This document shows positions 1 to 64,000 of a stretch of 64,000 nucleotides of DNA, piece after piece. The DNA lies in NCBI GenBank assembly GCA_012646185.1, contig GCA_012646185.1_4706.1, one strand, 5' to 3'. A program made the position numbers and the translations under genes. Under the pieces are notes generated by a model. That model was not told where the DNA came from and made no database searches. It worked only from the letters and a program-made list of their open reading frames with translations. Numbering within the stretch: position 1 is the first letter of the stretch; each line of letters starts with the position of its first letter. The stretch comes from a phage.

Positions 1-3000
1 CCAGAACCAATTATAACAGAATAACTAGCAGCTGTTACCGTTATAACCGAAATTACTGTTCCGCCAGCTCCTCCCCCAGCGCCAAAAAACGTTTCGCTGT
101 TGGAATAAGCCTGACAGCCACCGCCGCCACCGCCGCCACCGGTTATCGTTACTCTAATCCGTTTTGTTCCTTGTGTTGGGGTGTACGTCCCTGACGATGT
201 GAAAACACGCATATTCAGTAAACGCCCGACATATCCGCTAGAATCGGCTAAACCAAGATCTTTAGCTGCTAACGTGATATTAGCTGTACCATCAAACGGT
301 TTACCGTTAATCGTGCGCGCGGTCTGCAACTTCGTCGCCGTTGCTGCGTTTCCTGATGTGTTCTGGTTTCCCGCGGCGTTAACACCTGGCAGATTGATGT
401 TCGCACTACCATCAAAAGAAACCCCACCAATGGTGCGGGCTGTTTGCAGTTTTGTCGCTGTGGCGGCATTCCCCGTGGTATTTTGGTTTCCTGCGGTGTT
501 AACACCCGGCAGACTGATATTAGCCGTACCATCGAACGCAACACCGCCGATCGTCCTTGCTGTTTGCAGTTTTGTCGCCGTGGCGGCATTACCGGTTGTG
601 CCTTGGTTACCGGTGGTGTTTACCCCAGGTAGGTTGATATTTGCCGTACCGTCAAATGAAACGCCGCCTATCGTTCTTGCCGTTTGCAACTTCGTTGCGG
701 ATGCCGCATTCCCTGTGGTGTTTTGGTTACCTGTTGTATTCACACCTGGGATACTATCCTTAGATGTGTAGATCTGTGCCCATTCCGACCATTTCGCATC
801 GGTTGTATCGCGACGTGAACGTAAATAAGCCGGAGCGTGTGCGCCAGAGGTACCTGACCAACCAACGAGGATTTCACCTTCACCTACCGATGAAGCACCT
901 TTGAGGTGAATAACGTTACCATAGGCGGTTGGGTAGCCGTTACTGTACGCTTCATACATCTGGATACCGGTATTACTACCTTGGGTCGCATTAGCTAACG
1001 CGGTAACACGACCTTTGGAGGCGAGAGCGGTAATACTGAAGCTAATGTCCTTAGTACCGTCAAAGGCGACCCCATTAATCTTCCGTGCTGTTTGGAGTTT
1101 CGTGGCGGTAGCCGCATTACCAGAGGTACTCTGATTACCTGCTTTGTTCACGCCAGGCAAATCAATGTTGGCTGTTCCATCAAAGGACACGCCTCCTATG
1201 GTTCTCGCTGTCTGAAGTTTTGTTGCTGAGCCAGCGTTTCCGGAAGTACCTTGATTACCTGCCGCGTTGACACCTGGTAGGTTAATGCTAGCAGAGCCAT
1301 CAAAAGAAACTCCGCCGATCGTGATCGGTGTTTTCAATTTCGTGGCTGTCGCGGCGTTACCCGTCGTGTTCTGGTTGCCTGTCGCATTAACGCCAGGTAA
1401 TGCGACATCCGCTGTTCCGTCAAAGGCAACGCCACCGATTCTACGTGCAGTTTGTAGTTTGGTTGCACTAGCAGCGTTACCGCTGGTATTCTGGGTGCCA
1501 GCTTTGTTAACACCGGGGAGATCGATGTTAGCAGAACCATCGAAGCTGACGCCACCTATCGTTCTTGCGGTAGCGAGTTTAGCTGCTGTGGCTGCATTAT
1601 TACCCACTTTCAGCCAATCATCCCATGGACCATCCTGGCCGTTCCATGATGCCGTTAAACTACGTACGTAAATATTGCCGGTACGTACAGTGTAACGTTG
1701 CGTTCCACCGAATTGTCCAGCAGGGAGCACTTCAAGGTAACCTGCGGCATTTGCTTCAGGGAAATTGTGGGCGACGTCCGCGTTCGTTGATACTGGTTTA
1801 GACCAAATACCCACAGACGCTTCAACCGGACCGTAGGTATTCAGATTTGCGTCGGTGGGGAGCTGTCCTCGAAAACGCTGGAATAGTGTTGCCGATAACC
1901 GCAACAATGCTTGCATGCTTTCAATGCTAGATTGCTGCAGTAACGTCCGTGCTGTCGGTGTGATCGTCGCTAAATCAACCTTATTCGTATCGGTAAAATA
2001 CGGGAATTTGTTTGCTGATGTTGCTAAACCTGAAAAGGCGGTCAGTAATGCGTTAAGGGGCTGCTTCCCAGCTAACGCATTTGTTACCGTCGTTGCGAAA
2101 TTAGGATCACTTCCTATAGCTCGAGCCAGTTTATTAAGTGTATTTAGCGTCGCTGGAGACGAGTCGATCAACGCCGTGATCGCACGCATCACGAATTCCG
2201 TGTTGGCAATCTGTCGACTGCTGTCGTTCACTACAGCCGTAGGCGCTGCTGGGATACCGGTGAACACAGGGCTATTAAGATCTGCCTTGAGCGCGATGAG
2301 ACGTTTAAGTGCGTCGACATCGACTTTCAGGTTTTCCCATCCGATGAGAGAACCACCGCTGCTGGCATGGTAACGGTTGTACCAGAAGTCACCGTTAACG
2401 CCTAAAAAGAATATTCCCTTCTCTTCGTTTTGCGGGCCGGAACTATTTCGTGACGAGCTGATGTAATTGATTTCAATAAGACCAGTAAACGTCACTCCTG
2501 GGATTATTTTGTTGTCTCCAGCTGACTGTGATACCTGGTAAATCCCCGGGGTTGCGGCTTTAACCCATGTTAAGAATTCTGTTACTCCAGCGGTACCGCT
2601 AAAATTCTTAACGTCGGTAAGTATTGCCCCATAACCGAACATACCGGGTAGAGCCACTCGTCCGCCGGTACGGTCACGAATATCTGTCGCAACAACAGGC
2701 AATTGTTTACGAACGGCATTAACCGCCTTAGGTGTGGCCGATTTTGTCTCGTCGTCGCTATCGGTTTCATTACTTAGAATAGTTAAACCGCGTGTAGCAG
2801 TAGTTGCATCAGGAAGAAATGCGTTATCCAACACCTTAAGCTGTACTGCACTCGTATTACTAACAACGACATGCACCTGACAGTTAAGAACGCTGGTTGC
2901 ACCTTCGGCAGGCGTAGGCTTATATCTTTCTGGCGCACTGCAGACGGCAATCAGAACATCTTGGTCATCGTACAGACCGATCTCACGTACCCAGAACCCA

Positions 3001-3254
3001 CCTTGACCAGCAGGAATAATACCCTCAACGATAATCCTGGTTGTGCTGTCACCATCCGCATGGATATTAGAAACTTCCCCACGATAAACTTCGTGAACAA
3101 GCGCTGTTTGGCTGGCGTTCGGGGTTGGGATCGAGCCGTTACCATCACCAACGGCAAAGTGTGTGATTTTTAGTTTCTCACCGTCGGGAAGTAACGCAGC
3201 GGTGATACGTTCTGCTCCTTTATCGGTAACTACCGTTATATATGCTGTACTCAT
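1..3254 (-). CDS. long tail fiber protein, partial (C-terminus runs off the window start): N-terminal domain, lambda Stf-like conserved region, two blocks of fiber repeats
   Basis: Manual minus-strand translation from ATG at 3254: MSTAYITVVTDKGAERITAALLPDGEKLKITHFAVGDGNGSIPTP. Region 2100-2340 reads DLNSPVFTGIPAAPTAVVNDSSRQIANTEFVMRAITALIDSSPATLNTLNKLARAIGSDPNFAT, closely resembling lambda Stf (DSPALTGTPTAPTA...QIANTAFV...DALNTLNELAAALGNDPDFAT). Repeats read GNAATATKLQTARTINGKPFDGTAN. Frame checked at several points but not end to end. Confidence 0.8.
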   Translation of the reverse strand, partial: MSTAYITVVTDKGAERITAALLPDGEKLKITHFAVGDGNGSIPTPNASQTALVHEVYRGEVSNIHADGDSTTRIIVEGIIPAGQGGFWVREIGLYDDQDVLIAVCSAPERYKPTPAEGATSVLNCQVHVVVSNTSAVQLKVLDNAFLPDATTATRGLTILSNETDSDDETKSATPKAVNAVRKQLPVVATDIRDRTGGRVALPGMFGYGAILTDVKNFSGTAGVTEFLTWVKAATPGIYQVSQSAGDNKIIPGVTFTGLIEINYISSSRNSSGPQNEEKGIFFLGVNGDFWYNRYHASSGGSLIGWENLKVDVDALKRLIALKADLNSPVFTGIPAAPTAVVNDSSRQIANTEFVMRAITALIDSSPATLNTLNKLARAIGSDPNFATTVTNALAGKQPLNALLTAFSGLATSANKFPYFTDTNKVDLATITPTARTLLQQSSIESMQALLRLSATLFQRFRGQLPTDANLNTYGPVEASVGIWSKPVSTNADVAHNFPEANAAGYLEVLPAGQFGGTQRYTVRTGNIYVRSLTASWNGQDGPWDDWLKVGNNAATAAKLATARTIGGVSFDGSANIDLPGVNKAGTQNTSGNAASATKLQTARRIGGVAFDGTADVALPGVNATGNQNTTGNAATATKLKTPITIGGVSFDGSASINLPGVNAAGNQGTSGNAGSATKLQTARTIGGVSFDGTANIDLPGVNKAGNQSTSGNAATATKLQTARKINGVAFDGTKDISFSITALASKGRVTALANATQGSNTGIQMYEAYSNGYPTAYGNVIHLKGASSVGEGEILVGWSGTSGAHAPAYLRSRRDTTDAKWSEWAQIYTSKDSIPGVNTTGNQNTTGNAASATKLQTARTIGGVSFDGTANINLPGVNTTGNQGTTGNAATATKLQTARTIGGVAFDGTANISLPGVNTAGNQNTTGNAATATKLQTARTIGGVSFDGSANINLPGVNAAGNQNTSGNAATATKLQTARTINGKPFDGTANITLAAKDLGLADSSGYVGRLLNMRVFTSSGTYTPTQGTKRIRVTITGGGGGGGGCQAYSNSETFFGAGGGAGGTVISVITVTAASYSVIIGS
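270..770 (-). repeat. tandem ~123-nt (41-aa) tail fiber repeats, distal block (Phage_fiber_2-like: ATKLQTARTIxGVxFDGxANIxLPGVN)
   Basis: Period visible on both strands; the antisense frame stays open, giving the artefactual plus ORF 181..771. Confidence 0.8.
1020..1615 (-). repeat. tandem ~123-nt tail fiber repeats, proximal block
   Basis: Same repeat unit as 270-770, separated from it by a ~250-nt non-repeat insert (780-1000). Confidence 0.8.
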
Positions 3255-3260
3255 GGTGTT

Positions 3261-3788
3261 TTATCCTGGATAAATAGTGATGATATCACCAATGACGGTT
3301 GTGGCACCGGCGTAAAGATGAGCCGGAGATACGTCGTGTTGGTTTGTCACAGTAAGATCCAATCGACCACGCCAAACCATGGAGGTATTCGCGATGGGGA
3401 TAGAAATCTTTTTGGATATATCGTCACGAAAATCAATAACAGTGGCGAGGGTAACCGCATCAAAATCAACGTCGGGGTCAAAGACGAACCCGTATTGATC
3501 TGAAATAGCCCGAATAATCGCATGTATAGTTGTTGTCTCAACGGACTCTAAAACGATTTTTACCGGTATTCCTAAAAATGCCTTCGCGATATCGCGTCGA
3601 GCGTAAACGATAAAACTTTCACCACACCACTTTGTTCCTTCATTTGCTGTGACGATCACTTTTGCCCTGTTAGCACCAGAACTCCCATCCAAGGTTAATG
3701 TAAGATCGGAGTTGCTGAACACGCTACCGTTACGTTGGTTTATCAACGTAATCAGTTCGTCTTTCCATGGCGGGTAAAGTGAACGCAT
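3261..3788 (-). CDS. hypothetical protein (175 aa); N-terminal module shared with products of 7605-8435 and 44535-45986
   Basis: ORF with GGAGGAGGG Shine-Dalgarno before ATG at 3788; shares WKDEL...YxRRDIAKxFxGIP...YGxVFD pattern with two other proteins; sits immediately upstream of the tail fiber. Confidence 0.65.
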   Translation of the reverse strand: MRSLYPPWKDELITLINQRNGSVFSNSDLTLTLDGSSGANRAKVIVTANEGTKWCGESFIVYARRDIAKAFLGIPVKIVLESVETTTIHAIIRAISDQYGFVFDPDVDFDAVTLATVIDFRDDISKKISIPIANTSMVWRGRLDLTVTNQHDVSPAHLYAGATTVIGDIITIYPG

Positions 3789-3994
3789 AAGCGCAACCCT
3801 CCTCCAATAATCAAATTAAAATGTAAAACGCCTCGAAACCGGAGTGCGATTCGAGGTAAGCGTAAACAGTCCAGACGACCACATAAAATTCCGCGCATAT
3901 TGCCCCTCTACCCCGACAAAGCGAGATAGAGGGAGGATAACACTTTGTGCTCTGTGGCACTTCAAAGTTCGTGGGGCGGTAACCGCCCCATCGG

Positions 3995-6900
3995 TTAAAT
4001 TGTTGGTTTTACATCGCGTAATAGGGCAATATAATAGCCTAATCCTCGGAGGATCTCTCCACTCCAGAAACCAAAATACATTCCGTCTCTGCCGAGATTA
4101 GCGCTATCTGGTGCAGGACTCCACCCACCATTCATTACGTCATCAACGGTGTAATGGTTGATGTAGTTCTCAACGATTTCGTTATACGCATTAACAGCAA
4201 CAGAATAACCTTTATCGTTGGGATGTCCGTACAACATTGCTAACGACGCACCCGCCAACCATAATCCTGCCATATGACCAGTAAAATCATTAGGGATAAA
4301 AGCGGGAGGTTTATCCATCGGAAAATCCGTAGGAGATTGATAAGCGTTTTCCTGTTGATACGTAAACAAGAAATCAATCCAATGGCTGATGTAAGTGGTT
4401 AACTTCTCAGGGACGGCTAAACCACGATCGAGCAGTCCAGCATAAAGCCGCACCGCTGAAAAGAAAGCCCTCGGCTGATAACCAGACCATGCCGTCTGAT
4501 CGCCGAAGTGGTACATTGTAAAATCATTAACTTTTGATCCGCTTGGCGCATCCCAACGATCCCACACGTACGCACTTGCCCCCGGCCCTAAAACCCCGAA
4601 TTTCTGATAATACCACTGCTGCGAGTCATACCAGAAATTCACAACATTCTGAATCATGAGGTCACGTCGTTCAGTCGATACGTCCATATCCAGGAAGACC
4701 CATGGATGTTGGTAGCCGGGATAAGGCTGACCACGCCAACTGTCGAACGTCGGTGCGTTAGGGATATAGTTGTTAGAGAACGGAATAATACCCGGAGTAT
4801 AAGGCAACGGATCGAGACGTTGGTTGACAATCGTACAATCGCCAACACGTAATGTTCCCTCCGCCTCAAAGGTTGCTTTTAACGTAAACAGCATGGTATA
4901 TCCGTCATCCGTGGTGTAAGTTGACGGTGGATTGTTGATGGCGTAAAGCTTAAATACCCCTTCAGCGATATCGCTGTCGTCAGGCAAGAACAGAATTTCA
5001 GTTGATCCATCCCCCCACACAGGTGCAGAAGGTTTAGGGTCAGTATCAGCGTGGCCCGGTTGATACCCTGAGAGCCTCCATCCGTTCGCCGAAAGCGTCA
5101 ATGTATTTCTTGCTGTGGTGGCCGGTAGCATATACCACCATCGCCAACCATTTGCATCTTCTACACGAACGTTGTAGTCAATCGACGCGAAATAACTGAC
5201 CTGTCTTACGATCTGTTTTGCGGTTGGATTGAATTCAAATTGCCCGCCTGCCGCAGTAAGCTGCGCTTTTAAGAACAACCCATCCCAGGAATCTTCCGCT
5301 GCTTCGCTGAATTCGGTTGTGATGGCGACATCATCTTTCCAGCCGACTTTATCAGCCGATATCAACACAGAACCTGTAACAGCATCACCGGTTGGTGTTG
5401 AAGCTTCATCAACCGCATCAGCAGGAATCAACGAGCCTATTTTGAAATCCCATCCTTTCGGTTCAGCGCTGGAAGGTAATACCAGCTTGTACGTTTTGGC
5501 GTTCGCTTCGGTTTTGTCCAAAGAAAGCGATAATGAGATCTCAACCGGAATTGCAACACCCGCTGCATCTTTACCGCCGCAGGTTACACGAAGAATTGAA
5601 TCACGATTGACGCGGAACGGAATAGCCTGCTGTTCAAGGTAAATTTGTGCTGAAGATGCTTGAATCACAATCCAACCATCGGTATCACGCGTGATTGTGA
5701 ACGGTGCTTTCGATGGGTATGTATACGTGTAAGCGATACCGTCGGTGTCGTAACGATCGGTTCCTTTTACTTGACGGAAGAACTTATCGTTGGCGTCGAT
5801 ACGGGTATATTCTTCAATCGTAAACAAAGATGCCTTGTACGCTTTCTGATAACGCTCCTGCTGCGTTAAACGATATAAGGTGTAGGCTGCTTCACAAAAC
5901 CACTGTTCAGCGTCTGACGCGTTTCCCATGTAGTCTCTGGTGACCGGTACCTGGATCGGTCGGTTATGCTGACACTCGTTCGTTTTGATAAGGTATCCGC
6001 CATATTCAACAGGAACGCGGGGTGCCCACGCAACCAAATAAGAACCGTTGACGGATTTATCTTTGAGTACGATGGTACCTACTTCATCGTCAGTACACGC
6101 TTCAAGATCGTCCCCGTCAGCACTTACGTAACGTTTTGTGCGTAACGCAACTTTCTCGATAGGGAACACCGTACCCTTTGTATCCCAGTCAATCGTCCCA
6201 TCATCATTGGTTTTGAACACATCGGCGTTCAAATTCTGCCAGCCGAGTTTACCTTCATAGACCTGAACAACAAGATCCATGTATTCCCCGAACGTTGGTG
6301 TACCGTGTGTTATTTTCCCGATACCGTTGGTGAATGTAACCGCTGTGTCATGGAAACCCCCGTGTGTTGGGTAATCGTCTTTTGCAAGAGGATAATGGGC
6401 CAACACCGGTTGCTTACCATTAACGATCCAGTTAGCGATCCAGCGTGTCGGTGTATCCGGTGGTTCAAGGCCTGCGTAGAACGCTTTTATATACGCATCG
6501 AACGATGCCTCTGCTAATGTGAGATAATGCGCTTTAAGCTTGGTATCATCCGTTGTATGGCTGAATATACCCGCACCCAGAATTAACAACGACTGTCCTT
6601 CTGTTGTTGCGTCACCATCCGGTTGTGCTTCCTGTCGTGTTGCTGCAATGAAATGACGGTTGTTTACCATGACCCCGCTTTCATTTAACACGTAATGATC
6701 GGTTTCTGGGTCGGTAAACGTTCCTGTGTTTCGGGTTAAGAATCTTGCATGACCATAACCAACGAAATTAACCGGCGACGCTGTAATCATCCATTTACCG
6801 ATAAGTTGAGCAACATCATTATAACGCTCGGATGCGGTGATTTGTTTCACGTACCAGTCTTTATGGTTAAATGTCCAAAGCAGGAAGTAATAAGTTGTAT

Positions 6901-7591
6901 CGATTTCCATCACTGGGAACGTCGGCGTTAACGGCTCCAGCGTTAAGTAGTTGCTCCAGTCAATCTGTCCGCCAACCACCGATGGGGTAATCTCTAATAA
7001 CTGACACCACTCATAACGGTCCGGTACACTACTGGACGTTGTTGGTAAAGGTAACTTGTATACGCCAGTACGATTCAGATCGAACGCTTTTCTAGCCGAT
7101 CCTAAATCAACATAAATACTCGATGATGCGTTTGCACTATATGCCTCCAAAGCACCTAGCGTTGACCGATACATTGAGATGAACAACGTATCTTTCCAGT
7201 AAGGGTTATCCTTGGTTGGTTCTAAAGCGATTTGTGCAAAAATGCTGTTCTGCGCCCCTAACTGGTATGTTGCATTTAAAGATTCTTCTGTGAAATAACT
7301 TTCTGCAATCGTCAGATGGAACTGCTCGTTCAATAATGCGAGTGCGGCGCGTCCAGTAACATCCTCATTACCGGTTTCTTTTTTCATGATCGCGCCGAAC
7401 GGAAACAATGTCGCGAATGACCGTTTTGGTTTATTAACCGTAACCGTCCCCGTGTATTTTCCAACACCATCAAGTTTTTGACTATCGCCAACAGCAGTGA
7501 CTGCGATACCATCAGCCGGGATATTTGTTTTATTTAGTACATTGAGTTGGTCAACCAGATCCTGCTTATCGTCAGGTAAGAATGTCGCCAT
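3995..7591 (-). CDS. large hypothetical protein (1198 aa), probably virion or tail associated
   Basis: Very long uninterrupted ORF co-oriented with tail fiber genes; no motif recognised by eye. Confidence 0.7.
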   Translation of the reverse strand: MATFLPDDKQDLVDQLNVLNKTNIPADGIAVTAVGDSQKLDGVGKYTGTVTVNKPKRSFATLFPFGAIMKKETGNEDVTGRAALALLNEQFHLTIAESYFTEESLNATYQLGAQNSIFAQIALEPTKDNPYWKDTLFISMYRSTLGALEAYSANASSSIYVDLGSARKAFDLNRTGVYKLPLPTTSSSVPDRYEWCQLLEITPSVVGGQIDWSNYLTLEPLTPTFPVMEIDTTYYFLLWTFNHKDWYVKQITASERYNDVAQLIGKWMITASPVNFVGYGHARFLTRNTGTFTDPETDHYVLNESGVMVNNRHFIAATRQEAQPDGDATTEGQSLLILGAGIFSHTTDDTKLKAHYLTLAEASFDAYIKAFYAGLEPPDTPTRWIANWIVNGKQPVLAHYPLAKDDYPTHGGFHDTAVTFTNGIGKITHGTPTFGEYMDLVVQVYEGKLGWQNLNADVFKTNDDGTIDWDTKGTVFPIEKVALRTKRYVSADGDDLEACTDDEVGTIVLKDKSVNGSYLVAWAPRVPVEYGGYLIKTNECQHNRPIQVPVTRDYMGNASDAEQWFCEAAYTLYRLTQQERYQKAYKASLFTIEEYTRIDANDKFFRQVKGTDRYDTDGIAYTYTYPSKAPFTITRDTDGWIVIQASSAQIYLEQQAIPFRVNRDSILRVTCGGKDAAGVAIPVEISLSLSLDKTEANAKTYKLVLPSSAEPKGWDFKIGSLIPADAVDEASTPTGDAVTGSVLISADKVGWKDDVAITTEFSEAAEDSWDGLFLKAQLTAAGGQFEFNPTAKQIVRQVSYFASIDYNVRVEDANGWRWWYMLPATTARNTLTLSANGWRLSGYQPGHADTDPKPSAPVWGDGSTEILFLPDDSDIAEGVFKLYAINNPPSTYTTDDGYTMLFTLKATFEAEGTLRVGDCTIVNQRLDPLPYTPGIIPFSNNYIPNAPTFDSWRGQPYPGYQHPWVFLDMDVSTERRDLMIQNVVNFWYDSQQWYYQKFGVLGPGASAYVWDRWDAPSGSKVNDFTMYHFGDQTAWSGYQPRAFFSAVRLYAGLLDRGLAVPEKLTTYISHWIDFLFTYQQENAYQSPTDFPMDKPPAFIPNDFTGHMAGLWLAGASLAMLYGHPNDKGYSVAVNAYNEIVENYINHYTVDDVMNGGWSPAPDSANLGRDGMYFGFWSGEILRGLGYYIALLRDVKPTI

Positions 7592-7604
7592 TATTTACTC
7601 CACC

Positions 7605-8435
7605 TTAATCGTAACTAAAATAAAGTTTGCTGCTGACGCCGCTATCGGAATGAGGTTTTAATACCAGAACAGAGCTTCCGAACGACGGAAGTATTGGAAC
7701 ATCTAAATCGTTCGCATCGGCAACTTTTCCATTATAAACGACATTGGCTGTTGTGATGAGTTCCCAAGCTAAGGTATAACTCATTGAAATCAGCGACGAG
7801 GCTAAACGGAATGCATTGTATCCTTCTGGAGTATCTCCAACCGACATCGAACGTATCGCATCTTGCGGCGGTAAATTTAGCTTGATGCCGTAGGTGCTGA
7901 ATGTGTGGAAATCCCCTTGTTTACTATCTTCTGGATAATACGAGGTTAGCGGTTCTCGTACCGTAAACAGTTCGCTAATATCGGTACTTACATCTTTTCG
8001 TGCGAGGAATTGAAACGTACCGTGCCATGATGCCGATGCGTCAGAACGAACGGGAACAGATATGGTTTTCTCGCCGCTTTCAAATTTAACCTGTGACGCT
8101 AACGCTGAAGAATCAAAGATCGTTAAATCGATCTTCAACCCATACTTCTTAAACAGCTGCGTTAAGCAGTCTGCTATCGTCGTCTTATCAGCAACGACAA
8201 TAAAAGGTTGGTGTTTGATAAAGAGCTTATTAATGTCTCGACGTTGAAGATAAACCTGTACGGGGTCTTCGACGTAGTAAACCGATTGTGGTGCGGGGGC
8301 TATAGAAAGGCGTAACCGACCCGATGCACCATACCAGGCTGGCGTTAACGTAACGTCTGACAGGGACAACGGATGCTGGAGATAGGCGTTTATTTTAGAT
8401 AACACTTCCTCCTGCCATGATGCTTCAGGATACAT
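7605..8435 (-). CDS. hypothetical protein (276 aa); third member of the shared N-terminal module family
   Basis: N-terminus ASWQEEVLSKIN...YLQRRDINKLF...YGLKIDLTIFD parallels 3261-3788 and 44535-45986; GAGGT before ATG at 8435. Confidence 0.6.
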   Translation of the reverse strand: MYPEASWQEEVLSKINAYLQHPLSLSDVTLTPAWYGASGRLRLSIAPAPQSVYYVEDPVQVYLQRRDINKLFIKHQPFIVVADKTTIADCLTQLFKKYGLKIDLTIFDSSALASQVKFESGEKTISVPVRSDASASWHGTFQFLARKDVSTDISELFTVREPLTSYYPEDSKQGDFHTFSTYGIKLNLPPQDAIRSMSVGDTPEGYNAFRLASSLISMSYTLAWELITTANVVYNGKVADANDLDVPILPSFGSSVLVLKPHSDSGVSSKLYFSYD

Positions 8436-8493
8436 GCTGACCTCATAGATGATCGTTGATAGGAAAGAAACCTAATTCATACCATGGGAACCT

Positions 8494-8555
8494 CAAAAAA
8501 AAAAAAATAGGAAAATAGGAAAAACGGTGTTCACCCCTAAAAAGGATGAACACCG
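8494..8555 (-). terminator. intrinsic terminator for minus-strand transcript: 9-bp stem hairpin (8525-8555) followed by a T14 run (A14 on plus, 8494-8507)
   Basis: Inverted repeat cggtgttca/tgaacaccg with 13-nt loop, directly after stop of 8576-9154 gene. Confidence 0.6.
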
Positions 8556-8575
8556 CGTACCGTTATATCGAACGA

Positions 8576-9154
8576 TTAGTAAGGAATCAGATCGTTAAGC
8601 TTTTCTTCTTCAATGACAAAGAAGTTGTTCTGGTCGTCTAAATCTGTTAACATGACTTGTCCGACAGTAAAGCACGTACCGCCCTTCTTAGGCATCCATA
8701 CCGGCTCATTCGTTACCTTATCGGGATACCATTTGAAACGATTGGTATCCAAGAAGAACGCTGCTTTGTTCGCTTTATCGGTTGAACGATAGCTAACCAA
8801 TGCAGGCCACTCAATCCAGGTGTTTGTGCATGGTACATGTAAAGGATACCAGGCACGCCAGCGTTTGCCTGGGTTGCTAGGATCAACCCAATACTCGGCA
8901 GTCAATACAGCATCTTTATAGTGTTTCTGCATTAACATTTCGAGCACAAGCTCATTACCTTTTGATGCATCTAAAGTCACTTCAGCCATATAAAGAGATT
9001 TAGGTAATTCAGACTGTTTTGCGGTTGGTGTTACAACGCCGGTAACCAACGGTCTGCTCGGTTTACGTTTCTGTTCTTTCCGACGTGTGTAAAAGAATAG
9101 TCCGACAGATACGGCAACAAGTATAATAAACAACACTACCTTAATCCAATTCAT
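8576..9154 (-). CDS. membrane-anchored hypothetical protein (192 aa, single N-terminal TM helix)
   Basis: N-terminus MNWIKVVLFIILVAVSVGLFFY followed by a basic stretch; 4-nt overlap with upstream gene. Confidence 0.6.
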   Translation of the reverse strand: MNWIKVVLFIILVAVSVGLFFYTRRKEQKRKPSRPLVTGVVTPTAKQSELPKSLYMAEVTLDASKGNELVLEMLMQKHYKDAVLTAEYWVDPSNPGKRWRAWYPLHVPCTNTWIEWPALVSYRSTDKANKAAFFLDTNRFKWYPDKVTNEPVWMPKKGGTCFTVGQVMLTDLDDQNNFFVIEEEKLNDLIPY

Positions 9155-9891
9155 TCGTCAATATCTCCTTCTACAAACAGAGTCAATTTGATTTCAGGGT
9201 CATAGAACATAGTAATCACACCATCTTGCTCTACTGAACGTTGTGCTGTCCATATTAACTGTTCATCCCGAATATCAAATTTATGCCGCTCATCACTCAC
9301 CACGGCTTCCGCATCGACATAGTGATAAATGCCACCTTCAGGATTCTCAATCCAACCACGTACCATCAGACGGTCTTTCTGCTTACGTGTGAAGAATCGA
9401 TACGGATCTTCGCAGGTTCGCCAAACGTCACCGCTCTCGCTTACCAGTTCGTCATACACCTTCGAAAGCTCGTCAGGTACTGGAATCAAAATGTTATCCT
9501 GATAGCCTGACCAGAAACGACGTACGTCTTGTAATAAATCGTCGCTTTGTAGTTTAACCACATGCGTGTGATTCGCAAAATCAGTTTTTGATTCGCTGAA
9601 CCAAAACGCTTTTTCGTTCCCTACAACGACATCGATTCGATCATGTTGAACACAAACCCACCCATAAATCCATCCGTAACCATCAACGTTATATAACGTT
9701 GTTTGGTAACTGACAATATCGATGTCGTCAAACGATGCTAATAAAGCTTTAGCCGCTAGAAGCGGGGAGAAGTTTTTCGATTGCGATGCTTTACGGATGT
9801 CTTCTTTGATGAGTAATTTACCGTGAATTGGATGTTCAATAACAAAACCACAGGAGAGCATGATGCTTCCTTGATAACGTGCTTCTTGCAT
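9151..9891 (-). CDS. hypothetical protein (246 aa)
   Basis: Long ORF, co-oriented, overlaps downstream gene start by 4 nt. Confidence 0.55.
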   Translation of the reverse strand: MQEARYQGSIMLSCGFVIEHPIHGKLLIKEDIRKASQSKNFSPLLAAKALLASFDDIDIVSYQTTLYNVDGYGWIYGWVCVQHDRIDVVVGNEKAFWFSESKTDFANHTHVVKLQSDDLLQDVRRFWSGYQDNILIPVPDELSKVYDELVSESGDVWRTCEDPYRFFTRKQKDRLMVRGWIENPEGGIYHYVDAEAVVSDERHKFDIRDEQLIWTAQRSVEQDGVITMFYDPEIKLTLFVEGDIDE

Positions 9892-9974
9892 TTCTATTCC
9901 TCAAATAAAGATTGTCTTTTACGTGACACGATTACAGTTTTATCAGTTCACAGGTTACCGATTTTCGGTAAGAA

Positions 9975-10505
9975 TTAATTCTGACTTCTCACCTTTTCTA
10001 CCGCTTCAAGAATAGCGTCGTTTAGCCGTTCTCCACGTTCCTCCATTGTCTCATCGCCACTATCTATGTAATTAACGGAATGGATACCCCACGCCCAATA
10101 ACGTGTGTCCATCGACTCTTCTTCCTGGGTAGGATCGTATAATCGACTCGCATTGATGGTCCAGACGTAATCAGCCGACTGTTGTAATAAACATTCACCA
10201 ATAGCGTTTATGTAAGACAGCCCTTCGGTTGTTACCGCAACGATCACGTGCGGGTGCTTACGAACAACTTTTGTGGTTGTTTTCCCATCAACAACCACTT
10301 TACGAGTTACGTTATCGTGTCCTTCGCATGACCACATCGGTGCGATACCAGGCGCGTCCAGTAACGCCCGGCAGGCTGGTAAGATACGTGGTTCGATTTC
10401 ACCTTCTTCGATAGCAGCCCGTGCGCGCTCTTTAAAACGCACCAGTTGTTCTTCAGTGACAACAAAAGAAAACATAATTACTCCTTTCTGGTTCTTCCCC
10501 TCCAC
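9975..10505 (-). CDS. hypothetical protein (176 aa)
   Basis: Long ORF, co-oriented. Confidence 0.55.
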   Translation of the reverse strand: MEGKNQKGVIMFSFVVTEEQLVRFKERARAAIEEGEIEPRILPACRALLDAPGIAPMWSCEGHDNVTRKVVVDGKTTTKVVRKHPHVIVAVTTEGLSYINAIGECLLQQSADYVWTINASRLYDPTQEEESMDTRYWAWGIHSVNYIDSGDETMEERGERLNDAILEAVEKVRSQN

Positions 10506-10546
10506 AGCCTCAGGAAGAGAAGAACCGTTTGCTAAGTTGTTATGTA

Positions 10547-10804
10547 TTAAAATGCATTGATTGGACTGTTCAACGCTTTATCACGGATTTGAATCGCCGC
10601 CAGCATTGCTTTCTGGTACGAATCGTAGGCATCGACAGAAACCGTCATATCAACCAATTCCTTTAATGCGGATTCAGCCGCTTTTACACGGACGCGGAAC
10701 TTGGTGATGGCGTTATCTTTGTTACGATAAACCGTGATGTGGTGCAGCGGTTGAACGTTAGTTTTATTAGTTTTAACGGATTTAGTCGCTTTGATCGTTT
10801 TCAT
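10547..10804 (-). CDS. hypothetical protein (85 aa)
   Basis: ORF with AAGGAAA before ATG at 10804. Confidence 0.45.
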   Translation of the reverse strand: MKTIKATKSVKTNKTNVQPLHHITVYRNKDNAITKFRVRVKAAESALKELVDMTVSVDAYDSYQKAMLAAIQIRDKALNSPINAF

Positions 10805-10848
10805 GATGATTTCCTTCTTTATTAGGATGATTACATTTAGTCAGTTTG

Positions 10849-10883
10849 ACAGCATAAACCCTTCCTGCTTTACGCAGGAAGGG
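10849..10883 (-). terminator. GC hairpin (ccttcctgc/gcaggaagg) followed on minus strand by GTTTATGCTG box
   Basis: Inverted repeat 10859-10868/10874-10883 with 5-nt loop, between stop of 10898-11395 and start of 10547-10804. Confidence 0.45.
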
Positions 10884-10897
10884 CATACGGATTTGTT

Positions 10898-11395
10898 TTA
10901 CGTGTGTCGTCGTTTACCAAAGAAAATGTGGCTATCTACCACGGTGATATTGGTAGCATGTTTTCTGAAATGTTTAGGGCGAAGATGTTTCGCGTTAAAG
11001 AATACGGCTCCTCGTGTTGGGTCGGCTTTATGGTAAGCCGTAATGTCGGTATAACGTAATGTTGCGACCTCTCGTGCTATTGCTCTTGCTCGCTCAAAAG
11101 CAGCACGATCGCGTATGACAATACGCCTTTGTTTTGTCCAGGGGAATTGACCTCTTTGCAGTACGACGTCTTTGACGTTCGTAGGGAATCGGTAGTCCAT
11201 AGATCGATTATGTATTAAAAACGCCACGGAGTATTGCCCTTTTACAGATTCGCCTCTGGCTTCCATATACACAGCACATGCGACGATCTCTTTCCGGCAA
11301 TCGATTCTAGGCCCTGCGTTCACTGATGCTTGACTGAACGGTGTAATAAGCAACATAACAAGCCCTAAAATCAACGTGTGTAAAATACCTTGCAT
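10898..11395 (-). CDS. secreted cell wall hydrolase, SleB/CwlJ-like (Hydrolase_2 family), candidate endolysin
   Basis: Signal-peptide-like N-terminus MQGILHTLILGLVMLLITPFSQASV; motif MEARGESVKGQYSVAFLIHNRS...RFPTNVKDVVLQRGQFPW matches the SleB-type hydrolase signature. Confidence 0.65.
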   Translation of the reverse strand: MQGILHTLILGLVMLLITPFSQASVNAGPRIDCRKEIVACAVYMEARGESVKGQYSVAFLIHNRSMDYRFPTNVKDVVLQRGQFPWTKQRRIVIRDRAAFERARAIAREVATLRYTDITAYHKADPTRGAVFFNAKHLRPKHFRKHATNITVVDSHIFFGKRRHT

Positions 11396-11647
11396 CTTAA
11401 TAACCTCACGATAAGGTGCTGTCCACTGGCGTCTTGATAACGCATCCCGTCATCGGGTTGTTCTATTCAGCGGGCAGCAGGTTAGCGTCAGATGTTTGCC
11501 CGACATCCACGACAGAAATAAACGGTACTGAAATTACGGTCTCCTCTGGTTTGGCAATAAACATAACGTTGGATAACAGAACCCATTTCCCGCATCCAAC
11601 GCGGTAAAGGTGTACATCGTTTGAATTCATATAGTTTCTCAAAGATG

Positions 11648-12016
11648 TTAACCTCTACCGTCAAGCCATAGGTTGTATTTATCCCGAACATACGGATCGC
11701 GATAAATACGTCGATAGACTTGATGTGGTATAAACTTGCAATGTACGAGTTCGTCGCTTAATTTATGCCGTCGCTCCATACCGTTGTGAATACGACGTAT
11801 CTCCCGGATATTAAAGGTTGTTTTATTCAAGAGAATAGACATAATGGCAGATCGATGATCCAGATTAAAGATCGCCATCACGCTTCGTATCTCGCGTAAA
11901 ACAACTTCTCTATCGACAAGGATGCGATTAGTTAACTTAAGATTCTCCGTGATACCCATAACCTTCATCCTCGACACGTCGACACATCGGTAAAAATAAA
12001 CACCAGCTTGTTGCAC
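11648..12016 (-). CDS. hypothetical protein (122 aa)
   Basis: ORF co-oriented; overlaps next ORF. Confidence 0.45.
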   Translation of the reverse strand: MQQAGVYFYRCVDVSRMKVMGITENLKLTNRILVDREVVLREIRSVMAIFNLDHRSAIMSILLNKTTFNIREIRRIHNGMERRHKLSDELVHCKFIPHQVYRRIYRDPYVRDKYNLWLDGRG

Positions 12017-12308
12017 TGAGGATCGCCGTTGCGATGATATTTGCTATATCACTCAGTCGAGCATCGACCTGCCACATAACAAGCATGAAAAGAACGTACG
12101 CGAACCCATACACGACAAACCGTCTGATGTTACGCGTCGACCACGTACAAATATACAAAAGGGGAAGCTGCCCTATAACACAAACGATGGTTCGGATAAC
12201 GTAATAAACGCGTTCCGTCGTTGTTTCAAAATCGATATTCGTTGCAGAAATCCCAATCATTATAAAAGTGAAAATGAAATAGATTTTTGCGTATGTCTTT
12301 AAACTCAT
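11937..12308 (-). CDS. multi-pass membrane protein (123 aa), holin-like candidate
   Basis: Several hydrophobic segments (IYFIFTFIMIGISA, LPLLYICTW, VVYGFAYVLFMLVMW); lies in the lysis-like cluster. Confidence 0.5.
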   Translation of the reverse strand: MSLKTYAKIYFIFTFIMIGISATNIDFETTTERVYYVIRTIVCVIGQLPLLYICTWSTRNIRRFVVYGFAYVLFMLVMWQVDARLSDIANIIATAILSATSWCLFLPMCRRVEDEGYGYHGES

Positions 12309-12324
12309 GGCTTTTCCCGATCGT

Positions 12325-12519
12325 TTATTTGTGTTTTCCTACATTCCTCAACAAGGTAACGATAACGAATACCGCTATCATCAAGAAGACGAACCATAAC
12401 CCTACGTTAATTCGGGCAGCAGGTTCATCGACCATGAAGAACATCATCCCACAAAACCCAATGACCATCCATGCTAGAACCATCCCCGTTAATCCCCGTA
12501 GTAGCATATGTCCCATCAT
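12325..12519 (-). CDS. small two-TM membrane protein (~64 aa from revised start)
   Basis: Start moved to ATG at 12519 (MMGHMLL), preceded by GAAGGAG; hydrophobic segments LTGMVLAWMVIGFCGMMFF and LWFVFLMIAVFVIVTLL. Confidence 0.5.
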   Translation of the reverse strand: MMGHMLLRGLTGMVLAWMVIGFCGMMFFMVDEPAARINVGLWFVFLMIAVFVIVTLLRNVGKHK

Positions 12520-12692
12520 GAACTCCTTCCTACTTTTTCTGATAAAGCGATGATTCAAATTTTAGAAACACCGCTAACGCGAGTGCGATTAATAACGCAC
12601 GTACCCACATACCTCCTTGACAACTGTTGTACAACATAAAGACCAGAGCAATGCCGCCCATATGCAGGCGGCACTTATCGAACAATGTTGGT

Positions 12693-12920
12693 TTATACAT
12701 AAGAGATTAAACGTTGAATGATTTTTACTTTGCCTTTACCTGGACCTTTCTTGCGGCGATTCAACAGACGGATACTGTTTCCAGTTACGGTGTCGCCATC
12801 ATAATCAGCCTGGAACTGTGATAAAAAAGCAGGTTGTATCTGATCGACACCAGGATTGCTGTGGAAAGGATTGAGGCTTAAAAGAGGGTTAGCTGGAATC
12901 ATCGTATTGTCCTTACTCAA
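12693..12920 (-). CDS. hypothetical protein (75 aa)
   Basis: Short ORF, co-oriented; weak support. Confidence 0.35.
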   Translation of the reverse strand: MSKDNTMIPANPLLSLNPFHSNPGVDQIQPAFLSQFQADYDGDTVTGNSIRLLNRRKKGPGKGKVKIIQRLISYV

Positions 12921-13271
12921 TTATTTACCCAGATAGAGATATTCACCGCCCTGAACAACACCGGTTGCTGGATCAACAAGTATACGAACCCGCGCGTAGG
13001 TCTTGAAAGAGGGGTTGAAAACTTCGAAGTCTGCCACTTTCAATTTCACGCTGGGGTTGGTAGGGTTCTTAACTCCAGGGAGTTCTTTCGGGGTACCGAA
13101 ATCAACACCGCATTCTTCAAGGTCTGCTGGCGTCATGCTCTCCATGGCCATGTAGATTGCTTTTGCTTTATCGTAAACTTCTGGGCTATCCAGCAATCCA
13201 GCCTGCGCTGAACCGACAACACTACCGAACAGAATAGCAACAGCAACAAACAATTTAGTTAACGTTTTCAT
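12921..13271 (-). CDS. small secreted protein (116 aa)
   Basis: Signal-peptide-like N-terminus MKTLTKLFVAVAILFGSVVGSAQA; no lipobox cysteine. Confidence 0.55.
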   Translation of the reverse strand: MKTLTKLFVAVAILFGSVVGSAQAGLLDSPEVYDKAKAIYMAMESMTPADLEECGVDFGTPKELPGVKNPTNPSVKLKVADFEVFNPSFKTYARVRILVDPATGVVQGGEYLYLGK

Positions 13272-13307
13272 GATATTTTCCTCGAAAGTAAAATGTTACA
13301 ATACCTA

Positions 13308-13730
13308 TTAACGTACGGCCGCTACGCTGTTAGCGCATGCCTGAATATCATCGGTATTTACGATGATGGTTTCGTTAAACGCACGAATACGCGCACGACG
13401 TGCTTCTTTAAGGCTGGCGATTGCGCTAGCAGCTTGATCTGTATTCGCAAGGCTAATAACCGGGATCAAACGCATGTCAGGACTGCAGATATTCAATGCT
13501 TGGTATACACGTCCATTGATTCCTACGGTATCAGACATCGGATAGTGCGCACGGCATTGAAATTGACCCATGACAACAAGCGAACGATCGGAGATACCAA
13601 TTTGATAACGCCCGTCTTCGCTGTAGGCGTAGCAGTTATTCCCACGAGCCATCCAGTTAGCCTGTGCTTGCGTGCTAACAAAAGCCAGAGTGGTAACGAT
13701 AGCGAATACGATATTTTTGAACAGTTTCAT
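13308..13730 (-). CDS. small secreted protein (140 aa)
   Basis: Signal-peptide-like N-terminus MKLFKNIVFAIVTTLAFVSTQAQA; AAGGA before ATG. Confidence 0.55.
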   Translation of the reverse strand: MKLFKNIVFAIVTTLAFVSTQAQANWMARGNNCYAYSEDGRYQIGISDRSLVVMGQFQCRAHYPMSDTVGINGRVYQALNICSPDMRLIPVISLANTDQAASAIASLKEARRARIRAFNETIIVNTDDIQACANSVAAVR

Positions 13731-13788
13731 GATAAAGATCCTTATTGAAATAAAATCGGTATAAAGGCCCCCATTTAGGGGGACCTGA

Positions 13789-14106
13789 TTAGTTTGCGCG
13801 TAAGAAATGACCCAGAACCGTTACGATTGGAAACAGCCCTGTAACAGTATCATCGCCCGAAAACATCATCATTGTTCCGTTAACGGTGATGAAACGGATG
13901 TCGGTTGCGGACCCATCGATAGCGACAAAACGCATCGAGTTCGGTGGAAGGTCCTCAACCACTTCCACGAGATACTCGCGATTATCAAAGGCTTCTTTAA
14001 CACGACGCATGAAACGAATCAATGTTCCTTCCGCGTCGGCTTCCAAATGACCTAAGATATCGCGATTATTACGACTAGCAAATACAGCCATTTTAAACAT
14101 ACACAT
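13789..14106 (-). CDS. hypothetical protein (105 aa)
   Basis: ORF with AAAAGGA before ATG at 14106; conserved 20-mer about 70 nt upstream. Confidence 0.5.
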   Translation of the reverse strand: MCMFKMAVFASRNNRDILGHLEADAEGTLIRFMRRVKEAFDNREYLVEVVEDLPPNSMRFVAIDGSATDIRFITVNGTMMMFSGDDTVTGLFPIVTVLGHFLRAN

Positions 14107-14176
14107 CTTGACATCCTTTTATATTGGATTGATTGCTAATAGTTCAAGGTGAAGCTGATTACTGCATTGCTTCACC

Positions 14177-14196
14177 TAAGTAATATAGCCGTGAAA
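14177..14196 (-). promoter_or_regulatory. conserved 20-mer taagtaatatagccgtgaaa (minus-sense TTTCACGGCTATATTACTTA), candidate early promoter element
   Basis: Identical 20-mer recurs at 42189-42208; both are intergenic and upstream of minus-strand genes; contains TATATTAC. Confidence 0.4.
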
Positions 14197-14214
14197 ATTA
14201 ATGTATTAACCTAT

Positions 14215-15171
14215 TCACGCTTTTGCTAAGTAGGGTTGGATCTCATTAATCCGTTTAACCACAACCTCAGGGAAAAGTTTGAGTATTTCATCAGGTGGTA
14301 TCGCACCTTCTGTCCAACGATAACGTTCAACCATCTCAATGCGTGGACTCCCTCCGACGTCAGCGATACGAAAGATACAGGCGATGCCTAAATCGAAACA
14401 TACGCTGTAAATATCTTCCGTACCTCCTTTATCTGCAAGTATTTTCGCAAAATGCTCGTTATCCGGAAGAATGGCTAAATTACGGATACACCAAACATTA
14501 TCCCCCATTTCTTCAAGTTTTGGGTAGGTTAAAGTGTGCCCGTATTGTGTTAACCATCGATGATTTTCTAGGTAGAAGTCCTTATCTCCGGGTCGATAAC
14601 CCCGTAACACCGCCGTGTAGAAGAGATTGGGCATATCGAGCAGTTCTTGAATCGTTGGACCCGTATGCTCCCAAAGACAGATTTGTTTACGGTCTATATC
14701 GTAATCTGTGACGTTACTCACCTCCCAACTTATCGTAAGTTCGTCAACAACATGCCAACCTAAAGCCTGTTCACCACCAAGCAGATTAACAATGGCTGTT
14801 ATTTCATACTTGTCAAATACACCTAAATTACGCGGCGGCTGCATCGTACGTAATGGCTCCCACAGCACACTGTAATCATAGAGCAAATGACGACATAAAC
14901 TTTTTGTTAGGGGTGTCTGTTCAGTGAACAGTGGAAGAATCACTGTATCTAATAACGGGCGTAACGGATGATCATTCGGTGGTAACGGGGCAGCCAGCCG
15001 ACCTCCTTCTTTGGGGTAATCGAGACCAAACCCGTAACGCTCCGAAATGAGTGCAATCAGCACTTTTGCTACGCGGTTACGTAGCATGCGATGGATATCA
15101 TCACTGTAACTGAATTTCGGTTTATTACCGCAAACGAAGGTGAAGTATCTGGGCGTTAGCACAGCCATCAT
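14215..15171 (-). CDS. hypothetical protein (318 aa)
   Basis: Long ORF, co-oriented. Confidence 0.6.
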   Translation of the reverse strand: MMAVLTPRYFTFVCGNKPKFSYSDDIHRMLRNRVAKVLIALISERYGFGLDYPKEGGRLAAPLPPNDHPLRPLLDTVILPLFTEQTPLTKSLCRHLLYDYSVLWEPLRTMQPPRNLGVFDKYEITAIVNLLGGEQALGWHVVDELTISWEVSNVTDYDIDRKQICLWEHTGPTIQELLDMPNLFYTAVLRGYRPGDKDFYLENHRWLTQYGHTLTYPKLEEMGDNVWCIRNLAILPDNEHFAKILADKGGTEDIYSVCFDLGIACIFRIADVGGSPRIEMVERYRWTEGAIPPDEILKLFPEVVVKRINEIQPYLAKA

Positions 15172-15178
15172 CTTTCCC

Positions 15179-15625
15179 TCAATCTAAATAGTACGTGATG
15201 GATAGGTCTTTTCCATCGAATACAATATCCGTGCAGTCATGGATGGTCGGTAATACCATTTTTGCTGCTATTGGGACGTATGCCTGCAGTTCCATGAAGT
15301 TATTCATACGGAACGCGCGACGTACCATCAGCGGTGTTAGTGTAAACGTTACGCTGACGTTACCGCTTGGGAGCAGGTGCATTATCGCATGCCCATGATC
15401 GCACCAACAATGGTTTTCGATCCATCCGGTGTAAATCAGAATGTCTTTATCTTCGTCGTAATAAGCAATGCCGGTCTGCTTTAAGTGGCTGGTAAATCGA
15501 GAGGCTTGCTCGTAGCCCGCACGCAACATTCGAGCAACCAGTCGAGTATTGTTAGCGATTCGATTCTGTTCGTTGGTTTTTGTGGTTTTGAAAATTTCGA
15601 TACGTTCTGCTTTTGTAATTTGCAT
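15179..15625 (-). CDS. hypothetical protein (148 aa)
   Basis: ORF, co-oriented, 7-nt gap to next gene. Confidence 0.55.
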   Translation of the reverse strand: MQITKAERIEIFKTTKTNEQNRIANNTRLVARMLRAGYEQASRFTSHLKQTGIAYYDEDKDILIYTGWIENHCWCDHGHAIMHLLPSGNVSVTFTLTPLMVRRAFRMNNFMELQAYVPIAAKMVLPTIHDCTDIVFDGKDLSITYYLD

Positions 15626-15703
15626 GATTACTGTCCTTTTGAAATATGTTTAGATAAGGAGGATTTACCGGGTATTAAAAAGTTATTTGGTGTGTAATGT
15701 TTT

Positions 15704-16303
15704 TTACTTAGGTTCCAGTGTTGGTCCGAACAACCAGAATGTCAGACGCTGGTAAACCTGTTCGATGACTGCGGCTTCTGTTTGCTCTTCTAGTGCTTTC
15801 CCTTTCTTATGTTGTATTTCTGGCGGGATGTCGCCGTTGTAAACATACCCTGCTGAGAAGTCCCACGCCAGCCGTTTACCGAAAGTAGGTAAGAACACCT
15901 CTTCGAATCGGAACGCTTTCGAATTCCAATGCAACAGCTGATCGGATTCAACATGTAAAGCTTTATTACGTTTGCTTGGCATGTTTCCGAAGTACTGAAC
16001 GATAGCTGATTTCATAACCTGATCTGCGAAGTCTTTGGCTTCGGCCTCATCGAGGGGAGGCAGACGATGTGATAGATTCAGCTTGCGTTGTTCAACATCG
16101 ATCTTACGCATCGCTTTAATCAAATCACTAGGAACGATTTTACCCTTATGGCCTTCCTGTCGGTGTATGAAACACCCCTGGAATAACACGCAAAGTTCTT
16201 GAGGCGCGCTACTTTCCATTCGTCCGTAAGCAACGATCACCGAACGACGACGATCAATAACTTCGCGGATAAACCGCGGCTCAGTAATACTCACCACTGT
16301 CAT
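15704..16303 (-). CDS. hypothetical protein (199 aa)
   Basis: ORF, co-oriented. Confidence 0.55.
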   Translation of the reverse strand: MTVVSITEPRFIREVIDRRRSVIVAYGRMESSAPQELCVLFQGCFIHRQEGHKGKIVPSDLIKAMRKIDVEQRKLNLSHRLPPLDEAEAKDFADQVMKSAIVQYFGNMPSKRNKALHVESDQLLHWNSKAFRFEEVFLPTFGKRLAWDFSAGYVYNGDIPPEIQHKKGKALEEQTEAAVIEQVYQRLTFWLFGPTLEPK

Positions 16304-16347
16304 TTAAAGCCCTCTTTATCTTTTTCCATTTCTCTTTACATAACCAC

Positions 16348-17073
16348 TTAAGACGTTGCCATCTTATCTTCCAGAGACTTCTTCGGTAAACCATGGATAA
16401 CTCCTTCCGGGGTTAAGAACACACAGTCTGGATTCTGCGTTCGTGAACGGTCATCTGGGCTGTTCAACGAAAACAACAACGCAGAAATACCTTTTGTCCG
16501 ATTTAACGTTGCGACGATCACATCAAGCTGCCGTAGCGCATCCGATACGGTTCGATGAGGAACGATTCGCGACTGTTTGAAGCTGGCTAACCGCCAAGTC
16601 TCGAACAAACAACGCAGTTTAAACACGTCGGACGGAATAGCTGTAGATCCCTGTTCGATGACCTCAACCCGATCAGCTTCAGGATAACCTACAGCAACCG
16701 CACTAAAGTGTCTTACCCCATTATGAAAATCATCGATAGACGCTTCAGCGTATTTACATACCGTACCAGAAACGACCATCACTTTTGCTAAACCGCGATA
16801 ATTGATCGTTAACGGAATACGAAATACGCGTAAAGCATGTTCCGGATTTAATGAGACGTCATTCACTTTCGCAGATACCAGCGCACCTCGTTCATATCGA
16901 GCTTTGAACGGCAGCCCATTATAAACGGGGTTGATTACAACGCCCCCTGGGGAGGCGTTAGCATTAAGATGAGTGTTAAGCCAATCGGATACTTCCTGTC
17001 TGCTGGTTACGATTAACATAAAACGGTCCTCCATTTCTTTTCCTTCATTCATGGCGCATATCTTCCAAATCAT
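16348..17073 (-). CDS. hypothetical protein (241 aa)
   Basis: ORF, co-oriented; overlaps upstream gene end. Confidence 0.55.
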   Translation of the reverse strand: MIWKICAMNEGKEMEDRFMLIVTSRQEVSDWLNTHLNANASPGGVVINPVYNGLPFKARYERGALVSAKVNDVSLNPEHALRVFRIPLTINYRGLAKVMVVSGTVCKYAEASIDDFHNGVRHFSAVAVGYPEADRVEVIEQGSTAIPSDVFKLRCLFETWRLASFKQSRIVPHRTVSDALRQLDVIVATLNRTKGISALLFSLNSPDDRSRTQNPDCVFLTPEGVIHGLPKKSLEDKMATS

Positions 17074-17695
17074 CCTTTTGTTTTGTAAATTCTGATTGCT
17101 TGCGATAAACCTCCCATGAGTCGTATATACCGTAAAAGTTCAAATGGCGTGCATTTAAGTTCACGGTGAATTCTTCCACAGAGGCAAAATCCGAACGAAG
17201 CATCGAATGGAAGGTGTCATCTCCAGTGCAGCCTCCGTATCCTTCACCCTGATAGACCAAAAGCTGGTGGGGTTGGATACGTGCGGCAACCAACGCAGCT
17301 TGTGGTTCGTCGTAAGGTGGCCATGACAGTAGAATAACGTCGTACTGTGAAAGATCGATGTTTGTGTAGTCGGCTTGCTGAATGTCCTCGATAAACGGGT
17401 GGGGATGTAATTCCGTATCGTAAGCGGTAATGTCCTCAACACCAAGTTTACGCAACACATAGGTCAGGTAACCTGTCCCACAACCCAGGTCAGCAACACG
17501 TCGCCCGTAACAGATGTTTGCTAACTGGAGCGCGGTATCCATGGTTAACAACGACCATCCGATGTGTTGGGTATATTCTTCACGGACAATCCATTGTTGA
17601 TGGTGCGTCATCGGTTCTAAGATAGCAGCAAGCTGCTGGTACGGCAACGGCATTTTGGTTTCGCCTTGCGTGAGTAATGCGATAACATCGTTCAT
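17045..17695 (-). CDS. SAM-dependent methyltransferase (class I fold), substrate unknown
   Basis: Motif I VADLGCGTGYLTY and a downstream LLSWPPYDE segment resembling the (D/N/S)PPY box; start set at ATG 17695 (MNDV) with AAAGGA SD; the track start at 17728 lies in a hairpin loop. Confidence 0.55.
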   Translation of the reverse strand: MNDVIALLTQGETKMPLPYQQLAAILEPMTHHQQWIVREEYTQHIGWSLLTMDTALQLANICYGRRVADLGCGTGYLTYVLRKLGVEDITAYDTELHPHPFIEDIQQADYTNIDLSQYDVILLSWPPYDEPQAALVAARIQPHQLLVYQGEGYGGCTGDDTFHSMLRSDFASVEEFTVNLNARHLNFYGIYDSWEVYRKQSEFTKQKDDLEDMRHE

Positions 17696-17710
17696 TTTGT
17701 TTCCTTTTAT

Positions 17711-17738
17711 CGGCATAAGCCCTCCCATGTCGGGAGGG
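17711..17738 (-). promoter_or_regulatory. GC hairpin CCCTCCC/GGGAGGG followed on minus strand by CTTATGCCG box
   Basis: Arms 17720-17726 and 17732-17738; same box as at 32318-32326. Confidence 0.4.
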
Positions 17739-17743
17739 TACGA

Positions 17744-18172
17744 TTATTCATTTTCAATAACTTTAAGATTCGGTGTACCGAGCGTTTTCTTCACCAACGC
17801 CTCAGCGACGCGTTTCTCGATGAAATCGGTCGCATTGCTTCCGTCTATCGTACGCATATCACCACGGAAATTGTTGAAGACCATAAACAAGTCACAACCG
17901 TCGATAGGTATCGCAAGATCATAACTGACTTGTGATGCGGTGAAATGGACACCCACGACAACGGCGGGAACGAATTTAACTGCTGTGTTATCTCCTTCTT
18001 CCCCGGTTCCGAACGGAAGCTCAACACGATCACCGATAGAGAACTGTGTGACATCATTAATCGCGTGAGTTAATGCAATTCGTTGCATGTTAGCGATATT
18101 TTCATTATTCGCATCACAAGGTAGATCCAGGACTTCTTCCAACGTGAAGAATTTACGATCGAACCAGCTCAT
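17744..18172 (-). CDS. hypothetical protein (142 aa)
   Basis: ORF, co-oriented, 1-nt gap to GNAT gene. Confidence 0.5.
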   Translation of the reverse strand: MSWFDRKFFTLEEVLDLPCDANNENIANMQRIALTHAINDVTQFSIGDRVELPFGTGEEGDNTAVKFVPAVVVGVHFTASQVSYDLAIPIDGCDLFMVFNNFRGDMRTIDGSNATDFIEKRVAEALVKKTLGTPNLKVIENE

Positions 18173-18173
18173 G

Positions 18174-18707
18174 TTAAGCTCCTTTGTGTTTTACGGACGA
18201 TGTTAACCAGGACGATCTTACCGTGAAACCCTCAGACTCATAGAACGCCTGGGCTTCATCATTGTCGGCGCGAACATCCAGACCGATAGAATGACCACCG
18301 CATTGGTAAGCGATGTTACGTGCTTCGTTCATCAAGGCATGGCCGATCCCGCGTCCGCGATATTCGGGTTTTACAATAATCGATGTAACGTCATAAATGC
18401 CCATATGGCTCTCTGTATTCACTTCCAAGAGACCTACCGGCATCGAAGCGATAGCATCGATCATAACGACCAACATTGCAGTGTCTGGTAAACGCTTTTC
18501 TAATTCTAAAGCATCGTACTCGCGTTTTAAATCGGGGATATTCTCAAACATAAACGTGGTAGCCCATGCCTCTGATTCTACATCGTCGAGAATACGGTAC
18601 AGCTCACGAATCTGTCGTTTATGCGGGTAAAGGTGTGGATCGGCAGCCGTTGAGGCGATAACGCAATAGAACGGCCTTTCATTAATAACTACTGTTTTGA
18701 TGCTCAT
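18174..18707 (-). CDS. GNAT family N-acetyltransferase
   Basis: Acetyl-CoA binding motif IVKPEYRGRGIGHALMNEA followed by FYESEGF. Confidence 0.7.
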   Translation of the reverse strand: MSIKTVVINERPFYCVIASTAADPHLYPHKRQIRELYRILDDVESEAWATTFMFENIPDLKREYDALELEKRLPDTAMLVVMIDAIASMPVGLLEVNTESHMGIYDVTSIIVKPEYRGRGIGHALMNEARNIAYQCGGHSIGLDVRADNDEAQAFYESEGFTVRSSWLTSSVKHKGA

Positions 18708-19210
18708 GCTAAAATTCCTTCATTACCTAACAGTCGGTTACGATGACGTCGGTACATTTGACAAAGTGTTGTGATTTGATAATGTTTGTTGTAACGCACC
18801 TCGATACGTTTTTGCACCTCTTTCCATGGAAGTTTATCGTATTGCCGATAACGATGGATTTCATTTAACATACGAAGACGAGTAGGATCGGTGTTCTTTA
18901 TCGTCGTGAGCTTCACGCGTTGGTATCCACGCTGTAGTCCCGATTCGGAATACGTGACGTCAAACTCATCCTGAATGATGGTAATGATCTCCCGCCACCG
19001 ACGGTTCTCGCCATCACGTAAATGGACAACCCGCGATAAGATATCGTTCCGATTACGATGACTCAGTTTAATGTTAAGCATTGAAGCAATCGCGCTAATT
19101 GCTCTCTGACTCCGTCCTAACGCTTCACCTATTTCTTTCGATGTCATGACGCCCGCGTTTCGGCGTATGAATGCGATTTCGGTTGTTGTGTATTCTTTAC
19201 CTGCTGCCAT
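18704..19210 (-). CDS. HTH DNA-binding protein, tandem paralog 6 of 6
   Basis: Two HTH-like segments (TTTEIAFIRRNAG...SKEIGEALGRSQRAISAIASML) and the family C-terminal W...Y pattern. Confidence 0.6.
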   Translation of the reverse strand: MAAGKEYTTTEIAFIRRNAGVMTSKEIGEALGRSQRAISAIASMLNIKLSHRNRNDILSRVVHLRDGENRRWREIITIIQDEFDVTYSESGLQRGYQRVKLTTIKNTDPTRLRMLNEIHRYRQYDKLPWKEVQKRIEVRYNKHYQITTLCQMYRRHRNRLLGNEGILA

Positions 19211-19674
19211 TTCTTACCACGTGTGTTATAATAGTAACGCTGACAAAGATGTGTGTGACGATACTCCCGTTTGAACTCGACGCTGATAATGCGAGCAACT
19301 TCTCTCCAGTTAACTCCTTCATGCCGAAGTGCTGTAATACGGTCTGAAATTTTGCACCATTCATCTGGATCGTATCGTCGTAGCTTGAGTCGTCGTATTA
19401 CAGAGGCGACACTCGCTCTCGATCGGCCAAGATGATTTGACAGTTGTTTAACCGAGTATCTGTGGATATTGTCACGAATATAGGAAATCTCGTTGTCCGT
19501 ATATGCCTCATTGGTTCTCGACGAAGGGAACAGCATATACAACTTATTCTTAATCGCGCTTTCTGTGCGTTGAAATACAGAAGCCAGCTCACTAACCGGT
19601 GGTCTGGGTATCTGGTCCGCGTAATTCTCGAGGCGTGAGAGTTCCTCATCTGTCCAGCGACGGTATTTGCGCAT
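19144..19674 (-). CDS. HTH DNA-binding protein, tandem paralog 5 of 6
   Basis: Start moved to MRKYRRWTDEELSRL; second HTH SVKQLSNHLGRSRASVASVIRRLKL; C-terminal VNWREVARIISVEF. Confidence 0.6.
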   Translation of the reverse strand: MRKYRRWTDEELSRLENYADQIPRPPVSELASVFQRTESAIKNKLYMLFPSSRTNEAYTDNEISYIRDNIHRYSVKQLSNHLGRSRASVASVIRRLKLRRYDPDEWCKISDRITALRHEGVNWREVARIISVEFKREYRHTHLCQRYYYNTRGKKWQQVKNTQQPKSHSYAETRAS

Positions 19675-20149
19675 AGGCAGCTCCTTTGTTTTTCGTGTAG
19701 TAGCACCAACGTTGATACAACGCGTGTTTATTCGTTGTAATCCCAAATTTAACAACAACGTCGTAGGTAATAACATCCCAATTTTGGGTGACGTTAAGTC
19801 GTTCCGCGATAAACGCGATAATCGCTTCCCGTTCTTGCTTTGTTAACGCACGACGAATTCCATTAAGCCGTATAAACTGACGAACCGAGTCATACGAACG
19901 GTTTAAATCAAACGCAATCTCCCGCAGCGATCTTTGTTTGATTACCGACTTGATGTACGCACGTTCTTCTTCCGTATACGGCCGATGCTTTTGACGTTGA
20001 CGTATTCCCAAGCGACCCAGACACGCGTCGATGCTGGCGCGTGTTCGTCCTGTCCGTTGTGCGATTTCATCAATCGTCATCGATGTGTTTAAGTACAGAT
20101 GCGTGACGTCTTTCAGCTCGTCGTCACGCCACGGTTGAGATCGTCTCAT
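19646..20149 (-). CDS. HTH DNA-binding protein, tandem paralog 4 of 6
   Basis: WRDDELKD...MTIDEIAQRTGRTRASIDACLGRLGI and a second HTH SLREIAFDLNRSYDSVRQFIRLNGI. Confidence 0.6.
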   Translation of the reverse strand: MRRSQPWRDDELKDVTHLYLNTSMTIDEIAQRTGRTRASIDACLGRLGIRQRQKHRPYTEEERAYIKSVIKQRSLREIAFDLNRSYDSVRQFIRLNGIRRALTKQEREAIIAFIAERLNVTQNWDVITYDVVVKFGITTNKHALYQRWCYYTKNKGAAYAQIPSLDR

Positions 20150-20627
20150 CTTGGACCCCTCTTTTCTTTCTATGATGCCACCAACGCTGATAGACAGCTT
20201 GCTTCGTACGTGTTATACCGAAATGCGCATTAACTCGTTCAGCAATGTGGTGCCAATCCTGTGTTTCTTCTAACAATGTATCAACGAAGGCTATGAAGAT
20301 CTTAGTATCATCCTCGCTTAACCGCTTGAAACCATGACGGTGTGCTATCGTTCTAATACTGTTTGGATCCCTGTTTAAATCGCGTGCGAGCTGTTTATAA
20401 CTTTTGTGTTTGCAGTGTGCTCTGATATATTCCAACTCATCGACGCTGAAACGTTTATGCGGTTTACGACGTTCAACATTTAAGTATATCAACCTCGATT
20501 TAATTGCACCGTACGTTGTTTCCATGATTTCTGCGATTTCACGGATTTTTAATTTCGGGTGACGATAGTACAATTCCAGCAACTGTTCATCATCCTTACG
20601 ATTCCATCGTCGTATTGGAGGTTTCAC
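20124..20627 (-). CDS. HTH DNA-binding protein, tandem paralog 3 of 6
   Basis: WNRKDDEQLLELYY...IREIAEIMETTYGAIKSRLIYL and SYKQLARDLNRDPNSIRTIAHRHGF. Confidence 0.6.
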   Translation of the reverse strand: MKPPIRRWNRKDDEQLLELYYRHPKLKIREIAEIMETTYGAIKSRLIYLNVERRKPHKRFSVDELEYIRAHCKHKSYKQLARDLNRDPNSIRTIAHRHGFKRLSEDDTKIFIAFVDTLLEETQDWHHIAERVNAHFGITRTKQAVYQRWWHHRKKRGVQDETISTVA

Positions 20628-20640
20628 AACGAGATTTCTC

Positions 20641-21108
20641 CTATTCTGCGCGTTTTAATGCTTGAGTGTAGTAGAGGCTATGAACACCGCTTAACGTGTA
20701 ATGGGTGTTAAATTCGTTATTGATGATATTCCGTATTCTCTCCCAGGTGTTATTCTCTTTTCTAAGGGTGTGTATTCGATAATAAATCATCTCTCGACGT
20801 TGTGCTTTGCACGCGACAATGCCATAACGGTAGCAGAGTTTAGCGATTGCGTCCACGCTACGATTGAACATCGCTGCAGCTTCTTTTACGCTGTGCGTCT
20901 TGAGATAATCGGCTAACATCACGCGTTCTTCGAAACAACAATAGCGGTGACGTGACATGAGTTTCCAGCGCTTGCGATTACGGTTAATTCGACCTTGAAC
21001 AGAGCCTTCTGTTCGGTCAAGCCGTGCCGCAATCTCTTGCATTGGGATACCGTTTCGGTACAGGGTAATCAATACCGCATCTTCTTCGGGTGTCCAGTCC
21101 TTGACCAT
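20641..21108 (-). CDS. HTH DNA-binding protein, tandem paralog 2 of 6
   Basis: WTPEEDAVLITLY...MQEIAARLDRTEGSVQGRINRNRKRW and SVKEAAAMFNRSVDAIAKLCYRYGI. Confidence 0.6.
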   Translation of the reverse strand: MVKDWTPEEDAVLITLYRNGIPMQEIAARLDRTEGSVQGRINRNRKRWKLMSRHRYCCFEERVMLADYLKTHSVKEAAAMFNRSVDAIAKLCYRYGIVACKAQRREMIYYRIHTLRKENNTWERIRNIINNEFNTHYTLSGVHSLYYTQALKRAE

Positions 21109-21120
21109 AGTGCCACCCCA

Positions 21121-23784
<2,664 letters not shown>

Positions 23785-23891
23785 GTTGTCGTTTCCTCCA
23801 TACGAAACCAAAAAATTGTCAAAATGTACATCAGCATAACGCCCGTGCCCACCCGCGATGGGAGGGACACAGGCAATACGCTTTTATTTCG

Positions 23892-24500
23892 TCAAGACTT
23901 CACAACACATTCGACTTCGTCGTTCATATAAGCTTCGTATAACGACAGCACTTCCTTCATTTTAATTTCAGGTAACGCGACGGAACGAATCGCTTTCAGG
24001 ATATTCCGTGTTTGATGGTGTTTAACCTTCGCTTCACGTAGTTTACAGAATTGACGAATACAGGTATTAACCTTACCGCCTTCAGCACGTTCGAGGGCGA
24101 CATGCAGTTTCAGGTCAAGTAATACTTCCGTGAGTTCCTGGGTGGCAGGATCGTTACGAATAAGCCGCACCGTCCGTTCATCCGGATTCAGCATCTCGAG
24201 GAACTGAAGCTTGATCTGTTCAGGTACGGGTTTCGTGTTCATCATGATGGCATCAAGCTGTTCCTTAACACCCGGCTCATTAAACACGTAACGTTCGATG
24301 TTTACGACGTGTGCTTTTCCTGACTCGCCGTAAACCGCCATCGCACGATAGTCATCAAACAACACAGCATACAACAAATCCTGTTCCGGTCCGATGGTAC
24401 CATCGATGAGCTTCGGCGCGTGCTTCTTCAGGAAGCCATAGCGAATCGCCTCATCCGGCATGATCGTCCACGCATTAACGGGCTGCTTTACGAGTTCCAT
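23892..24500 (-). CDS. hypothetical protein (~202 aa)
   Basis: Start moved to ATG 24500 (MELVKQ) with GAGGTG SD. Confidence 0.55.
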   Translation of the reverse strand: MELVKQPVNAWTIMPDEAIRYGFLKKHAPKLIDGTIGPEQDLLYAVLFDDYRAMAVYGESGKAHVVNIERYVFNEPGVKEQLDAIMMNTKPVPEQIKLQFLEMLNPDERTVRLIRNDPATQELTEVLLDLKLHVALERAEGGKVNTCIRQFCKLREAKVKHHQTRNILKAIRSVALPEIKMKEVLSLYEAYMNDEVECVVKS

Positions 24501-24768
24501 GTAACACCTCATCAAGATTATCACTTACACCTGGCGGTACCACGATACCGGTACGAATCACAGCAGCAACTTCCTGCATGCCTTTACCCTTCAACGCATA
24601 GGTTTCATGTACCGTATTACGTCGCGTCGTTAACCCAACAAATTTACATACGACCATGTTGTTTTCTGAAAGGTAGGCGGTGTCGAGTTCACCGTGCAAC
24701 AATTCTTTCTCTTTGGTATCAATACCCAATAACGCAATTTGATAAGCAGAAAGTTTCCAATAGCGCAT
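24475..24768 (-). CDS. hypothetical protein (~97 aa), overlaps both neighbours
   Basis: ORF bridging two genes in a different frame; weak support. Confidence 0.35.
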   Translation of the reverse strand: MRYWKLSAYQIALLGIDTKEKELLHGELDTAYLSENNMVVCKFVGLTTRRNTVHETYALKGKGMQEVAAVIRTGIVVPPGVSDNLDEVLHGTRKAAR

Positions 24769-24784
24769 GTTATCACCCAAACTG

Positions 24785-25201
24785 TTAAGAAGCATCCTGT
24801 TTAATGTTGATGAGTATTTCCGTTCGAACCGGATTAGTCAGCACAGCACGCATGCGTTCAAGCATCATTGGGTTATCCGTAACCACCACATCGGCGTAAC
24901 ACAATGGATGACTTTCGAATGCTTCGGTGTCACTTACTAACAGAACACCCATCACATTTACGTATTGCGGTATGCGTCCACGGATGCGCTGCCACAGGTC
25001 ATGAGTAAGGTCTTCGTTTTCTAATGCGACCACGACGACAGGACTGATATTTACCGGGAAACGCGGATGCACCGTGCGGCGAAAGGTTACCCAGCTTTCG
25101 ACGTGGGATAATGCAAGTTCGAGAGAACAGCACTTTGGAGAAATCTGTATGTTTATTTGCTGAATCAATGAAAGGGGGTTTTGTACAGTCGCTTCAGCCA
25201 T
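24785..25201 (-). CDS. hypothetical protein (138 aa)
   Basis: ORF, co-oriented, abuts next gene. Confidence 0.5.
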   Translation of the reverse strand: MAEATVQNPLSLIQQINIQISPKCCSLELALSHVESWVTFRRTVHPRFPVNISPVVVVALENEDLTHDLWQRIRGRIPQYVNVMGVLLVSDTEAFESHPLCYADVVVTDNPMMLERMRAVLTNPVRTEILINIKQDAS

Positions 25202-26179
25202 TTACTTTTTCCTGAAAATTAATGTTGGTAAGCCGTTTCTTACAGCATAATACAACACTAAGAGGTTAATCTTGCCTGCGGATACCGTAAGCATTTTACG
25301 ACGACGTGGTAAACTAACCGGTACGGTAGATGCCATCGTTGCGCTGTTCTTGAACGTTTGGGAATAACGTCGCAGCGACGCTTCACCTAACAATGGAAGG
25401 AACAGATCCTCGGTAAGAATATCATCGCAGATATACGTAATCGCAAGTAACGGCGGATTCCACTCGTTCAGGAACTCGAAAATCTCGTTTGCAATACCCA
25501 GCGCGTTATTGGGAAGCGGAACCTCACGAACGTATTTCTGATTGCCTTTATCCAGCAGGATTCTTGACATACAGTAATCGTGGATTATACCCGCAACATC
25601 ATCCGCTGTTTCTGCGCTCTGCATCAACGCCTGTGCTTCTTCCCAGGTCAGTTGACGTTTTGTTTCGTAGTAGGTTGGTTTCAAAACCGCGTAAAAATCG
25701 TGGATTAAGCGACCAACGTCCCCACGGGTTTTCTCTGCCAACGCGATTGCGTACGCTTTCTTCTCCGCATCCGTTAAGATCTGATTACGCCACAGCTCGT
25801 ATTCGTCTAACAGCTCGGTGTATTTGGCTGTCCATTCAGAGGAAAGATAATAACCAATACTGTCAATCAACGCATGCGTTAAAACACCCAGACGCTCGCG
25901 TCTTGGATCGACCGACGGCTCATAGACGAAAGGCAGCTTCGGTTTTTCAAAGCCGCTGGCTACAACGGTATCTGAAAAAGCGTTAGCGAAAACACCCATC
26001 GGTTTCCACGACGTAAGGAGATCCTGATATAGCATTGGATGAACGTTATTAATCGCTGTGAGTTTATCATCGAAAAGACTCACGCTTGGATGTTCGGCAT
26101 TCGCGAGCTCAAAATAAATTCTTTCGAGCAACGCCTTTACCGCATCGCGTGTCTTATCGATTGGGCCAACAGAAGCCAT
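25202..26179 (-). CDS. hypothetical protein (325 aa)
   Basis: Long ORF, co-oriented. Confidence 0.6.
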   Translation of the reverse strand: MASVGPIDKTRDAVKALLERIYFELANAEHPSVSLFDDKLTAINNVHPMLYQDLLTSWKPMGVFANAFSDTVVASGFEKPKLPFVYEPSVDPRRERLGVLTHALIDSIGYYLSSEWTAKYTELLDEYELWRNQILTDAEKKAYAIALAEKTRGDVGRLIHDFYAVLKPTYYETKRQLTWEEAQALMQSAETADDVAGIIHDYCMSRILLDKGNQKYVREVPLPNNALGIANEIFEFLNEWNPPLLAITYICDDILTEDLFLPLLGEASLRRYSQTFKNSATMASTVPVSLPRRRKMLTVSAGKINLLVLYYAVRNGLPTLIFRKK

Positions 26180-26193
26180 GTAAATTATCCTCG

Positions 26194-26460
26194 TTAAAAA
26201 GTACCCATGATCGATAGGGCAATATGGTCTTTGTTCGCACGCGCTTGTAACGACATATCAAGACCGCTTTTCTTAATATGCCAACGTGCCACCAGTTCCG
26301 GTTGGTCAACGGAATACAGCCCTTCTCGATGTTGATTCAACCATTTAGCAATTGGATGCAATTTATCAGGATCGACCACACCCAATTCCAACCCACCGGG
26401 TGTTAATGGTTTAGAATAAAAGTCAAGTGCGTTCCGTAAAAAGTCATCCTCGATGCTCAT
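26194..26460 (-). CDS. hypothetical protein (88 aa)
   Basis: ORF; its ATG overlaps the stop of the small upstream ORF (ATGA). Confidence 0.5.
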   Translation of the reverse strand: MSIEDDFLRNALDFYSKPLTPGGLELGVVDPDKLHPIAKWLNQHREGLYSVDQPELVARWHIKKSGLDMSLQARANKDHIALSIMGTF

Positions 26461-26573
26461 CGTAGCATACCTGCCATGCCAATTACGGCAAACAGTACGC
26501 CGACGGCGCTATACGCAAGCAGCGCTTTAGCAACCCAAGATTTTATTTCCGTAAGCTCGTCATTATTCACCAT
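26457..26573 (-). CDS. small single-TM membrane protein (38 aa), not in the ORF track
   Basis: Manually translated MVNNDELTEIKSWVAKALLAYSAVGVLFAVIGMAGMLR; GAGGTG SD 4 nt before ATG at 26573; stop TGA overlaps ATG of 26194-26460. Confidence 0.4.
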   Translation of the reverse strand: MVNNDELTEIKSWVAKALLAYSAVGVLFAVIGMAGMLR

Positions 26574-26652
26574 GTTTCACCTCGTTCGGTTGTTGTCTGA
26601 TCTCATACCTTTACTTAAGCGTGTATCCCCGCCATTAAGACGGGGTGCTTAT

Positions 26653-27027
26653 TCACCAGAGACGATTACCTTCCTCGTCCCACCAAGCAATCGCTCGTGT
26701 CGACTCGAATGTGTTAGGGCGTAATGTCATACCCTTGCGGTCAACGATTAACCGCAACTCAGTACCGAACCACTCAATCGAGATAAACAAACCCTTCCGA
26801 ATGATTGCTTGATAACCTGATAACCGCTCAAAGAGTCGTTGAAAAATCTCATCATGTTCGCACGACACTAATGCTTCTGAATAGCGTCGCATCGCTTTTG
26901 CATCGCTAGGTAAGCGTGTTTTACAGTCCCACCATAACACAGCGTACATCAATGCGGCATTACGCAATCGTAACGATTGAACTGGCGTTAGTTGTCGTCC
27001 TTCAACATCATCGATAATAACGTACAT
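26653..27027 (-). CDS. hypothetical protein (124 aa)
   Basis: ORF, co-oriented. Confidence 0.5.
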   Translation of the reverse strand: MYVIIDDVEGRQLTPVQSLRLRNAALMYAVLWWDCKTRLPSDAKAMRRYSEALVSCEHDEIFQRLFERLSGYQAIIRKGLFISIEWFGTELRLIVDRKGMTLRPNTFESTRAIAWWDEEGNRLW

Positions 27028-27033
27028 TGCGTT

Positions 27034-27288
27034 TTATTCCGCGTTTGTTTCCTTAACATGGACACATTCCGCATCGATAGTCACACCGGTAGAACGATGG
27101 GTCTCGCTGGTAGAATCAAATCCGCTGTTGAACAACATGGCGAACGTGTTATTATCCATACGAGCAAAGGTCTCCGCAATACGATCGGGATGAAAATCGG
27201 TGCGGTTGATGGTCGATTTCACAAAAACTCCTATAAACAATTTAATTATTGGTATTAAGATTAAAGCAGGATCTGCGGACAGCAGCAT
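27034..27288 (-). CDS. hypothetical protein (84 aa)
   Basis: Fills gap between neighbours; overlaps next gene by 28 nt. Confidence 0.35.
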   Translation of the reverse strand: MLLSADPALILIPIIKLFIGVFVKSTINRTDFHPDRIAETFARMDNNTFAMLFNSGFDSTSETHRSTGVTIDAECVHVKETNAE

Positions 27289-27746
27289 GATTCGTAACCA
27301 CCTTCATGGGGTAACGTATTGCTGGTGTCAGGCCAAACAAGCTGAATACCTGCAACTTTTTTACCATAACGAGCGAAAGCCGATATCGCATACACTTCGT
27401 TGAAGGAGTCGATATCCTCAATTTCGCGCACGTCAAGACGCAAGGTTTCACCCGTACCCTTCAAAGTCAGATTGCCATCGAACGCGCCTAACGGGATGGT
27501 CTTTGCCTTCACCATGAAGTTACCCAGTTTGTTGATTGCTGAACCAAGGGCAGGGCAGTAACCGGATACGAAGATTTCCGGCATTCCGTGTTCGGTTAGA
27601 CCAACAGTATACATAAAGCCAGGCTCGTCGCTTCCCTCATCAGGAGCGACACTGATAATAGCCCATTGCTTTTTCTCGATATATTCTTCGATAAAATCGT
27701 CCAGTTTTGAAAAATTGTTTTCATTAAGCTTAACTGTGTTACTCAT
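27261..27746 (-). CDS. hypothetical protein (161 aa)
   Basis: ORF, co-oriented. Confidence 0.5.
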   Translation of the reverse strand: MSNTVKLNENNFSKLDDFIEEYIEKKQWAIISVAPDEGSDEPGFMYTVGLTEHGMPEIFVSGYCPALGSAINKLGNFMVKAKTIPLGAFDGNLTLKGTGETLRLDVREIEDIDSFNEVYAISAFARYGKKVAGIQLVWPDTSNTLPHEGGYESCCCPQILL

Positions 27747-28032
27747 GTTCTTTATCCTTTAATGCGTTTTCTAACCAGCGGACATAACTTTCACGATAAA
27801 GGTGAATGTGCCTTTTACCGTCGCGAAAGTTAGGGTCAATAAGATGAATCGCAGCATGGGTTGAAGTCATCGCATGCTGTAAATGTTTTCGTGTTAATCG
27901 CCCAAGTTTTACCCAACGTTGAATATACCGTGCGTCTGCCGCTAAACAGGTACGTTCATCGATGAAAGGTACCAATACCTGAACGATACTACCGTAATAC
28001 ACCATCGAACTGTTGAACATCTGCGTCTCCAT
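27739..28032 (-). CDS. hypothetical protein (97 aa)
   Basis: ORF, co-oriented, 8-nt overlap. Confidence 0.45.
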   Translation of the reverse strand: METQMFNSSMVYYGSIVQVLVPFIDERTCLAADARYIQRWVKLGRLTRKHLQHAMTSTHAAIHLIDPNFRDGKRHIHLYRESYVRWLENALKDKEHE

Positions 28033-28050
28033 GCAAATGGATGGGGCGGA

Positions 28051-28359
28051 TTAGTGAAGAATTACCGTTTGCGATCCGTTCTCGTATTCGGTAAGTAGCT
28101 CGTCGTACCGACGATCGACAGCCTTGATCGCATTATCGATCTCTGTCATGTCTGATGCAACAGATCGTTTCGCTTCCAGTCGATATACTAACGCATCACG
28201 CATACCCTCGGCTGCAGCGAGTTCGCAAGTTGCTTGATGTTTATTATCCGAAAAGACGAAGAATGGTTTGTTCTCTTCATCAGCCAAGAAGTAGTTACGA
28301 ATCTCAACCAACCTTTCATCTGGAACCAGTTCACAATTGTTTTCGTTCATTTTCATCAT
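28051..28359 (-). CDS. hypothetical protein (102 aa)
   Basis: ORF, co-oriented. Confidence 0.45.
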   Translation of the reverse strand: MMKMNENNCELVPDERLVEIRNYFLADEENKPFFVFSDNKHQATCELAAAEGMRDALVYRLEAKRSVASDMTEIDNAIKAVDRRYDELLTEYENGSQTVILH

Positions 28360-28364
28360 CTCTC

Positions 28365-28697
28365 TTAAAGTTTTAACGTATTGACGCCGCTTATAAAGGC
28401 GTTGATTTCATTGTCGATGTTACCGGTTTGCTCGATAATCTTCTCCACCATCAATCTTGGTTTGTTATAAGCGATACTTACAGCATCGGGACCATTCCCA
28501 TACATGCTCGCCACGTAAATTCGAAGTTCTTTTAAACGATCAAGTAACAACTGCGTGATTTCCAGAACTTCTTCTGTAGCGGTCTGTACGTTGCATTCGC
28601 GTAACTTGTGCTCTAACAGCGAAGTCGCAGCATCGAGCATGGATGTGTATTTACGATAGTTATAAATATCAATTATAGCTGTCTGATTCATATACAC
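28365..28697 (-). CDS. hypothetical protein (110 aa)
   Basis: ORF, co-oriented. Confidence 0.45.
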   Translation of the reverse strand: MYMNQTAIIDIYNYRKYTSMLDAATSLLEHKLRECNVQTATEEVLEITQLLLDRLKELRIYVASMYGNGPDAVSIAYNKPRLMVEKIIEQTGNIDNEINAFISGVNTLKL

Positions 28698-28702
28698 GTT
28701 GT

Positions 28703-29071
28703 TTATTTATCGGGGTCTGGAAAATAGTAAAATCGCCAATGCAACATAGAGATCGCATTTCTTATTCGATTCGCACGAACACGGCGTCCGAGAAAGGACT
28801 TATAGCAAGAATCGCAATCCATAAACAACTCATGGCTCGATTTCATCAGAACCACGATATCTCTTATATACGAATTGCAGTACTCGATAAACGGGTCTGT
28901 ATCGTACGTATATTTCCTCGCACTACCTATCCCCAACTCTCTATTTAACTCACGACAATTTATCATGAGCTTCACATAACGGATAAGCCGAACGAAGTCA
29001 CGTAAATTACGATTAAACCAATATCGATACCAAAATGACTGTATACTCCGAACAGTTCTATTTAACTTCAT
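28703..29071 (-). CDS. hypothetical protein (122 aa)
   Basis: ORF, co-oriented. Confidence 0.45.
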   Translation of the reverse strand: MKLNRTVRSIQSFWYRYWFNRNLRDFVRLIRYVKLMINCRELNRELGIGSARKYTYDTDPFIEYCNSYIRDIVVLMKSSHELFMDCDSCYKSFLGRRVRANRIRNAISMLHWRFYYFPDPDK

Positions 29072-29702
29072 TGATACCTTCTATTAGTTGTACAGCAACT
29101 TCTTTTTCGGTGCTATAAAAGAACTTGCGGTGGAACTGAACAAGAAGCTTTTCGAATTTACATTGAACGATCTTTTTGCGTTCGATGTGACCCAGGGAGA
29201 GCAAAGCACCCATGCAACGTACCGCTTGTTCGAGAACCTGTTTCGCGGTATCGTGATCGTCCGGTAACGGTAAATCTTCCTCGTCATCTTTAGCGATAAG
29301 ACGTCTAATGATGTTATCGATACGTATCTCATCACCGTTAATGAAAGCGCCTTTCTCCCATTCATCAAATCGTTGATGGATTCGACGTTGTAAGTTGGCT
29401 CTGTCTTCCATTAACTCTTTCAACTGGCTTTCTAAGCGGGATACGGTACGGCGGTCGGTATCAGTGAAGTTTTCCGATTCTTTGTACCACCAATCATTAC
29501 GTGCTTGTAAATCATTAATGCGAGAAATCGTCCGACGACACTCGTTAACAAACGCATCACCGTTCGATAGCTCCGTACCGAAATAGCATTTGTATTTATA
29601 ACGCATAACACGGATTAAACGTTTCGTTAGAAAACCTTGTTTCTCCAGTTTCTTCTTCAGTTGGGTGTATTTCTCTTCTTTTGTTTCCGCGATATCTTTC
29701 AT
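29058..29702 (-). CDS. hypothetical protein (214 aa), charged and helical in character
   Basis: ORF, co-oriented; K/E/R-rich. Confidence 0.5.
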   Translation of the reverse strand: MKDIAETKEEKYTQLKKKLEKQGFLTKRLIRVMRYKYKCYFGTELSNGDAFVNECRRTISRINDLQARNDWWYKESENFTDTDRRTVSRLESQLKELMEDRANLQRRIHQRFDEWEKGAFINGDEIRIDNIIRRLIAKDDEEDLPLPDDHDTAKQVLEQAVRCMGALLSLGHIERKKIVQCKFEKLLVQFHRKFFYSTEKEVAVQLIEGINEVK

Positions 29703-30049
29703 GCCATATTCTCCGTTATATGCTTTAAACTGTTGCGTATGCTTTTCAATCGATGGTTAAATCCGGAACGGTAACATTTCCGTACAACCCATGGCGCTCG
29801 CGCTTTATTCGCCTGATGAAGCTGTTCATTCACCTGCGACGCTATACGTAAACGCTCTAATAAAGACCTCAACCGAACGACAACCAACGGCTGTTCTTTC
29901 ACCTTCTCTAGTTTGAGTAAAGAGTCAATATGAAACTTTATATCGATAATCTGATTCCTGTTTTTGCGGTACTGATGAATATACCAGCATCGACGAAAAT
30001 AGGTGATGCTAAGCATAGGGTGGATCCTCTTCAACGCTATCTCCAACAA
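29699..30049 (-). CDS. hypothetical protein (116 aa)
   Basis: ORF, 4-nt overlap with neighbour. Confidence 0.45.
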   Translation of the reverse strand: MLEIALKRIHPMLSITYFRRCWYIHQYRKNRNQIIDIKFHIDSLLKLEKVKEQPLVVVRLRSLLERLRIASQVNEQLHQANKARAPWVVRKCYRSGFNHRLKSIRNSLKHITENMA

Positions 30050-30234
30050 TACATCGGATTAGGTGCTTTATGGCATTTATAAATACCTACTTTCTTCTGT
30101 CTACCTTTACCTGGGCCTCGTTTAACGCGTTTGTTATAAACACGACCCAAATATCGAGTGGCGATACATCGGGATGAATACACCGGGTCGATATATTCTA
30201 GCGTACCTGCTTCTGTCACTTCGAGACATTGCAT
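30037..30234 (-). CDS. hypothetical small basic protein (65 aa)
   Basis: Short ORF; weak support. Confidence 0.35.
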   Translation of the reverse strand: MQCLEVTEAGTLEYIDPVYSSRCIATRYLGRVYNKRVKRGPGKGRQKKVGIYKCHKAPNPMYCWR

Positions 30235-30260
30235 GCGTAACCTCTCTTTCCTCTAAAAAG

Positions 30261-30467
30261 TCAGTCTAACATAAGCCACGGCATCGCTTTCGCGATAGAA
30301 TCCACCGCAGCATTTGCGATCTTCCGTTCAGTCGTTGGTACCACATGCGCCACGAACCGTTTTCCTTTATTGCAACCTTTCTTGTGTTTTCCTTTGACTA
30401 AACGAACACCAATCATGTCGTTGATAACATGATTTAGTATATGGCGCTGTAGAGAATTAATCATCAC
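30261..30467 (-). CDS. hypothetical small basic protein (68 aa)
   Basis: Short ORF; weak support. Confidence 0.35.
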   Translation of the reverse strand: MMINSLQRHILNHVINDMIGVRLVKGKHKKGCNKGKRFVAHVVPTTERKIANAAVDSIAKAMPWLMLD

Positions 30468-30633
30468 TTTTACTCCAGGCAGAGAAGATTCTCGGTTTTA
30501 GTTCTATCTGTCCGCATATCCAGGTGTATCTCCATTTACCTTTACGAGGACCTTTCTTATTTTTAACACCTATCAGAATACGATAGGGATATGACCAAGC
30601 CATTCTAAACTCCTAAAATAAATCTCGATATTC

Positions 30634-30927
30634 TTAATGCAGTTGCTTCTTAAAACCTAATTTAAGAAGCGTCATTCTCTTGTCGATGGTATCTAATGCT
30701 TCCAGCAAGGATTTACGCTGCTCCTTTGTAAGCGTATCGACGCGTAGACGTTCGTTAATTTCCGCTTTAAGCTGTATAGGAAGGGTTTGTGTAAGTATGC
30801 TATCAGCCTCCATCTCGTAACTATTTTTCGGTGTGGGTAATGCTTCAGTAACACCAGTGAGATAAAAACCGATAGTGGTTACTCGTTCATCCATTGCTTC
30901 TAGCAGTTCAGAACTTACTTCATCCAC
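30634..30927 (-). CDS. hypothetical protein (~98 aa)
   Basis: Start set at GTG 30927 preceded by GGAGG; the track start at 30960 lies inside hairpin 30945-30962. Confidence 0.45.
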   Translation of the reverse strand: MDEVSSELLEAMDERVTTIGFYLTGVTEALPTPKNSYEMEADSILTQTLPIQLKAEINERLRVDTLTKEQRKSLLEALDTIDKRMTLLKLGFKKQLH

Positions 30928-30974
30928 GATAGTCCTCCGTATTAGGGTGGGCGTACCCACCCTCAGTTGTTAAT

Positions 30975-31994
30975 TTACACCGCCACCTTAGCCTTGATAG
31001 CGGGATGTGATTGATATCCAACAAACACAAAGTCTTCGTAACAGTAATCCGTAATACTTTCCGGTTTACGTACGATTGTTAGCTTCGGTAATGGGTACGG
31101 CTCACGGCTGAGCTGCTCTTTAACCTGTTCGAAGTGGTTGTGATAGATGTGGCAATCTCCACCCGTCCACACGAACTCACCAACGTCCATATTCAGCTGT
31201 TGGGCAAGCATATGCGTCAGCAGTGAATATGATGCGATGTTAAAGGGAGTCCCTAAAACTGTGTCCTGTGATCTTGCGAGTAGCATGCATGATAAGGCGC
31301 GTGTCGGTACGCTGTGTGTATTCAACCAAAGTTCCGTTTCACTGTGTCGTACATCATCCGTAACCCACTGGGTTCTTAACACATCGTTGCGTTGAACATA
31401 ATCAACGCGTTCATCGATAGTGAGTTCGTGAGTGTAGAACTGATAGAAACTGTGGCATGCTGACAGCGCCATATCGTCTAAATCACCAACGTTCCATGCG
31501 CTAACGATGATCCGTCGAGAATCAGGATCTTCTTTGAGTTGACGCATCACGTTTGCGATTTGGTCGTGGTGTTTAACATACAAGAGATGTTTGACCATAC
31601 CGGCGTCAACAACACCGCAATACTCATAACCACGTTGCATCAAAGTACGGGTACGTTCTGTATCATGCGGAACAACCACTTTGTAGTCAATCCATTCTCG
31701 CCATTGTCTGCCGTAAATCGGTCCTAGATTCCCTTCCTTATCAGCCCATTCATTCCAGATACGAACACCGTTATCTTGAAGATAAGCAACGTTCGTATCA
31801 CCATTAAGAAACCAGAGCAGTTCGTGGATAACGCTCTTAAGGTGAATCTTCTTGGTGGTTACCAGCGGGAATCCTTTCTTCAAGTCAAAACGCATTTGAC
31901 GTCCGAATACGGAACGGGTTCCGGTACCTGTGCGGTCGGCCTTATCGCGACCATTATCCATGATGTCTTGCAAAAGGTCCAAATACTGTTTCAT
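30975..31994 (-). CDS. thyA: thymidylate synthase (ThyA family) carrying two in-frame insertions
   Basis: Near-identical blocks to E. coli ThyA: [63 protein letters not shown] (catalytic Cys present), [41 protein letters not shown]; 339 aa versus ~264. Confidence 0.85.
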
Positions 31995-32194
31995 TTTAAT
32001 CCTCTAAGTGTTTCAAGTAGTTCCTGAAATTTATAACGATATTTAGGATTGCTTAACGTGTAGCAGCAGCCATGTACCACGTTATACGCGTAATCAACTT
32101 GTAAACCACGAACCTTCGGATCCAATGATAGATTCAACGGCGCATCATCAAAAATCCACGCTTCAATGTTCTTCTTGGATTCCTTCGTTAACAT
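31991..32194 (-). CDS. hypothetical protein (67 aa)
   Basis: Short ORF, 4-nt overlap with thyA. Confidence 0.4.
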
Positions 32195-32317
32195 CGTTTT
32201 TCACCTCGTCGTAAAAGTAAATAGAGTTTTGTCGAGACGCCCTAATTACTTACAACGTCGGTTCTCCCGGCTTCAGAGAATTCTTAAAATCCGTTAGTTT
32301 TGATAGATAGGGTAAGA

Positions 32318-32347
32318 CGGCATAAGAGCCTCCCATTACGGGAGGCT
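32318..32347 (-). promoter_or_regulatory. GC hairpin (agcctccc/gggaggct) followed on minus strand by CTTATGCCG box
   Basis: Arms 32327-32334 and 32340-32347; box identical to that at 17711-17719. Confidence 0.4.
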
Positions 32348-32359
32348 TCATTAATCGGC

Positions 32360-32908
32360 TTATTTCACAAGAACAGCGAATTCGAGAACATAAATAGCTT
32401 CATCGTCCATCGGATTTGTTGTGGTATAACCAGCGAAGCAATAGCCCATATCCACGATAAACTCGCTAAGTTTATCGATGACTGATGCCCCGATACGATC
32501 GTCAACAGACAGGCGACATTTACGGGTTATGTTTTGCCCGCGAGGAACGCCAGCTAACACGGATAGGAAATGTACGATCCGGTTATTGGTTGCGAACTGC
32601 ATGTAATCATCGTAGTACTTAAGGTCTTTCATCGCAGACTCTACCGTCATACGACGACCAGGTGACACATACTCAGAATAAGAATAAGCTGCGATCGTAC
32701 GACGATCTTCAGTAAGGTAAGTATTCCCTTCGGGATGATAACTCTCGACTGTTCCGTCTTCATGGGTGACGGTCACAACAGGTGCGCCGTACTCATCGCG
32801 ACCGAAATCAATTTTACATTTATCCGAAAGCGGTAGAACCGTACAAGGCTTTGCACTGTTCTCATCAGGGAGATCGTAACCACTCATCATTTTCAAGAAC
32901 ATAGACAT
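32360..32908 (-). CDS. hypothetical protein (182 aa), tandem paralog A
   Basis: Shares MSxFxKxM...D.N.AKP.T...F.RD..G.P...THED...TIAAYSYS pattern with 32993-33526. Confidence 0.55.
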   Translation of the reverse strand: MSMFLKMMSGYDLPDENSAKPCTVLPLSDKCKIDFGRDEYGAPVVTVTHEDGTVESYHPEGNTYLTEDRRTIAAYSYSEYVSPGRRMTVESAMKDLKYYDDYMQFATNNRIVHFLSVLAGVPRGQNITRKCRLSVDDRIGASVIDKLSEFIVDMGYCFAGYTTTNPMDDEAIYVLEFAVLVK

Positions 32909-32992
32909 AATAGAACCTCATGATAATAGATAATAGAAATGATAGATAGTACAACAAATTGAGGGGTATTATCCCACCCCTCGTAGGGATTA

Positions 32993-33526
32993 CTACTTAA
33001 CGATCGCGATGATTTTGCCACCCGCACCGGCGTAATATGCCGTTAACTTACCAGTAAACAACTCTTGTAAAAGACGATTTACGTTACTAACAAAATTAGG
33101 ATTGTCCGATTTTACAAAATCGATGTTTCGCGTTTGTTTTATATCACGATCGATTAAACGGATTTCCAACAACGCACAAATAAGGCGATCGTCGAGTTTA
33201 CCACTCGCATCCAGCACTTCCCCATACTTCGTAGCACGGACGTCCGCATACATACGGTCAACATCATCCTTCCCAAAACCACAGGAATAGGCATACGTTG
33301 CGATGGTGTTACCATTGTCCATCACATAAACGTTACCACCTGGGTAATCGATAAATCGTTGATCCTTATCACCATGAGTGACGAACTCCAGTGTCGGTCT
33401 ACCTAGTGAATCACGATTGAATTCGATAGTTGTCAAACGGTCAGGCACCACATGTAACGTAAACGGTTTTGCATTGTTACGATCGCTAGTATCGCAGTTA
33501 CCCATTACTTTTACGATAACACTCAT
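32993..33526 (-). CDS. hypothetical protein (177 aa), tandem paralog B
   Basis: Paralog of 32360-32908; AAGGAA before ATG. Confidence 0.55.
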   Translation of the reverse strand: MSVIVKVMGNCDTSDRNNAKPFTLHVVPDRLTTIEFNRDSLGRPTLEFVTHGDKDQRFIDYPGGNVYVMDNGNTIATYAYSCGFGKDDVDRMYADVRATKYGEVLDASGKLDDRLICALLEIRLIDRDIKQTRNIDFVKSDNPNFVSNVNRLLQELFTGKLTAYYAGAGGKIIAIVK

Positions 33527-33600
33527 GTTTTATTCCTTAGTAGTCCTAGTAGTAGTATTGAGGAATTTCACCTCATTAGATAGTCTATTTTGGTAATGTT

Positions 33601-33900
33601 TTACTGAAACAAGACATTAAATTCGACAAGATACCCATCGGATCTATCGCCCCGATAACGGTTGCAGAAAACACCGAATTTCATCAAGAACTCACATAGC
33701 TCTTCGGCTTTGTATAACGGAATACGATTTTCGTCGAGCAGAGGGCAACTATGGCTAACCCGCTCCGACGAATCAACGCAACACAAATAAAGAAGGAACC
33801 GAACAATAGCTCGGTTCTTAGTAAAGCTCTCGAATTCACCCACAGTTCTGAACTCATCGAGGAGCTTTGTCGTTTTCTTCAATCGTTCACGATCGAGCAT
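33601..33900 (-). CDS. hypothetical protein (99 aa)
   Basis: ORF with TGAGGT before ATG at 33900. Confidence 0.45.
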   Translation of the reverse strand: MLDRERLKKTTKLLDEFRTVGEFESFTKNRAIVRFLLYLCCVDSSERVSHSCPLLDENRIPLYKAEELCEFLMKFGVFCNRYRGDRSDGYLVEFNVLFQ

Positions 33901-33913
33901 GTTAACCTCAATA

Positions 33914-33954
33914 CGAACATAACCCTCCTCCTTCCCTTACGGGTTGGAGGAGGG
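33914..33954 (-). promoter_or_regulatory. extended GC hairpin (ccctcctcc/ggaggaggg with inner ccc/ggg stem) followed on minus strand by TTATGTTCG
   Basis: Inverted repeat 33923-33931/33946-33954; the following ATG is out of frame with the downstream gene. Confidence 0.4.
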
Positions 33955-33963
33955 GATATACTG

Positions 33964-34278
33964 TTATTCTGTTTTCGGTGTTGAACCGTTCTTCTTGAAG
34001 TCGGATTCGTATTTCACGTTAGAATCGAGAACCTCACGAACGGTTTTATCTGTACAACCACGGGCGACGTATGCATTAAGATCGTCGCGTAATTTACGCA
34101 TCGTTGTTTTATCCGCATCAGAAACATCTGACTTGGTAAGACGGAATGCAATTGCATCACGAACTTTATTCAGCGTTGCTGGATTATTACGCTGCTCTGC
34201 AAATACCGCTTTGATGAATGTACCGCTATCTTTCGAAGCGATGGCTGCATCAAGAATTTCAATATGCTTTTCAGACAT
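33964..34278 (-). CDS. hypothetical protein (104 aa)
   Basis: ORF, co-oriented. Confidence 0.45.
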   Translation of the reverse strand: MSEKHIEILDAAIASKDSGTFIKAVFAEQRNNPATLNKVRDAIAFRLTKSDVSDADKTTMRKLRDDLNAYVARGCTDKTVREVLDSNVKYESDFKKNGSTPKTE

Positions 34279-34329
34279 CTTCTTTCCTTTAATAAACGAT
34301 CATCGTCATATTCATTGCGCAGGATGCTA

Positions 34330-35655
34330 TCACTTCAAAAGCTTAGACACCGCCATGCTTCGCGCCATCGCAACGTCATACGCATCCATGATCGCGTCAC
34401 CGATAGCGGTATGACGGATCAACGGAATACCCATATCTGGATACTCTTTGGTGCCTAAGATGGATACCGGTTTGTCTTGATACGCGGCAACCATCGAACG
34501 AATATCCTGAACCTGGTTATAACGGCAGATTGGTTTGAAGCCCGCTTTACGGAACCAATGCTCTAATTGCGGCCAATCTGTTTCACCACGAGCAAGATAA
34601 TAGAAGGTATCTTTACCGTAGTATTCGGTCATTTTGTCACGAATACTGTTGACGAACGCATTTACTTCGGCGATGGCTTCTTTATAACCCATTGCCTTAC
34701 AATGTTGAAAACAATAGTCGCGCGCTTCCTTTGGTGCTTTGGTTTGCCACCATTCTACTGTTGATTCACTGATACGACCACCGTCAGCGATTTGACCATG
34801 AACGTCAGGGAAGATATCTATACGCGGACCGTTAACAATGGATTCTGGATTAGCCAGATCGAAGAACACGATACCGATTTCCAGCAATACTCCATTCTTT
34901 TCCAGACTAAGGTTTTCAACATCTAAACAAAATGCGGGCTTCTCTACCGCTAACGGCTCGAACGAATGGTTGCTGGTATCCGATTCGGTTTTAAGTTCGA
35001 CGACAGCCGGATCGGTATCCGTAGGTTTCAGTTCTACTACAGCATCATCGAGTCCCGATAACGAAAAATAGTCTTCGAAGAAATCGGATATCGTCATACC
35101 ATGCAAATTGATATCGCAATCTTCCAACCATTGCTTCAACTGGTGCTCACCGGCATGAATCGCTAAACGGCACGGTCCGGAACGATCATCTAGCGCTGCA
35201 TCGATCCAGAAGAAAGCGCGTATAAGTAAGTAAGGATTATACTCCGCGATGATTTCTTGGCTAGCCGAGAAATCGTACACCATTAGTTGTATTATTCCCT
35301 TACGCGTGTTATACGGATCAACTTTCAATCGACGCACTATTTCTTCTACGAATTCCAACGCGCGCGTGTACGAGGTGGACCCACCTTGTTCATACGAACA
35401 TATACCCGTCAAAAGTTCCTTATAGGACGCATATGGAACCATAGGCGATAATTTGTACGACAGTTCAGTATTGTAATTATCGCATAATTTCTTCGGGGCG
35501 ATAGCATCCTGTATCGCTGTAATAAACGCCGGTCCATCAATATCAAACAACCATCCTTGACGCCGGTATGCAGTGTACCGTAATAACGCACCGATAACTG
35601 CCTGGGGCGGTGTATATTCTTTCCCGTTAATTTCAAACAGTAGTTTGCTCATCAT
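34330..35655 (-). CDS. protein with C-terminal DEDDh 3'-5' exonuclease domain (DnaQ/RNase T-like) and unknown N-terminal domain
   Basis: Exo I-like FCLDVENLSL, central YYLARGETDW, Exo III-like HTAIGDAIMDAYDV in the C-terminal ~190 aa. Confidence 0.6.
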   Translation of the reverse strand: MMSKLLFEINGKEYTPPQAVIGALLRYTAYRRQGWLFDIDGPAFITAIQDAIAPKKLCDNYNTELSYKLSPMVPYASYKELLTGICSYEQGGSTSYTRALEFVEEIVRRLKVDPYNTRKGIIQLMVYDFSASQEIIAEYNPYLLIRAFFWIDAALDDRSGPCRLAIHAGEHQLKQWLEDCDINLHGMTISDFFEDYFSLSGLDDAVVELKPTDTDPAVVELKTESDTSNHSFEPLAVEKPAFCLDVENLSLEKNGVLLEIGIVFFDLANPESIVNGPRIDIFPDVHGQIADGGRISESTVEWWQTKAPKEARDYCFQHCKAMGYKEAIAEVNAFVNSIRDKMTEYYGKDTFYYLARGETDWPQLEHWFRKAGFKPICRYNQVQDIRSMVAAYQDKPVSILGTKEYPDMGIPLIRHTAIGDAIMDAYDVAMARSMAVSKLLK

Positions 35656-35667
35656 AACACCTTTTCA

Positions 35668-36003
35668 TTATTCTGGTTTATCTGTTGTCAGGCCGAGTCC
35701 GGTCAATATCACGTAATCATACCACGCTTTTACTTCTGCTTTCGCTTCATCTAAACTGAATGCGTTGATGTGCGGAAACTCATCGTTGACTGGGAAAGGT
35801 AAATCGCAGTCGTAGCTTGTATCGTCTTTCCAACCTTTCCATTCGATCGTTAGGGAACCAAAAACGGTCTCAGCGACAACATGATTATAGCGACAGTTTT
35901 CACACGGTGCGTGCTCTTCCGACCACACAAGCTCATGCTGCGCTAAAAGTTGTTGTACAACCGATAATGGTTGCTCTTCATTAAGTTCGATACTGTCTAT
36001 CAT
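35668..36003 (-). CDS. hypothetical protein (111 aa)
   Basis: ORF, co-oriented. Confidence 0.45.
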   Translation of the reverse strand: MIDSIELNEEQPLSVVQQLLAQHELVWSEEHAPCENCRYNHVVAETVFGSLTIEWKGWKDDTSYDCDLPFPVNDEFPHINAFSLDEAKAEVKAWYDYVILTGLGLTTDKPE

Positions 36004-36596
36004 CGCATACCCTCCTTTTCCTTATCGTAATCGCTGCAAATATTGACAAACGCAGTATTATCAGACAGCGTGGCGACCATCTGACGGATTGCGACCAATG
36101 GTTCAAGTTTAGGATTGATTGATTCACCGGTCAACGCGCTTATTGCTCGTGTGATCTCAACCAAATCAACGTTCGGGTCTTTGTCATCAATAATGAGTAA
36201 ACTCTTCGCCGGTTTCTGACGACGTTTGATGATCAACAAATACGTGATGAGGTTCTCACGCCAAGCATCAGAATCCAGATTGCGTATCAGGGTTAACGCG
36301 CGACGCTCTTCCGCCCATGATGGTTTCTCACGGATAACAGGCATGTAAGATAATTGCTCAGCAAGCCCTTTCAAACTGACACGGTTGGTGCCACCGGGAT
36401 GCTCACTAATCCGCAACATCTCGGTTAACAGACGGACATAGGCGGCTGTTGTCGAAACACCCCTCAGCGGCAGGAACACATTATGTCCTGGAACCCCATC
36501 GTGACTCAGCGGTGCGATATACGCCATGAATCGCCGAATATCATCATCGGTCTGTTCTCCAGCAACGAACTTAAACGCTTCACGTAAAACGCTCAC
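36000..36596 (-). CDS. hypothetical protein (198 aa)
   Basis: ORF, 4-nt overlap. Confidence 0.5.
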   Translation of the reverse strand: MSVLREAFKFVAGEQTDDDIRRFMAYIAPLSHDGVPGHNVFLPLRGVSTTAAYVRLLTEMLRISEHPGGTNRVSLKGLAEQLSYMPVIREKPSWAEERRALTLIRNLDSDAWRENLITYLLIIKRRQKPAKSLLIIDDKDPNVDLVEITRAISALTGESINPKLEPLVAIRQMVATLSDNTAFVNICSDYDKEKEGMR

Positions 36597-36882
36597 TATG
36601 AAGTCTCCTTAATGTTTCTTGCATGCGTAGTCTCTTCGGCAGAAATAGACGTTTGTATAGATCGATTAACAGATAACGCATAACGGAAGCAACCACCAGG
36701 TATTCGCCTTCGGCTTCCGAGTAGCGTATCATGTTAATCGGATAGTTCAAATAAGAATAAGAAAAGAGATCATCGTTGGTGAGGTGATGATCTTCAAGAT
36801 ACTGACGAAACAATTCTGCTAAGGCATCGTACTCCATTCCGTAGTAACACAACGATACCTGTCTTACCGACAGTCGTTTCAT
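36580..36882 (-). CDS. hypothetical protein (100 aa)
   Basis: ORF, overlaps neighbours. Confidence 0.4.
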   Translation of the reverse strand: MKRLSVRQVSLCYYGMEYDALAELFRQYLEDHHLTNDDLFSYSYLNYPINMIRYSEAEGEYLVVASVMRYLLIDLYKRLFLPKRLRMQETLRRLHSERFT

Positions 36883-37721
36883 GCTGGGTTACCTTTTAGT
36901 TTTCCGCGTATCATGTCAACAACGCGTGAGGGATCAGAAATAACATTGGCGATAAGATGATCGATAGGTAGGTCGAGAATGATATTCTTCAGCTGGAAAG
37001 CCGTATCTTTACGACGCACGCCATAGAACACACCATCTTTAAACACAACCTCGTACGAAATGGGGAGCTGGCTAATAACCGTGTTAGCGTAATCACCCAA
37101 CCACATCGACCCCGCCATCAGATGCGCACAAACCGCATGACTAATACGCACATCTTTGTTCTTCCGGCTAACGTCTTTGGTTTTCGACATGGTGACCAGA
37201 AGCTCGCTGATCTTACTCAACATATCGTCGTATACCCCAAAGAACTTAATCAGTTGTCGGGCACCTAACGATATATATGTTTCCCGTGGTAAGACACAAC
37301 ACACCTGCGGTAACGTTCCAACCCCATAAACACAACTGTGTGGCGATAATGGGAGCAAATCAGCAACCGCGTTTTTGATGTTGTTATACTCAACGATATC
37401 ATTGAACGGTGAAAGGCCTTTCGTAATCGGTTTATCAATCGCCACATCGAACTCCGCGAACGTCCATGCTGCTTTACGTGGTTCCGCTTTCTGGTACGGT
37501 GGAGCCAGTACCGCGACAACGCGAAGCCGATGTTCATGGGTATCACGCAGCTTAAGTTGGATACCCTCATCGTCACCCTCACGCACAAGTGAGTAGCGGC
37601 TTGCGCAGTCATCACATACCACCGTTGGTTCGTGTTGACCGTATGCTGCAAGCATCGGTTTACTAAGATCTTTATCACAGTGTTTACAGCGATGATCCTG
37701 TTCCTGATAACTAATTTTCAC
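36879..37721 (-). CDS. hypothetical protein with N-terminal Cys4 zinc-ribbon (280 aa)
   Basis: CKHCDKD...VVCDDCASRY near N-terminus. Confidence 0.55.
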   Translation of the reverse strand: MKISYQEQDHRCKHCDKDLSKPMLAAYGQHEPTVVCDDCASRYSLVREGDDEGIQLKLRDTHEHRLRVVAVLAPPYQKAEPRKAAWTFAEFDVAIDKPITKGLSPFNDIVEYNNIKNAVADLLPLSPHSCVYGVGTLPQVCCVLPRETYISLGARQLIKFFGVYDDMLSKISELLVTMSKTKDVSRKNKDVRISHAVCAHLMAGSMWLGDYANTVISQLPISYEVVFKDGVFYGVRRKDTAFQLKNIILDLPIDHLIANVISDPSRVVDMIRGKLKGNPA

Positions 37722-37736
37722 ACCGAGACCCCTTTG

Positions 37737-38693
37737 TTAATGCAAGACACGATCTGCTGGAATTATCGAAGCATTGCTGTCGGACAGATTCGTCGCTTTA
37801 CGATCAGGACTGAATCGACGAGCGTTCTCTTCATGGTAGTTGACAGGGTTATCCTGTTTTAACAGTTCCATTGCCTCATCAAACGTTAGTTCCCGAAATC
37901 CTCTTGGATAGAGGAACAGGGGTTCATCAACATCCAGCCCTTTAACAAACCCGTGCGACAACCAGACACTACCATCAGCACTGTAAAGAACCGGCTCAAC
38001 GTCATAATCCAAGACGTATTGATACCAATAATTAAACAGTTGAGCAATCCACCGATTACGTAATAAGTAATCGATCGTAACCGCACTACGCACGCTGTGG
38101 CACCAGCCGATCTTACCATCAACTTTCTGCAGCAACGTACCCTCATTTGCTTGATGAATAACCGCATTAAATAACCACGCGAGATCGGTTGCGAAAAGTG
38201 CGGCTTCTTGAATATCGCTAATGTAACGCATGGGTATCGTCAGATGCGTGCGGTAATGTGACATTGCCTCTTCGTAGTTGTCTCCTTCGATGCAGAGAGT
38301 CCCGTTTGGCGACAGATGTCCCTGATTCAACGACTGACCAATATAAAGATCAGCGATCGCGTTAATATATTCGACGGTGCCCAAGGTTAACTCAGACATA
38401 AAACAATCGACATCAACAGCCATCGATGTGCTGGAAACAAACGGATTGGTTGGGCGAGTTGTATTAGAGAAAATAATCGACCAAATCGCTTCGTGTTTTT
38501 CATCCGATGGCAAAAACGAAATATGGCGTTCTGCGCTATTATCGACAACAAATACCTTAACGGTTTTCAAACAGCTAGTACAAACATAGCACGTGTTCGG
38601 CAACGGCATATCCGAAAACATATCGTAACGAATCGATGCCAACGAAATGTCATGTCCGCAATGAGGGCATGTCGTATCAATAAGCGTTTTCAT
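37737..38693 (-). CDS. hypothetical protein with N-terminal Cys4 zinc-ribbon (318 aa)
   Basis: TCPHCGHD...CYVCTSCLKT near N-terminus. Confidence 0.55.
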   Translation of the reverse strand: MKTLIDTTCPHCGHDISLASIRYDMFSDMPLPNTCYVCTSCLKTVKVFVVDNSAERHISFLPSDEKHEAIWSIIFSNTTRPTNPFVSSTSMAVDVDCFMSELTLGTVEYINAIADLYIGQSLNQGHLSPNGTLCIEGDNYEEAMSHYRTHLTIPMRYISDIQEAALFATDLAWLFNAVIHQANEGTLLQKVDGKIGWCHSVRSAVTIDYLLRNRWIAQLFNYWYQYVLDYDVEPVLYSADGSVWLSHGFVKGLDVDEPLFLYPRGFRELTFDEAMELLKQDNPVNYHEENARRFSPDRKATNLSDSNASIIPADRVLH

Positions 38694-38923
38694 TATTGAA
38701 TTCCTTTTGATAAGAATAACTGAATATCGGTAAACTGTTCTTCAGGAACATCGTCAGCAGCCGTTAGAACCTTAGAGCCATGTTCATTGAGGTAAGCTTC
38801 CCGTAGACAACGATGACGTCGATTGGCTTCCTGGAACTCAGTGTCCGTCATGTAAACCAGCGTAAACTTCGAACGTTTATTCGGATTGTATCTCTTATTA
38901 CGTTTCTTTGGTTTCTTCGCCAT
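38693..38923 (-). CDS. small basic protein (~76 aa)
   Basis: Start moved to ATG 38923 (MAKKPKKRNKRYNPNKRSK) with GAGG SD; the track start lies in hairpin 38938-38961. Confidence 0.4.
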   Translation of the reverse strand: MAKKPKKRNKRYNPNKRSKFTLVYMTDTEFQEANRRHRCLREAYLNEHGSKVLTAADDVPEEQFTDIQLFLSKGIQ

Positions 38924-38937
38924 AATAGCCTCGTGAA

Positions 38938-38961
38938 GGTGGATGGGCACACCCATCCACC
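38938..38961 (-). terminator. 10-bp GC hairpin ggtggatggg/cccatccacc with 4-nt loop
   Basis: Perfect inverted repeat between stop of 38987-39493 and start of 38693-38923. Confidence 0.45.
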
Positions 38962-38986
38962 TTCCTCCATGTTAAAGTGCGTTCAT

Positions 38987-39493
38987 TTATTCAGGTGTAC
39001 GTACGGTACGCGTGTTGGGATCAACCATTGCTGGCACACCCGCTGGACATTTACGGACATCGATCCGCATCTCCGGCTCGATCGGACGAACGCGATACGT
39101 TTTGCCGTCATCGGTTAACACCGAAATGGTCAACGCTTGGTTCAATTCACTAACGAAGCTCACCAAACGCTGTTGTCCGCCCTTCGACCAGAAGTTAAGA
39201 TCGGTTTCTCCATTGAAATAACTGATTCCATCAGCGGTTCCAATCGTGATTTTAACGATACCTGGATAGTCACGAAGAAGAGGTGCCTGATAACCTTCAT
39301 CTTCCGTATCCAGTTTTACCCACGCGCCTCCCGTAGACAAGCAGTTAACTTCCAAGGCGGTTGGTGCACTGACTTCTGCTGATGACCAGGTATACATCGT
39401 GCCTAGTTTAGCGTGTCCAGTTTCCAGTTCGCTATAATCCCAAGCATGTGCTGAAGCCGCAATAAACAAAGTCGCAAGAAACAACTTTTTCAT
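38987..39493 (-). CDS. secreted protein (168 aa)
   Basis: Signal-peptide-like N-terminus MKKLFLATLFIAASAHA. Confidence 0.5.
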   Translation of the reverse strand: MKKLFLATLFIAASAHAWDYSELETGHAKLGTMYTWSSAEVSAPTALEVNCLSTGGAWVKLDTEDEGYQAPLLRDYPGIVKITIGTADGISYFNGETDLNFWSKGGQQRLVSFVSELNQALTISVLTDDGKTYRVRPIEPEMRIDVRKCPAGVPAMVDPNTRTVRTPE

Positions 39494-39547
39494 TCTTTCG
39501 ATTCCTATTAAAAGTGACCGATTTCTGTGGTCGAGATTGCTAATAAA

Positions 39548-40009
39548 TTAATTCCGGTTTTGTTTCCGTATTGCACGGTTACGTTTACGTTCTTGGTCTT
39601 TGACTGTACCAAGAAACTTCTTTAATTCTGACGGTTCGAGCGTACCCTCACGTACCACACCGTTTTGTTCGATATGGTACGACCAATAACCAACTTCAGC
39701 CGTTAAGGATAACGTTGTCGGTTGTTCGTCAGGTAACGATCGGGGTGAGAAAATAAAGAGTAATTCAAAAGGCGTTTCTCGGCTGATGGTGGGGCGGATA
39801 CTCACATCAAGTCCCTCCCATCGCTGAGGTTTAAATATTCCTCCGGCGGCGATGATTGTCTCCGAGCGCTGGTCTACAAGCTCAGCTAATTCACGATCAT
39901 CGTTGAAATAAATATCGTGAAGGATATCCGTATCGATAAAAAACCCGCGATCCGAATCGTGACGAACAATGGAATTCTTCATTCTAACGCCTTTATTGTT
40001 TGTTTTCAT
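39548..40009 (-). CDS. hypothetical protein (153 aa)
   Basis: ORF, co-oriented. Confidence 0.5.
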   Translation of the reverse strand: MKTNNKGVRMKNSIVRHDSDRGFFIDTDILHDIYFNDDRELAELVDQRSETIIAAGGIFKPQRWEGLDVSIRPTISRETPFELLFIFSPRSLPDEQPTTLSLTAEVGYWSYHIEQNGVVREGTLEPSELKKFLGTVKDQERKRNRAIRKQNRN

Positions 40010-40056
40010 GTCCTATACGAACATGAAAAACCGTTAATTTTTACCGTAGTCGTGTG

Positions 40057-40332
40057 TTAAAAATCCACGCCGCGACCCGTCATCGACGAAGGAACCGCGC
40101 GATAATAGAAGTAGATGTAATGGTCACGATGGCTAAAACAGTTTTTGCAAGCATAGAACTCTCCAGATCCAATGAATGATTTAATACGTGTAACTTGAGG
40201 GTGTCGTGTGAGTAACGCCTGTAGAACGATTTCCATTTGGTGTGCGCTCAAACCAGGTCGAGCTGCAACATGATAATGAAGCTCCTTAAGAAATCGCTTC
40301 CAGGGGTCAGGTTGTGTCGATGATCGAGACAT
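40057..40332 (-). CDS. hypothetical protein (91 aa)
   Basis: ORF with AAGGAGATAAAG before ATG at 40332. Confidence 0.4.
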   Translation of the reverse strand: MSRSSTQPDPWKRFLKELHYHVAARPGLSAHQMEIVLQALLTRHPQVTRIKSFIGSGEFYACKNCFSHRDHYIYFYYRAVPSSMTGRGVDF

Positions 40333-40357
40333 CTTTATCTCCTTAACGGGTGCTGGT

Positions 40358-40388
40358 AACGCAGCATAAACCCTCCCCGAAGGGAGGG
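40358..40388 (-). promoter_or_regulatory. GC hairpin CCCTCCC-TTCG-GGGAGGG followed on minus strand by TTTATGCTGCG box
   Basis: Arms 40371-40377 and 40382-40388 with a TTCG loop in minus sense; directly after stop of phosphatase gene; the ATG begins only a 10-codon ORF. Confidence 0.45.
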
Positions 40389-40398
40389 CGGTTAACGT

Positions 40399-40956
40399 TT
40401 ACTCCATCCATACTTCTTCGTCGTAATGATTTTCTATCGCATTACGCCAAAAACGTACGGTGTCCAAACTAATCGGTGCGTAAAAGTGTTGGTCAACGCC
40501 GACGTTAAGTCCGTTGGCCTTCGCTAACATACAGCGATGAATATGACCGAATAAATTAAAGTAGCCTGGGTTTCTTTCGCTGGGCTTATGGCATAGCCAG
40601 TAGGATTCGTCATTGCTAATCGGCAATACCAGCGGGTGCTCATAAACAGCAGCAAACCCCATACCGAGCAGTTTATCACGCCACGCTTCGAAGCTTAATC
40701 CTGTCGCTTTGTATGCGTCTTCGTCCCAATTCCCCATTACCAATTGAACCTGGATATCAGAACGAATGGCTTCCACGAACTCGAACTTACCCCAATCACC
40801 TAAATGCCATAACACACTGTTCTTTGGAAGGTTGTTGATGGCTTTCAGCATATGCTGGTTCATATCGGCGACGCTTGCGAACGGACGGCGTGAATACGTC
40901 CATGTACGCTCGCTATCAAAATGGGTATCCGACATAAAGAAGATGGGTGGGGTCAT
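40399..40956 (-). CDS. calcineurin-like metallophosphatase (Ser/Thr phosphatase or ApaH-like)
   Basis: Motifs in order: FMSDTHFD (DxH), HLGDWGKF (GD), VMGNWDED (GNHD/E-like), FGHIHR (GH). Confidence 0.7.
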   Translation of the reverse strand: MTPPIFFMSDTHFDSERTWTYSRRPFASVADMNQHMLKAINNLPKNSVLWHLGDWGKFEFVEAIRSDIQVQLVMGNWDEDAYKATGLSFEAWRDKLLGMGFAAVYEHPLVLPISNDESYWLCHKPSERNPGYFNLFGHIHRCMLAKANGLNVGVDQHFYAPISLDTVRFWRNAIENHYDEEVWME

Positions 40957-41435
40957 TGATTTAATTGCTCCAGAAATGCGCGACCCGATTTACTTGCTTT
41001 TAAATGCTGTTCTGCGGAAGTAAGCAGAAGATCGGTTGGCGTATATGCAGCGCTACCTTTCCACGCTGTTTTCAGTTTACCCTTTTCGATACTGAACTGA
41101 ATCAGTTGTTGGGTACCGAAGTTAAGCGTGTTCGTCGCGGCGCTAAATACACCGCCCATCATGCTGTAACCAAAGACTTTCACGTTTTCCGTGTAGAAGT
41201 CGTTATCGATCAATTTGTTCTGGAGCTCGAGTTGGTCGGACGGCAGCAATCCCCCATCAAAGACGCTTAAAATACCAGCCAGGCGATACATGCTCACCTT
41301 TCCTGAAACGCCCACCACGTAGTTGCCGTACAGGGTTTCTTCCAGTTTAGCAACAACGGTGCGATCGTCGGAGGTTTTCATCGAAACCTCAATACCATCA
41401 CCAACTTCTGTTAACGTTAAATCAACGATACTCAT
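40953..41435 (-). CDS. hypothetical protein (160 aa)
   Basis: ORF, 4-nt overlap with phosphatase gene. Confidence 0.5.
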   Translation of the reverse strand: MSIVDLTLTEVGDGIEVSMKTSDDRTVVAKLEETLYGNYVVGVSGKVSMYRLAGILSVFDGGLLPSDQLELQNKLIDNDFYTENVKVFGYSMMGGVFSAATNTLNFGTQQLIQFSIEKGKLKTAWKGSAAYTPTDLLLTSAEQHLKASKSGRAFLEQLNQ

Positions 41436-41456
41436 TCATTATTCTCCGCTTTCATG

Positions 41457-42143
41457 TTAACACATGATTTCACCATGTTTCTTTTCAACATACGTATAAA
41501 CGTCATCCAAATAAGCAATGAGTTTATCACGATCCGCACAGAGCGATTTAATCACCGCAATCTCTTTCATATAAAGCTGCTGACCTAACGCCGGATACGT
41601 AATCCATGCGTAGCCGTCAGGCGCAAATTTAGAAATAAGATAATCAGCGGTTTCCTGTAATGCGAACTCTTTACTCATCTGGCCGTAACGATGTTCGATT
41701 GCACGGATACCAAAACGTTCGTTATCAAGACGACCCATATCCGCCAAACGAAGCACCTGAGAAGCAACCGAGCTACGTGGACCAGAGTACGAGGCACGAT
41801 GTTCAGCAATAAGTACGCGTATCTCCTCGATGTCCTCCGGTGTGAAAATATGCTGCTCGTTACGAAGCAGGATAACCGATGCACGAATACCCCCGATAAG
41901 GTGGTGGTATGTTCTGTTTTCGTGGCAAGCGATATCATGCATAAAAGCAGCGGTTAATAGACGACGACGTTCCGTGGGTCTGATGATCCCAACCACATCA
42001 GCAAGTTCATTTGCCAGTTCAACAACAGCAAGCACATGTTCTTCTTGATGTGCAAGATCGTTCTTCCGAATATTTTCAATTACTTCAGCGCGTGTTTCCT
42101 GAGATAAGAAATTTAAACAATCCAACGAATATAAAGATTTCAT
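41457..42143 (-). CDS. HD-domain phosphohydrolase-like protein
   Basis: HEEHVLAVVELA ... AAFMHDIACHE ... histidine and aspartate pattern typical of HD domain. Confidence 0.55.
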   Translation of the reverse strand: MKSLYSLDCLNFLSQETRAEVIENIRKNDLAHQEEHVLAVVELANELADVVGIIRPTERRRLLTAAFMHDIACHENRTYHHLIGGIRASVILLRNEQHIFTPEDIEEIRVLIAEHRASYSGPRSSVASQVLRLADMGRLDNERFGIRAIEHRYGQMSKEFALQETADYLISKFAPDGYAWITYPALGQQLYMKEIAVIKSLCADRDKLIAYLDDVYTYVEKKHGEIMC

Positions 42144-42188
42144 CGCACGTACCTCTTTGAATCTATTAATAAATTTTCTTTACTCACG

Positions 42189-42208
42189 TAAGTAATATAG
42201 CCGTGAAA
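42189..42208 (-). promoter_or_regulatory. second copy of conserved 20-mer taagtaatatagccgtgaaa, about 46 nt upstream of ATG at 42143
   Basis: Exact 20/20 identity with 14177-14196; lies in the divergent intergenic region. Confidence 0.4.
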
Positions 42209-42303
42209 GGATTTGTGTTGGTCCGTCTCGATGCCCATCGTATTTTATGGATTGTCGAATGACGTCATTTTAAGGGACATCCCCGGCCTCCTCCCCAGGA
42301 AAG

Positions 42304-44433
42304 GTGTGGGGAGGAGTTTTTATCATACATTCTATTAAATCGAGCGCGATTATGTTGGATAGAATCAATCGTTTAATGAACCGAATAACGGTTAAAAATC
42401 AGAGTAACAACACCGTGCATATCGGGGGTATCGATGCCTGGCGTCTTTCAGATGACATTCAGCGAATATGGGGTACCTCCCGATTTATGAAACATATGTT
42501 TCGTAATTTCTCTTCTAGTGGACTCAGTCTCCACAACTTTTACCTTCCCGATTTCGTTTATATTCTCGAAACGATCATCGAAGCAAAGAATACCCGTAGC
42601 AACAAACGCATGCTGAAACACCTTATTGAGGTACTGCTACAGGAAACCTGGCTGCAAAATACCACAATCGAGCAACCTGCAATCCTCGATAAAGCACGCA
42701 TGAACAAAATGCTAACGCTCTCTTTGTTCGATTATCAAGATGAGTTTATCGACATCTATAACCGTAACGTACCTAAATACCGACTGAAAGGATACGTGTG
42801 CGCGATGGGTGCTGGTGCGGGTAAAACAATCACCGCATTGGCTTTAAGCGCCGCAATGAACGTCGACGTATTTGTGGTCTGCTGTCCTAAGAACACCATG
42901 CGTTCAGCATGGCAATCCGATGTAAACAAAGCCATCGTTGACCCCGCAACAGAAACCGCGTTCTGGTCAGACACAATGCCACCATCACAGCTGCAGAAAA
43001 GCGATAAGTATTATTTTCTGCATTACGAATCGATGGGTTTATTAAACGATGTAATGATCAAGCATAAACGCACAGCGAAGCGCGTTCTTATTGTTGTTGA
43101 CGAAAGCCATAACTTCAACGACAAGAACAGCCAACGTTCCCAACGACTGGTTGATCTTGTACAGACAATGCGTCAAACCATGAATGCGGATGTGCACGTC
43201 TTGTTTATGTCGGGTACGCCTGTTAAACAAATGGGTTCTGAGATGATCCCCTGTTTAGGTTGTATCGACCCGATGTTCCAAGGACAGGTGGTCGATAGCT
43301 TCAAATCAATTTACGGTTTAACCAGCAGTCGCGCTAACGATATCCTCAGACATCGTCTTGGGTTCATGATGCATGTCGTACCTAAAGAGGCTTATCGTAA
43401 AACCCGTCCGGAAGTTCAGGACGTTTACGTGAAGCTCCCTAACGGTAGCGATTATACCATCTCAAGTATCCGCGACGACATGGCGGTATTTGTACGCGAT
43501 CGGGCGAAGTATTACAAGGATAACTGGGGGCATTACAGAAAGATTTTTGATGACGCCTTGGACTACTATCGTAAGACTATTCGTACCGATGGTGAACGTA
43601 AAGAGCTATCTCGATACGAATCGATTGTTACTCGTTTCCAGAAAGGTTACGATCCCGTCAGAGACAAAGAAGATGCGATGTTCTGCAATACGTTTGAAAA
43701 ACGAGCGATCATGCCGGTTCTTCCTTCCGATTTAAGGATCGCTTTCAAAGACGCCAAGAGCGTCATCAAGTACGTTGGGTTGAAAATTCAGGGTGAAGCG
43801 TTAGCGCGCGTTCTCGGTGCAGCCCGCATTCGGTGTCATGTCGACATGGTGGAGTACATCGACTTCGAAGGGTACATCAACAACGCTGAAGCCAAAGTGT
43901 TGATCTTCACGTCGTACGTTCAGGTGGTTGAGCGCGTCGACAACCTGCTTCGTGATGCGGGTTTCTTACCGGAACCCATTTACGGGAAGACCAACAAAAA
44001 CATCAACCAAATACTTGCTCGTCTACGCGATGATCCTGACAGCGGTCCCGCTATTGCAACATTTGATAGCTTAGCTGAAGGGGTTCCGATGCTGATGTGT
44101 AATGTCGGCCTTTTCCTGAACAACCCGTGGCGTTCATCCGATGAAATCCAAGCCATCAGCCGTCTCGATCGCGTAGGACAAACGCAGCCTGTTCGGATTT
44201 ATCGTTTCATGTTGGATACAGGAAGCGAGGGTAACGTTTCTACACGTAGCCACGAAATCATGGAGTTAAGTCGACAGCTTGTTGAAGAAATCACGGGTGT
44301 CAAATATGTTGTGAACAAGCAAGATGATGTTAACTTGCAAGAAACGTTGGCAATGGAAGGATACGACCAATACGTTACCGTAAACACCACGGAATACGAT
44401 ATTAAACCACGACCTGCGTTCTTGGAATGGTGA
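42304..44433 (+). CDS. superfamily 2 DNA/RNA helicase (DExH box)
   Basis: Walker A CAMGAGAGKTITAL, motif II VVDESHNF, motif III FMSGTPV, helicase C-terminal region; true start may be ATG at 42352. Confidence 0.7.
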   Translation: MWGGVFIIHSIKSSAIMLDRINRLMNRITVKNQSNNTVHIGGIDAWRLSDDIQRIWGTSRFMKHMFRNFSSSGLSLHNFYLPDFVYILETIIEAKNTRSNKRMLKHLIEVLLQETWLQNTTIEQPAILDKARMNKMLTLSLFDYQDEFIDIYNRNVPKYRLKGYVCAMGAGAGKTITALALSAAMNVDVFVVCCPKNTMRSAWQSDVNKAIVDPATETAFWSDTMPPSQLQKSDKYYFLHYESMGLLNDVMIKHKRTAKRVLIVVDESHNFNDKNSQRSQRLVDLVQTMRQTMNADVHVLFMSGTPVKQMGSEMIPCLGCIDPMFQGQVVDSFKSIYGLTSSRANDILRHRLGFMMHVVPKEAYRKTRPEVQDVYVKLPNGSDYTISSIRDDMAVFVRDRAKYYKDNWGHYRKIFDDALDYYRKTIRTDGERKELSRYESIVTRFQKGYDPVRDKEDAMFCNTFEKRAIMPVLPSDLRIAFKDAKSVIKYVGLKIQGEALARVLGAARIRCHVDMVEYIDFEGYINNAEAKVLIFTSYVQVVERVDNLLRDAGFLPEPIYGKTNKNINQILARLRDDPDSGPAIATFDSLAEGVPMLMCNVGLFLNNPWRSSDEIQAISRLDRVGQTQPVRIYRFMLDTGSEGNVSTRSHEIMELSRQLVEEITGVKYVVNKQDDVNLQETLAMEGYDQYVTVNTTEYDIKPRPAFLEW

Positions 44434-44438
44434 TTAAG

Positions 44439-44475
44439 AAGCTCTGCATGATGTCAGGCAGAGCTTTATACTTGC
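44439..44475 (+). terminator. intrinsic terminator after helicase gene: 9-bp hairpin aagctctgc/gcagagctt followed by TTATACTT
   Basis: Perfect inverted repeat 44439-44447/44458-44466 starting 6 nt after the stop codon. Confidence 0.5.
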
Positions 44476-44534
44476 ATTTGTTGCAACAATCGTATGACGT
44501 ATACGCGTTGTACTTATTTAATAAGGCAGAATAA

Positions 44535-45986
44535 ATGAAACTTAAACAAAGCTGGAAAGACGAACTTCTCGCGTTAGTAAATAGCAAAAACAGCTTACAG
44601 CTGACATTAGCCGACGTAAAATTTGAACTAACTGAACCGGTAAGCGAAGTGCCCGGAACGGTTGTCGTTACGATCAAACCGAACGATGATAGCCGTTACT
44701 TTAACGAGCAGTCTCTGACCTACATCCGTCGAGACATCGCTAAAAACTTCACCGGGATCCCGTTACGGGTTATCGTTAAAAATGATACCGCCGTAAGGGA
44801 TATCATCAATACGATTGCTGAACGTTACGGATTGGTATTTGACACAACCATCGACTTCCTCGAATCCGAGCTGAATAAGCAGATTACGTTCGAAGACACC
44901 GGTATTAAAGACATTACGGTTCCGGTTGCAAACACGTCTTATGTTTGGGCTGGTAATCTTCAGTTCAATATCGCTAACGATACGTTGAGCTTGATTACGA
45001 TCATCAAGCAAACCAATCTTACGAATCTGGTTTATCTGGATGGTGTTGAATCTAACACATCGGGTTCGTTACTATTAGCAACGACCTCGGTTATCGGCGA
45101 AAACGGAAATGCCGAAACAACTGAAGGTGTCCTTGACGCCGCGTACTTCCAGAATATCCTGAACGTCATGGTTCGTTATGGTGATATTACCAGCGAACAA
45201 ATGCAACAAGCAATGCAGACAATTAACGGAAGCGAAGACGCTCGTAGAGTAGAGGTGCGGTCATACGGTGACGCCGAATTACTGGTAACCACCAAGAAAG
45301 ATTGGGTTATCGGTAGCCTTAAGGGTGCTATGGTTGTTGGTCACGCTTCACCTAAACCAATCCAATACGTTCTTAAAACAAAAGGCGGCACCATTATATT
45401 GTCATTAGATGGTTGGACAAATGTCAATATCGATTGGGGTGATGGGAATAAGACGACGCAGGACTCAGGCGATAATGAATATCAGCACAATTATGCGGAC
45501 ACTACAGAACGTACGATCGTCGCTACGGGTACCCCTACCAACGTTGGAGATACAGACGTACAGCAAAGCTTCACCGGTGGTAACATCACTGAAATCGTTG
45601 ACTGGAACAACGGATTACCTAAGGCCCCATCATTACTTGCAGCGAACAGTTTAACTAAGGTTCCCGATTATATCCCGGCATACTGGACATCGTTAGAAGG
45701 TATGTTTACGCGATGCAGCGCTATTAACGACGTGAACATCACCAAATGGAACACCCGCAACGTTACTTCAATGAAGGACCTCTTCTACGGTTGCGCTACG
45801 TTCAACCAACCGATCGGTTCGTGGGATGTTTCGTCTGTTAAGAATGCAGACAATATGTTGTCTGGGTGCTTCGCGTTCAATCAGGATCTGAGTGGTTGGA
45901 CATTCCCGGCAGGCACTTCACACATCAACTACGACGCCATGACCGCCGCATGGCAGGCTGGTTATAAACCACACTTCACCGAGTAA
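44535..45986 (+). CDS. two-domain protein: shared N-terminal module plus C-terminal DUF285/BspA-like repeats; candidate fiber or adhesin
   Basis: N-terminus parallels 3261-3788 and 7605-8435; C-terminus has repeats MFTRCSAINDVNITKWNTRNVTSMKDLFYGCATFNQPIGSWDVSSVKNADNMLSGCFAFNQDLSGW. Confidence 0.65.
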   Translation: MKLKQSWKDELLALVNSKNSLQLTLADVKFELTEPVSEVPGTVVVTIKPNDDSRYFNEQSLTYIRRDIAKNFTGIPLRVIVKNDTAVRDIINTIAERYGLVFDTTIDFLESELNKQITFEDTGIKDITVPVANTSYVWAGNLQFNIANDTLSLITIIKQTNLTNLVYLDGVESNTSGSLLLATTSVIGENGNAETTEGVLDAAYFQNILNVMVRYGDITSEQMQQAMQTINGSEDARRVEVRSYGDAELLVTTKKDWVIGSLKGAMVVGHASPKPIQYVLKTKGGTIILSLDGWTNVNIDWGDGNKTTQDSGDNEYQHNYADTTERTIVATGTPTNVGDTDVQQSFTGGNITEIVDWNNGLPKAPSLLAANSLTKVPDYIPAYWTSLEGMFTRCSAINDVNITKWNTRNVTSMKDLFYGCATFNQPIGSWDVSSVKNADNMLSGCFAFNQDLSGWTFPAGTSHINYDAMTAAWQAGYKPHFTE

Positions 45987-46044
45987 AAAAAAAAAAAAAT
46001 AGATAGCATATCTTCCTCCCTACCCATAACGGGCGGGGAGGAAG
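45985..46044. terminator. bidirectional terminator at convergent junction: A15 run (45985-45999) plus extended GC hairpin (46012-46044)
   Basis: cttcctccc/gggaggaag arms with inner ccc/ggg stem; T15 in minus sense follows the hairpin after stop of 46062-46400. Confidence 0.55.
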
Positions 46045-46061
46045 GTTTATGTCAATTTAAC

Positions 46062-46400
46062 TTAGAACCAGAGTTCTTTCATGAAGTAGGCTTCCATATC
46101 GTAGATAAGCCACTCGTCAGGGATTTCTAAAGGATCGTCTTCGGTTAAGGTCAGCATGTGCAGGGCGAACGCACGCTTAATATCGTTCAGCAGTTTCTCG
46201 TCGTCGTAACCTTCGGGTAGTTTACGGTCTACCAGCTGGGTTTGTTTATAGACGTCGCGGAATGCTTCAGGGCTGTGTTTGTCCATCGGAAATTGTTCAG
46301 CAGCCTGAACCATAGAAAGCGTCCAGCTTACAACATTGTAACGCTCACCATTAATTTCACTGAACTGATCATCGATTAAACAGATTTGTTGTACGTTCAT
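46062..46400 (-). CDS. hypothetical protein (112 aa)
   Basis: ORF, last gene of the long minus-strand block. Confidence 0.5.
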   Translation of the reverse strand: MNVQQICLIDDQFSEINGERYNVVSWTLSMVQAAEQFPMDKHSPEAFRDVYKQTQLVDRKLPEGYDDEKLLNDIKRAFALHMLTLTEDDPLEIPDEWLIYDMEAYFMKELWF

Positions 46401-47290
46401 TCATTTTCTCCATTCTTATCTTGGTCGCAATCACACTCTTCGACGTCTTTCTTACTTAAACGTAAGACACCGAGTGCGGCATGCTTGAGTTCTTGCAACG
46501 CGCTTTTCAGCTGACCTTCTTCATCGAAATCAAAATACTTCTCGTTGTAGCTTAATGCTGGAATCATATTTACGAGAGGTTCGATGGCGGGCATCAGCAT
46601 TTCAATGACGACCTTAGGATCAACAAAGCGTTCAAACCCTTCAGGAAGTTTGCTCGCTACAACCTTATCGTTTTTGATGTAGAATTTGTTCTTGAACAGA
46701 TCGTCAAGAATAGCGTTCTCTTCATCCGTACGTTTTGCGTGAGGACGATCGATCATCTGTACAAACACACCATTCAACGCTTCAGGCAACGTCGGATTTT
46801 CACGAAGATAAGTTCCAGCCGGAATTTCAATATCGATCTTCGTCCACTCAACAACCTGGTGGTCTCGTGTGTAGATGACGTCAACTTCCCACGCCAGGCC
46901 ATCAGCGCTTTCTACGGTGTAACGTGTTTTCGCCTGGCCTTCAGGAGCCATGCGTTCGATCGCGTCAAACATCTCGACTGGAATTTCGACTTCGCTTTCC
47001 GTTGCATCACCTGGACCACGATACACCTTCGTGGTCATGATGTATTTCGGCTCTTCGTTATCGATCTGGATCGCACGTGCGCGCACCTGACCTTTCACAC
47101 CACCAACGGCTGTGTTATCAAACAACCATTGATGTTGCACCATATGTTCGATTTTTGATGCGACTTGACGAAGACGTTCAACACCGTCTTCAGCCAGTTT
47201 ACCAAAGAAGACCAGCTCACGTTCCTGCTGTGTCTCACCACTTAACATCATTAAATTGGCGATTTGTTTCACGCCTCTTACTTGTGACAT
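46397..47290 (-). CDS. hypothetical protein (297 aa)
   Basis: ORF, 4-nt overlap. Confidence 0.55.
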   Translation of the reverse strand: MSQVRGVKQIANLMMLSGETQQERELVFFGKLAEDGVERLRQVASKIEHMVQHQWLFDNTAVGGVKGQVRARAIQIDNEEPKYIMTTKVYRGPGDATESEVEIPVEMFDAIERMAPEGQAKTRYTVESADGLAWEVDVIYTRDHQVVEWTKIDIEIPAGTYLRENPTLPEALNGVFVQMIDRPHAKRTDEENAILDDLFKNKFYIKNDKVVASKLPEGFERFVDPKVVIEMLMPAIEPLVNMIPALSYNEKYFDFDEEGQLKSALQELKHAALGVLRLSKKDVEECDCDQDKNGENE

Positions 47291-47358
47291 ACATGCTCCG
47301 GTTATAAGGGCCTACATCGAGGCCCCTCATTGATTTTTGATTCCACCAAACGCTATCG

Positions 47359-48933
47359 TTACAATTCAAAATCTTCATCGATAACACGCTGGGTAAGCAC
47401 TTTGTCGCTGAAGAACTCCACCTTGCGCTGATGGTATTTACGGTGCGCTTCGATAGAAGTACATACCAGATACCAGAACGTTGGCGTCATTCCTTCAAAC
47501 TTCCCTTTCAGCTGACGCAGTCGCCCCAACACCTGAATGTTGCCGGTTCGTGACCCCATCGCTAACGTCATGAACGTCATCACCAAGTCAGGGAGGTCGA
47601 TACCTGTACCTGCCGATTTCACCGTCGTAACGCTAATATCGTTATCCAGCAAGACCATGAAATCTTCTTCAGCAGTATAAGGACCGATCTCTAGCTCAGG
47701 AATACGCTCACTGAGATAGTGCGACAACGACTTACACATATCAACGGTTGCACAATACACCAGCATCTTCATGCCTTCCTGATACTGGTTCATGAAACCT
47801 TTGATGATAACGGTATAGATGAAGTTAAAATACGCGAGTTTGAGTTGCTTGTTCTTCATGATAGACTGTTCGAATATCGTGTGTGAATAAGCTCCGCCAA
47901 ACCCTTTGTATCTGACTTTATCTGTACTGCGTAGTCGATATGTTACCGCATTTACCGCAATATATTTCTTGTATTCGCCTTTTGCATAACGGGCTTCTTT
48001 CGGATACATCAAATACAACATCTGTTCGATAAACGGATCATCGGACACCGCCGTTGCCGACAGATAAATGATTTCCGGAATACTGGCGTAACACTTGACC
48101 TTAAACAAGAAATGCAATGCTTCGTGACACTCGTCATGAATCAGCAAACCTATGCCGGTCTTTTCCCAAAACTCAGCGGGATGAAAGGCATATGGCGCAA
48201 CGCAGTTATTCTTCTCGTAGTCCGCAATATAACGTTGGAACATGTTCAAGGAGAACAATGCGATTTTGAAGTCGAGCTCACCTTGTTCAACCAAGGTTTG
48301 AAACTCCAGCATGCTGTAACGAGGAATGTCGGGATGTGGTGGATCCTCCTTAGCGTTCCCGCGTATCTCAATAACGTCCCCTGGTTCCATCCCGAAGAAG
48401 TTCAGCAGTGAGCTTCGCCAACCTGGCATGTATCTCGGCGACAGAATGATACCCGTCCGTACACCACGTCGGAAGGTAATCTCCTGCGACATGGCCGTTT
48501 TTCCTGACCCCGTTTGAGCGGTGTTTAGGCTCATTCTGAAGGGGGTATCCTTACCCCCGTCCATGTACTCCAACCATTCTTGCTGATCTTGACGCCATGG
48601 AAACTTCCATTTCTTTACGAACTCCACTTCTTTACCTGGTACCGGATCGTGATAGACGATTTCCAACCACTCTTTTCGTATCCCTCGGGAAAAGATAAAA
48701 TCCAAAAACGATTTCAACTGTTCACGGAGTAAGTATACCTCGCTATAATCGCTTCTCGCCGCGGCATACGTGTTTATGGTATCGGTAACCATTCTCCGTG
48801 TACGAGGGTCACGCCGTTTCCTCAGATGCAAACAACGGTCTCGAAGGTAATGGCCTATCAAATGGGCAAATCGAAGTCCGTATCCGCTCAGCCTCATGCC
48901 ATGCGAGAAGACGTCGATACGAGCTAACTTCAT
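47359..48933 (-). CDS. superfamily 2 helicase (DExH box)
   Basis: Walker A TAQTGSGKTAMS, motif II LLIHDECHE, SAT motif YLSATAV, motif VI QVLGRLRQ. Confidence 0.65.
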   Translation of the reverse strand: MKLARIDVFSHGMRLSGYGLRFAHLIGHYLRDRCLHLRKRRDPRTRRMVTDTINTYAAARSDYSEVYLLREQLKSFLDFIFSRGIRKEWLEIVYHDPVPGKEVEFVKKWKFPWRQDQQEWLEYMDGGKDTPFRMSLNTAQTGSGKTAMSQEITFRRGVRTGIILSPRYMPGWRSSLLNFFGMEPGDVIEIRGNAKEDPPHPDIPRYSMLEFQTLVEQGELDFKIALFSLNMFQRYIADYEKNNCVAPYAFHPAEFWEKTGIGLLIHDECHEALHFLFKVKCYASIPEIIYLSATAVSDDPFIEQMLYLMYPKEARYAKGEYKKYIAVNAVTYRLRSTDKVRYKGFGGAYSHTIFEQSIMKNKQLKLAYFNFIYTVIIKGFMNQYQEGMKMLVYCATVDMCKSLSHYLSERIPELEIGPYTAEEDFMVLLDNDISVTTVKSAGTGIDLPDLVMTFMTLAMGSRTGNIQVLGRLRQLKGKFEGMTPTFWYLVCTSIEAHRKYHQRKVEFFSDKVLTQRVIDEDFEL

Positions 48934-50936
48934 AACGTGATTACATCCTCCGGTTTAGGTTCTTTACGCGGTAACAGCATGTAGTCGATCGGATGATCTG
49001 GCTTCATGGTTGGGATATAACTGTTCGGGTTTTGGAACGCATCCAGTTGCTCTTGGTGAGCGAACTTCATACTCAAGGAGCGCATGTTCATGTTCTTCTT
49101 GAAGGTACTGAAGTATCGTGTTGTTCCCTGTTTCGGCATGCGATAATCTTTCGTGTGCGGCGAACGAATCATGCTGGCGTAGAGAATAACATCGAGATGC
49201 GAAAGGTTCATTCGCAGACGCTGAGCGCACAGACGATGCCAATAGTACAGCACGTTTGCAACTTCTTCCGGCGTTGCTTCGTCTTCCGAGAGGAATCCGG
49301 CACTGAAAGAACCTTTCCCGAATTTGAACTCACGTTCGATTTCTTTTGCGTATTCCATCATGTTTTTGTGGATTAACGGCATCTGGAATAACGTACGTGA
49401 ATTGTCCCAATGTTTCAAGTCGAAAATCACAATCCCGTCAGGCGTCACTTCCCAGCTATGGCGTTTAAGATAACGGATAAACGCTTTACTCGGTACAACA
49501 GGACGACCGCAGAAATCGAAATTGACTTTGAGCTTACGATAGCTTTCATCTTTCCTGTCGTAAATCTCCATATCGCAAAGCGTCATGTTGAACAGACGCT
49601 GTGGTATCAGCGAACTGATTTCTTCCGCTTCGGCTACGTCGTACAACATGTTAGCAAGACCTAACTTCATCTTAATCAACACGTGTTTACCTTTCAGCTC
49701 ACGTGCGAGTTTGATGTCGTTCATGTTCTGGCTGTAGCGAAGGATATGCTGATATTCCGGTGGGATTGGTGCTGTAGAGACCGTTGACGAACCATCGTGG
49801 TGTTTGGTAGAAAGAATGTTCTGCGTTACCTGTTGCGAGCAGGTACGCGCTGCACCATCGCCGACATTATCAGTCAATGCGAAGTTATGACTTAATTCAC
49901 CGTAACACGTTGTACATACCCCAGCAGGATCGGGATGATGACAATAGTTAACGGAGCGCATGCGTACCGTCGTGCCGATCAATTCTTTCATGTGTGGTTG
50001 TATCGCTACCAACGAACCGTCGTCACGAATAATGAATCGACCGTGGAAACCACGCAGGTCGGTCTCATCGCGGATTGGCATCGGGATGGTCTCTTTACTA
50101 CCACAATCACCAGGATGAAGTCGTTGTACAACCGCTGTCGCTATCTGAAGTTCACGACCGAAATATTCAGACTTTTTAATCTGCTCTTTGTTGAACAGCA
50201 ACGATTTCGCCGCAGAACGACTTTCTTTCAAGCTGTCAGGAAGAGAGATCAAACCGGCTGCGTACGACCGCATTACCGGATCGCGGAATATCTCGGAGTT
50301 AATATCAGTCAAGAATCCACGCATCCCAATACACTGTAGCACCTGCCCAATCGAAACGTGTTCGGTTCTTACCGCACGTGCGATAGGGTTTGCATGTAAC
50401 GTTTTATCGGTGCTCAGTACCTTCGTCAGTTTCTTGTATGCGCTTTCAATGCCTTCGCGGGTGGGTTCCGCTTCGGCGATGATTTTCTTAACTTCGGGGT
50501 GTACAGTAATCTGATAAAAATCATCCGCGCAAATCGTTGTTACGTATTCCTCCAACGCATACGTAAAGAAGTTATATACATTGTTAAACATATCGAACAG
50601 TGCTTTCCAGAGAACCTCACGATTCTCTTGTGGATAAGCATACATGCATTGACGATACGCTGCGCTTTGCAACGCAACCGATGAACCCGCTGTGAACTTG
50701 CGTTTATCGACCAGGTTCTCTTTTGTCAATGGTGTCTCAGGATACATGCGATGTACAGACCAGTGCATGTAACTAAAGAAAATGCGTCGCGCACGTAATT
50801 CATGAACGCCATCGTCCATCTCGATATATACACGGTCATTAGGCTGTGCCCATTCGAACACCTCATCAACCGGCCAATGCATAAGCTCGCGTGCCCTCAC
50901 ACGACGTTTCGTGGTGGTTGTCTGTGTTGTAATCAT
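48930..50936 (-). CDS. RNA polymerase beta-prime-like subunit (C-terminal-type fragment of a split phage multisubunit RNAP)
   Basis: RSVNYCHHPDPAGVCTTCYG (nt ~49900-49945) parallels E. coli beta-prime SVVSCDTDFGVCAHCYG; following GDGAARTCSQQVTQNILSTKHHDG parallels the trigger-loop start [28 protein letters not shown]. Confidence 0.7.
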   Translation of the reverse strand: MITTQTTTTKRRVRARELMHWPVDEVFEWAQPNDRVYIEMDDGVHELRARRIFFSYMHWSVHRMYPETPLTKENLVDKRKFTAGSSVALQSAAYRQCMYAYPQENREVLWKALFDMFNNVYNFFTYALEEYVTTICADDFYQITVHPEVKKIIAEAEPTREGIESAYKKLTKVLSTDKTLHANPIARAVRTEHVSIGQVLQCIGMRGFLTDINSEIFRDPVMRSYAAGLISLPDSLKESRSAAKSLLFNKEQIKKSEYFGRELQIATAVVQRLHPGDCGSKETIPMPIRDETDLRGFHGRFIIRDDGSLVAIQPHMKELIGTTVRMRSVNYCHHPDPAGVCTTCYGELSHNFALTDNVGDGAARTCSQQVTQNILSTKHHDGSSTVSTAPIPPEYQHILRYSQNMNDIKLARELKGKHVLIKMKLGLANMLYDVAEAEEISSLIPQRLFNMTLCDMEIYDRKDESYRKLKVNFDFCGRPVVPSKAFIRYLKRHSWEVTPDGIVIFDLKHWDNSRTLFQMPLIHKNMMEYAKEIEREFKFGKGSFSAGFLSEDEATPEEVANVLYYWHRLCAQRLRMNLSHLDVILYASMIRSPHTKDYRMPKQGTTRYFSTFKKNMNMRSLSMKFAHQEQLDAFQNPNSYIPTMKPDHPIDYMLLPRKEPKPEDVITL

Positions 50937-51081
50937 TATTACTTTCCGATTTAAATGGTTTTATCATACGGTTTACCAATTCCGTTGGAATTTACTATCA
51001 TCATGATAGCATCGGGAATCCCTTCTCTTAGGTTATGTAGGTGTTAATATATCTCCACTGCCGGAGTAAAAGTCGGCAACA

Positions 51082-51567
51082 TTACCCGGCTTTCTGTCGT
51101 AGAGCGTACGGATCCATAGCGTCTGATATATCCGAAACAACCGTGAGAATGAAGCCCTTTATCTGTCTCACTTCGGTCACACGCAATCCTTTATCGTTAC
51201 GGTATACGTTTTCTTCACCAACCAACTTTGGTCGGATAACATAAACGCCATCAACATACGGGAATGTCGAATACGGATAAACACCAATAGAAATGATGTT
51301 TGGATAATCGCCTCGAAGGTCGCGTCCGAACTTATCAACTCGACCATAAATCGTTCCATCCGCACCTTCCACCTCAATGAGATCATTTCGAATATCCTGA
51401 AATAGCTGTTCTAAGGTGTCGGCGGGGTACGCGTATGCGACGCCTAACGCACGATCCTCGATCGTTTTGACATTGAATCCGTTAAGCCAAACAATCCGTT
51501 CATTCGCCCATGTTTCTTCATATACCGTTAACCCATCGCCGTATATGTTGGCGTGTGCTATCTCCAT
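51082..51567 (-). CDS. hypothetical protein (161 aa)
   Basis: ORF with GAGGAAATGAGATT before ATG. Confidence 0.5.
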   Translation of the reverse strand: MEIAHANIYGDGLTVYEETWANERIVWLNGFNVKTIEDRALGVAYAYPADTLEQLFQDIRNDLIEVEGADGTIYGRVDKFGRDLRGDYPNIISIGVYPYSTFPYVDGVYVIRPKLVGEENVYRNDKGLRVTEVRQIKGFILTVVSDISDAMDPYALRQKAG

Positions 51568-51668
51568 AATCTCATTTCCTCTTCTACGTAGAAATAGATG
51601 ACATGTTGGATATACGTTGCCTTTGCATATATTGCTTTATTTCCGTCAGAAATAACGGAAAATAAAAA

Positions 51669-51711
51669 CAACGACATAATTCCCTCCCACCTCCACATGG
51701 GAGAGGGAGGG
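51669..51711 (-). promoter_or_regulatory. extended GC hairpin CCCTCCC/GGGAGGG (inner ctcc/ggag stem) followed on minus strand by AATTATGTCGTTG
   Basis: Arms 51682-51688 and 51705-51711; directly after stop of 51725-52087. Confidence 0.4.
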
Positions 51712-51724
51712 TTATTCGTGTTTA

Positions 51725-52087
51725 TTATTCTACGCTGTCTTCTTCCGTATCTTCCTCTTCAGAACCATCGAATGTTTTCATTGTGACGGTGGTATCCCAG
51801 TTAGCCGCGTAATCGGCCATCGCTTCACGCAGCGCTTCTTCACCAGCATCACCAGCCAGGTCAAGTACAACCAAACCTTGTGCGACGTTTTGAGCAACGG
51901 TATCAATAACGGTTGCATCTTCTTCAAAACTACGTACGGGTTCAATGGTACCTACATCAACAGCATAGTTCGTGGTTGCTGTAAACACGGCGACTTGTAG
52001 CGCATTGCTATCTTCATCATGCAGTGCTGCTTCAATACCGATTGGACGAGCCAGTTCTTGCAGTGTTAATTTGCGAATTAAGTTCAT
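51725..52087 (-). CDS. small acidic protein (120 aa); paralog of 52586-52996 product
   Basis: Shares AQGLVVLDLAGDAGEEAL versus ARGLMLLELFGEQGRTEL segment; acidic C-terminus EEEDTEEDSVE. Confidence 0.5.
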   Translation of the reverse strand: MNLIRKLTLQELARPIGIEAALHDEDSNALQVAVFTATTNYAVDVGTIEPVRSFEEDATVIDTVAQNVAQGLVVLDLAGDAGEEALREAMADYAANWDTTVTMKTFDGSEEEDTEEDSVE

Positions 52088-52119
52088 TATGTTTTCCTCA
52101 GGTGAATGTTAGCAATCGT

Positions 52120-52467
52120 TTAAAACTTTAAAACTTTTTCGATACGATGGTTGACGAGTTCATTGAACGACTCTTCAGCTTGTTCGATGATTTCATCAAC
52201 GTCGATATCTAATTGTTGGGGTTGGATAACATGCTCTTTCATGGTTTCCAGCCAGTATTCGGCTTTAATCATGACGTTAGCGACGTGTTCGACCTGGCTG
52301 CGTATGTCGACGATCTGGCAGTCAGGATTGTTAATATCGATGATGTGTCCGTGGTGGTTGATAAAACCTAGCTTATTTGATGCCCTTACCGCATCGCGGG
52401 TAAGTTCTTGCAAGATTAAATTATTAACGTAGTTCACTGCTACGGAACGATTTTCGTTATCACTCAT
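52120..52467 (-). CDS. hypothetical protein (~115 aa)
   Basis: Start moved to ATG 52467 (MSDNENR) with AAAGAGG SD. Confidence 0.5.
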   Translation of the reverse strand: MSDNENRSVAVNYVNNLILQELTRDAVRASNKLGFINHHGHIIDINNPDCQIVDIRSQVEHVANVMIKAEYWLETMKEHVIQPQQLDIDVDEIIEQAEESFNELVNHRIEKVLKF

Positions 52468-52530
52468 ACCAGGGATCCTCTTTAAGTCATCACATTCTAG
52501 TGTTAAGCAGTTAAAATAAACCGTTCCTTT

Positions 52531-52574
52531 TATCAGCATAAACATCCTCCTCCCACCACATGGGCAGGAGGAGG
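52531..52574 (-). promoter_or_regulatory. GC hairpin (cctcctcc/ggaggagg) followed on minus strand by TTTATGCTGAT box
   Basis: Inverted repeat 52546-52553/52567-52574; box about 80 nt upstream of the SD-supported start at 52467. Confidence 0.4.
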
Positions 52575-52585
52575 CGTAATATGCA

Positions 52586-52996
52586 TCAGAAAGGAGGACG
52601 ATCTTTAAATTCTAGCAACGTGTCTTCGAAGCAAGCGATAAGTTCAGACTGCAATTCGGTACGGCCTTGTTCACCGAAGAGTTCCAGCAACATTAACCCC
52701 CGAGCGGTCTTCGTAGCAACCTCTTCGCAGATGCGGAGATCGTGAACTTCATCATCGCCGACATCTTTACGTAACTGCGCTGCAATGGGCTTAAGATTGC
52801 CGTTTTCATCGTGTTCGTCACGAAATGCATCATAAGCCGCATCGATGTTCGCGATCCGTGTCAACCCTTCAGAATCCCGCCAGTCTCGATATAATCCAAG
52901 AAGACGGTTATGATTCTTCGTTTTGACGTTCGGTGCCGGAAGGTTGCGCAACAGATGTGGTGTAATCATTGCTATCACGCTATCCGAATGATCCAT
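52586..52996 (-). CDS. small protein (136 aa); paralog of 51725-52087 product
   Basis: See 51725-52087. Confidence 0.5.
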   Translation of the reverse strand: MDHSDSVIAMITPHLLRNLPAPNVKTKNHNRLLGLYRDWRDSEGLTRIANIDAAYDAFRDEHDENGNLKPIAAQLRKDVGDDEVHDLRICEEVATKTARGLMLLELFGEQGRTELQSELIACFEDTLLEFKDRPPF

Positions 52997-53007
52997 CGTA
53001 TACCTCG

Positions 53008-55176
53008 TTAGCTTTCGCAGTCATCTGCGTCGATGATTTGTCCGCCAGCAACGTTCAGTTGATGATACAGAATCCTCAACGCACGGTTGCCGCCAATGGG
53101 ATACTTCTCGAAGTTGGTTGCAATAGGAATCGCTGACGGTTTATCGGTCGCATAGATGCTTTCAGTGATGCTATCCACCTGTTTTGGATTGTTCGCATAA
53201 TCCATAAAGACGCTCGCGAACCATCCGCCAGCAAAGGCGGTAACTTCGCGATGTTCAGATTCACCACAGTAACGAGTTGGTTGCTCTTTACCCGGAGAAC
53301 TGTATTTATCGCTATTACTGAGTTTCGACGGTAGTCCATGCGCTTGCAGTTTAGGGATGCCCACCGCTGACCAGTCGTTCGCCGTCTTCTCCAACATCAT
53401 GATGTACGTGTCACCGATCGCAATATCGTTCTTGGTTGTCCGCCACTGCCCAGAACGCCCACGATACCGTACAGGACCTTTCTTCAACGGGAACTCACGA
53501 ATCAGATTCTCCATACGTTCTGAACCTGCTGCGATACTGTCTGTCGGGATATAAACTTCCGTACCGTGGCGTTGTACGTACCGTAAATGATCCCATTTAT
53601 CCTCATCCGTGATACAGTATTTTTCAACAACCTGTTCCACGAATTCAGGACTGACGATATAGTAGTAGCGCATCAGTGTGTTCCAAGCGGTCTCCAGATC
53701 GCCTGCATCCATCACCGGTTTCAGTTCACGCATGATCTGATCACCAACGCCGTTGATGTAAGGTGCGTTAACACGACTTAAACTCATCCTTTTGATTACC
53801 GTACTATCGTCGAACATGAAGTCCGCAACGTTACCCCATTGGTCAACCGGCATTTCATCGTCTTCCATGATGTCGGTTACGACGAATTTATCACCCGCCA
53901 TACCGGTGAATTTAAACCCGATACCTGGAACAACGTCGTACGTGTACGTGATGGTCACACGCCAATCATCGAGATTCTCTTTACGATAATCGCGGGTCGG
54001 TAACACATGACGTAGCTGTCCGTTGGGATTGCGGATATCAATACCGTGTTCAGCATCAGCCAGGTTCAACCACCACATCACCGTTTGATGATGACGTATC
54101 GGCGTACCAACGCGTTCACGTTCGTACTTACGAACAGCATCCTGAATTCGGGTGTAAAGCAAACCAATCGCGTTCTCGTATTTCAGGAATTGACGATACG
54201 GAGGACGCATCTTCTCTTCCATCATAATCGCACGCTCGCGGGCTTGACGTCCAGAACGACGATGCCGGTCGCTGACAACATCGATATCCGTTACACGCGC
54301 ATTCGGTTCCGCGTAAGTGAGGTCGTCGTAAACATAATCCACGCGCTGAAGATTACACGTCATCATGTCAACAACGCTGAGGATAGGATCGATTTCGCGT
54401 GTTGCTGCAAGTAACCCATCCTTACGAATACGCTCACCGTTCTCGGGTATTGCTTGATATACCTCATCGTCACCGTAGAGATTGATTGGGTATCGTGATT
54501 TACCTGATGTGATCGTCCGCTTCTCAATGCCGGTACTGGTGAAATGCTTCAATACACCACGACGGGCAACACCACCATCCTCGATACACTGATAGAAGCT
54601 ACCGAAACACACTTTGCAATCGCGACCGTAACCCCACTCGCGCGTTTCTTGATTGATCGCTGGGCTTTCCATCAAACGAGAATATCGCGGTACGATCTGG
54701 CCTCGACGAAGGGAATGGAACAAGTTGGTTGGTCGAAAACGGAAACCGTACTGCTGATGCATGATGTGATGCTCAGGCACTTCAAGCAAGCGTAGCTCGT
54801 GACGGTTACCATCCTCTTGGTTTTCATACAGCACGTAATGCATCGTGTTTGTTTTGATGCTGTTTGCTGTATGCCCCGGTTGGAAACGTGGGATGATATC
54901 TATGATGCGAGATTCGACTGGAAACTCTACTGACCACGTGTTCTGTCCGTACTGGTATTCGATCCCCGTCGTCAGTCGGGACGGTTTCGCATCTTTGATA
55001 ACCAACGCTTGGCTAAGATGTCCACCAAACATCGCAGCGCGCTGTGCTGAGTTATAATGCAGTAGCCCGTTAAGTCCAGTCCCTACGCCAGTATACTCCT
55101 GTTTAATGGGAATGATTTTACCTTCAGCGATTGCCTGCTTCACAGATTCATAAAGAGGTTTTTCTTTATAATGCAT
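53008..55176 (-). CDS. RNA polymerase beta-like subunit (C-terminal-type fragment of a split phage multisubunit RNAP)
   Basis: [40 protein letters not shown] parallels E. coli beta [56 protein letters not shown] parallels [45 protein letters not shown] parallels [28 protein letters not shown], with matching spacing. Start moved to ATG 55176 with AGGAAG SD. Confidence 0.75.
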   Translation of the reverse strand: [722 protein letters not shown]

Positions 55177-55206
55177 AGGACTTCCTATTATCGAATTGAG
55201 GTACGT

Positions 55207-55561
55207 CATGTCTAACACGCCCCTGAACGACTTTCTTAAGACAAACCCCGATGACCTCATCCACGATCTTGATTTCAGGAACGTTGTTGAGATGCATCTG
55301 GAATATTTCAAAAATGCCGGACTGGTCTCTACGATAGACATACCACCCGAACGCGCCTACGAATTCGATGGTAACTTTTATGGATTGTGTCGTGTTCTGC
55401 TCGGCGAGGGTAGCGAACCAATGCACTGGATAACCATGAGACTCAATGGTTATCGCGACCCTACGGAATACACCGCCGATGTTCTAACCATGAAGATTGT
55501 CGATACAAGCGCAATCAACACATTAAAACAACAGTACCGCACAATCCACTACAGCGCTTAA
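55207..55561 (+). CDS. hypothetical protein (~118 aa), lone plus-strand gene inside the minus block
   Basis: ATG at 55207 preceded by GAGGT; followed by hairpin 55567-55595; could be spurious. Confidence 0.35.
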
Positions 55562-55566
55562 GATAA

Positions 55567-55606
55567 CCCTCCCACAGCGTAAAGCGTAGGGAGGGCATTT
55601 ATGCCG
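55567..55606. terminator. GC hairpin CCCTCCC/GGGAGGG (15-nt loop) followed on plus strand by CATTTATGCCG
   Basis: Arms 55567-55573 and 55589-55595 between convergent ORFs 55207-55561 (+) and 55627-56907 (-). Confidence 0.45.
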
Positions 55607-55626
55607 TCGTTCGATGACTTAATACA

Positions 55627-56907
55627 TCAGAAACGATTCACAGTACGTCCTGTCCACGCGCTCAGGATGTTGTTACGTTCCATCTCAGCCCGACGACGTA
55701 AACCGTTTGGCGACTGCGGTGCTTGCGGCATCCCCCATCCAGCCGGTTGCATACCCATGCCCGGCCAAGCAGCGTTATTGAACATCGTACCGTTACGTTC
55801 CGCAACACGGTTCATCAGCGCATCAAACGTGCTATTACCTGCCGGTTGGTTACCGCCGCTTTCCCACTGATTAGGTTGGACAGGTGCGGTTTTACCCAAC
55901 AGGTTATCGATCACACTGCCTGTTGAAGCAGGACGCGGTTGCATACCTTCATGTGCAGCTGCTGATGGATTTGGCTTAACCGTCGGCTGTGGACGACTGT
56001 TCAGCGTTACACCCATGTTGTATTTCGCTGGCGGAATCTGACCACGATGTTGATTGATCGGTTCAAAATCCTCAACCCAGGTAACATCACAGTAGCCGTT
56101 CTCTTTACCGTCGTACTTATCACCAAACAGTTTGATGAGATTGTTCAGCGGTTCCATCAGCTTAGCGAAGCTGTGGATAAGACAATCGAAATACGGAGCA
56201 TGAGGATCGCTTGACCCAGCGTTGTACGTTTCACTTACCTCACCCGCGTGCGGGATAACGTACTCAACCAGGTTTCTCAGCATGTTAAGATCTTTCTTGG
56301 AAATCTCAACACCACACCAGTACGTTTTCTTATCTTTCGTGCTGATGTGTTCTTCTTCCATGAACGGGAAAGTAACGACCGCAACGCGGGTCATCTTCTT
56401 ACCCATGTAGGTTGCGCCGGTACGACGAAGATAAATTTTGGACAGCGTATACGGTGTGTCGCGTTTCAGCCAAACGGTGACCAGTTTGCCCAGGGTCGTT
56501 AGTGTTTTATCGCTGGCGTCCGCAAGGATGTTGAAGAACTCTTTTTGCTTCGGTCCGAAACGTTTTGCTTCTTTAGGATTGATTGCGGTTTCAACCATCC
56601 AAATCAGCATGGAGCATAGCGTGGCGTTAAAACGAACAACCATCGCACGACGCAGGAACTGAAGTACTTCCGATTCGCCGTTCATCACGTCTTCACTTAG
56701 CGGATGGAACAGCACACGTTCAGCCAGCTGATTTCCGGTACGAACTTCAGAAACCGGCATCAGCAACGGCATGCTTTCCACGGTAGCGGCAACTGCAACA
56801 ACTTTACCATCCCCATCCGTAAAACGATATTCTAATTCGTGGGCGTCATTCTCAAAATAGTTAACGCTCTGTAGTGCTTTGCGATAAGCTTCGATAAGCT
56901 TCGACAT
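55627..56907 (-). CDS. hypothetical protein (426 aa) with low-complexity P/Q/G/N/M-rich C-terminal region
   Basis: C-terminal ~120 aa rich in Pro, Gln, Gly, Asn, Met (GMQPAGWGMPQAPQSPNG). Confidence 0.55.
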   Translation of the reverse strand: MSKLIEAYRKALQSVNYFENDAHELEYRFTDGDGKVVAVAATVESMPLLMPVSEVRTGNQLAERVLFHPLSEDVMNGESEVLQFLRRAMVVRFNATLCSMLIWMVETAINPKEAKRFGPKQKEFFNILADASDKTLTTLGKLVTVWLKRDTPYTLSKIYLRRTGATYMGKKMTRVAVVTFPFMEEEHISTKDKKTYWCGVEISKKDLNMLRNLVEYVIPHAGEVSETYNAGSSDPHAPYFDCLIHSFAKLMEPLNNLIKLFGDKYDGKENGYCDVTWVEDFEPINQHRGQIPPAKYNMGVTLNSRPQPTVKPNPSAAAHEGMQPRPASTGSVIDNLLGKTAPVQPNQWESGGNQPAGNSTFDALMNRVAERNGTMFNNAAWPGMGMQPAGWGMPQAPQSPNGLRRRAEMERNNILSAWTGRTVNRF

Positions 56908-56962
56908 ATTGTATTTCCTTTTCTTTACGTCAACGGTCCCCCTACAACAGGGGACCTATGGA

Positions 56963-58549
56963 TTAGAAGTTGCCTTTGGTAGTTACCGCATCCACCAGGT
57001 TAAACAAATCAACGCTCAGCTTATACACCTCCTGCTGGCTACGGTTGAGCAGCGGGCTGTATGCAGATGGGTTGATGTTCGGCATGGTGTACGGAATCGG
57101 TGCAGAACCGTCAACGCTGATCTTGAACTGGCTGTCCAGGAACAGGTTAATCGCGCCGCTCACCATAACCGCATTCGGGTTGTTGCCCAACATGGAGGGT
57201 AGGATATTGGTAATCATGTCAGAACGCATTTGTTCAGCAGCACGGTTACAATCGTATCCTTTAATGAACGGTACTGCGTCGGTAACCGCAACCGCCCACT
57301 GACCAGGCATGATACCGAGTTCTGGGTGACCATGGTTGTCAGCAATGAAACGGAACGATTCCAACATGCGGTATGTCATCGCAGCAGGCATCATTGCAGC
57401 AAGCGATGAGCAATACAGCGTTGGATAATCGATCACGTCCCAGCTCTGACTATCGGTCGGCATCCAACCAAACTCGGTGGTTGCTGATGTACCACGACGA
57501 GCTTCCACATACGGGAATAACGTTAAGACATCACGGATATGTTCACCGAACATCCGTTTCATGTCCGCCCAACTCAGGCTGCCGCTGAACGCGAATCCTT
57601 CATCACGCATAATCGCACCGAATACCGGATGCGCAACCAACGGTTCTTCGCGAACAGCTTGAGCGGCTTCTACGTAAATATCCTCGTTCTCTGCGCTACC
57701 TGGATGAGACCCGCTTTCGTACGTCTGACGAATAGCCCCAACATTATCGAAGGCTTTTCTTAGATAAATGGTTGGGATGTTCGTATCGGCACTAGCGGGT
57801 TTGATTTTCTCTGTTGCGAAACACATTGCTGCTTCCACACCACGGAAAACCGGTTCCGGTTGCGGTGGATAGGATGTACGATGAACCACATCAGCGTAGG
57901 CGGGATCGAACTGTTGCATTACGTTCTGCATGGCTGGGTCCATGAACTGGTTATCAAAACCACCATTGCCCACCCAACGCGCTGTTGATGCATAGGTCAG
58001 CGTATCCTGAACACGAGTACTGAACTGAACATCACGATTAACCGGGTCGTATGCGCCGGTCAACAGGTTCGTTGCGTCCATCGGGGTTGCACGAACGATT
58101 TGCTTACCGAACATATCCGTTGTGGTTGTTTCGGTTACCTGGATTACGTTCGTGAAGAAGAACACCAGTTCGTTCGGCAGATCGATAGCGCGCGTTGTAA
58201 ACGCATCGAGGCTTACAGAATGGTCGGTGTATCCAGAAATGTAATGGACACGCTTGGTTCCTGGTGCGAGGGTCAAGGATTCTTCTACCGCCATCATGAA
58301 ATGGAAACGACGTGTGCCCCAACCATTCGCAATCTCCGAAACCCCCTCAGGTTCTGCAGACTGCTGCAACAAACCGGTTGCAAGCTTATTGATTGCTGAT
58401 GGTGTTGTTGCCGTACCGAACTTCGTCGTGTTAATGAAGTCTTCGATGCTACGCATGCTATCTGCGTGGAATCGTAGTGGGCGACGTTGTACGTTGTTGT
58501 ACGGTGCGGTTTCAACCATCAGTATTTCACGAACATTCATCGGGATCAT
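56963..58549 (-). CDS. hypothetical protein (528 aa)
   Basis: Long ORF, co-oriented, 1-nt gap to upstream gene. Confidence 0.6.
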   Translation of the reverse strand: MIPMNVREILMVETAPYNNVQRRPLRFHADSMRSIEDFINTTKFGTATTPSAINKLATGLLQQSAEPEGVSEIANGWGTRRFHFMMAVEESLTLAPGTKRVHYISGYTDHSVSLDAFTTRAIDLPNELVFFFTNVIQVTETTTTDMFGKQIVRATPMDATNLLTGAYDPVNRDVQFSTRVQDTLTYASTARWVGNGGFDNQFMDPAMQNVMQQFDPAYADVVHRTSYPPQPEPVFRGVEAAMCFATEKIKPASADTNIPTIYLRKAFDNVGAIRQTYESGSHPGSAENEDIYVEAAQAVREEPLVAHPVFGAIMRDEGFAFSGSLSWADMKRMFGEHIRDVLTLFPYVEARRGTSATTEFGWMPTDSQSWDVIDYPTLYCSSLAAMMPAAMTYRMLESFRFIADNHGHPELGIMPGQWAVAVTDAVPFIKGYDCNRAAEQMRSDMITNILPSMLGNNPNAVMVSGAINLFLDSQFKISVDGSAPIPYTMPNINPSAYSPLLNRSQQEVYKLSVDLFNLVDAVTTKGNF

Positions 58550-58550
58550 T

Positions 58551-60137
58551 TTATTTTTTTCCTCTTAAATTTACTACGTGTTCATTTAATCGAACAACTA
58601 ATTGCACAAGCTGCTGACGGATATCTGCTGGACAAAGCATCAATCCTTTACGGTCAGCTGGGACTTTCTCAAGGATTTCCGGGCCTGCTGCTGAAACATC
58701 CCAGTCCCATTCACAAAACGCATCGGCCACCATGTTAATACCGACAACCGGTAAAGTTGTACGTTCATCTTCATACATGGCGTGTGGATACAATTTATTG
58801 ACAGTAATGATCTCCTGTGGTTTTAATTGGTGGATAATCTGATAAACATCGTCGCGTTTGACCTGGATACCTACGGTCAGCGCTGCCAGTTGAGGAAAAC
58901 CCCAATGGTCTAATAAGCAAGCTGCAATCGCTAACGCTTTTGCTTGATGCACGGCTTCAATCGGTGCCAGACTTCTCGCCGGAAGATGGCTATCAAGCAA
59001 CCATTGTGCCAGTGCTCGGCATCCACGGTTGATTGGTTTTAACTCAACGGTGTCATCATGTTTAGCGTACGTGTATCCGTCGTAACGTTTTGCGATACGC
59101 GCATACATGTCTTCAACTTTACCGTAAGGTGCCGTTTCGTCGACGTCGTGCAACACACGTTCCATCTGGGTAAGATACGCGATATCAAGAATGAGTACAC
59201 GCGGTGAACGTTTATCTTTCACCATCAACGCATCAATCACGCCTTGACTGTCTTCATCTTGCGCGTTCCCTCGTGGGGTTTTCTCACGAATCGGTCCGCT
59301 GAAACGTCGTTCCGTACAAAGGTTATTCACATAGCTAAAGATCAGTGTTACCAGATGCGTACAACTCACCAACACCCCATCTTTAACGACAGGCTGTACG
59401 GCTTGGTCCAAGTCGCGTACGGCGAGACGGCGGACGATGGCTTGTGAACGCAACCAGCCGGGCACTTTCTCCGTCGACATGTAATCCACGGTCATCGACA
59501 GCGTGATCTTTTTATCACCCGTCTGTGCGCGGATATAGTCTTCCAGTCGGTCGTAAGCGGCGATATCGTGAATGCGTGTTTTATACATCAACGACATAGC
59601 CACTTCTTCTTTACGAACCGTTCCGTACGTTTTCCCTGCGTCAATCAGAAACTCTGCCCAAATCGGCACCATCAGACGGACGTAGATCGCTAACGCCGTT
59701 AACTCAACGTAATCATTTCGTAAATAGGTTTTCTCAGGAATATCATCCTCACCTAATGTTGTTTTCATGTCCGGCGGTAATTTTACCCAACCCGGGGTAT
59801 TACACAACGCCAGAATCTCTTCGTACACAACCGGTTTGTAAATTTCACCAACAGCGCGACTCAACTCCTCCATTTGTTGTTGTGGAGCAATGTAGTTATC
59901 CATCGCTTCACGTGCTTTAACGAACCCTTCGAAGATGTCGTCAATTCGACGTGGGTTCTTTTGTTCTATCCAGGCGAGATACTTGTTAATCTCCCGCATC
60001 TGATTGCTAGCCATATCCCCATCAATCTTGATGTAACCCTGACCTGAAAATTCCACAGTACGTCCATCACGGTGTTTGATGAGATAGTGATCCAGCTTTT
60101 CTTTTCCTTGCGTCGTAATGACGGGCACTATGTGCAT
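58551..60137 (-). CDS. hypothetical protein (~528 aa)
   Basis: Start moved to ATG 60137 (MHIVPV) with AAGAGG SD. Confidence 0.6.
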   Translation of the reverse strand: MHIVPVITTQGKEKLDHYLIKHRDGRTVEFSGQGYIKIDGDMASNQMREINKYLAWIEQKNPRRIDDIFEGFVKAREAMDNYIAPQQQMEELSRAVGEIYKPVVYEEILALCNTPGWVKLPPDMKTTLGEDDIPEKTYLRNDYVELTALAIYVRLMVPIWAEFLIDAGKTYGTVRKEEVAMSLMYKTRIHDIAAYDRLEDYIRAQTGDKKITLSMTVDYMSTEKVPGWLRSQAIVRRLAVRDLDQAVQPVVKDGVLVSCTHLVTLIFSYVNNLCTERRFSGPIREKTPRGNAQDEDSQGVIDALMVKDKRSPRVLILDIAYLTQMERVLHDVDETAPYGKVEDMYARIAKRYDGYTYAKHDDTVELKPINRGCRALAQWLLDSHLPARSLAPIEAVHQAKALAIAACLLDHWGFPQLAALTVGIQVKRDDVYQIIHQLKPQEIITVNKLYPHAMYEDERTTLPVVGINMVADAFCEWDWDVSAAGPEILEKVPADRKGLMLCPADIRQQLVQLVVRLNEHVVNLRGKK

Positions 60138-60194
60138 AACAACCTCTTTTCGCGGTTCCCTGTTAAAACGTCTTCTGTGACGTCTACCACAAAG

Positions 60195-60210
60195 GTAATA
60201 TAAGCGTGAA
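60195..60210 (-). promoter_or_regulatory. variant of the conserved promoter-like element (gtaatataagcgtgaa), about 58 nt upstream of ATG at 60137
   Basis: Matches the 20-mer at 14177 and 42189 at 14 of 16 positions; minus-sense reads TTCACGCTTATATTAC. Confidence 0.3.
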
Positions 60211-60341
60211 TAATTTTGGATTCCGGCTGAGTTATCGCTCAGCATGCAAGGCATCCCGCCGAAGCGAGACACCTTGCACTAACGGAAAATATTCGCGTTA
60301 CCTTCTGAATCGAAGACTCAGAATGCGATGCTAAAGCGTTA

Positions 60342-61130
60342 TTAGAACGCTAAGCCATCAAAGGCTATGGACGGATCGTCGTCGTCATTTGCGCTTGGCG
60401 CATCCCAACGGGTATCAGGGGCCGCTGAAGCCGAACTTGATGCGTTAGAGTTACCGTTGTACTGGCCATTACCAGCATTACGGTTACCGCCGCCGTTGTT
60501 ATTGTTACGGTTATAGCTATTGTTGCCATTACTTACGCTACGGCTTTCACCGTCGAAATTGGTTGCGAGGATGCTCGGCAACACTGCGCGATGAATACGT
60601 ACAAATTCCAACGCACAAAGCGGAGAAACAACCCCGATCTGTAAAGGTTGCCCAGACTCATCAACCAGAGCGTGGAAACGCGGCGGCTTGAATACGAATT
60701 GGATGTTCGGTTTTTGGTACGCTGTTACAGCGATATATACCGAACCATCATCGTTCTTACCAACCCATGTTGTACTTTCGGTAATCTGTTTCTTCTTACC
60801 TGGGTTATTGCGATCGTCGATAACCTTTTCGTTCTTCATCGCAAAACGTTGGCCTGGTTTACCCTTAGCAACCTGCTCGAGGATCGCAAGCAGGTTATAG
60901 AACGCGTATGAACTCATGCGCGCCCAAATGCTTTCAGCGCGACCCTGCTGGTCTTTACGACCGGTGTAAACCGTGATACGCGGTTGATTCTTAGCAACGC
61001 TAATTTTCAATGAGGGGATTGAATTACCGCCCTCAACCTTTTCGTCCGCCCACAGTTTCCAGTTGTTGTCGTCATACGCTGTAGGAATAATGTTTCCTTG
61101 TGGTTTACTGCCCGAATTCCAATTGCTCAT
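60342..61130 (-). CDS. putative single-stranded DNA-binding protein (SSB-like architecture)
   Basis: Globular N-terminal part, then Asn/Gly-rich linker (NRNNNNGGGNRNAGNGQYNGNSN) and acidic C-terminal tip DDDDPSIAFDGLAF, reminiscent of SSB tails ending DDDIPF. Confidence 0.45.
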   Translation of the reverse strand: MSNWNSGSKPQGNIIPTAYDDNNWKLWADEKVEGGNSIPSLKISVAKNQPRITVYTGRKDQQGRAESIWARMSSYAFYNLLAILEQVAKGKPGQRFAMKNEKVIDDRNNPGKKKQITESTTWVGKNDDGSVYIAVTAYQKPNIQFVFKPPRFHALVDESGQPLQIGVVSPLCALEFVRIHRAVLPSILATNFDGESRSVSNGNNSYNRNNNNGGGNRNAGNGQYNGNSNASSSASAAPDTRWDAPSANDDDDPSIAFDGLAF

Positions 61131-61203
61131 TTTCAGCCTCGTTACGTAGTGTGAATCAATTTCTGGTTCAGATGATAGTCAATATTAGTTAAAAATTACA
61201 GCC

Positions 61204-62037
61204 TCAGCGGAACATGTCCAACAGAAAACGTTTTGCGAAGGGGTCACGTAACTGGTTGACACCAAAGCGTGTACGGTCTTCTGTTGTTAATGGATTCCAT
61301 TGACTCTGTTTCGCAAGATCTAACAGCATCCTTTTTATTTTCACCGGCCCACTGTTGAACTGTACGGCTTGGTCACCGAACGTTCCCAACGTCATCTTTG
61401 TAAATGGAAGATTCGCAACCTCTGGACGATCCCCACCAGTAAGTTTGGTCGACCACTGATGTTTTCGTTTCAAGGTTCCAGTATGGCTTTCTACCAAAAT
61501 AAGTTCACCAAAACCGGTTCTTGCCAACAAGTCAGAAACATAGTGCGTGGTGATATACGATGTCTTGGTTATCGTGGGTAATTTACAATCCATCGATTCG
61601 ATATTAGGGAGTCGATCTACAGACGCCATCAACCCACGATAAAGTGTAGCGAGTCCTTTTTGTTTTTCGGTGTGTGGCTCCTTATGTATAGCGTGCGGAT
61701 AAACACGCTTTATTGACGCATAGGTTGGCGCATATATCCGCAAACGAATATGGGGAACGAGTTCATTCACCAACTGCCTTAGCTGCAGTAACTCGTTTTG
61801 AAAATCCCCTGTTATCATCGATAACGGTAATTTATGTTGTTCAACGTCTTCAAAGCTTTCAACGAAATTGCGTGCTAAAGTACGCAGGTTGAACAACCAA
61901 TCCATCGGTGTTTCTGGCTGTTGCTGTACTGCTGATAGTGTTGCTGACGTCCCTACCGATAAAGGATAATCACCTAACGTGCGGGCGTACATATTGCTCA
62001 TACCCCACAACTCCTTCTTATCATGGCAACGTATCAA
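61204..62037 (-). CDS. hypothetical protein (277 aa)
   Basis: ORF, overlaps downstream nuclease gene by 17 nt. Confidence 0.5.
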   Translation of the reverse strand: MIRCHDKKELWGMSNMYARTLGDYPLSVGTSATLSAVQQQPETPMDWLFNLRTLARNFVESFEDVEQHKLPLSMITGDFQNELLQLRQLVNELVPHIRLRIYAPTYASIKRVYPHAIHKEPHTEKQKGLATLYRGLMASVDRLPNIESMDCKLPTITKTSYITTHYVSDLLARTGFGELILVESHTGTLKRKHQWSTKLTGGDRPEVANLPFTKMTLGTFGDQAVQFNSGPVKIKRMLLDLAKQSQWNPLTTEDRTRFGVNQLRDPFAKRFLLDMFR

Positions 62038-63163
62038 GCCAAGCAGAAACCTTTAAGGCATCAACGTTCGGGTATTTATTACGAATGCGTTCGACCAACA
62101 AACGCTTAACGTTGTCCTTTGTCAAGTCCCCACCTTTCTCGATAACGTTATTGACAAAACTGTTCTTTAATAGCGACTGGTTGTTCTTGGCATCCGTTTT
62201 AATTGACCAGACAAAACCTGGATACAAAGAAGGGATAGAACGAAACGTTTTCGCCGCATCGTCTTCCTTATCGCAGCGTATTCGGATATGATCACCCTTC
62301 TTCAATGGAGCCAATTCCCGTTCCAACACACGGACAATTTCATCTCCAACAAGACCATGCAGTTTTATCGTCTTGTAGACATCTGCTTTCTTGTTTTCAA
62401 CAAATTCCCACTGGTCGTTAAACGTTTCCGTTAACATATAACGGAGATACCCTTTTGGACCTTCTTCACCGTGCGCCAAGCGACCGAACGAACCGCCAAC
62501 CATGATACGTCCTTTCTGGGATTGTAAGTGGATGTGCCCGCTCACGACCCACCCTTGGGTCTTCTCCACCATTGCGTTATACGCATCGCTGCTATGAACA
62601 CATGTTGCTTTTAACGCTTCTGGTGGAAGCTGATATTCAAACGCGCCATGCATCAGAATGAAGTCCGGCGATCCCTTCTCATCAATAAGTCGGTTCACAG
62701 CCGACAACGTCACATCCGGATCGTGGCTGTAGTTATCTGGAAGATAGAGCACTTTTAAACCAAAGTCTTCATCAACCATGCAGAGATCATCGTAATAACG
62801 AACTTTCGCTCCTATCTCCATGACCTCGTTCTGTTCAACGAACCACTGGCTTTGCTTCTGGTCGTGTAAATTGGTACCCTCAAGAAAGATCAACGTAATA
62901 TCGTGTTTTCTTGCATACCGTAACAACCAGGTGCCCCAGGCACGAACAGCAACCACGTCACTCGTCACAAACGTCGTGATACGATCGAAGACATCACCGC
63001 TGAACGTAATCACATCAAGCAGCGCAGGATCTTCTTTTGTAATGTAATAACGCAGTTGGCTAATCAGGTTTACTGTCGGTGTTTGACGATGGATAAAGTG
63101 AATATCCGACAAATTGATTCCACGTAATACCCCAGGCGTTTTATTTCGACTGAAGTCTCGCAT
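62021..63163 (-). CDS. calcineurin-like metallophosphoesterase, Mre11/SbcD-like nuclease candidate
   Basis: Motifs in order: LSDIHFIH (DxH), FSGDVFDR (GDxxD), LEGTNLHD (GNHD-like), ILMHGAFE (H), VSGHIHLQ (GHxH). Confidence 0.55.
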   Translation of the reverse strand: MRDFSRNKTPGVLRGINLSDIHFIHRQTPTVNLISQLRYYITKEDPALLDVITFSGDVFDRITTFVTSDVVAVRAWGTWLLRYARKHDITLIFLEGTNLHDQKQSQWFVEQNEVMEIGAKVRYYDDLCMVDEDFGLKVLYLPDNYSHDPDVTLSAVNRLIDEKGSPDFILMHGAFEYQLPPEALKATCVHSSDAYNAMVEKTQGWVVSGHIHLQSQKGRIMVGGSFGRLAHGEEGPKGYLRYMLTETFNDQWEFVENKKADVYKTIKLHGLVGDEIVRVLERELAPLKKGDHIRIRCDKEDDAAKTFRSIPSLYPGFVWSIKTDAKNNQSLLKNSFVNNVIEKGGDLTKDNVKRLLVERIRNKYPNVDALKVSAWLDTLP

Positions 63164-63945
63164 CAGAATTCCTCTAGGTTGCTGCTGCTAATAGTCCCCG
63201 TCGTAGACGGCATGTTTCTACTACCCACCGACGCAGTTGTTGAAGAGGTTCTGGCTAGATTCAATCCATTTAATAACCCACGCTCTTTTACCGTACGACG
63301 TGAACCATCACGAACATCGTAAAGGGGTACGTTATAATGGTCAAAAATCCGAAGCCATTGCACGTAATCAGCAACAACATGGTCTTTGCTTTCATTCGGG
63401 GCAAAGCGATCAAGCTGATGGTCGACGTAAGCTTTAGCGCTTTCAGGATTGAAGTTATACTGTCGACGTGCTTTGTCCACCATCGCGAGGAAACATGTGT
63501 TGGGGTCACGATTGATGTATGAACGTGTCCGGATAAAGATAGCCGGTACCGTAAACAGAACCTTGTTGTTATTCCCATCAGCAACGATGTTAACCGCACG
63601 ATGCGGTTGGCCTGCTATCTTACACCAATCGTGAACAATGGTGCTATTACTCAGCATCTCCGCGTATTCAGGATCCTGCGAAAACATTCCTGCGAACGGA
63701 TACAAGAAATGTTTAACGAACAGCGATTCAGGCAGGATGTTGGGACGCGTCATCTCCTGTAAACCTTTTCGTAGAAGCTCGCTATTGTCTACCAGCTCCT
63801 GCCACATGTCCGGTCGTGTTTTCGGGATGGACGGATCCTGAGCGCGGCGAATGCGCTCTTCCTCATTTACAACCACTACCCCAGCCGGATACCCCAATAA
63901 ATCCGTTCCTTCGCTAACGTTGCTGTTAGTTTGGCGCGCCTTCAT
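63163..63945 (-). CDS. hypothetical protein (260 aa)
   Basis: ORF, 1-nt overlap with nuclease gene. Confidence 0.5.
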   Translation of the reverse strand: MKARQTNSNVSEGTDLLGYPAGVVVVNEEERIRRAQDPSIPKTRPDMWQELVDNSELLRKGLQEMTRPNILPESLFVKHFLYPFAGMFSQDPEYAEMLSNSTIVHDWCKIAGQPHRAVNIVADGNNNKVLFTVPAIFIRTRSYINRDPNTCFLAMVDKARRQYNFNPESAKAYVDHQLDRFAPNESKDHVVADYVQWLRIFDHYNVPLYDVRDGSRRTVKERGLLNGLNLARTSSTTASVGSRNMPSTTGTISSSNLEEF

Positions 63946-64000
63946 TTACTTCCTCCTGCCACTTGATAAAATTACCACGCTCGGATCGCAGAACACCGCC

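What the first reader, a model, noticed from the sequence alone, without database searches (positions are those of the whole stretch)
55176..55561. Possible divergent plus-strand gene 30 nt from the RNAP beta-like gene start
With the beta-like start at 55176, an oppositely oriented ORF begins at 55207 with its own GAGGT and ends at a hairpin. Only about 30 nt separate the two starts, leaving almost no room for promoters. Either the small ORF is spurious or the two genes share a compact bidirectional control region.
Basis: seen in the sequence. Interest (0 to 1): 0.35.

Follow-up and report, generated by a model that had tools for sequence, protein, structure and literature searches.

The report
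Known phage baseplate gene beside polymerase gene
The small plus-strand ORF is a real and already characterised gene for a 117-residue inner-baseplate protein of a Goslar-like jumbo phage (Goslar gp172, cryo-EM structure deposited), so the finding is ordinary apart from an unusually tight 31-nt head-to-head junction with the RNA polymerase beta gene.

Summary
The window is about 97.5% identical to Escherichia phage Goslar, a nucleus-forming jumbo phage. The minus-strand nvRNAP beta gene starts at 55176. The plus-strand ORF is 55208-55561, with GAGGT at 55198-55202, a 31-nt gap and a hairpin at 55567-55595.

The ORF is not spurious. It is 116/117 identical to Goslar gp172, which is deposited in the PDB as "Inner Baseplate Protein gp172" and was detected in virions by mass spectrometry. 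It belongs to PHROG 3455. A profile search finds 1250 clusters of related proteins, and the gene sits at the same syntenic place in every chimallivirus examined.

The gene ends at a phiKZ-type terminator, a hairpin followed by TTATGCCGT. The "shared bidirectional control region" is not supported. The phage's sharply defined early-promoter motif has three perfect copies in the window and none near the gap. Nine relatives carry a related motif in their longer gaps.

The beta gene is most likely fed by read-through from the early promoter-like site at 60203-60195. Published, apparently unstranded Goslar RNA-seq fits this. The plus-strand late promoter must overlap the 5' end of the beta gene and was not identified.

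Verdict: already known, low interest.

The parts
55208..55561 (+). Gene for a 117-aa inner-baseplate ('upper wedge') protein, the orthologue of Goslar gp172 (YP_009820857.1)
   Evidence: Translation. It is 99.1% identical to Goslar gp172. PDB 11lx_I 'Inner Baseplate Protein gp172' matches at E 6.9e-79 with one substitution, M77L. phrog_3455 matches at E 8.5e-22. Codon-usage test. A virion mass-spectrometry peptide, AYEFDGNFYGLCR, is assigned to the protein.
55198..55202 (+). Shine-Dalgarno sequence GAGGT of the baseplate gene, 5 nt before the ATG
   Evidence: Sequence read directly.
55177..55207 (.). 31-nt divergent gap, 100% identical to Goslar; it holds both Shine-Dalgarno sequences and 11 further bases between them
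   Evidence: No early-promoter-class motif is present.
55181..55186 (-). Shine-Dalgarno sequence AGGAAG of the nvRNAP beta gene
   Evidence: the minus strand reads TAATAGGAAGTCCT-ATG.
53008..55176 (-). nvRNAP beta-subunit gene (Goslar gp171; phiKZ gp71/73-like), 722 aa
   Evidence: phrog_3295 matches at E 1.5e-180. Goslar annotation. The N-terminal alignment supports 55176 as the start and gives no support to the longer ORF reaching 55341.
55567..55595 (.). GC-rich hairpin (7-bp stem CCCTCCC/GGGAGGG) between the convergent baseplate gene and the gp173-like gene
   Evidence: Three differences from Goslar fall in the loop (55574, 55577, 55583) and the outer stem is unchanged.
55599..55607 (+). 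TTATGCCGT tail which, together with the hairpin, forms a phiKZ-type intrinsic terminator for the plus-strand transcript
   Evidence: The phiKZ terminator consensus is ...GGGRRGGBYTTATKYYGT (PMC10914365). In 6 relatives a hairpin followed by TTATGCCGT or a one-base variant follows the orthologous gene, and in RSL2 TTATGCCGT follows a less regular GC-rich stem.
55627..56907 (-). Upstream neighbour in the early operon (Goslar gp173; phiKZ gp70-like)
56963..58549 (-). Goslar gp174-like gene (phiKZ gp69-like)
58551..60137 (-). Goslar gp175-like gene (phiKZ gp68-like, fifth nvRNAP subunit)
60186..60210 (-). Early-promoter-class motif TTCACGCTTATATTACCTTTGTG, about 58 nt upstream of the gp175-like start; the inferred origin of the transcript that reaches the beta gene
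   Evidence: It is one of three 20/20 matches in the window, and the next best match anywhere is 15/20. Homologous early-type motifs lie upstream of phiKZ gp68 and 201phi2-1 gp124 (PMC11512511). In Goslar RNA-seq the fold change steps between gp176 and gp175.

Best explanation
What is shown:
- 55208-55561(+) is a genuine protein-coding gene for the 117-aa inner-baseplate ('upper wedge') protein known as gp172 in phage Goslar.
- According to the Goslar cryo-EM work, six copies sit in the baseplate and the last tail-sheath layers pack against them.
- The nearest solved fold outside its own family is the P1 'plug' protein gp26, which glues wedges to the hub.
- The gene has its own ribosome-binding site and ends at the phage's characteristic terminator, a CCCTCCC/GGGAGGG hairpin followed by TTATGCCGT.
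- The 31-nt gap contains the two ribosome-binding sites and no copy of the phage's early-promoter motif.

What is inferred:
- The gene is a one-gene, plus-strand transcription unit set in opposite orientation inside a minus-strand early block: gp175 (gp68-like), gp174, gp173, then beta.
- The beta gene has no promoter of its own here. It is transcribed by the virion RNA polymerase from the early promoter-like site at about 60.2 kb. That transcript reads through the hairpin, whose minus-strand tail is the imperfect TTATCTTAA, and runs antisense across the baseplate gene.
- The baseplate gene is transcribed late by the non-virion polymerase, from a minimal start-site promoter that overlaps the first codons or the ribosome-binding site of the beta gene. 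That promoter was not identified.
For: Gene identity:
- The window is 97.5% identical to Goslar, where the ORF is annotated as gp172.
- PDB 11lx_I matches at 116/117 residues.
- The Goslar virion cryo-EM text and mass-spectrometry table report 45% coverage, 13.5 kDa, 6 copies and 'Inner baseplate'.
- phrog_3455 matches at E 8.5e-22.
- tblastn hits occur in 115 phage records.
- A profile search finds 1250 50%-identity clusters at E<=1e-3, nearly all 105-125 aa long.
- The gene lies at the same place between the gp70-like and beta genes in 201phi2-1, phiKZ/PA7, RAY, RSL2, pTD1, PhiPA3, PCH45, PhiEaH1, Xoo-sp14 and metagenomic contigs.
- The codon-usage test supports this frame.

Fold:
- The AlphaFold2 model has pLDDT 84.8.
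- BFVD returns the orthologues plus 'baseplate wedge' proteins of other myoviruses.
- P1 gp26 is described as a six-fold 'plug' that binds the wedge to the hub (PMC12810830).

Terminator:
- The composite hairpin+TTATG occurs 16 times in the window against 0-5 in shuffles.
- The only strong plus-strand copies follow the two plus-strand genes gp161 and gp172.
- The same element follows the orthologue in other genera and matches the phiKZ terminator consensus.

No early promoter in the gap:
- Three 20/20 motif copies exist in the window; the region 55150-55640 reaches at most 11/20 on either strand.
- All nine relatives carry TATAT[TC]A[CT] on the minus strand of their 61-237-nt gaps. The window has none.
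- In phiKZ and 201phi2-1 that motif matches the one upstream of gp68/gp124.

Read-through (Goslar RNA-seq, Supplementary Table 2):
- In the ChmA knockdown, where late genes collapse, the gp172 locus keeps early-like counts. Its log2FC is +1.10/+1.19/+0.66, the same as gp170-gp175.
- Late partners fall sharply: gp063 is -5.5 to -8, gp161 about -5 and gp202 about -3.5.
- A step occurs between gp176 and gp175.
Against: - No TSS data exist for this junction.
- The RNA-seq library appears to be non-directional. I identify the kit from my own knowledge of NEB E7770. Duplicates were removed, so counts are near saturation. The early-like signal over gp172 could therefore be sense transcription rather than antisense read-through.
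- On the minus strand the hairpin is followed by TTAT, and bidirectional terminators are documented in phiKZ and 201phi2-1. Part of the early transcript may stop there, in which case an unrecognised promoter inside the baseplate gene would be needed.
- In 201phi2-1 the beta gene does have its own mapped promoter.
- No TATG, the phiKZ late-promoter core, lies within 160 nt upstream of the plus-strand ATG, so the late promoter is undefined.
- The early-promoter class rests on only three sites in this window.
Confidence: 0.78

Rival explanations
1. Compact bidirectional control region. Both genes start transcription at or around the 31-nt gap from back-to-back or overlapping promoters, as the first reader proposed and as seems to be the case in relatives.
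For: - Every relative examined has an early-type TATAT[TC]A[CT] motif on the beta-gene strand in the homologous gap.
- In 201phi2-1, gp129/gp130 are transcribed from their own promoter.
- A sigma-70-like match, TAGACA-16-GATAAT, lies at 55214-55187 on the minus strand.
- The minus strand reads CCTAT-GC-ATTAT at 55179-55168, which resembles the RAY/pTD1 motif CCTATATTAT with a 2-nt insert.
Against: - No match to the window's early-promoter class lies in or near the gap (11/20, background).
- The CCTATGCATTAT resemblance covers the beta start codon itself, so it could not serve that gene.
- Sigma-70-like sites occur at chance frequency (2 found, 1.7 expected), and phiKZ-type phages transcribe independently of host RNAP (PMC4666361).
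- The AAAGTTACC 'middle-promoter-like' word inside the baseplate gene is not enriched (5 found, 2.8 expected).
Confidence: 0.15
2. The baseplate gene is itself transcribed early, in the sense direction, with its neighbours, rather than late. The early-like RNA-seq signal would then be sense RNA.
For: - The gp172 counts are unaffected by ChmA knockdown, unlike all other baseplate genes checked.
- The plus-strand sequence TTTATAATGCATAGG weakly resembles the early core CTTATATTACCTTTG (11/20 on the full motif).
- In 201phi2-1 some structural genes are expressed from middle promoters.
Against: - There is no significant early motif on the plus strand.
- The library is apparently unstranded, and coverage equals that of the flanking minus-strand genes, which a single read-through transcript explains more simply.
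- All partner baseplate proteins behave as late genes.
Confidence: 0.1
3. The ORF is a chance open frame in a 450-nt non-coding spacer.
For: - Pfam gives no hit.
- The orthologous ORF is unannotated in the phiKZ and PhiPA3 GenBank records.
Against: - Solved structure and virion peptides exist for a 99% identical protein.
- The family comprises 1250 clusters.
- Synteny is conserved and codon usage fits.
Confidence: 0.01

Closest known systems
Escherichia phage Goslar gp172 (HOV27_gp172, YP_009820857.1; PDB 11lx chain I, 'Inner Baseplate Protein gp172')
   Same: 116/117 residues are identical. The neighbours, the 31-nt gap (100% identical) and the terminator hairpin stem are the same.
   Different: There is one substitution (M77L), one synonymous change, and three changes in the hairpin loop. 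This is a different isolate.
Bacteriophage P1 gp26, baseplate 'plug' (PDB 9ay5_S / 9vzk_d)
phiKZ-type intrinsic terminators (BCCYCCCCHWWDGGGRRGGBYTTATKYYGT; Putzeys et al. 2024, PMC10914365)
   Same: It has a pyrimidine/purine GC-rich stem (CCCTCCC...GGGAGGG) followed by TTATGCCGT, at the 3' end of a gene, between convergent genes.
   Different: The loop is 15 nt rather than about 4. Three bases rather than two separate the stem from TTAT. Termination has not been measured in this phage.
phiKZ / 201phi2-1 arrangement of the same genes (gp70 | unannotated ORF or gp127 | gp70.1 or gp128 | gp71-73 or gp129)
   Same: The order and orientation are the same, and the same protein family is followed by the same terminator type.
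   Different: The relatives have 61-237-nt gaps that carry an early-type promoter motif for the beta operon. The Pseudomonas phages also have a small extra ORF there. The Goslar lineage has 31 nt and no such motif.
T4 gp25 / P2 gpW sheath-initiator family (Pfam GPW_gp25) and phiKZ gp62 'sheath initiator'
   Same: These are small baseplate proteins present in six copies and in contact with the first sheath layer.

Membership tests
Goslar gp172 / PHROG 3455 family of chimallivirus inner-baseplate proteins | Significant full-length sequence similarity to family members | tested here: met
   phrog_3455 matches at E 8.5e-22 over residues 13-112. The ORF is 99.1% identical to Goslar gp172. The alignment shows a conserved F57/W74/R78/N80 core. 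1250 clusters are found at E<=1e-3.
Goslar gp172 / PHROG 3455 family of chimallivirus inner-baseplate proteins | Conserved genomic position: opposite strand, between the phiKZ gp70-like gene and the nvRNAP beta gene | tested here: met
Goslar gp172 / PHROG 3455 family of chimallivirus inner-baseplate proteins | Presence of the protein in the virion baseplate | not testable with these tools
   This is shown for Goslar by cryo-EM and mass spectrometry and is carried over to this window through 116/117 identity. KTN4_093 is annotated as 'putative virion-associated protein'.
T4 gp25 / GPW_gp25 sheath initiators | Match to Pfam GPW_gp25 or a gp25-like fold | tested here: not met
P1 gp26-like baseplate 'plug' proteins | Shared fold over the whole chain | tested here: inconclusive
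LysM domain | beta-alpha-alpha-beta LysM fold or a Pfam LysM match | tested here: inconclusive
phiKZ-type intrinsic terminator | GC-rich pyrimidine/purine stem followed within a few bases by TTATKYYGT, at a gene's 3' end | tested here: met
   CCCTCCC-N15-GGGAGGG-CAT-TTATGCCGT begins 6 nt after the stop codon. The composite is enriched, 16 found against 0-5 in shuffles. Actual termination was not tested.
phiKZ-type late (nvRNAP) promoter | 5'-TATG-3' with G as +1, a short distance upstream of the gene | tested here: not met
   No TATG lies within 160 nt upstream of 55208 on the plus strand. Whether the Goslar nvRNAP uses the same core is unknown.
Chimallivirus early (vRNAP) promoter class, in the divergent gap | AT-rich TATATTAC-type core with conserved flanks (here TTCACGSYTATATTACYT..GTG) | tested here: not met
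   The best match in 55150-55640 is 11/20, against 20/20 at 14188, 42200 and 60203. All nine relatives carry TATATTAC, TATATTAT or the variant TATATCA(T) in this gap, and the window has none.

The most novel reading that the evidence does not exclude
The family-wide placement of a late baseplate gene in antisense orientation inside the early nvRNAP/import block may be a timing device rather than an accident. Early in infection, read-through antisense RNA would keep the baseplate gene silent. Late in infection, nvRNAP-driven plus-strand transcription of gp172, together with its terminator, would collide with and throttle transcription into the genes for the polymerase's own beta and beta-prime subunits. 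In the Goslar lineage this coupling would be at its tightest, because the beta gene has lost the private promoter that all nine relatives examined keep in the gap.
Probability: 0.08. Interest if true: 0.45.

Novelty: already known. Interest (0 to 1): 0.14.

Why it matters
The practical value is small. The work confirms that the ORF should be annotated as an inner-baseplate protein, and that the beta gene starts at 55176 rather than at the upstream ATGs.

Two modest points go beyond what I found in the literature I could search:
- The Goslar lineage lacks the early-type promoter that all nine relatives examined keep between this gene and the nvRNAP beta gene. That implies operon read-through antisense to a late gene.
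- The phiKZ orthologue is still unannotated in the phiKZ GenBank record (AF399011) and is absent from the deposited phiKZ virion models. A baseplate component may therefore have been overlooked there.

Tried and rejected
- **Goslar comparison for selection.** I compared the ORF with Goslar to look for purifying selection. Only 2 differences exist (1 synonymous, 1 non-synonymous), so the test is uninformative.
- **Single-sequence word-index search.** It found only one near-identical protein. A profile of phage orthologues was needed to reach the family.
- **Pfam.** It gives nothing for the ORF.
- **Whole-window k-mer counts.** They did not reveal promoter motifs. Reading the intergenic regions did.
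- **Greedy ORF-based gene map.** It was too crude and swallowed gp172 into the over-long beta ORF, so I used the Goslar annotation instead.
- **AAANTTACC (phiKZ middle-promoter word).** A copy lies inside the baseplate gene at 55378-55370(-), but the word is not enriched (5 found, 2.8 expected). I rejected it as evidence.
- **TTATGCCGT alone.** It is not enriched. Only the hairpin+TTATG composite is.
- **Sigma-70 scan.** Matches occur at chance level.
- **Rfam.** No match in 54900-55800.
- **sORF007 of the phiKZ dRNA-seq paper.** I checked whether it is this gene. It is not: KTN4_059 and SL2 gp317 correspond to sORF007, whereas this gene is KTN4_093 and SL2 gp285.
- **phiKZ 'sheath initiator' gp62.** I checked whether it is the orthologue. 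It is unrelated.
- **Unavailable sources.** Ceyssens et al. 2014 and the supplementary TSS tables of the two ONT-cappable-seq papers are not held, so the mapped TSSs at the orthologous junctions could not be read.
Full report
**Where the window comes from.** A megablast of 53000-57000 finds Escherichia phage vB_EcoM_Goslar at 97.5% identity over the whole query. Goslar is a nucleus-forming jumbo phage (Chimalliviridae). In the RefSeq record:
- the minus-strand gene 53008-55176 corresponds to gp171, 'RNA polymerase beta subunit';
- the plus-strand ORF corresponds to gp172, 'hypothetical protein';
- the next minus-strand genes correspond to gp173, gp174 and gp175.

Notes in the 201phi2-1 record and the PHROG matches identify these as homologues of phiKZ gp71/73 (non-virion RNA polymerase beta), gp70, gp69 and gp68.

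**Checking the observation.**
- The minus-strand start codon is at 55176-55174, preceded by AGGAAG and a 4-nt spacer.
- The plus-strand ATG is at 55208, one base to the right of the coordinate given. 55207-55210 is CATG.
- GAGGT lies at 55198-55202, and the stop codon is at 55559-55561.
- The gap is 31 nt.
- A 7-bp CCCTCCC/GGGAGGG hairpin lies at 55567-55595.
- An N-terminal alignment with eight orthologous beta subunits supports 55176 as the start. None of them has an extension corresponding to the longer ORF that reaches 55341.

**Is the ORF a gene? Yes.**

Evidence from the sequence itself:
- In its own frame the ORF scores 0.173 bits/codon against the codon usage of the window's long genes. 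That lies within the in-frame range (0.294 +/- 0.084, minimum 0.060) and above every off-frame window (maximum 0.099). The other five frames score -0.02 to -0.71 and contain 2-9 stops.
- The AT skew reverses across the ORF.

Comparative evidence:
- phrog_3455 matches at E 8.5e-22.
- tblastn finds it in 115 phage records from Pseudomonas, Erwinia, Ralstonia, Vibrio, Burkholderia, Klebsiella, Salmonella, Serratia and Xanthomonas phages.
- A profile search of 1.84 billion representatives finds 1250 clusters at E<=1e-3 and 808 at E<=1e-10. Nearly all listed hits are full-length proteins of about 105-125 aa.
- In every relative examined, the gene sits on the opposite strand between the gp70-like gene and the nvRNAP beta gene.

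Direct protein evidence, for Goslar:
- The PDB holds 'Inner Baseplate Protein gp172' (11lx chain I), identical at 116/117 residues.
- A 2026 preprint on the Goslar virion places gp172 in the 'upper wedge' of the inner baseplate, with the last two sheath layers packing against it and gp63.
- Its mass-spectrometry table lists YP_009820857.1 with 45% coverage, 13.5 kDa and 6 copies, and assigns it the peptide AYEFDGNFYGLCR. That peptide is residues 50-62 of the window's ORF.

**What kind of protein?**
- An AlphaFold2 model built on 16 family sequences is confident, with mean pLDDT 84.8. It is mostly helical with two short strands.
- P1 gp26 is described as a six-fold 'plug' that binds the wedges to the central hub (PMC12810830).
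- BFVD returns the orthologues and some 'baseplate wedge' proteins of other myoviruses.
- It is not a T4 gp25-type sheath initiator by Pfam or by fold.
- It is unrelated to phiKZ gp62, the protein called sheath initiator in the phiKZ atlas.

**The 3' end.** The hairpin is followed after 3 nt by TTATGCCGT.
- Putzeys et al. report a conserved phiKZ terminator motif, BCCYCCCCHWWDGGGRRGGBYTTATKYYGT. The element here fits it apart from a longer loop and one extra spacer base.
- The composite 'GC-rich hairpin followed within 0-4 nt by TTATG' occurs 16 times in the window, against 0-5 in 30 block shuffles.
- On the plus strand, the only strong copies follow the two plus-strand genes gp161 (46047) and gp172 (55599).
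- A hairpin followed by TTATGCCGT, or a one-base variant of it, follows the orthologous gene in 201phi2-1, phiKZ/PA7, RAY, PhiPA3 and Xoo-sp14. In RSL2 TTATGCCGT follows a less regular GC-rich stem.
- The baseplate gene therefore has its own dedicated terminator. On the minus strand the same stem is followed by TTATCTTAA, an imperfect tail.

**The 5' junction and promoters.**
- Reading the window's intergenic regions revealed a sharply defined motif, TTCACGSYTATATTACYT..GTG. It has three perfect copies, all on the minus strand, at 14188-14180, 42200-42192 and 60203-60195. The next best match anywhere is 15/20.
- The third copy lies about 58 nt upstream of the gp175-like (gp68-like) start at 60137.
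- phiKZ has GATCTATATTACT upstream of gp68, and 201phi2-1 has GATTTATATTACT upstream of gp124. An early promoter was mapped experimentally upstream of gp124. I therefore read this motif as the virion-polymerase early-promoter class.
- In all nine relatives, the gap between the baseplate gene and the beta gene (61-237 nt) carries a TATAT[TC]A[CT] motif on the beta-gene strand, 27-48 nt from the baseplate ATG. In phiKZ and 201phi2-1 this motif is nearly identical to the gp68/gp124 promoter.
- The window's 31-nt gap has none, and nothing in 55150-55640 on either strand exceeds 11/20, which is background.
- The gap is 100% identical to Goslar. It consists of the beta Shine-Dalgarno sequence plus spacer, 11 further bases, and the gp172 Shine-Dalgarno sequence plus spacer.

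**How the beta gene is probably expressed (inferred).** Transcription probably starts at the 60.2-kb early promoter and runs through gp175, gp174, gp173, the hairpin and the antisense strand of gp172 into gp171 and gp170. Published Goslar RNA-seq fits this.
- In a ChmA knockdown that arrests infection at the early stage, late structural genes fall by 3-8 log2 units (gp035, gp062, gp063, gp161, gp202, gp203).
- The gp172 locus instead shows log2FC +1.10/+1.19/+0.66, indistinguishable from gp170-gp175.
- Its read density matches its neighbours: 1.73 reads/nt, against 1.75 for gp173 and 1.57 for gp171.
- The fold change steps between gp176 (about -0.5) and gp175 (about +0.9), exactly where the promoter motif lies.
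- Caveats: the library kit (NEB E7770) is non-directional to my knowledge, and duplicates were removed. The data cannot separate strands and the counts are near saturation.

**How the baseplate gene is probably expressed (inferred).** It is probably transcribed late by the non-virion polymerase.
- In phiKZ that enzyme needs only TATG at -3..+1, plus ill-defined downstream context and non-specific backbone contacts to about -23. A promoter can therefore lie over the first codons of the beta gene.
- No TATG occurs within 160 nt upstream here. Reviews note that late promoters of these phages cannot be predicted from sequence. The start site remains unknown.

**Comparison and verdict.** The ORF is an already annotated, structurally solved baseplate gene of a known phage. 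The one lineage-specific feature is the collapse of the divergent gap to 31 nt, with loss of the early-type promoter that all nine relatives examined keep there. This is a minor point for a specialist. Interest is low.

Noticed in passing
L014 (phiKZ AF399011) 12674-13033, minus strand = record 62673-63032; also PhiPA3 NC_028999 53313-53672: The phiKZ and PhiPA3 orthologues of this baseplate gene are not annotated in their GenBank records, although the phiKZ record already carries later '.1' additions. The phiKZ orthologue is absent from the PDB, while phiKZ gp62 from the virion atlas is present. A baseplate component may therefore have been missed in the phiKZ structural atlas.
   Followed up: partly
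window 10857, 17718, 23839, 32325, 33922, 40369, 51679, 52541 (minus strand); 46047, 55599 (plus strand): A GC-rich hairpin followed by TTATG(C/T)(C/T)G(T) recurs about 10 times in strong form (16 in total, against 0-5 in shuffles). The tail contains TATG, the phiKZ late-promoter core. Most copies lie 18-130 nt upstream of the next co-oriented gene, so they might act as both terminator and late start site. The copy after gp172 has no co-oriented gene downstream yet is conserved across genera, which argues that the tail is part of the terminator signal.
   Followed up: partly
window 14188-14180, 42200-42192, 60203-60195 (all minus strand): There are three perfect copies of a 20-position motif, TTCACGSYTATATTACYT..GTG, which are probable virion-RNAP early promoters. 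The copy at about 42.2 kb sits in the 160-nt divergent region between the gp159-like and gp160-like genes.
   Followed up: partly
window 58551-60272 (minus strand): The mechanical ORF list gives a 573-aa GTG-started ORF. The Goslar annotation and the position of the promoter motif indicate that the real start is the ATG at 60137 (528 aa). The early-promoter motif lies inside the spurious extension.
   Followed up: yes
window 55378-55370 (minus strand): AAAGTTACC matches the phiKZ middle-promoter consensus AAanTTACc. It lies antisense within the most conserved codons (DGNFYG) of the baseplate gene, about 200 nt upstream of the beta start. The word is not enriched in the window (5 found, 2.8 expected), so it is probably chance.
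   Followed up: yes
window 55207-55210: CATG gives overlapping ATG codons on both strands. The minus-strand one is in frame with the beta gene and would add 11 residues, but it has no good Shine-Dalgarno sequence and no support from homologues.
   Followed up: yes
window 45985-45999 and 8495-8507: There are long A/T homopolymer runs: about 15 A at the stop codon of the gp161-like gene, and about 13 T on the minus strand in the 8436-8575 intergenic region after a hairpin.
   Followed up: no
L002 3756-3935, L003 3805-3924, L014 13102-13272, L004 3932-4063: The Pseudomonas phages carry a small annotated ORF (36-59 aa: phiKZ gp70.1, 201phi2-1 gp128) immediately upstream of the beta gene on the same strand. 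RAY has a 43-aa ORF annotated that overlaps the baseplate gene on the opposite strand. The Goslar lineage has no room for such an ORF.
   Followed up: no
window 56920-56945 (minus strand), between the gp174-like and gp173-like genes: A GGTCCCC/GGGGACC hairpin without a TTATG tail lies inside the inferred early operon. It may be an attenuator or an RNA-stability element.
   Followed up: no

Follow-up and report, generated by a model that had tools for sequence, protein, structure and literature searches.

Goslar gp173, an ortholog of the shell-localised PhiPA3 gp64, carries a low-complexity, predicted disordered tail with two short conserved elements

How mRNA leaves the phage nucleus, and how selected proteins enter it, is a central question for nucleus-forming jumbo phages. 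Several conserved proteins are known to associate with the nuclear shell, namely ChmB, ChmC/Imp6, PicA/Imp1 and the PhiPA3 gp64/phiKZ gp70 family, and only the last of these has yet to be assigned a role. Here we consider a member of that family encoded in a 64-kb stretch of DNA (64,000 nucleotides; hereafter the window) from Escherichia phage vB_EcoM_Goslar, a nucleus-forming jumbo phage (adding 100,589 to a window coordinate gives the coordinate in MK327938). A preliminary description, made from the letters of the window alone, had singled out one of its open reading frames for a C-terminus rich in Pro, Gln, Gly, Asn and Met and had suggested an intrinsically disordered tail, of the kind seen in some scaffold, internal virion or condensate-forming proteins.

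Identity and genomic setting of gp173

The open reading frame lies on the minus strand at positions 55627..56907 of the window, begins with ATG and encodes 426 amino acids followed by a stop codon, exactly where the preliminary description had placed it. Its product is 99.5% identical to Goslar_00173 (QBO63966.1, annotated in the reference as 'hypothetical protein'), from which it departs by two substitutions, A328S and P395Q, both within the tail. We therefore refer to it as gp173. The protein belongs to PHROG 3520 (phrog_3520, catalogued as function unknown; E 6e-64 over residues 1–390) and matches phiKZ gp70 by BLASTP (E 6e-25, 29% identity), while a hidden Markov model (HMM) of its N-terminal domain detects 17 of 17 homologs from cultured phages at E 1e-51 or better. 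Its orthologs are PhiPA3 gp64, phiKZ gp70 and 201phi2-1 gp126, and the Goslar protein YP_009820858.1 has been named as the PhiPA3 gp64 homolog (Enustun et al. 2023, PMC10643120). It is almost certain that gp173 is the Goslar ortholog of PhiPA3 gp64 and phiKZ gp70; the finding is real, its location is correct, and the family concerned had been catalogued before, with no function assigned to it. Sequence searches with gp173 of Pfam, NCBIfam and the PDB returned no match, and no homology to any known protein was detected for PhiPA3 gp64 (PMC10643120). Our literature searches retrieved no work specific to gp173, PHIKZ070 or 201phi2-1 gp126, and the reviews of 2025–2026 that we consulted do not mention the PhiPA3 gp64/phiKZ gp70 family.

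The gene sits in a conserved block. Immediately upstream, gp174 (56963..58549, minus strand) encodes PicA/Imp1, the essential nuclear protein-import factor (BLASTP to phiKZ gp69, E 2e-14; named as Goslar PicA in PMC11087766). Between it and gp176 lies gp175 (58551–60137), in the position of phiKZ gp68, a subunit of the nvRNAP (bioRxiv 10.1101/2024.03.27.586873). Three genes upstream of gp173, gp176 (60342..61130, minus strand) is ChmC/Imp6 (gp61 in PhiPA3), an RNA-binding Whirly protein with an N/G-rich disordered tail of its own, which drives condensates (PMC11077065). The Goslar order gp176, gp175, gp174, gp173, gp172 (on the opposite strand) and gp171 corresponds to phiKZ gp67, gp68, gp69, gp70, 070.01 and gp71, so that the succession of ChmC, a gp68-like protein, PicA, the target, a small antisense gene and nvRNAP beta is kept in phiKZ. 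Fifteen other phages have the same block, from ChmC to nvRNAP beta, and so does a metagenomic contig that encodes a homolog with 29% identity.

What has been published on the relatives places the family at or in the phage nucleus. When fused to GFP, PhiPA3 gp64 is seen at the nuclear shell; the protein also figures in the ChmA and RecA proximity-labelling lists, comes down with ChmB in pull-downs, belongs to the early-expressed proteins and had not turned up in earlier virion mass spectrometry (PMC10643120). We take gp173 to be a core, early-expressed protein of the Chimalliviridae residing at the chimallin shell, with early expression and localisation drawn from the literature (the latter from the PhiPA3 ortholog). 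In phiKZ, gp70 has been counted among the nuclear proteins and failed to co-purify with Imp1 (bioRxiv 10.1101/2024.03.27.586873), which indicates that it is not a stable partner of PicA. Localisation is given differently for the two orthologs, as 'shell' in PhiPA3 (gp64) and as 'nuclear' in phiKZ (gp70).

Genetic data are available for phiKZ. Transposon-insertion sequencing (TnSeq) recovered one insertion site in the trimmed PHIKZ070 gene and five over all 1302 bp, with an insertion index of 0.001–0.004; the index of the adjacent gene 070.1, which is dispensable, is 0.022 (PMC12676376 supplements). Since the tail accounts for 40% of the phiKZ gp70 gene and insertions are few, the tail does not look freely dispensable. 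Two antisense oligomers directed against PHIKZ070 gave no plaque phenotype score, whereas PicA scored '+++' (PMC12571901 supplement); this null conflicts with the scarcity of insertions.

A folded domain followed by a low-complexity tail

Residues 1–296 of gp173 (56020..56907, minus strand) make up a folded alpha/beta domain, predicted by AlphaFold2 with a pLDDT of about 95 from a 74-sequence alignment. The residues Y8, P51, H68, P69, E72, F180 and P292 are invariant in the family (motif FHPLSE..(R)GES). The domain has no recognisable known fold, and a Foldseek comparison of gp173 with Whirly structures gave only E values of 4–8 at a probability of 0.03. Low-probability matches to Whirly, RAD52 and RecT proteins had prompted the idea that gp173 and ChmC are paralogs, which we rejected after alignment of a 75-sequence gp173 profile with a 10-sequence ChmC profile (hhalign probability 0.6%).

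The tail proper comprises residues 297–426 (55630..56019, minus strand) and is of low complexity, predicted disordered and basic (pI 11.4). Pro, Gln, Gly, Asn and Met together constitute 44.7% of residues 295–426 against 20.7% of residues 1–294 (Fisher p = 7.7e-7), and the best 100-residue window of gp173 for these five amino acids reaches 51%, ranking first among the 76 open reading frames of at least 120 codons within the 64-kb window (median 24%); the known disordered tail of ChmC comes third in the same ranking, at 38%. The compositional bias noted in the preliminary description is thus real and beyond chance, but its claim that the five residues dominate the tail is too strong: Ala, at 10.6%, equals them in abundance, the enrichment of Met is not significant (6.1% vs 4.1%, p = 0.46) and the end is rich in Arg (23% of the last 26 residues). 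Tested singly, Pro, Gln and Asn gave p values of 0.02–0.04 and Gly p = 0.06. The 'GMQPAGWGMPQ-type repeats' described at the same time were likewise overstated: all that recurs in the tail is two tetrapeptides, GMQP and QPAG, with two copies each, while no 5-mer does so and Tandem Repeats Finder reported nothing for the tail DNA, which rules out true repeats. FG and GF dipeptides number 0 each in the Goslar tail, and 7 of its 130 residues are aromatic.

Two AlphaFold2 models bear on the disorder of this region. With a 5-sequence alignment, pLDDT is below 50 across residues 297–426; with the 74-sequence alignment it is below 50 for 78 tail residues (322–331, 337–359, 373–399 and 411–426), while confidence rises for a helix at 361–371 (block mean pLDDT 72) and in part for one at 400–418 (block mean 57). 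An ordered fold for the region, which had been set beforehand as the outcome speaking against disorder, was not seen, because pLDDT stays below 50 over most of the tail and only the short helix 361–371 gains confidence. These predictions, together with the variable length of the tail and its scant positional conservation (see below), bear out the disorder originally proposed, and we consider the gp173 tail very probably intrinsically disordered.

Close inspection of the models and alignments divides the tail into distinct segments. Within the first linker, residues 331–339 (SVIDNLLGK; 55891..55917, minus strand) form a short amphipathic, helix-prone stretch, assigned as helix by DSSP at 333–336 in both models and aligned in close relatives with counterparts such as 'SPLARLMNS' of P0002. 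Residues 356–371 (AGNSTFDALMNRVAER; 55795..55842, minus strand) are the Goslar copy of a central motif found family-wide (7.8 bits with the motif HMM). This segment has the lowest gap fraction in the tail and is the sole part with raised model confidence (pLDDT 72 for the block 361–370, within the helix noted above). It is followed by residues 372–402 (NGTMFNNAAWPGMGMQPAGWGMPQAPQSPNG; 55702..55794, minus strand), the segment quoted in the preliminary description, where the P/Q/G/M/W bias is strongest, 30-residue windows reach 60–67% Pro, Gln, Gly, Asn and Met, and pLDDT is reported below 50. Residues 403–420 (LRRRAEMERNNILSAWTG; 55648..55701, minus strand) are predicted to form a basic amphipathic helix (DSSP helix 400/401–418, block pLDDT 57), which in the alignment is common only to the closest relatives (P0002/P0003, 'IRRRQADARAGVNQAWTG'). 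The chain ends in residues 421–426 (RTVNRF-COOH; 55630..55647, minus strand), a tip in which a hydrophobic last residue follows residues of the G/R/S type, as it does across the family.

The tail across the family and a compositional lead on chimallin

When 1.84 billion representative proteins were searched with a profile, 1868 family members were identified at E<=1e-3, 1291 of them at E<=1e-30. All 223 relatives that we examined carry a low-complexity tail. For quantitative comparison we used 154 tails, taken from the best 150 of the 1868 matches plus the reference sequences, a near-identical Goslar duplicate being left out; every one of the 154 representatives has a tail, of 111–298 residues (median 159). 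Relative to the N-terminal domains, these tails are enriched in Gln (5.2-fold), Pro (3.6-fold), Trp, Gly and Ala, and depleted in Lys, Asp, Glu, Leu and Ile (n = 154), the Goslar tail being milder than most (6% Gln vs a family median of 13%). Positional conservation is low: the mean frequency of the top residue is 0.11–0.35 in the tail segments vs 0.50 in the N-terminal domain, and the gap fraction is 0.09–0.56 vs 0.04. The composition of the tail is conserved, then, while its sequence and length vary.

Two short elements stand out from this background. The first is the central motif, located about 40% into the tail, with the consensus T-x-G-G-[LV]-[DS]-[FW]-x-[SDE]-[VLI]-[MLV]-x-x-N-P; a strict regular expression finds it in 85 of the 154 tails vs 5.1 in shuffled sequences, and an HMM scores it at 5 bits or more in 110 of 154 vs none of the shuffled tails. 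The second is the tip: the last residue is Ile, Leu, Val, Phe, Trp, Tyr or Met in 134 of 154 proteins (87%), against 23% for the tail background, and usually comes after Gly, Arg or Ser. The bulk of the tail occurs in two flavours. Among 52 IMG/VR homologs, 42 have the polar P/Q/G/N/M type and nine (~17%) a mixed-charge R/D/E type, and neither flavour has lost the two short elements; R/D/E tails end, for example, in ...GSRF, ...TMRF or ...RRRW. Because the motifs persist in both flavours, selection would keep the bulk physicochemistry and two anchor points and not the exact sequence. What seems to be conserved is a disordered arm, with two anchors, whose physicochemical type is defined. The anatomy of the tail, its two motifs and its two flavours are new with respect to the literature that we searched.

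Chimallin offers a point of comparison. The C-terminus of Goslar ChmA (Goslar_00189, PDB 7SQT) is likewise of low complexity and hydrophobic at its tip (...NNMGGAFNLF), and C-terminal segments by which one ChmA protomer docks on the next have been described (PMC9365700). In a comparison of 17 phages, the ChmA tail resembles in composition the gp70-family tail encoded by its own phage: the centred cosine is 0.43 for true pairs and 0 for mismatched ones (permutation p ~5e-5). Most of the signal is owed to four phages whose gp70-family tails are of the R/D/E type, namely Xoo-sp14 and a clade of BUCT660, Centimanus and PCH45, which neighbour-joining trees resolve as two independent lineages and in which Arg makes up 13–27% of the ChmA tail vs 0–11% elsewhere. 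Without these four, the cosine falls to 0.14–0.18, not above the 0.20–0.21 of folded-domain controls, and a match that does not exceed those controls is inseparable from a lineage-wide compositional bias. We therefore set aside a general co-variation of ChmA and gp70-family tails, which is driven by four phages of two lineages, and retain it as a lead only. A further idea, that the central motif mimics a ChmA C-terminal segment, was prompted by the resemblance of 'GGGAFNHLM', the motif of one relative, to the end of Goslar ChmA and was discarded at the level of sequence profiles, as the central-motif HMM found no match in 17 ChmA proteins. The lead itself could be read to mean that gp70-family and ChmA tails together coat the shell with a matched 'brush', or thin layer of condensate, which would be a selective phase for mRNA and/or PicA-bound cargo. 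We hold such a layer to be unlikely, and equally so its extension to a phage counterpart of FG-nucleoporin or speckle-type phases, with the flavours of the two tails co-evolving. On the same reading, the hydrophobic tip may occupy the type of pocket that is used by ChmA CTS2.

Possible roles of the tail

The explanation that we favour, with a probability of about one half for the whole, is that gp173 is a shell-associated protein whose tail serves as a flexible docking or condensate-type arm. The folded alpha/beta domain of ~300 residues would be followed by a disordered tail of ~130 residues that works as a flexible arm for multivalent interactions. Its central amphipathic G-Phi-D-[F/W]-x-x-Phi-Phi motif (356–371) and its hydrophobic tip would dock on shell partners, for which ChmA and ChmB are candidates, and the low-complexity segments between the motifs would associate weakly, with one another or with other molecules, in the composition-driven way of condensates. 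Such an arrangement might concentrate gp173, and anything bound by its folded domain, at the nuclear periphery beside PicA (import) and ChmC (mRNA handling). The conserved arm and its two anchors are the basis on which we propose multivalent docking or condensation, and this role of the tail, taken by itself, is put forward tentatively. That the motifs are docking sites, which partners they would bind and any condensate behaviour are points that we infer; the analogy with ChmC, encoded nearby, makes condensate formation plausible. The family-wide arm, the two short motifs and the two interchangeable flavours provide concrete experimental handles. Should the tail turn out to be dispensable, it would be just another low-complexity appendage on a hypothetical protein.

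A different function, somewhat less probable than the docking or condensate role, is that of a hub similar to the bacterial single-stranded DNA-binding protein SSB, in which the low-complexity region is an entropic spacer, partners are recruited by the terminal peptide, alone or together with the central motif, and condensation is unnecessary. The architecture is alike, since SSB also joins a folded domain through a P/Q/G-rich, low-charge linker to a short C-terminal docking peptide with a hydrophobic end, and the conserved last residue of the gp173 family would be its counterpart. The linker of E. coli SSB contains 'GGWGQPQQPQGG', which resembles the 'AGWGMPQAPQ' of Goslar. The only PDB matches of the family profile, all weak, are low-complexity tails, one of them that of Deinococcus SSB; at E 1.8, this sole sequence link is not significant. 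Unlike SSB, gp173 has no OB fold and no acidic tip, and the two are not homologous.

An unlikely alternative makes gp173 a transcription cofactor that works with the nvRNAP inside the nucleus, its P/Q-rich tail clustering the polymerase or nascent RNA in the manner of eukaryotic activation or hub domains. The gene does sit among those of nvRNAP subunits (gp175, gp171 and gp165), and the homolog in phage Churi has been auto-annotated as 'Med15 subunit of mediator complex', a label that reflects its Q-rich composition and is a low-complexity artefact, not homology. The phiKZ nvRNAP that was purified and structurally solved reportedly consists of gp55, gp68, gp71-73, gp74 and gp123, gp70 not being included. 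Of these, gp68, gp71-73 and gp74 are also named in the study that lists phiKZ gp70 as a nuclear protein (bioRxiv 10.1101/2024.03.27.586873), an assignment in keeping with transcription in the nucleus; PhiPA3 gp64, however, is seen at the shell and not throughout the nucleoplasm (PMC10643120).

Less probable still is a permeability element, in which gp173 tails would line or cap openings of the chimallin lattice and create an FG-nucleoporin-like selective phase for PicA cargo and ChmC-bound mRNA. The shell localisation of the ortholog and the position of the gene, adjoining picA and close to chmC, agree with this idea, as does the low-charge, polar character of most tails, with interspersed aromatics (7% overall), and some relatives, such as that of Phabio, have FG/LFG-like repeats (LFG/GFG motifs). 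Yet the multiple FxFG or GLFG repeats that define FG-nucleoporins are lacking in the Goslar tail, which has no FG or GF dipeptide and few aromatics, while ~17% of the homologs carry highly charged R/D/E tails instead; moreover, phiKZ gp70 forms no stable complex with Imp1, and no pore with a gp173-family protein has been seen.

The scaffold or internal virion protein entertained in the preliminary description, whose tail would help to package or organise the capsid contents, has a general precedent in the disorder of some scaffold and ejection proteins but is very improbable, given that the PhiPA3 ortholog is early, shell-localised and absent from virion proteomes (PMC10643120) and that the gp173 gene lies within a replication/transcription block and not a structural one. 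The text of the preprint on Goslar virion structure and proteomics does not name gp173.

Returning to a shell-associated gp173 with a flexible docking or condensate-type arm, its nearest point of reference is the phiKZ gp70 family. Goslar gp173 and phiKZ gp70 share an orthologous N-terminal domain, the position after PicA and a two-part architecture with a long low-complexity tail. Their tails nevertheless cannot be aligned and differ in composition (12% Met and 13% Gln in phiKZ vs 6% and 6% in Goslar), and the basic helix at 403–420 of Goslar gp173 is missing from phiKZ gp70. [quoted passage not shown] In contrast, ChmC is an RNA binder of the Whirly fold with an N/G-rich tail and an acidic DDDxPxx tip, whereas gp173 has a domain of no known fold, a tail rich in P/Q/G/N/M and a tip that is hydrophobic instead of acidic. 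Further afield, the tails may be compared with prion-like and mixed-charge domains of eukaryotes, such as FG-nucleoporins, FUS/Med15-type Q-rich domains and the RD/RE-rich domains of speckle proteins. The Goslar tail is much shorter than these eukaryotic low-complexity domains (130 residues) and is free of repeats and FG dipeptides, so that the likeness would be one of composition only. Within those bounds, what the gp173 family appears to have in common with them is the conservation of composition over sequence, a polar or low-charge character and sparse aromatics; its polar and R/D/E flavours would correspond to the two classic condensate-prone types, and the site at which they are found is a nucleus-like barrier.

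Borders and convergent neighbour of gp173

The gene for gp173, the Goslar member of the gp70 family (55627-56907, minus strand), is bordered on both sides by GC-rich hairpins. The first of these (GGTCCCC...GGGGACC, 56935-56956) lies within the 55-nt gap that follows gp174, while the second (CCCTCCC...GGGAGGG, 55567-55595) sits between the convergent stop codons of gp173 and gp172. Both went unreported in the terminator scan because neither is followed by a T-run.

The convergent partner is the small gene Goslar_00172 (55208-55561, plus strand; 117 aa as annotated), which belongs to phrog_3455, a family of unknown function. Its position and orientation are kept exactly in phiKZ (070.01), Phabio, 201phi2-1, OBP and Proteus phage 10, in phages of Erwinia, Klebsiella, Salmonella and Ralstonia, and in one contig of metagenomic origin. 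In phiKZ, 070.01 received zero transposon insertions (trimmed TnSeq table, PMC12676376).

Right at its 5' end, the gp173 reading frame carries a perfect 10-bp tandem duplication (56882-56904; 2.3 copies of AAGCTTATCG in the coding-strand reading), which encodes the peptide KLIEAYR and gives rise to two HindIII sites.

Variation in the gp173 tail and charge of the ChmA tails

Both amino-acid differences between gp173 in the window and the Goslar reference (residues 328 and 395) fall in the low-complexity tail, and the differences in P0001, a 99%-identical metagenomic variant, are likewise mostly confined to this segment. This distribution fits a relaxed positional constraint in the tail.

The C-terminal tails of the shell protein ChmA are RG/RGG-like (13-27% Arg) in Xoo-sp14, BUCT660, PCH45 and Centimanus, and the phages with such ChmA tails are exactly those whose gp70-family tails are of the R/D/E mixed-charge type. 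The ChmA cores of these four phages are also more acidic, with a D+E content of 14.5-17.7% as opposed to 9-14% elsewhere.

Annotation and gene numbering

The tblastn match in Pseudomonas phage Churi (OM718002.1, hit H69) overlaps two features, one of which, apparently the gp70 homolog, is labelled 'Med15 subunit of mediator complex protein'; the label almost certainly reflects a spurious low-complexity (Q-rich) match that was propagated into GenBank. For gp175, the mechanical ORF (58551-60272, minus strand, 573 aa) reaches an upstream GTG, and the GenBank annotation (58551-60137, minus strand, 528 aa) starts 45 codons downstream of it. Goslar gene numbers are inconsistent between papers and the GenBank record: ChmA is named 'gp246' in the ChmC paper (PMC11077065); in MK327938, the number Goslar_00246 belongs to a putative RNase HI, and ChmA, whose sequence is identical to PDB 7SQT, is listed as Goslar_00189.

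ChmC and bacterial SSB

The consensus tail of ChmC (60342-61130, minus strand), derived from an alignment of ten ChmC sequences (A3), is G/N-rich and ends in 'DDDxPxx', resembling the acidic tip (DDDIPF) at the C-terminus of bacterial SSB. By this resemblance, the architecture of ChmC looks SSB-like, with a single-stranded nucleic-acid-binding domain followed by a linker and an acidic tip.

Follow-up and report, generated by a model that had tools for sequence, protein, structure and literature searches.

An intergenic region between chmC and the gp68 homologue of a Goslar-like chimallivirus: putative 3'-end hairpins, a candidate early promoter and a structured leader

Early transcription signals of jumbo phages and the chmC-gp175 locus

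Jumbo phages that encode their own RNA polymerases each have a conserved AT-rich motif of ~10 nt near position -10 upstream of their early operons, and such motifs are detectable bioinformatically (PMC7598289). In 201phi2-1, an early promoter was mapped upstream of gp124 by ONT-cappable-seq (PMC11512511). Mapping of 3' ends in phiKZ and 201phi2-1 yielded the intrinsic terminator motif BCCYCCCCHWWDGGGRRGGBYTTATKYYGT (PMC10914365; PMC11512511). The non-virion RNA polymerase (nvRNAP) subunits of phiKZ are all early gene products, and gp68 is the fifth of them (PMC4666361). ChmC, which is gp176 in phage Goslar, is an abundant, early-expressed RNA-binding protein with a Whirly domain and a C-terminal tail that is N/G-rich and then acidic (PMC11077065).

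We analyzed a 64-kb stretch of phage DNA, referred to below as the window, in which homologues of these two genes flank a gap of 204 nt. Approximately 1 kb around the gap showed 98.6% identity to Escherichia phage vB_EcoM_Goslar (Chimalliviridae), a nucleus-forming jumbo phage that serves as the E. coli model for such phages. A BLAST search of the gap returned Goslar as the sole match among phage records and no match among 5,426 E. coli genomes. Judged by sequence identity, the source of the window is a Goslar-like chimallivirus. The locus comprises the following parts.

60342..61130, minus strand: chmC (Goslar gp176; Whirly-domain RNA-binding, phage-nucleus-associated), the gene upstream of the gap
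60138-60341, with minus-strand genes on either side: the 204-nt gap between chmC and the gp68 homologue
58551..60137, minus strand: the phiKZ gp68 homologue (Goslar gp175), the gene downstream of the gap

The product of 60342-61130 had 100% protein identity with Goslar gp176 and 33% identity with phiKZ gp67 (E = 8e-20), and its tail was N/G-rich and then acidic, as described for ChmC (PMC11077065). The gene ends with tandem in-frame stops, TAA TAA (60339-60344, minus strand), the second of which is absent from some Goslar-like genomes. On the other side of the gap, 58551-60137 matched PHIKZ068 by tblastn (E = 4e-27), and its product matched chain B of PDB 7OGP, 'PHIKZ068', by phmmer (E = 6e-28). 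The Goslar GenBank record annotates neither an early promoter nor a transcription-unit boundary at the gap, and no terminator within it.

Two observations concern the neighboring sequences. The gap of 73 nt upstream of chmC (61131-61203, minus strand) was likewise strongly conserved, with 4/73 variable sites in Goslar-like genomes, and did not contain the early-promoter motif described below; a promoter of another class or a translation signal may reside there. The gp175 gene (58551-60137) and the phiKZ gp69 homologue gp174 (56963-58549), both on the minus strand, lie 1 nt apart and encode 528 aa each. Paralogy of the two was considered and rejected, as no sequence similarity was found (E = 0.08).

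The initial annotation had moved the start of gp175 to the ATG at 60137. This is correct: the Goslar record uses the same ATG, the Shine-Dalgarno sequence AAGAGG precedes it, and homologues with 51-53% identity align from Met1. The 30 nt preceding this ATG were invariant in nine genomes, namely the window and eight further Goslar-like genomes from viral and metagenomic collections, which were used for the gap alignment and for the pair counts given below.

Folding and conservation of the gap

The gap had been described as hairpin-dense. Its minimum free energy in minus sense was -75.2 kcal/mol, compared with -51.6 +/- 4.3 kcal/mol for dinucleotide shuffles (z = -5.56), and none of 200 shuffles folded as well. 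By raw energy it ranked in the top ~17 among 3753 overlapping, sliding minus-sense segments of 204 nt and was one of four or five top loci. After G+C correction the locus ranked first in the window, being surpassed only by overlapping segments of itself; the description is therefore correct and the density unusual for the window. Every stem-loop named in the initial annotation was found on the minus strand in its place.

Other segments of very low energy were located at 57252-57506, 4382-4636 and 3889-4109 (all minus strand) and at 38935-38964. Two of these are within coding sequence (the gp174 homologue and a large gene at 3995-7591). Of the others, one corresponds to an intergenic gap containing hairpins at 3903-3934 and 3972-3990, and one to a perfect palindromic hairpin of 13 bp, stable on either strand.

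Within the gap, hairpin 2 accounts for the bulk of the folding signal. The preceding 62 nt, hairpin 3 and the leader were individually marginal (z ~ -2 to -2.6). No mutually exclusive alternative pairing was predicted in the fold of the gap, and ARAGORN detected no tRNA or tmRNA there. Hairpins 1 to 3 are carried by the chmC 3' UTR.

60303..60323, minus strand: hairpin 1, 9-bp stem UUCUGAGUC-UUC-GAUUCAGAA; lineage-specific, weakly supported
60280..60300, minus strand: small predicted hairpin, UAACG.GAA-UAUU-UUCCGUUA
60244..60279, minus strand: hairpin 2, GUGCAAGGUGUCUCGC-UUCG-GCGGGAUGCCUUGCAU, 16 bp with a cUUCGg tetraloop; -26.5 kcal/mol, z = -7.1
60226..60243, minus strand: hairpin 3, GCUGAG-CGAUAA-CUCAGC, 6-bp stem; z = -2.6

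Hairpin 2 is the strongest perfect hairpin of the window. Because four of its 16 bp are G.U pairs, it is stable only in gene-sense RNA, and no plus-strand hairpin was found at 60244..60279. The cUUCGg loop is of an extra-stable type and also caps several canonical Goslar terminators. The 3' end of hairpin 2 lies 98 nt past the chmC stop and exactly 33 nt before the TTCACG box of the promoter motif. Hairpin 2 was invariant at 35/36 positions in the nine genomes, the exception being a change of the outermost pair from G.U to A-U. Hairpin 3 abuts it directly, without a spacer; its stem was invariant in the nine genomes, with one change in the loop.

Hairpin 1 lies in a 62-nt block with z = -2.55. 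Across the nine genomes it showed three one-sided changes that preserve pairing, one mismatch and a freely varying loop. In one genome (L003, 4809-4829) its apex, comprising the upper stem and loop (9 nt), is exactly inverted from GTCTTCGAT to ATCGAAGAC, which converts a G.U pair to an A.C mismatch in the sense RNA. This change is a hairpin-mediated micro-inversion. Since exact apex inversion is typical of inverted repeats, some of the pairing-preserving change may be mutational and not selected. The pairing of the small hairpin at 60280..60300 was broken in 4 cells of the nine-genome comparison, and this hairpin is probably non-functional.

Variable sites were counted in a 6.6-kb alignment of eight genomes, with the following results.

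Third codon positions of chmC and gp175: 315/792 variable (40%)
Hairpin 2, hairpin 3 and promoter core, 60191-60279: 5/89 variable (5.6%; Fisher p = 2e-12 vs third codon positions)
First 62 nt of the gap, with hairpin 1 and the small hairpin: 27% variable
Leader: 17% variable

A covariation check, as proposed in the initial annotation, was too sparse for significance on the nine genomes, with 59/500 shuffles reaching the observed total. Hairpin 2 was invariant even where pairing-neutral transitions were possible, suggesting a constraint on its sequence and not only on its pairing.

More distant relatives were then compared at the same position. In two metagenomic relatives with 51-53% gp175 identity (L009 and L010), the gap is 169 and 132 nt long and folds with z = -5.6 and -5.0, respectively. 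It contains one perfect hairpin of 13-14 bp, unrelated in sequence and without a U-tract, followed by CTACATTACCTA(A/T)GTG and then by a Shine-Dalgarno sequence and the start codon; hairpins 1 and 3 have no counterpart in either relative. In phiKZ, 201phi2-1, PhiEaH1, Ea35-70, SPLA10, PCH45, Moabite and two further lineages (L013 and L015), the gap measures 103-353 nt. In these, a hairpin of -16 to -30 kcal/mol closely follows the chmC homologue, and a TAYATTA-type box lies 30-60 nt upstream of the gp68 homologue. The Moabite hairpin is an annotated terminator. TATGC(C/T), the tail of the phiKZ-type terminator motif, comes after the orthologous hairpin in phiKZ, 201phi2-1, Ea35-70 and L015.

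Altogether, the order chmC, strong hairpin, early promoter and gp68 homologue was present in 13/13 chimallivirus lineages examined. In the 12 lineages other than the Goslar-like one, a sequence-unrelated hairpin of 12-16 bp occupies the place of hairpin 2, right after chmC. These results indicate that the architecture is conserved across the family, with one hairpin only, whose sequence is free to change. The three to four hairpins of the present gap exceed the single hairpin of the relatives.

We infer from its strength and position that the chmC transcription unit has hairpin 2 as its principal 3'-end element, a putative terminator or 3' stabilizer. No canonical bacterial terminator was found, as GCUGAG follows hairpin 2 and CGGAAUCC follows hairpin 3 in place of a U-tract. 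A scan for sigma-70 and intrinsic-terminator consensus sequences gave no site in 60138-60341. This was expected because, to our knowledge, chimalliviruses do not use the host RNA polymerase. Canonical terminator copies of the form GCCCTCCC-loop-GGGAGGGT followed by TTATGCYG are numerous in the window and in Goslar. At three Goslar early promoters such a hairpin ends 33-37 nt before the TTCACG box, and the spacing between hairpin 2 and its promoter is the same.

In the window, G+C-rich hairpins of the canonical kind with TTATGC(C/T)G directly after them are located at 10858-10884, 17720-17738, 32327-32347, 40370-40389 and 13765-13786 (all minus strand). TATG is the core of the phiKZ late promoter; since the tail of canonical terminators contains it, late transcription may also start at these sites.

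Early promoter motif and leader of gp175

Downstream of hairpin 3, three elements precede the gp175 coding sequence.

60188..60210, minus strand: early (virion-RNA-polymerase type) promoter motif, TTCACGCTTATATTACCTTTGTG, 23 nt
60166..60185, minus strand: hairpin 4, AGACGUC-ACAGAA-GACGUUU, 7-bp stem, close to where the gp175 mRNA is predicted to start
60143..60148, minus strand: Shine-Dalgarno sequence AAGAGG, read from the sequence, 5 nt upstream of the ATG at 60137

A promoter-like element had been noted at 60195-60210. It proved to be a genuine motif that lies inside the longer conserved 60188-60210 element and recurs upstream of genes. Its TATATTAC core (60195-60202) alone was not over-represented in the window (3 found vs 2.5 expected), whereas the extended motif TTCACGnnTATATTACnTnnGTG matched three times vs 0.04 expected, and 3/3 of these matches were on the minus strand, intergenic and upstream of same-strand genes. 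In the nine genomes, the 32 nt up to ...TTACCT were invariant.

Two further perfect copies in the window, TTCACGGCTATATTACTTA(G/C)GTG, are located at 14173-14195 and 42185-42207 (both minus strand), each intergenic and upstream of minus-strand genes; the copy at 14173-14195 is immediately followed by an 8-bp stem, GGTGAAGC...GCTTCACC.

In the Goslar genome, ~12 sites fit TTCACGnCTAYATTACYTnnnTGA, all of them upstream of same-strand genes. One precedes Goslar_00189, which from its size and position is presumed to be the shell-protein gene chmA; published gp numbers for chimallin differ between papers. A full-text literature search for TATATTAC gave irrelevant matches only, and no Goslar early-promoter consensus was found in the literature searched. 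The pattern given here provides an explicit consensus for Goslar.

The same kind of box is found at the orthologous position in other phages. In the phiKZ gp67-gp68 gap, TCTATATTAC lies 28 nt before the gp68 start codon, and 201phi2-1 gp124, the gene with the mapped early promoter, is the gp68 homologue. Upstream of the gp68 homologue, a TAYATTA(C/T) box was present in phiKZ, 201phi2-1, PhiEaH1, Moabite, SPLA10, PCH45, L009 and L010. Motif recurrence and position suggest that 60188-60210 is the early promoter of the gp175 operon, probably read by the virion RNA polymerase, and homology with phiKZ gp68 and its 201phi2-1 counterpart suggests that the gene under its control is an early one. We place the predicted transcription start at ~60188 +/- 3, since early motifs are reported to center near -10 and since, in several Goslar early leaders, the stem opens with base 1 or 2 of the (G/A)TGA element.

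Two variations around the promoter core were observed. In 3/9 Goslar-like genomes (L003/L029, IMGVR_UViG_3300011560, 4933-4971; L023; L024), an indel of 38-39 nt with TTACCT direct repeats at its ends is located directly after the core. The extra segment carries its own 8-bp hairpin, CUCUAUGA...UCAUAGAG, and brings the downstream part of the promoter closer to the consensus (ACCTCTATGA). The indel was not found elsewhere in Goslar or the window as a repeat or mobile element. In addition, an inverted copy of 7-8 nt of the core (AAGGTAA/TAGGTAA vs TTACCTT/TTACCTA) is present upstream in the gap in three lineages (window, 60296-60302; L009, 4905-4911; L010, 839-845), and the minimum-energy fold of L009 pairs it with the promoter core. 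Though recurrent, the inverted copy probably arose by chance.

The initial annotation had also proposed a leader with regulatory structure. A structured leader was indeed found for the last ~50 nt, which hold a 7-bp stem-loop (hairpin 4) and the Shine-Dalgarno sequence AAGAGG; the rest of the gap is chmC 3' UTR and promoter. Hairpin 4 showed one compensatory change, C-G to U-A, among the nine genomes, and visual inspection revealed an A-U to G.U change in JACXXQ01. At at least 6/12 Goslar early promoters, a stem starts at nt 1-2 of the (G/A)TGA element that follows. Such stems were observed, for example, at Goslar 49740, 86713, 113805 and 226703 (L004-L008) and at 60166-60190 in the window. 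The first 40 nt after Goslar early promoters folded better than background (p = 0.04, and p = 0.003 vs a low-G+C, G+C-matched background), a modest enrichment. These findings suggest that Goslar early mRNAs have base-paired 5' ends. Stabilizing stem-loops at 5' termini are known in bacterial and phage mRNAs, for example the hairpin of the ompA 5' UTR.

Proposed model, alternative readings and comparison with known systems

The structure of the gap is a composite of three adjacent signals, not one RNA. We consider it likely that the gap forms the boundary between two early transcription units and is made up of chmC 3'-end hairpins, an early promoter and the structured leader of gp175. Transcripts from upstream would end or be trimmed in the chmC 3' UTR (60226-60341). 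There, hairpin 2, aided by hairpin 3 and perhaps hairpin 1, would serve as a terminator of the phage type and/or obstruct 3' exonucleases, and the abundant chmC mRNA would thereby acquire a stable 3' end. TTCACGCTTATATTACCTTTGTG would be read by the injected virion RNA polymerase, and the new transcript would begin at ~60188. Its leader of ~50 nt would combine a 5'-proximal stem-loop, probably protective, with the AAGAGG ribosome-binding site, and would be followed by the gene for the gp68-like nvRNAP subunit and, probably, by the next two genes.

The model places a concrete transcription-unit boundary beside chmC and the gp68-like nvRNAP subunit gene, in an arrangement of chmC, hairpin, early promoter and gp68 homologue that is conserved across Chimalliviridae. 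It can be used in the design of knock-downs, reporters and engineered phages, in the reading of existing Goslar RNA-seq and in annotation.

Other readings were weighed against this one. The hairpins could form a regulated read-through or processing element. Transcripts from chmC would then run on into gp175, and the ratio of chmC to nvRNAP-subunit expression would be set by alternative folds, by an antiterminator or by cleavage at hairpins 2-3 by an RNase (III or E). No spacer separates hairpin 2 from hairpin 3, and termination may be partial, since the terminator is non-canonical and lacks a U-tract. The minimum-energy fold of L009 pairs the promoter region with upstream sequence, and long stems have been proposed to modulate antitermination in 201phi2-1 (PMC11512511). 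However, no mutually exclusive alternative pairing was predicted, and the long-range inverted 7-mers are short enough to arise by chance. The 16-bp stem of hairpin 2 is below the length of typical RNase III substrates, which are longer. Read-through is also not needed, as a well-conserved promoter dedicated to gp175 follows after 33 nt. We regard this reading as unlikely.

The near-total invariance of hairpin 2 bears on a further group of readings. Hairpins 2-3 could be a lineage-specific, sequence-recognized cis element in the chmC 3' UTR, serving as a site for ChmC or another phage protein that feeds back on chmC, as a mark directing export out of the phage nucleus or as the source of a stable small RNA derived from the 3' UTR. 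If true, this would explain why 35/36 positions of hairpin 2 are frozen despite the available pairing-neutral changes; in our estimate its probability is low.

One form of RNA product was raised in the initial annotation, which saw more structure than a simple terminator needs and suggested a small RNA. In this reading, hairpins 1-3 constitute a stable trans-acting non-coding RNA, originating from the chmC 3' UTR or made as a transcript of its own. With G+C corrected for, no other stretch of the window is as structure-dense as the gap, hairpins 2-3 are nearly invariant in Goslar-like genomes, and short structured RNAs beside promoters or terminators have been reported in phiKZ and 201phi2-1 (PMC10914365; PMC11512511). 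A separate small RNA was nevertheless not borne out. The suggested Rfam search (Rfam 15, permissive E-value) gave no family match, the best hit, istR, being at noise level (17.8 bits vs a gathering score of 45; E = 1.7). Neither the early-promoter motif nor a TATG motif was found upstream of the hairpins. Among the relatives only one strong hairpin is conserved in position, and those with 51-53% identity have a single unrelated hairpin and no conserved single-stranded seed. Hairpin 1 falls in the 62-nt block with 27% variable sites, the small hairpin is disrupted in several genomes, and the hairpin cluster is single-copy in Goslar and the window, without a repeat or mobile-element copy and without a match in E. 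coli genomes. A trans-acting RNA is thus very unlikely.

A sequence-specific site for a phage protein on hairpin 2, with or without hairpin 3, could be bound by ChmC, for autoregulation or as an mRNA-export mark, or by a transcription factor acting on the adjacent promoter. The one observation pointing to it is the invariance of hairpin 2, at 35/36 positions in nine genomes vs ~40% variable silent sites and with many pairing-neutral transitions possible; eCLIP in PhiPA3 also located ChmC on its own mRNA, across the whole ORF (PMC11077065). On the other side, ChmC has little or no sequence specificity among phage mRNAs (PMC11077065), and the other Goslar early promoters have no hairpin of this sequence at a fixed distance. 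The hairpin sequence is wholly different in L009, L010, phiKZ and other lineages, so that specific recognition would be confined to one lineage, and we judge such a site highly improbable.

Finally, the chance that the gap is coding, as an N-terminal extension of gp175 from GTG 60272 or as a small ORF, is negligible: a frame is open from 60272 into gp175, but the extension is ruled out because it is frameshifted in 4/9 Goslar-like genomes, by the 38-39-nt indel in three and by two 1-nt deletions in a fourth, in line with the initial reading of the gap as non-coding; in addition, GTG 60272 sits within hairpin 2, the Shine-Dalgarno sequence precedes ATG 60137, and homologues begin at the same Met, as does the Goslar record.

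The transcription-unit boundary that we favor includes no new kind of element: its promoter belongs with the early promoters of chimalliviruses, its upstream hairpins with phage terminators or 3' hairpins, and its leader stem with 5' stem-loops, all of them known kinds. Compared with the phiKZ-type terminator, hairpin 2 is likewise a strong sense-strand stem-loop, less than 100 nt after the stop and at the end of a transcription unit. Its tail, ATGCTG (CATGCTG), resembles TTATGCTG; as (GC)ATGCTGAG it matches at 6/8 positions, without TT. Hairpin 2 differs in two defining features of the motif: its stem is not a C-run/G-run (CCYCCCC...GGGRRGG), and no TTAT (TTATKYYGT) tail directly follows the stem. 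The stem is also longer (16 bp), and hairpin 3 occupies the place of the tail.

Compared with phiKZ-type early promoters, which the virion RNA polymerase reads and which have an AT-rich, extended -10-like motif (Ceyssens 2014 via PMC7598289; PMC8244752; PMC10914365), the TATATTAC core is identical to that upstream of phiKZ gp68, and the Goslar motif recurs upstream of presumed early operons, including that of the shell-protein gene. The element lies ~50 nt before an early nvRNAP-subunit gene whose orthologous promoter in 201phi2-1 has been mapped. The flanks differ: in Goslar, TTCACG is located 2 nt upstream and (G/A)TGA ~5 nt downstream of the core, whereas the phiKZ copy has an A-run in their place. 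Hairpin 4, for its part, resembles the stabilizing 5' hairpins of the ompA type in being only a few nucleotides away from the predicted 5' end and in recurring at other Goslar early promoters. It differs from them in that its 5' end is a predicted one and the enrichment is modest.

Follow-up and report, generated by a model that had tools for sequence, protein, structure and literature searches.

The ChmC/Imp6 protein of a Goslar-like jumbo phage and the SSB-like C-terminal tip that recurs in its family

[quoted passage not shown] Its product is almost the same as Goslar ChmC, which belongs to the small set of phage-nucleus proteins with a studied function. The gene is already characterized and in itself adds nothing new, and it does not represent a new SSB. 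The new element, provisionally, is a consensus of the SSB C-terminal type (SSB-Ct) that extends through the whole family and is degenerate in the Goslar clade. A search of the accessible literature, including reviews, gave no text that links SSB, an "acidic tip" or the motif DDDIPF to ChmC, Imp6 or gp67, which is a provisional result, and the paper describing ChmC never mentions SSB (PMC11077065). As a comparative result this is of modest value, and the SSB-type tip represents a modest but testable new lead, which turns a vague tail phenotype into the precise and inexpensive question of how an essential tail works. The role of the tip could show how ChmC/Imp6 is coupled to Imp1/PicA, RNA polymerase or replication enzymes, and it bears on the handling of ssDNA in phiKZ-like phages, which possess no recognizable SSB, clamp or primase.

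Identity and gene neighborhood

The window DNA is 98% identical to Escherichia phage vB_EcoM_Goslar over 5.5 kb, and the encoded protein shares 99.6% identity with Goslar_00176, its sole match in the Goslar genome. The two proteins are one residue apart, and this residue is located in the tip (PSIAF in the window, PSVAF in Goslar). The name Chimallin C (ChmC) has been given to Goslar gp176, phiKZ gp67 and PhiPA3 gp61 (Enustun et al., NAR 2024, PMC11077065), and phiKZ gp67 has also been named Imp6 (Kokontis et al., preprint 10.1101/2024.03.27.586873). Homology of the window protein to all three could be detected: tblastn retrieved phiKZ gp67 (E 5e-11) and PhiPA3 gp61 (E 1e-7), and also 201phi2-1 gp123, blastp matched phiKZ gp67 with E 9e-19, and in PHROGs the protein belongs to phrog_3284 (E 1e-35), a family of unknown function. 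ChmA is called "gp246" in PMC11077065, yet the annotation of Goslar_00246 is RNase HI, and the identification with gp176 therefore rests on homology and synteny and not on the number alone. With the ChmC proteins of Goslar, PhiPA3, phiKZ and 201phi2-1 the window protein has in common the length class, a Whirly-like domain followed by a disordered N/G-rich tail of 50-70 residues with an acidic end, and the position in the gp64-gp70 gene block. It differs from PhiPA3 and phiKZ ChmC by a sequence identity of only ~30% and by a tip that is longer and rearranged.

Seven consecutive genes of the window (55627..63945) are collinear one-to-one with phiKZ gp70 through gp64, and the gp64-gp70 order is also found in PhiPA3, 201phi2-1, Bacillus phage AgentSmith and metagenomic contigs. 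All neighbors described here lie on the minus strand. Directly downstream of chmC follow the orthologs of phiKZ gp68 and gp69. [quoted passage not shown] The latter (56963..58549, Goslar gp174, blastp E 1e-15 over the full length), two genes off, is the nuclear import factor Imp1/PicA, which in phiKZ is a direct partner of Imp6/ChmC (bioRxiv 10.1101/2024.03.27.586873). Next is the ortholog of phiKZ gp70 (55627..56907, Goslar gp173, blastp E 3e-24, phrog_3520). Upstream of chmC there is a phiKZ gp66-like gene (61204..62001, Goslar gp177, blastp E 5.5e-23, phrog_3229), annotated in Goslar at 265 aa from an ATG 12 codons inside the TTG-started ORF, and then an SbcD/Mre11-like metallophosphoesterase gene (62021..63163, Goslar gp178, phiKZ gp65), assigned by phrog_100 (E 3.7e-40) and by blastp to phiKZ gp65 (E 9e-51), with a Pfam Metallophos match at E 0.046 that stays below the cutoff. 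The first-pass annotation had placed the ChmC gene beside an SbcD-like gene; the latter is indeed nearby, but the two are not directly adjacent, since the gp66-like gene lies between them.

chmC is located in the conserved block of chimallin-encoding phages that contains the nvRNAP gene gp68 and Imp1/PicA gp69, and the chimallin gene itself is located outside the window. In one metagenomic contig, a Pfam Chimallin_Phikzvirus match is found ~7 kb from a ChmC-family member (P0020). Another family member, P0007, had no relatives in IMG/VR when used as query. Within the window, no tRNA or Rfam features were found.

The gene and its folded domain

The chmC/imp6 gene comprises 262 codons, from an ATG start to a TAA stop at 60342-60344. 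Direct reading of the sequence 5' of the start (...ACGTAACGAGGCTGAAA-ATG) reveals a Shine-Dalgarno-like GAGG at 61137..61140 (minus strand), 6 nt 5' of the ATG. The ORF with an SSB-like tail that had been annotated from the sequence is thus present. A scan for sigma-70 promoters gave nothing and all terminator-like matches were on the non-coding plus strand, but these scans carry no information, as transcription in these phages relies on RNA polymerases of their own. The tail is truly coding and not an artifact, since a relative with 64% identity (P0002) retains the same plan despite a different linker sequence.

Relatives were gathered with residues 1-205 only, which resulted in 476 sequences at E<=1e-3 among 1.84 billion representatives; a 945-aa repeat protein (P0009) was left out as a likely artefactual match. 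An AlphaFold model based on 134 aligned relatives reached a mean pLDDT of 82.8, with values >95 over residues ~20-190, and it was used in place of a single-sequence run that reached a pLDDT of 38.9. In this model, residues ~20-195 (60546..61073, minus strand) are predicted to form a Whirly/PUR-like nucleic-acid-binding domain with the topology beta-beta-beta-alpha followed by beta-beta-beta-(beta)-alpha, i.e. the tandem sheet/helix repeat of the Whirly/PUR fold. The closest solved folds are the plant proteins p24/PBF-2 (1L3A) and StWhy2 (3N1H), MRP1/MRP2 from T. brucei (2GIA) and Pur-alpha (3K44/8CHV). The Whirly/PUR/MRP superfamily thus provides the best structural neighbors of the model, with the tandem beta-sheet-plus-helix repeat in both, and its members are single-strand nucleic-acid binders, as tetramers and single-strand binding have been reported for ChmC as well (PMC11077065). 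Pfam gave nothing at E<=1 for the window protein, and the resemblance as modeled is remote and on the level of the fold, not of membership in the Whirly or PurA sequence families. The model independently agrees with the Whirly/PUR assignment in PMC11077065 and argues against an OB fold. In addition, K42, R51 and R71 align with R35, R44 and R63 of PhiPA3 ChmC, the mutation of which ("Rmut") abolishes the binding of RNA and ssDNA (PMC11077065); the three lysines of the PhiPA3 "Kmut" are unconserved in the window protein (S37/Y55/S67).

The fold also decides on the earlier reading of the protein as a genuine SSB with an OB fold that belongs to a replication or recombination module. That reading could draw on the tail architecture and on the SbcD-like gene nearby, and it can now be practically dismissed. 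It had been noted that the N-terminal part does not obviously match the SSB OB-fold, and this holds: there is no Pfam match at E<=1 to an OB-fold SSB core and no true match in a PDB sequence search, which gave spurious WD40 matches alone, to the N-terminal 28 residues. A structure prediction had been suggested for finding an OB fold, and the confident model is Whirly/PUR-like instead, with Whirly, PUR and MRP proteins as neighbors, so that an OB-fold SSB is ruled out on the modeled fold. Of the designation "SSB-like protein" the plan of the tail survives and the classical SSB does not, as the protein is the RNA-binding ChmC/Imp6.

Published functions of ChmC/Imp6

The tetrameric state, the binding of RNA and ssDNA, the localization, the essentiality and the interaction with Imp1 are taken from the literature on orthologs, and the identity, fold class, tail composition and family-wide conservation of the tip come from the present analysis. 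PhiPA3 ChmC forms homotetramers and binds ssRNA with a Kd of 58 nM and ssDNA with a Kd of 184 nM, i.e. its affinity for ssDNA is about threefold weaker (PMC11077065). ChmC binds phage mRNAs in vivo, as detected by eCLIP, and forms condensates with RNA; it belongs to the most abundant early proteins, is found at or inside the shell of the phage nucleus, and must be present for the export of mRNA, the production of protein and the formation of plaques to proceed normally (PMC11077065). Knockdown of Goslar gp176 with dCas13d reduced plaquing to ~4% and resulted in small nuclei, nuclear retention of mRNA and less phage protein (PMC11077065). PhiPA3 ChmC is located at the shell, and Goslar ChmC forms puncta both inside the nucleus and on the shell (PMC11077065). 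In phiKZ, gp67/Imp6 and Imp1 form a stable 2:1 complex, and the phage nucleus takes up a topoisomerase of the host (10.1101/2024.03.27.586873). Gene 067 of phiKZ was a top match in an antisense screen and tolerates zero transposon insertions, which indicates that it is essential.

Regarding the tail, deletion of residues 204-251 in PhiPA3 ChmC abolished condensates and shell localization, and tetramers and RNA binding were kept (PMC11077065). Tail-deleted Goslar ChmC still formed puncta at the shell but did not rescue the titer (PMC11077065). The ChmC paper attributes the condensates to the N/G-rich region and regards the final part of the tail as an "electronegative cluster" rich in S/D/E (PMC11077065). 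In the literature accessible to the search, this region figures solely as such a cluster or as a component of a tail that forms condensates.

The C-terminal tail and its tip across the family

The low-complexity region of the window protein comprises residues 196-262 (67 residues, SRSVSNGNNSYNRNNNNGGGNRNAGNGQYNGNSNASSSASAAPDTRWDAPSANDDDDPSIAFDGLAF). It had been annotated as the C-terminal third and as an Asn/Gly-rich linker. The low complexity was confirmed, with an entropy of 3.01 bits in the linker versus a minimum of 3.80 among the 52-aa windows of the folded part, but the region amounts to 26% of the protein and not to a third. The enrichment in Asn and Gly is also real, yet the linker (residues 196-247, 60390..60545, minus strand) is not purely Asn/Gly and is better described as Asn/Ser/Gly/Ala-rich (N 27%, S 19%, G 13%, A 13%), with N+G+S amounting to 60% versus 22% in the remainder of the protein. 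From about residue 196 to the C-terminus the AlphaFold pLDDT is <60, with values of 43-57 in the linker, which points to disorder. The linker is followed by the acidic/hydrophobic tip NDDDDPSIAFDGLAF (residues 248-262, 60345..60389, minus strand), delineated from the ORF sequence and the C-terminal profile of the family. The last 17 residues contain five Asp, no Lys or Arg, and a terminal Phe. In the window tip DDDDPSIAFDGLAF, a DDDD run precedes PSIAFDGLAF, and the corresponding peptide of Goslar is SANDDDDPSIAFDGLAF.

As homologs were retrieved by the folded domain (residues 1-205) alone, their tails represent independent observations. A profile anchored at the C-terminus of 146 representatives gave the consensus FDDDIPF, the very heptapeptide with which E. 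coli SSB ends (checked as PPMDFDDDIPF in PDB 1EQQ/4MZ9). Position -7 is F in 37 of the 146 sequences, D occupies position -6 in 77, position -5 in 105 and position -4 in 112, and these are followed by I, L or F at -3 (116), P at -2 (102) and F, M, W or L at -1 (122, or 133 if any hydrophobic or aromatic residue is counted). An identity of at least 4/7 to FDDDIPF is reached by 91 of 151 family members (60%) versus one of 246 Goslar ORFs, and about 20% of the family members stay at or below 2/7. With 2.4-2.8 bits, the tip columns would rank 30th-51st among the 191 columns that cover the folded domain and have a median of 1.54 bits, and the linker between domain and tip is hypervariable, with medians of ~48 aa for its length and 44% for its G+N content. 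In some members the tail nearly equals the end of E. coli SSB (...QSRPQQSAPAAPSNEPPMDFDDDIPF) for more than ten residues, namely in P0020 (...QPPMDFDDSIPF; ...RPQQQQSQPASQPAVQPPMDFDDSIPF), P0106 (...PMDEFDDDIPF; ...QSRPAPAPNPMDEFDDDIPF) and P0058 (...EPPLDFDTDIPF).

The previously proposed architecture of an SSB interaction tail is therefore upheld, and it is more pronounced in the family consensus than in the window protein, whose tip has a C-anchored identity of 2/7 to FDDDIPF. The motif looks ancestral for the ChmC C-terminus, because nearly all deep family clusters contain canonical or near-canonical tips, among them those nearest to the Goslar clade, with the ends DDFDDDIAF and GMFDDIAI. 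The window tip, in turn, looks like a derived and degenerate variant: in the Goslar clade the motif would have drifted to DDDD-PSIAF-DGLAF, so that an acidic run is followed by P-S-I-A-F-D-G-L-A-F, and relatives finish with AAPAFQGLPL. Among cultured phages, phiKZ ends with FDEDMPSF and PhiPA3 with FDDEIPNF, in both of which one inserted residue separates the Pro from the Phe at the end (MPSF, IPNF), 201phi2-1 ends with ELASFDW and AgentSmith with FDTDVPM. Beta-clamp-binding motifs are of the QLxLF type, and such a motif was considered for the end F-[DQ]-G-L-[AP]-[FL] of the Goslar clade and rejected, as the spacing misfits.

Bacterial SSB (1EQQ/4MZ9) and ChmC thus share a disordered Gly/amide-rich linker of ~50 residues and an acidic tip that, in the ChmC family consensus, ends with hydrophobic-Pro-aromatic, and according to the literature both form homotetramers and tail-dependent condensates. 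They differ in the core, which in ChmC is Whirly/PUR-like and not OB, has no sequence homology to SSB and prefers RNA, and also in the linker, which is Asn-rich in the window protein but Gln/Pro-rich in bacterial SSB (in E. coli G 26%, Q 17%, P 15%). T7 gp2.5 and T4 gp32 are OB-fold SSBs of DNA replication with acidic C-terminal tails, in gp2.5 with a terminal Phe; the acidic tail is common to them and ChmC, and the OB fold and the replication role set them apart.

Possible functions of the tip

Combining the domain model with the published data, residues ~20-195 would fold and assemble into a homotetramer whose basic surface holds single-stranded RNA and, about threefold weaker, ssDNA, and residues 196-262 would form an Asn/Ser/Gly-rich linker and an acidic tip with a hydrophobic end, organized like the tail of bacterial SSB. 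The tip may then serve as a short peptide that docks to a partner protein, or fold back and occupy the basic surface with which the protein itself binds nucleic acid, or both. In the paradigms of SSB-Ct, T7 gp2.5 and T4 gp32, such tips recruit partners and compete with nucleic acid for the basic surface of their own protein. The SSB-Ct hexapeptide is described as a conserved site and hub for the many partner proteins of SSB (PMC5872125, PMC7145534). From the conservation pattern, we think that a docking and/or folding-back role, i.e. something more specific than an electronegative cluster, is most likely, because Pro, aliphatic and aromatic positions beside the acidic run are conserved, of which charge alone would need none. 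The obvious candidate for a partner would be Imp1/PicA, whose gene is two positions from chmC and whose binding to Imp6 is known.

It is possible, if rather unlikely, that the linker alone matters, by driving the RNA-protein condensates, and that the acidic end is a generic cluster which keeps ChmC in solution and dampens nonspecific binding of RNA, without any docking meaning. The loss of condensates upon tail deletion, with tetramers and RNA binding remaining (PMC11077065), can be read in this way, as can the fact that the protein is still essential in the Goslar clade, which lacks the canonical motif, and that about one fifth of the family is at 2/7 identity or less. Charge, however, does not explain the Pro at -2, the residues at -3, the hydrophobic or aromatic C-terminus or the Phe at -7, nor why these conserved positions sit beside a hypervariable linker. 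Moreover, the published PhiPA3 deletion took linker and tip together, so that a loss of condensates and a loss of a docking peptide are inseparable in it, and the loss of shell localization is also expected from a missing docking peptide. If the tip docks, its partner could also be a host protein, in that the tip mimics host SSB and would sequester or hijack the SSB-interacting nucleases, helicases and topoisomerases of the host or serve an Imp1-Imp6 import adaptor. The tails of P0020, P0106 and P0058 would fit such a mimicry, as would the role of the SSB-Ct hexapeptide as a partner hub and, for an import adaptor, the binding of Imp6 to the import factor Imp1 and the import of host topoisomerase into the phiKZ nucleus (10.1101/2024.03.27.586873). 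We nevertheless consider it very unlikely: Goslar ends with DGLAF although the SSB tip of its host E. coli is DDDIPF, the MPSF of phiKZ, the IPNF of PhiPA3 and the DVPM of the Bacillus phage deviate from the host motif as well, and about 20% of the family tips have Met as last residue. A terminal Met is unusual for bacterial SSBs. As the tips of phages whose hosts are known thus drift away from the host motif, a co-evolving phage partner is favored over host mimicry.

ChmC as a candidate for the missing SSB

A further question is whether ChmC is in addition the SSB of the phage nucleus, with the Whirly tetramer coating the ssDNA of replication and recombination and the tip recruiting phage enzymes such as PolB, a DnaB-like helicase, or RNase HI-like, RecA-like and SbcCD-like proteins. 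In its architecture ChmC corresponds to SSB point for point, with homotetramer, disordered Gly/amide-rich linker, FDDDIPF tip and tail-driven condensates, and liquid-liquid phase separation has been described for E. coli SSB itself (bioRxiv 10.1101/2022.01.17.476650). StWhy2 and p24, two of the closest folds, are ssDNA-binding Whirly proteins of plants, and the Kd of 184 nM for ssDNA (PMC11077065), the presence of ChmC among the most abundant early proteins and the position of chmC two genes from the SbcD-like nuclease gene are also in line with such a role. The same applies to the puncta that Goslar ChmC forms within the nucleus in addition to those on the shell, and a replication defect would also fit the small, DNA-poor nuclei after knockdown and the Rmut phenotype of a punctum without DNA.

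The candidate would fill a gap. A classic OB-fold SSB is a hallmark of group 2 jumbo phages and none is given for the phiKZ-like group 1, the replication apparatus of which is described without SSB, clamp and primase (Iyer et al. 2021). In Goslar no SSB annotation was found, and when 182 greedy ORFs of this genome with lengths of 90-450 aa were compared with Pfam, one batch being listed to E 0.0014, there was no family of the SSB, gp32 or gp2.5 type among the matches listed. This absence from Pfam is, however, also compatible with an SSB that is divergent or of a new kind and encoded at another place in the genome, or with an imported host SSB.

We regard it as unlikely that ChmC acts as the SSB of the phage nucleus, and equally doubtful is the wider notion of an SSB-equivalent hub, in which an SSB tail that was inherited or arose by convergence would belong to a protein that coats both ssDNA and nascent RNA and recruits phage or host enzymes or the Imp1 machinery. 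If true, the latter would account for the absence of a recognizable SSB in phiKZ-like phages. RNA is held about threefold tighter than ssDNA, eCLIP finds phage mRNAs, the knockdown traps mRNA in the nucleus, and PhiPA3 ChmC is located at the shell and not throughout the DNA-filled interior (PMC11077065). An SSB role is therefore the less likely one, and the published RNA data together with the shell localization argue that RNA is the main ligand of ChmC.

ChmC relatives with additional domains

The folded domain of ChmC (residues 1-205), when used as a query, retrieved family members whose chains are considerably extended. In some chimallin-encoding phages, ChmC carries two tandem Whirly-like domains per chain, as found in the homologs P0015, P0020, P0039 and P0058 (419-466 aa); one such two-domain ChmC is encoded at L015:9001-10263. 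These chains retain the SSB-like tip at their end, for example ...QPPMDFDDSIPF, which is near-identical to the end of E. coli SSB. If a chain has two Whirly-like domains, a four-domain assembly would be reachable by a mere dimer. Another family member, P0080 (435 aa), has an N-terminal extension of ~230 aa fused ahead of the ChmC domain, and its C-terminus still reads ...DNFLDEDILF.

P0001 (263 aa) is a ChmC with 99% identity and a linker that is longer by one Gly. In its label, it is a hypothetical protein from Salmonella enterica serovar Schwarzengrund, and the 241-kb contig on which it lies is probably a Goslar-like phage that was assembled with, or was infecting, Salmonella. P0009 (945 aa) matched query residues 134-183 at E 5e-24. 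This protein consists of 11 identical Arg/Ala-rich repeats, each of ~85 aa, and it probably represents a translated tandem DNA repeat that matches ChmC spuriously; it was left out of all statistics.

A second candidate tip in Goslar

In Goslar, the C-terminus that comes closest to being another SSB-like tip is that of Goslar_00094, a small hypothetical protein of 192 aa that is encoded inside the region covered by the window (record 108183-108761). Its tail, ...EEEKLNDLIPY, follows the acidic/hydrophobic-Pro-aromatic pattern and shares 3/7 identical residues with the ChmC family consensus FDDDIPF.

Genomic surroundings and gene numbering

In the mechanical ORF list, the gp68-like gene starts with GTG at 60272 (573 aa). 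A start at the ATG at 60137 (528 aa) is backed by the Goslar annotation and by the alignment with phiKZ gp68, and with this start chmC is followed downstream by a gap of 204 nt (window 60138-60341). The gap contains a short inverted repeat, TTCTGA-N9-TCAGAA (60303-60323), at which the terminator scan of the window made no call.

The gene numbers used in the ChmC paper and the GenBank locus tags of Goslar (MK327938) are not always the same. Goslar ChmA is named gp246 in that paper (Enustun et al., NAR 2024, PMC11077065), but the locus tag Goslar_00246 (L014:37087-38613) is annotated as RNase HI, and Goslar_00189 (L013:24003-25898) is the 631-aa PhiPA3-like protein.

The gene for the SbcC-like ATPase, Goslar_00012 (record 7499-9955), lies ~150 kb from that for the SbcD-like nuclease (window 62021-63163), so that the presumed SbcCD-like complex has its two parts encoded at separate places. 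Several small ORFs of Goslar locus L012 (record 98-148 kb, roughly equal to the first ~47 kb of the window) have Pfam matches to Sigma70_r4, HTH_38, HTH_23, HTH_28 and Myb-like DNA-binding families, with up to 4 members per family. These matches suggest that small putative regulators of transcription are clustered here, in a phage with RNA polymerases of its own.
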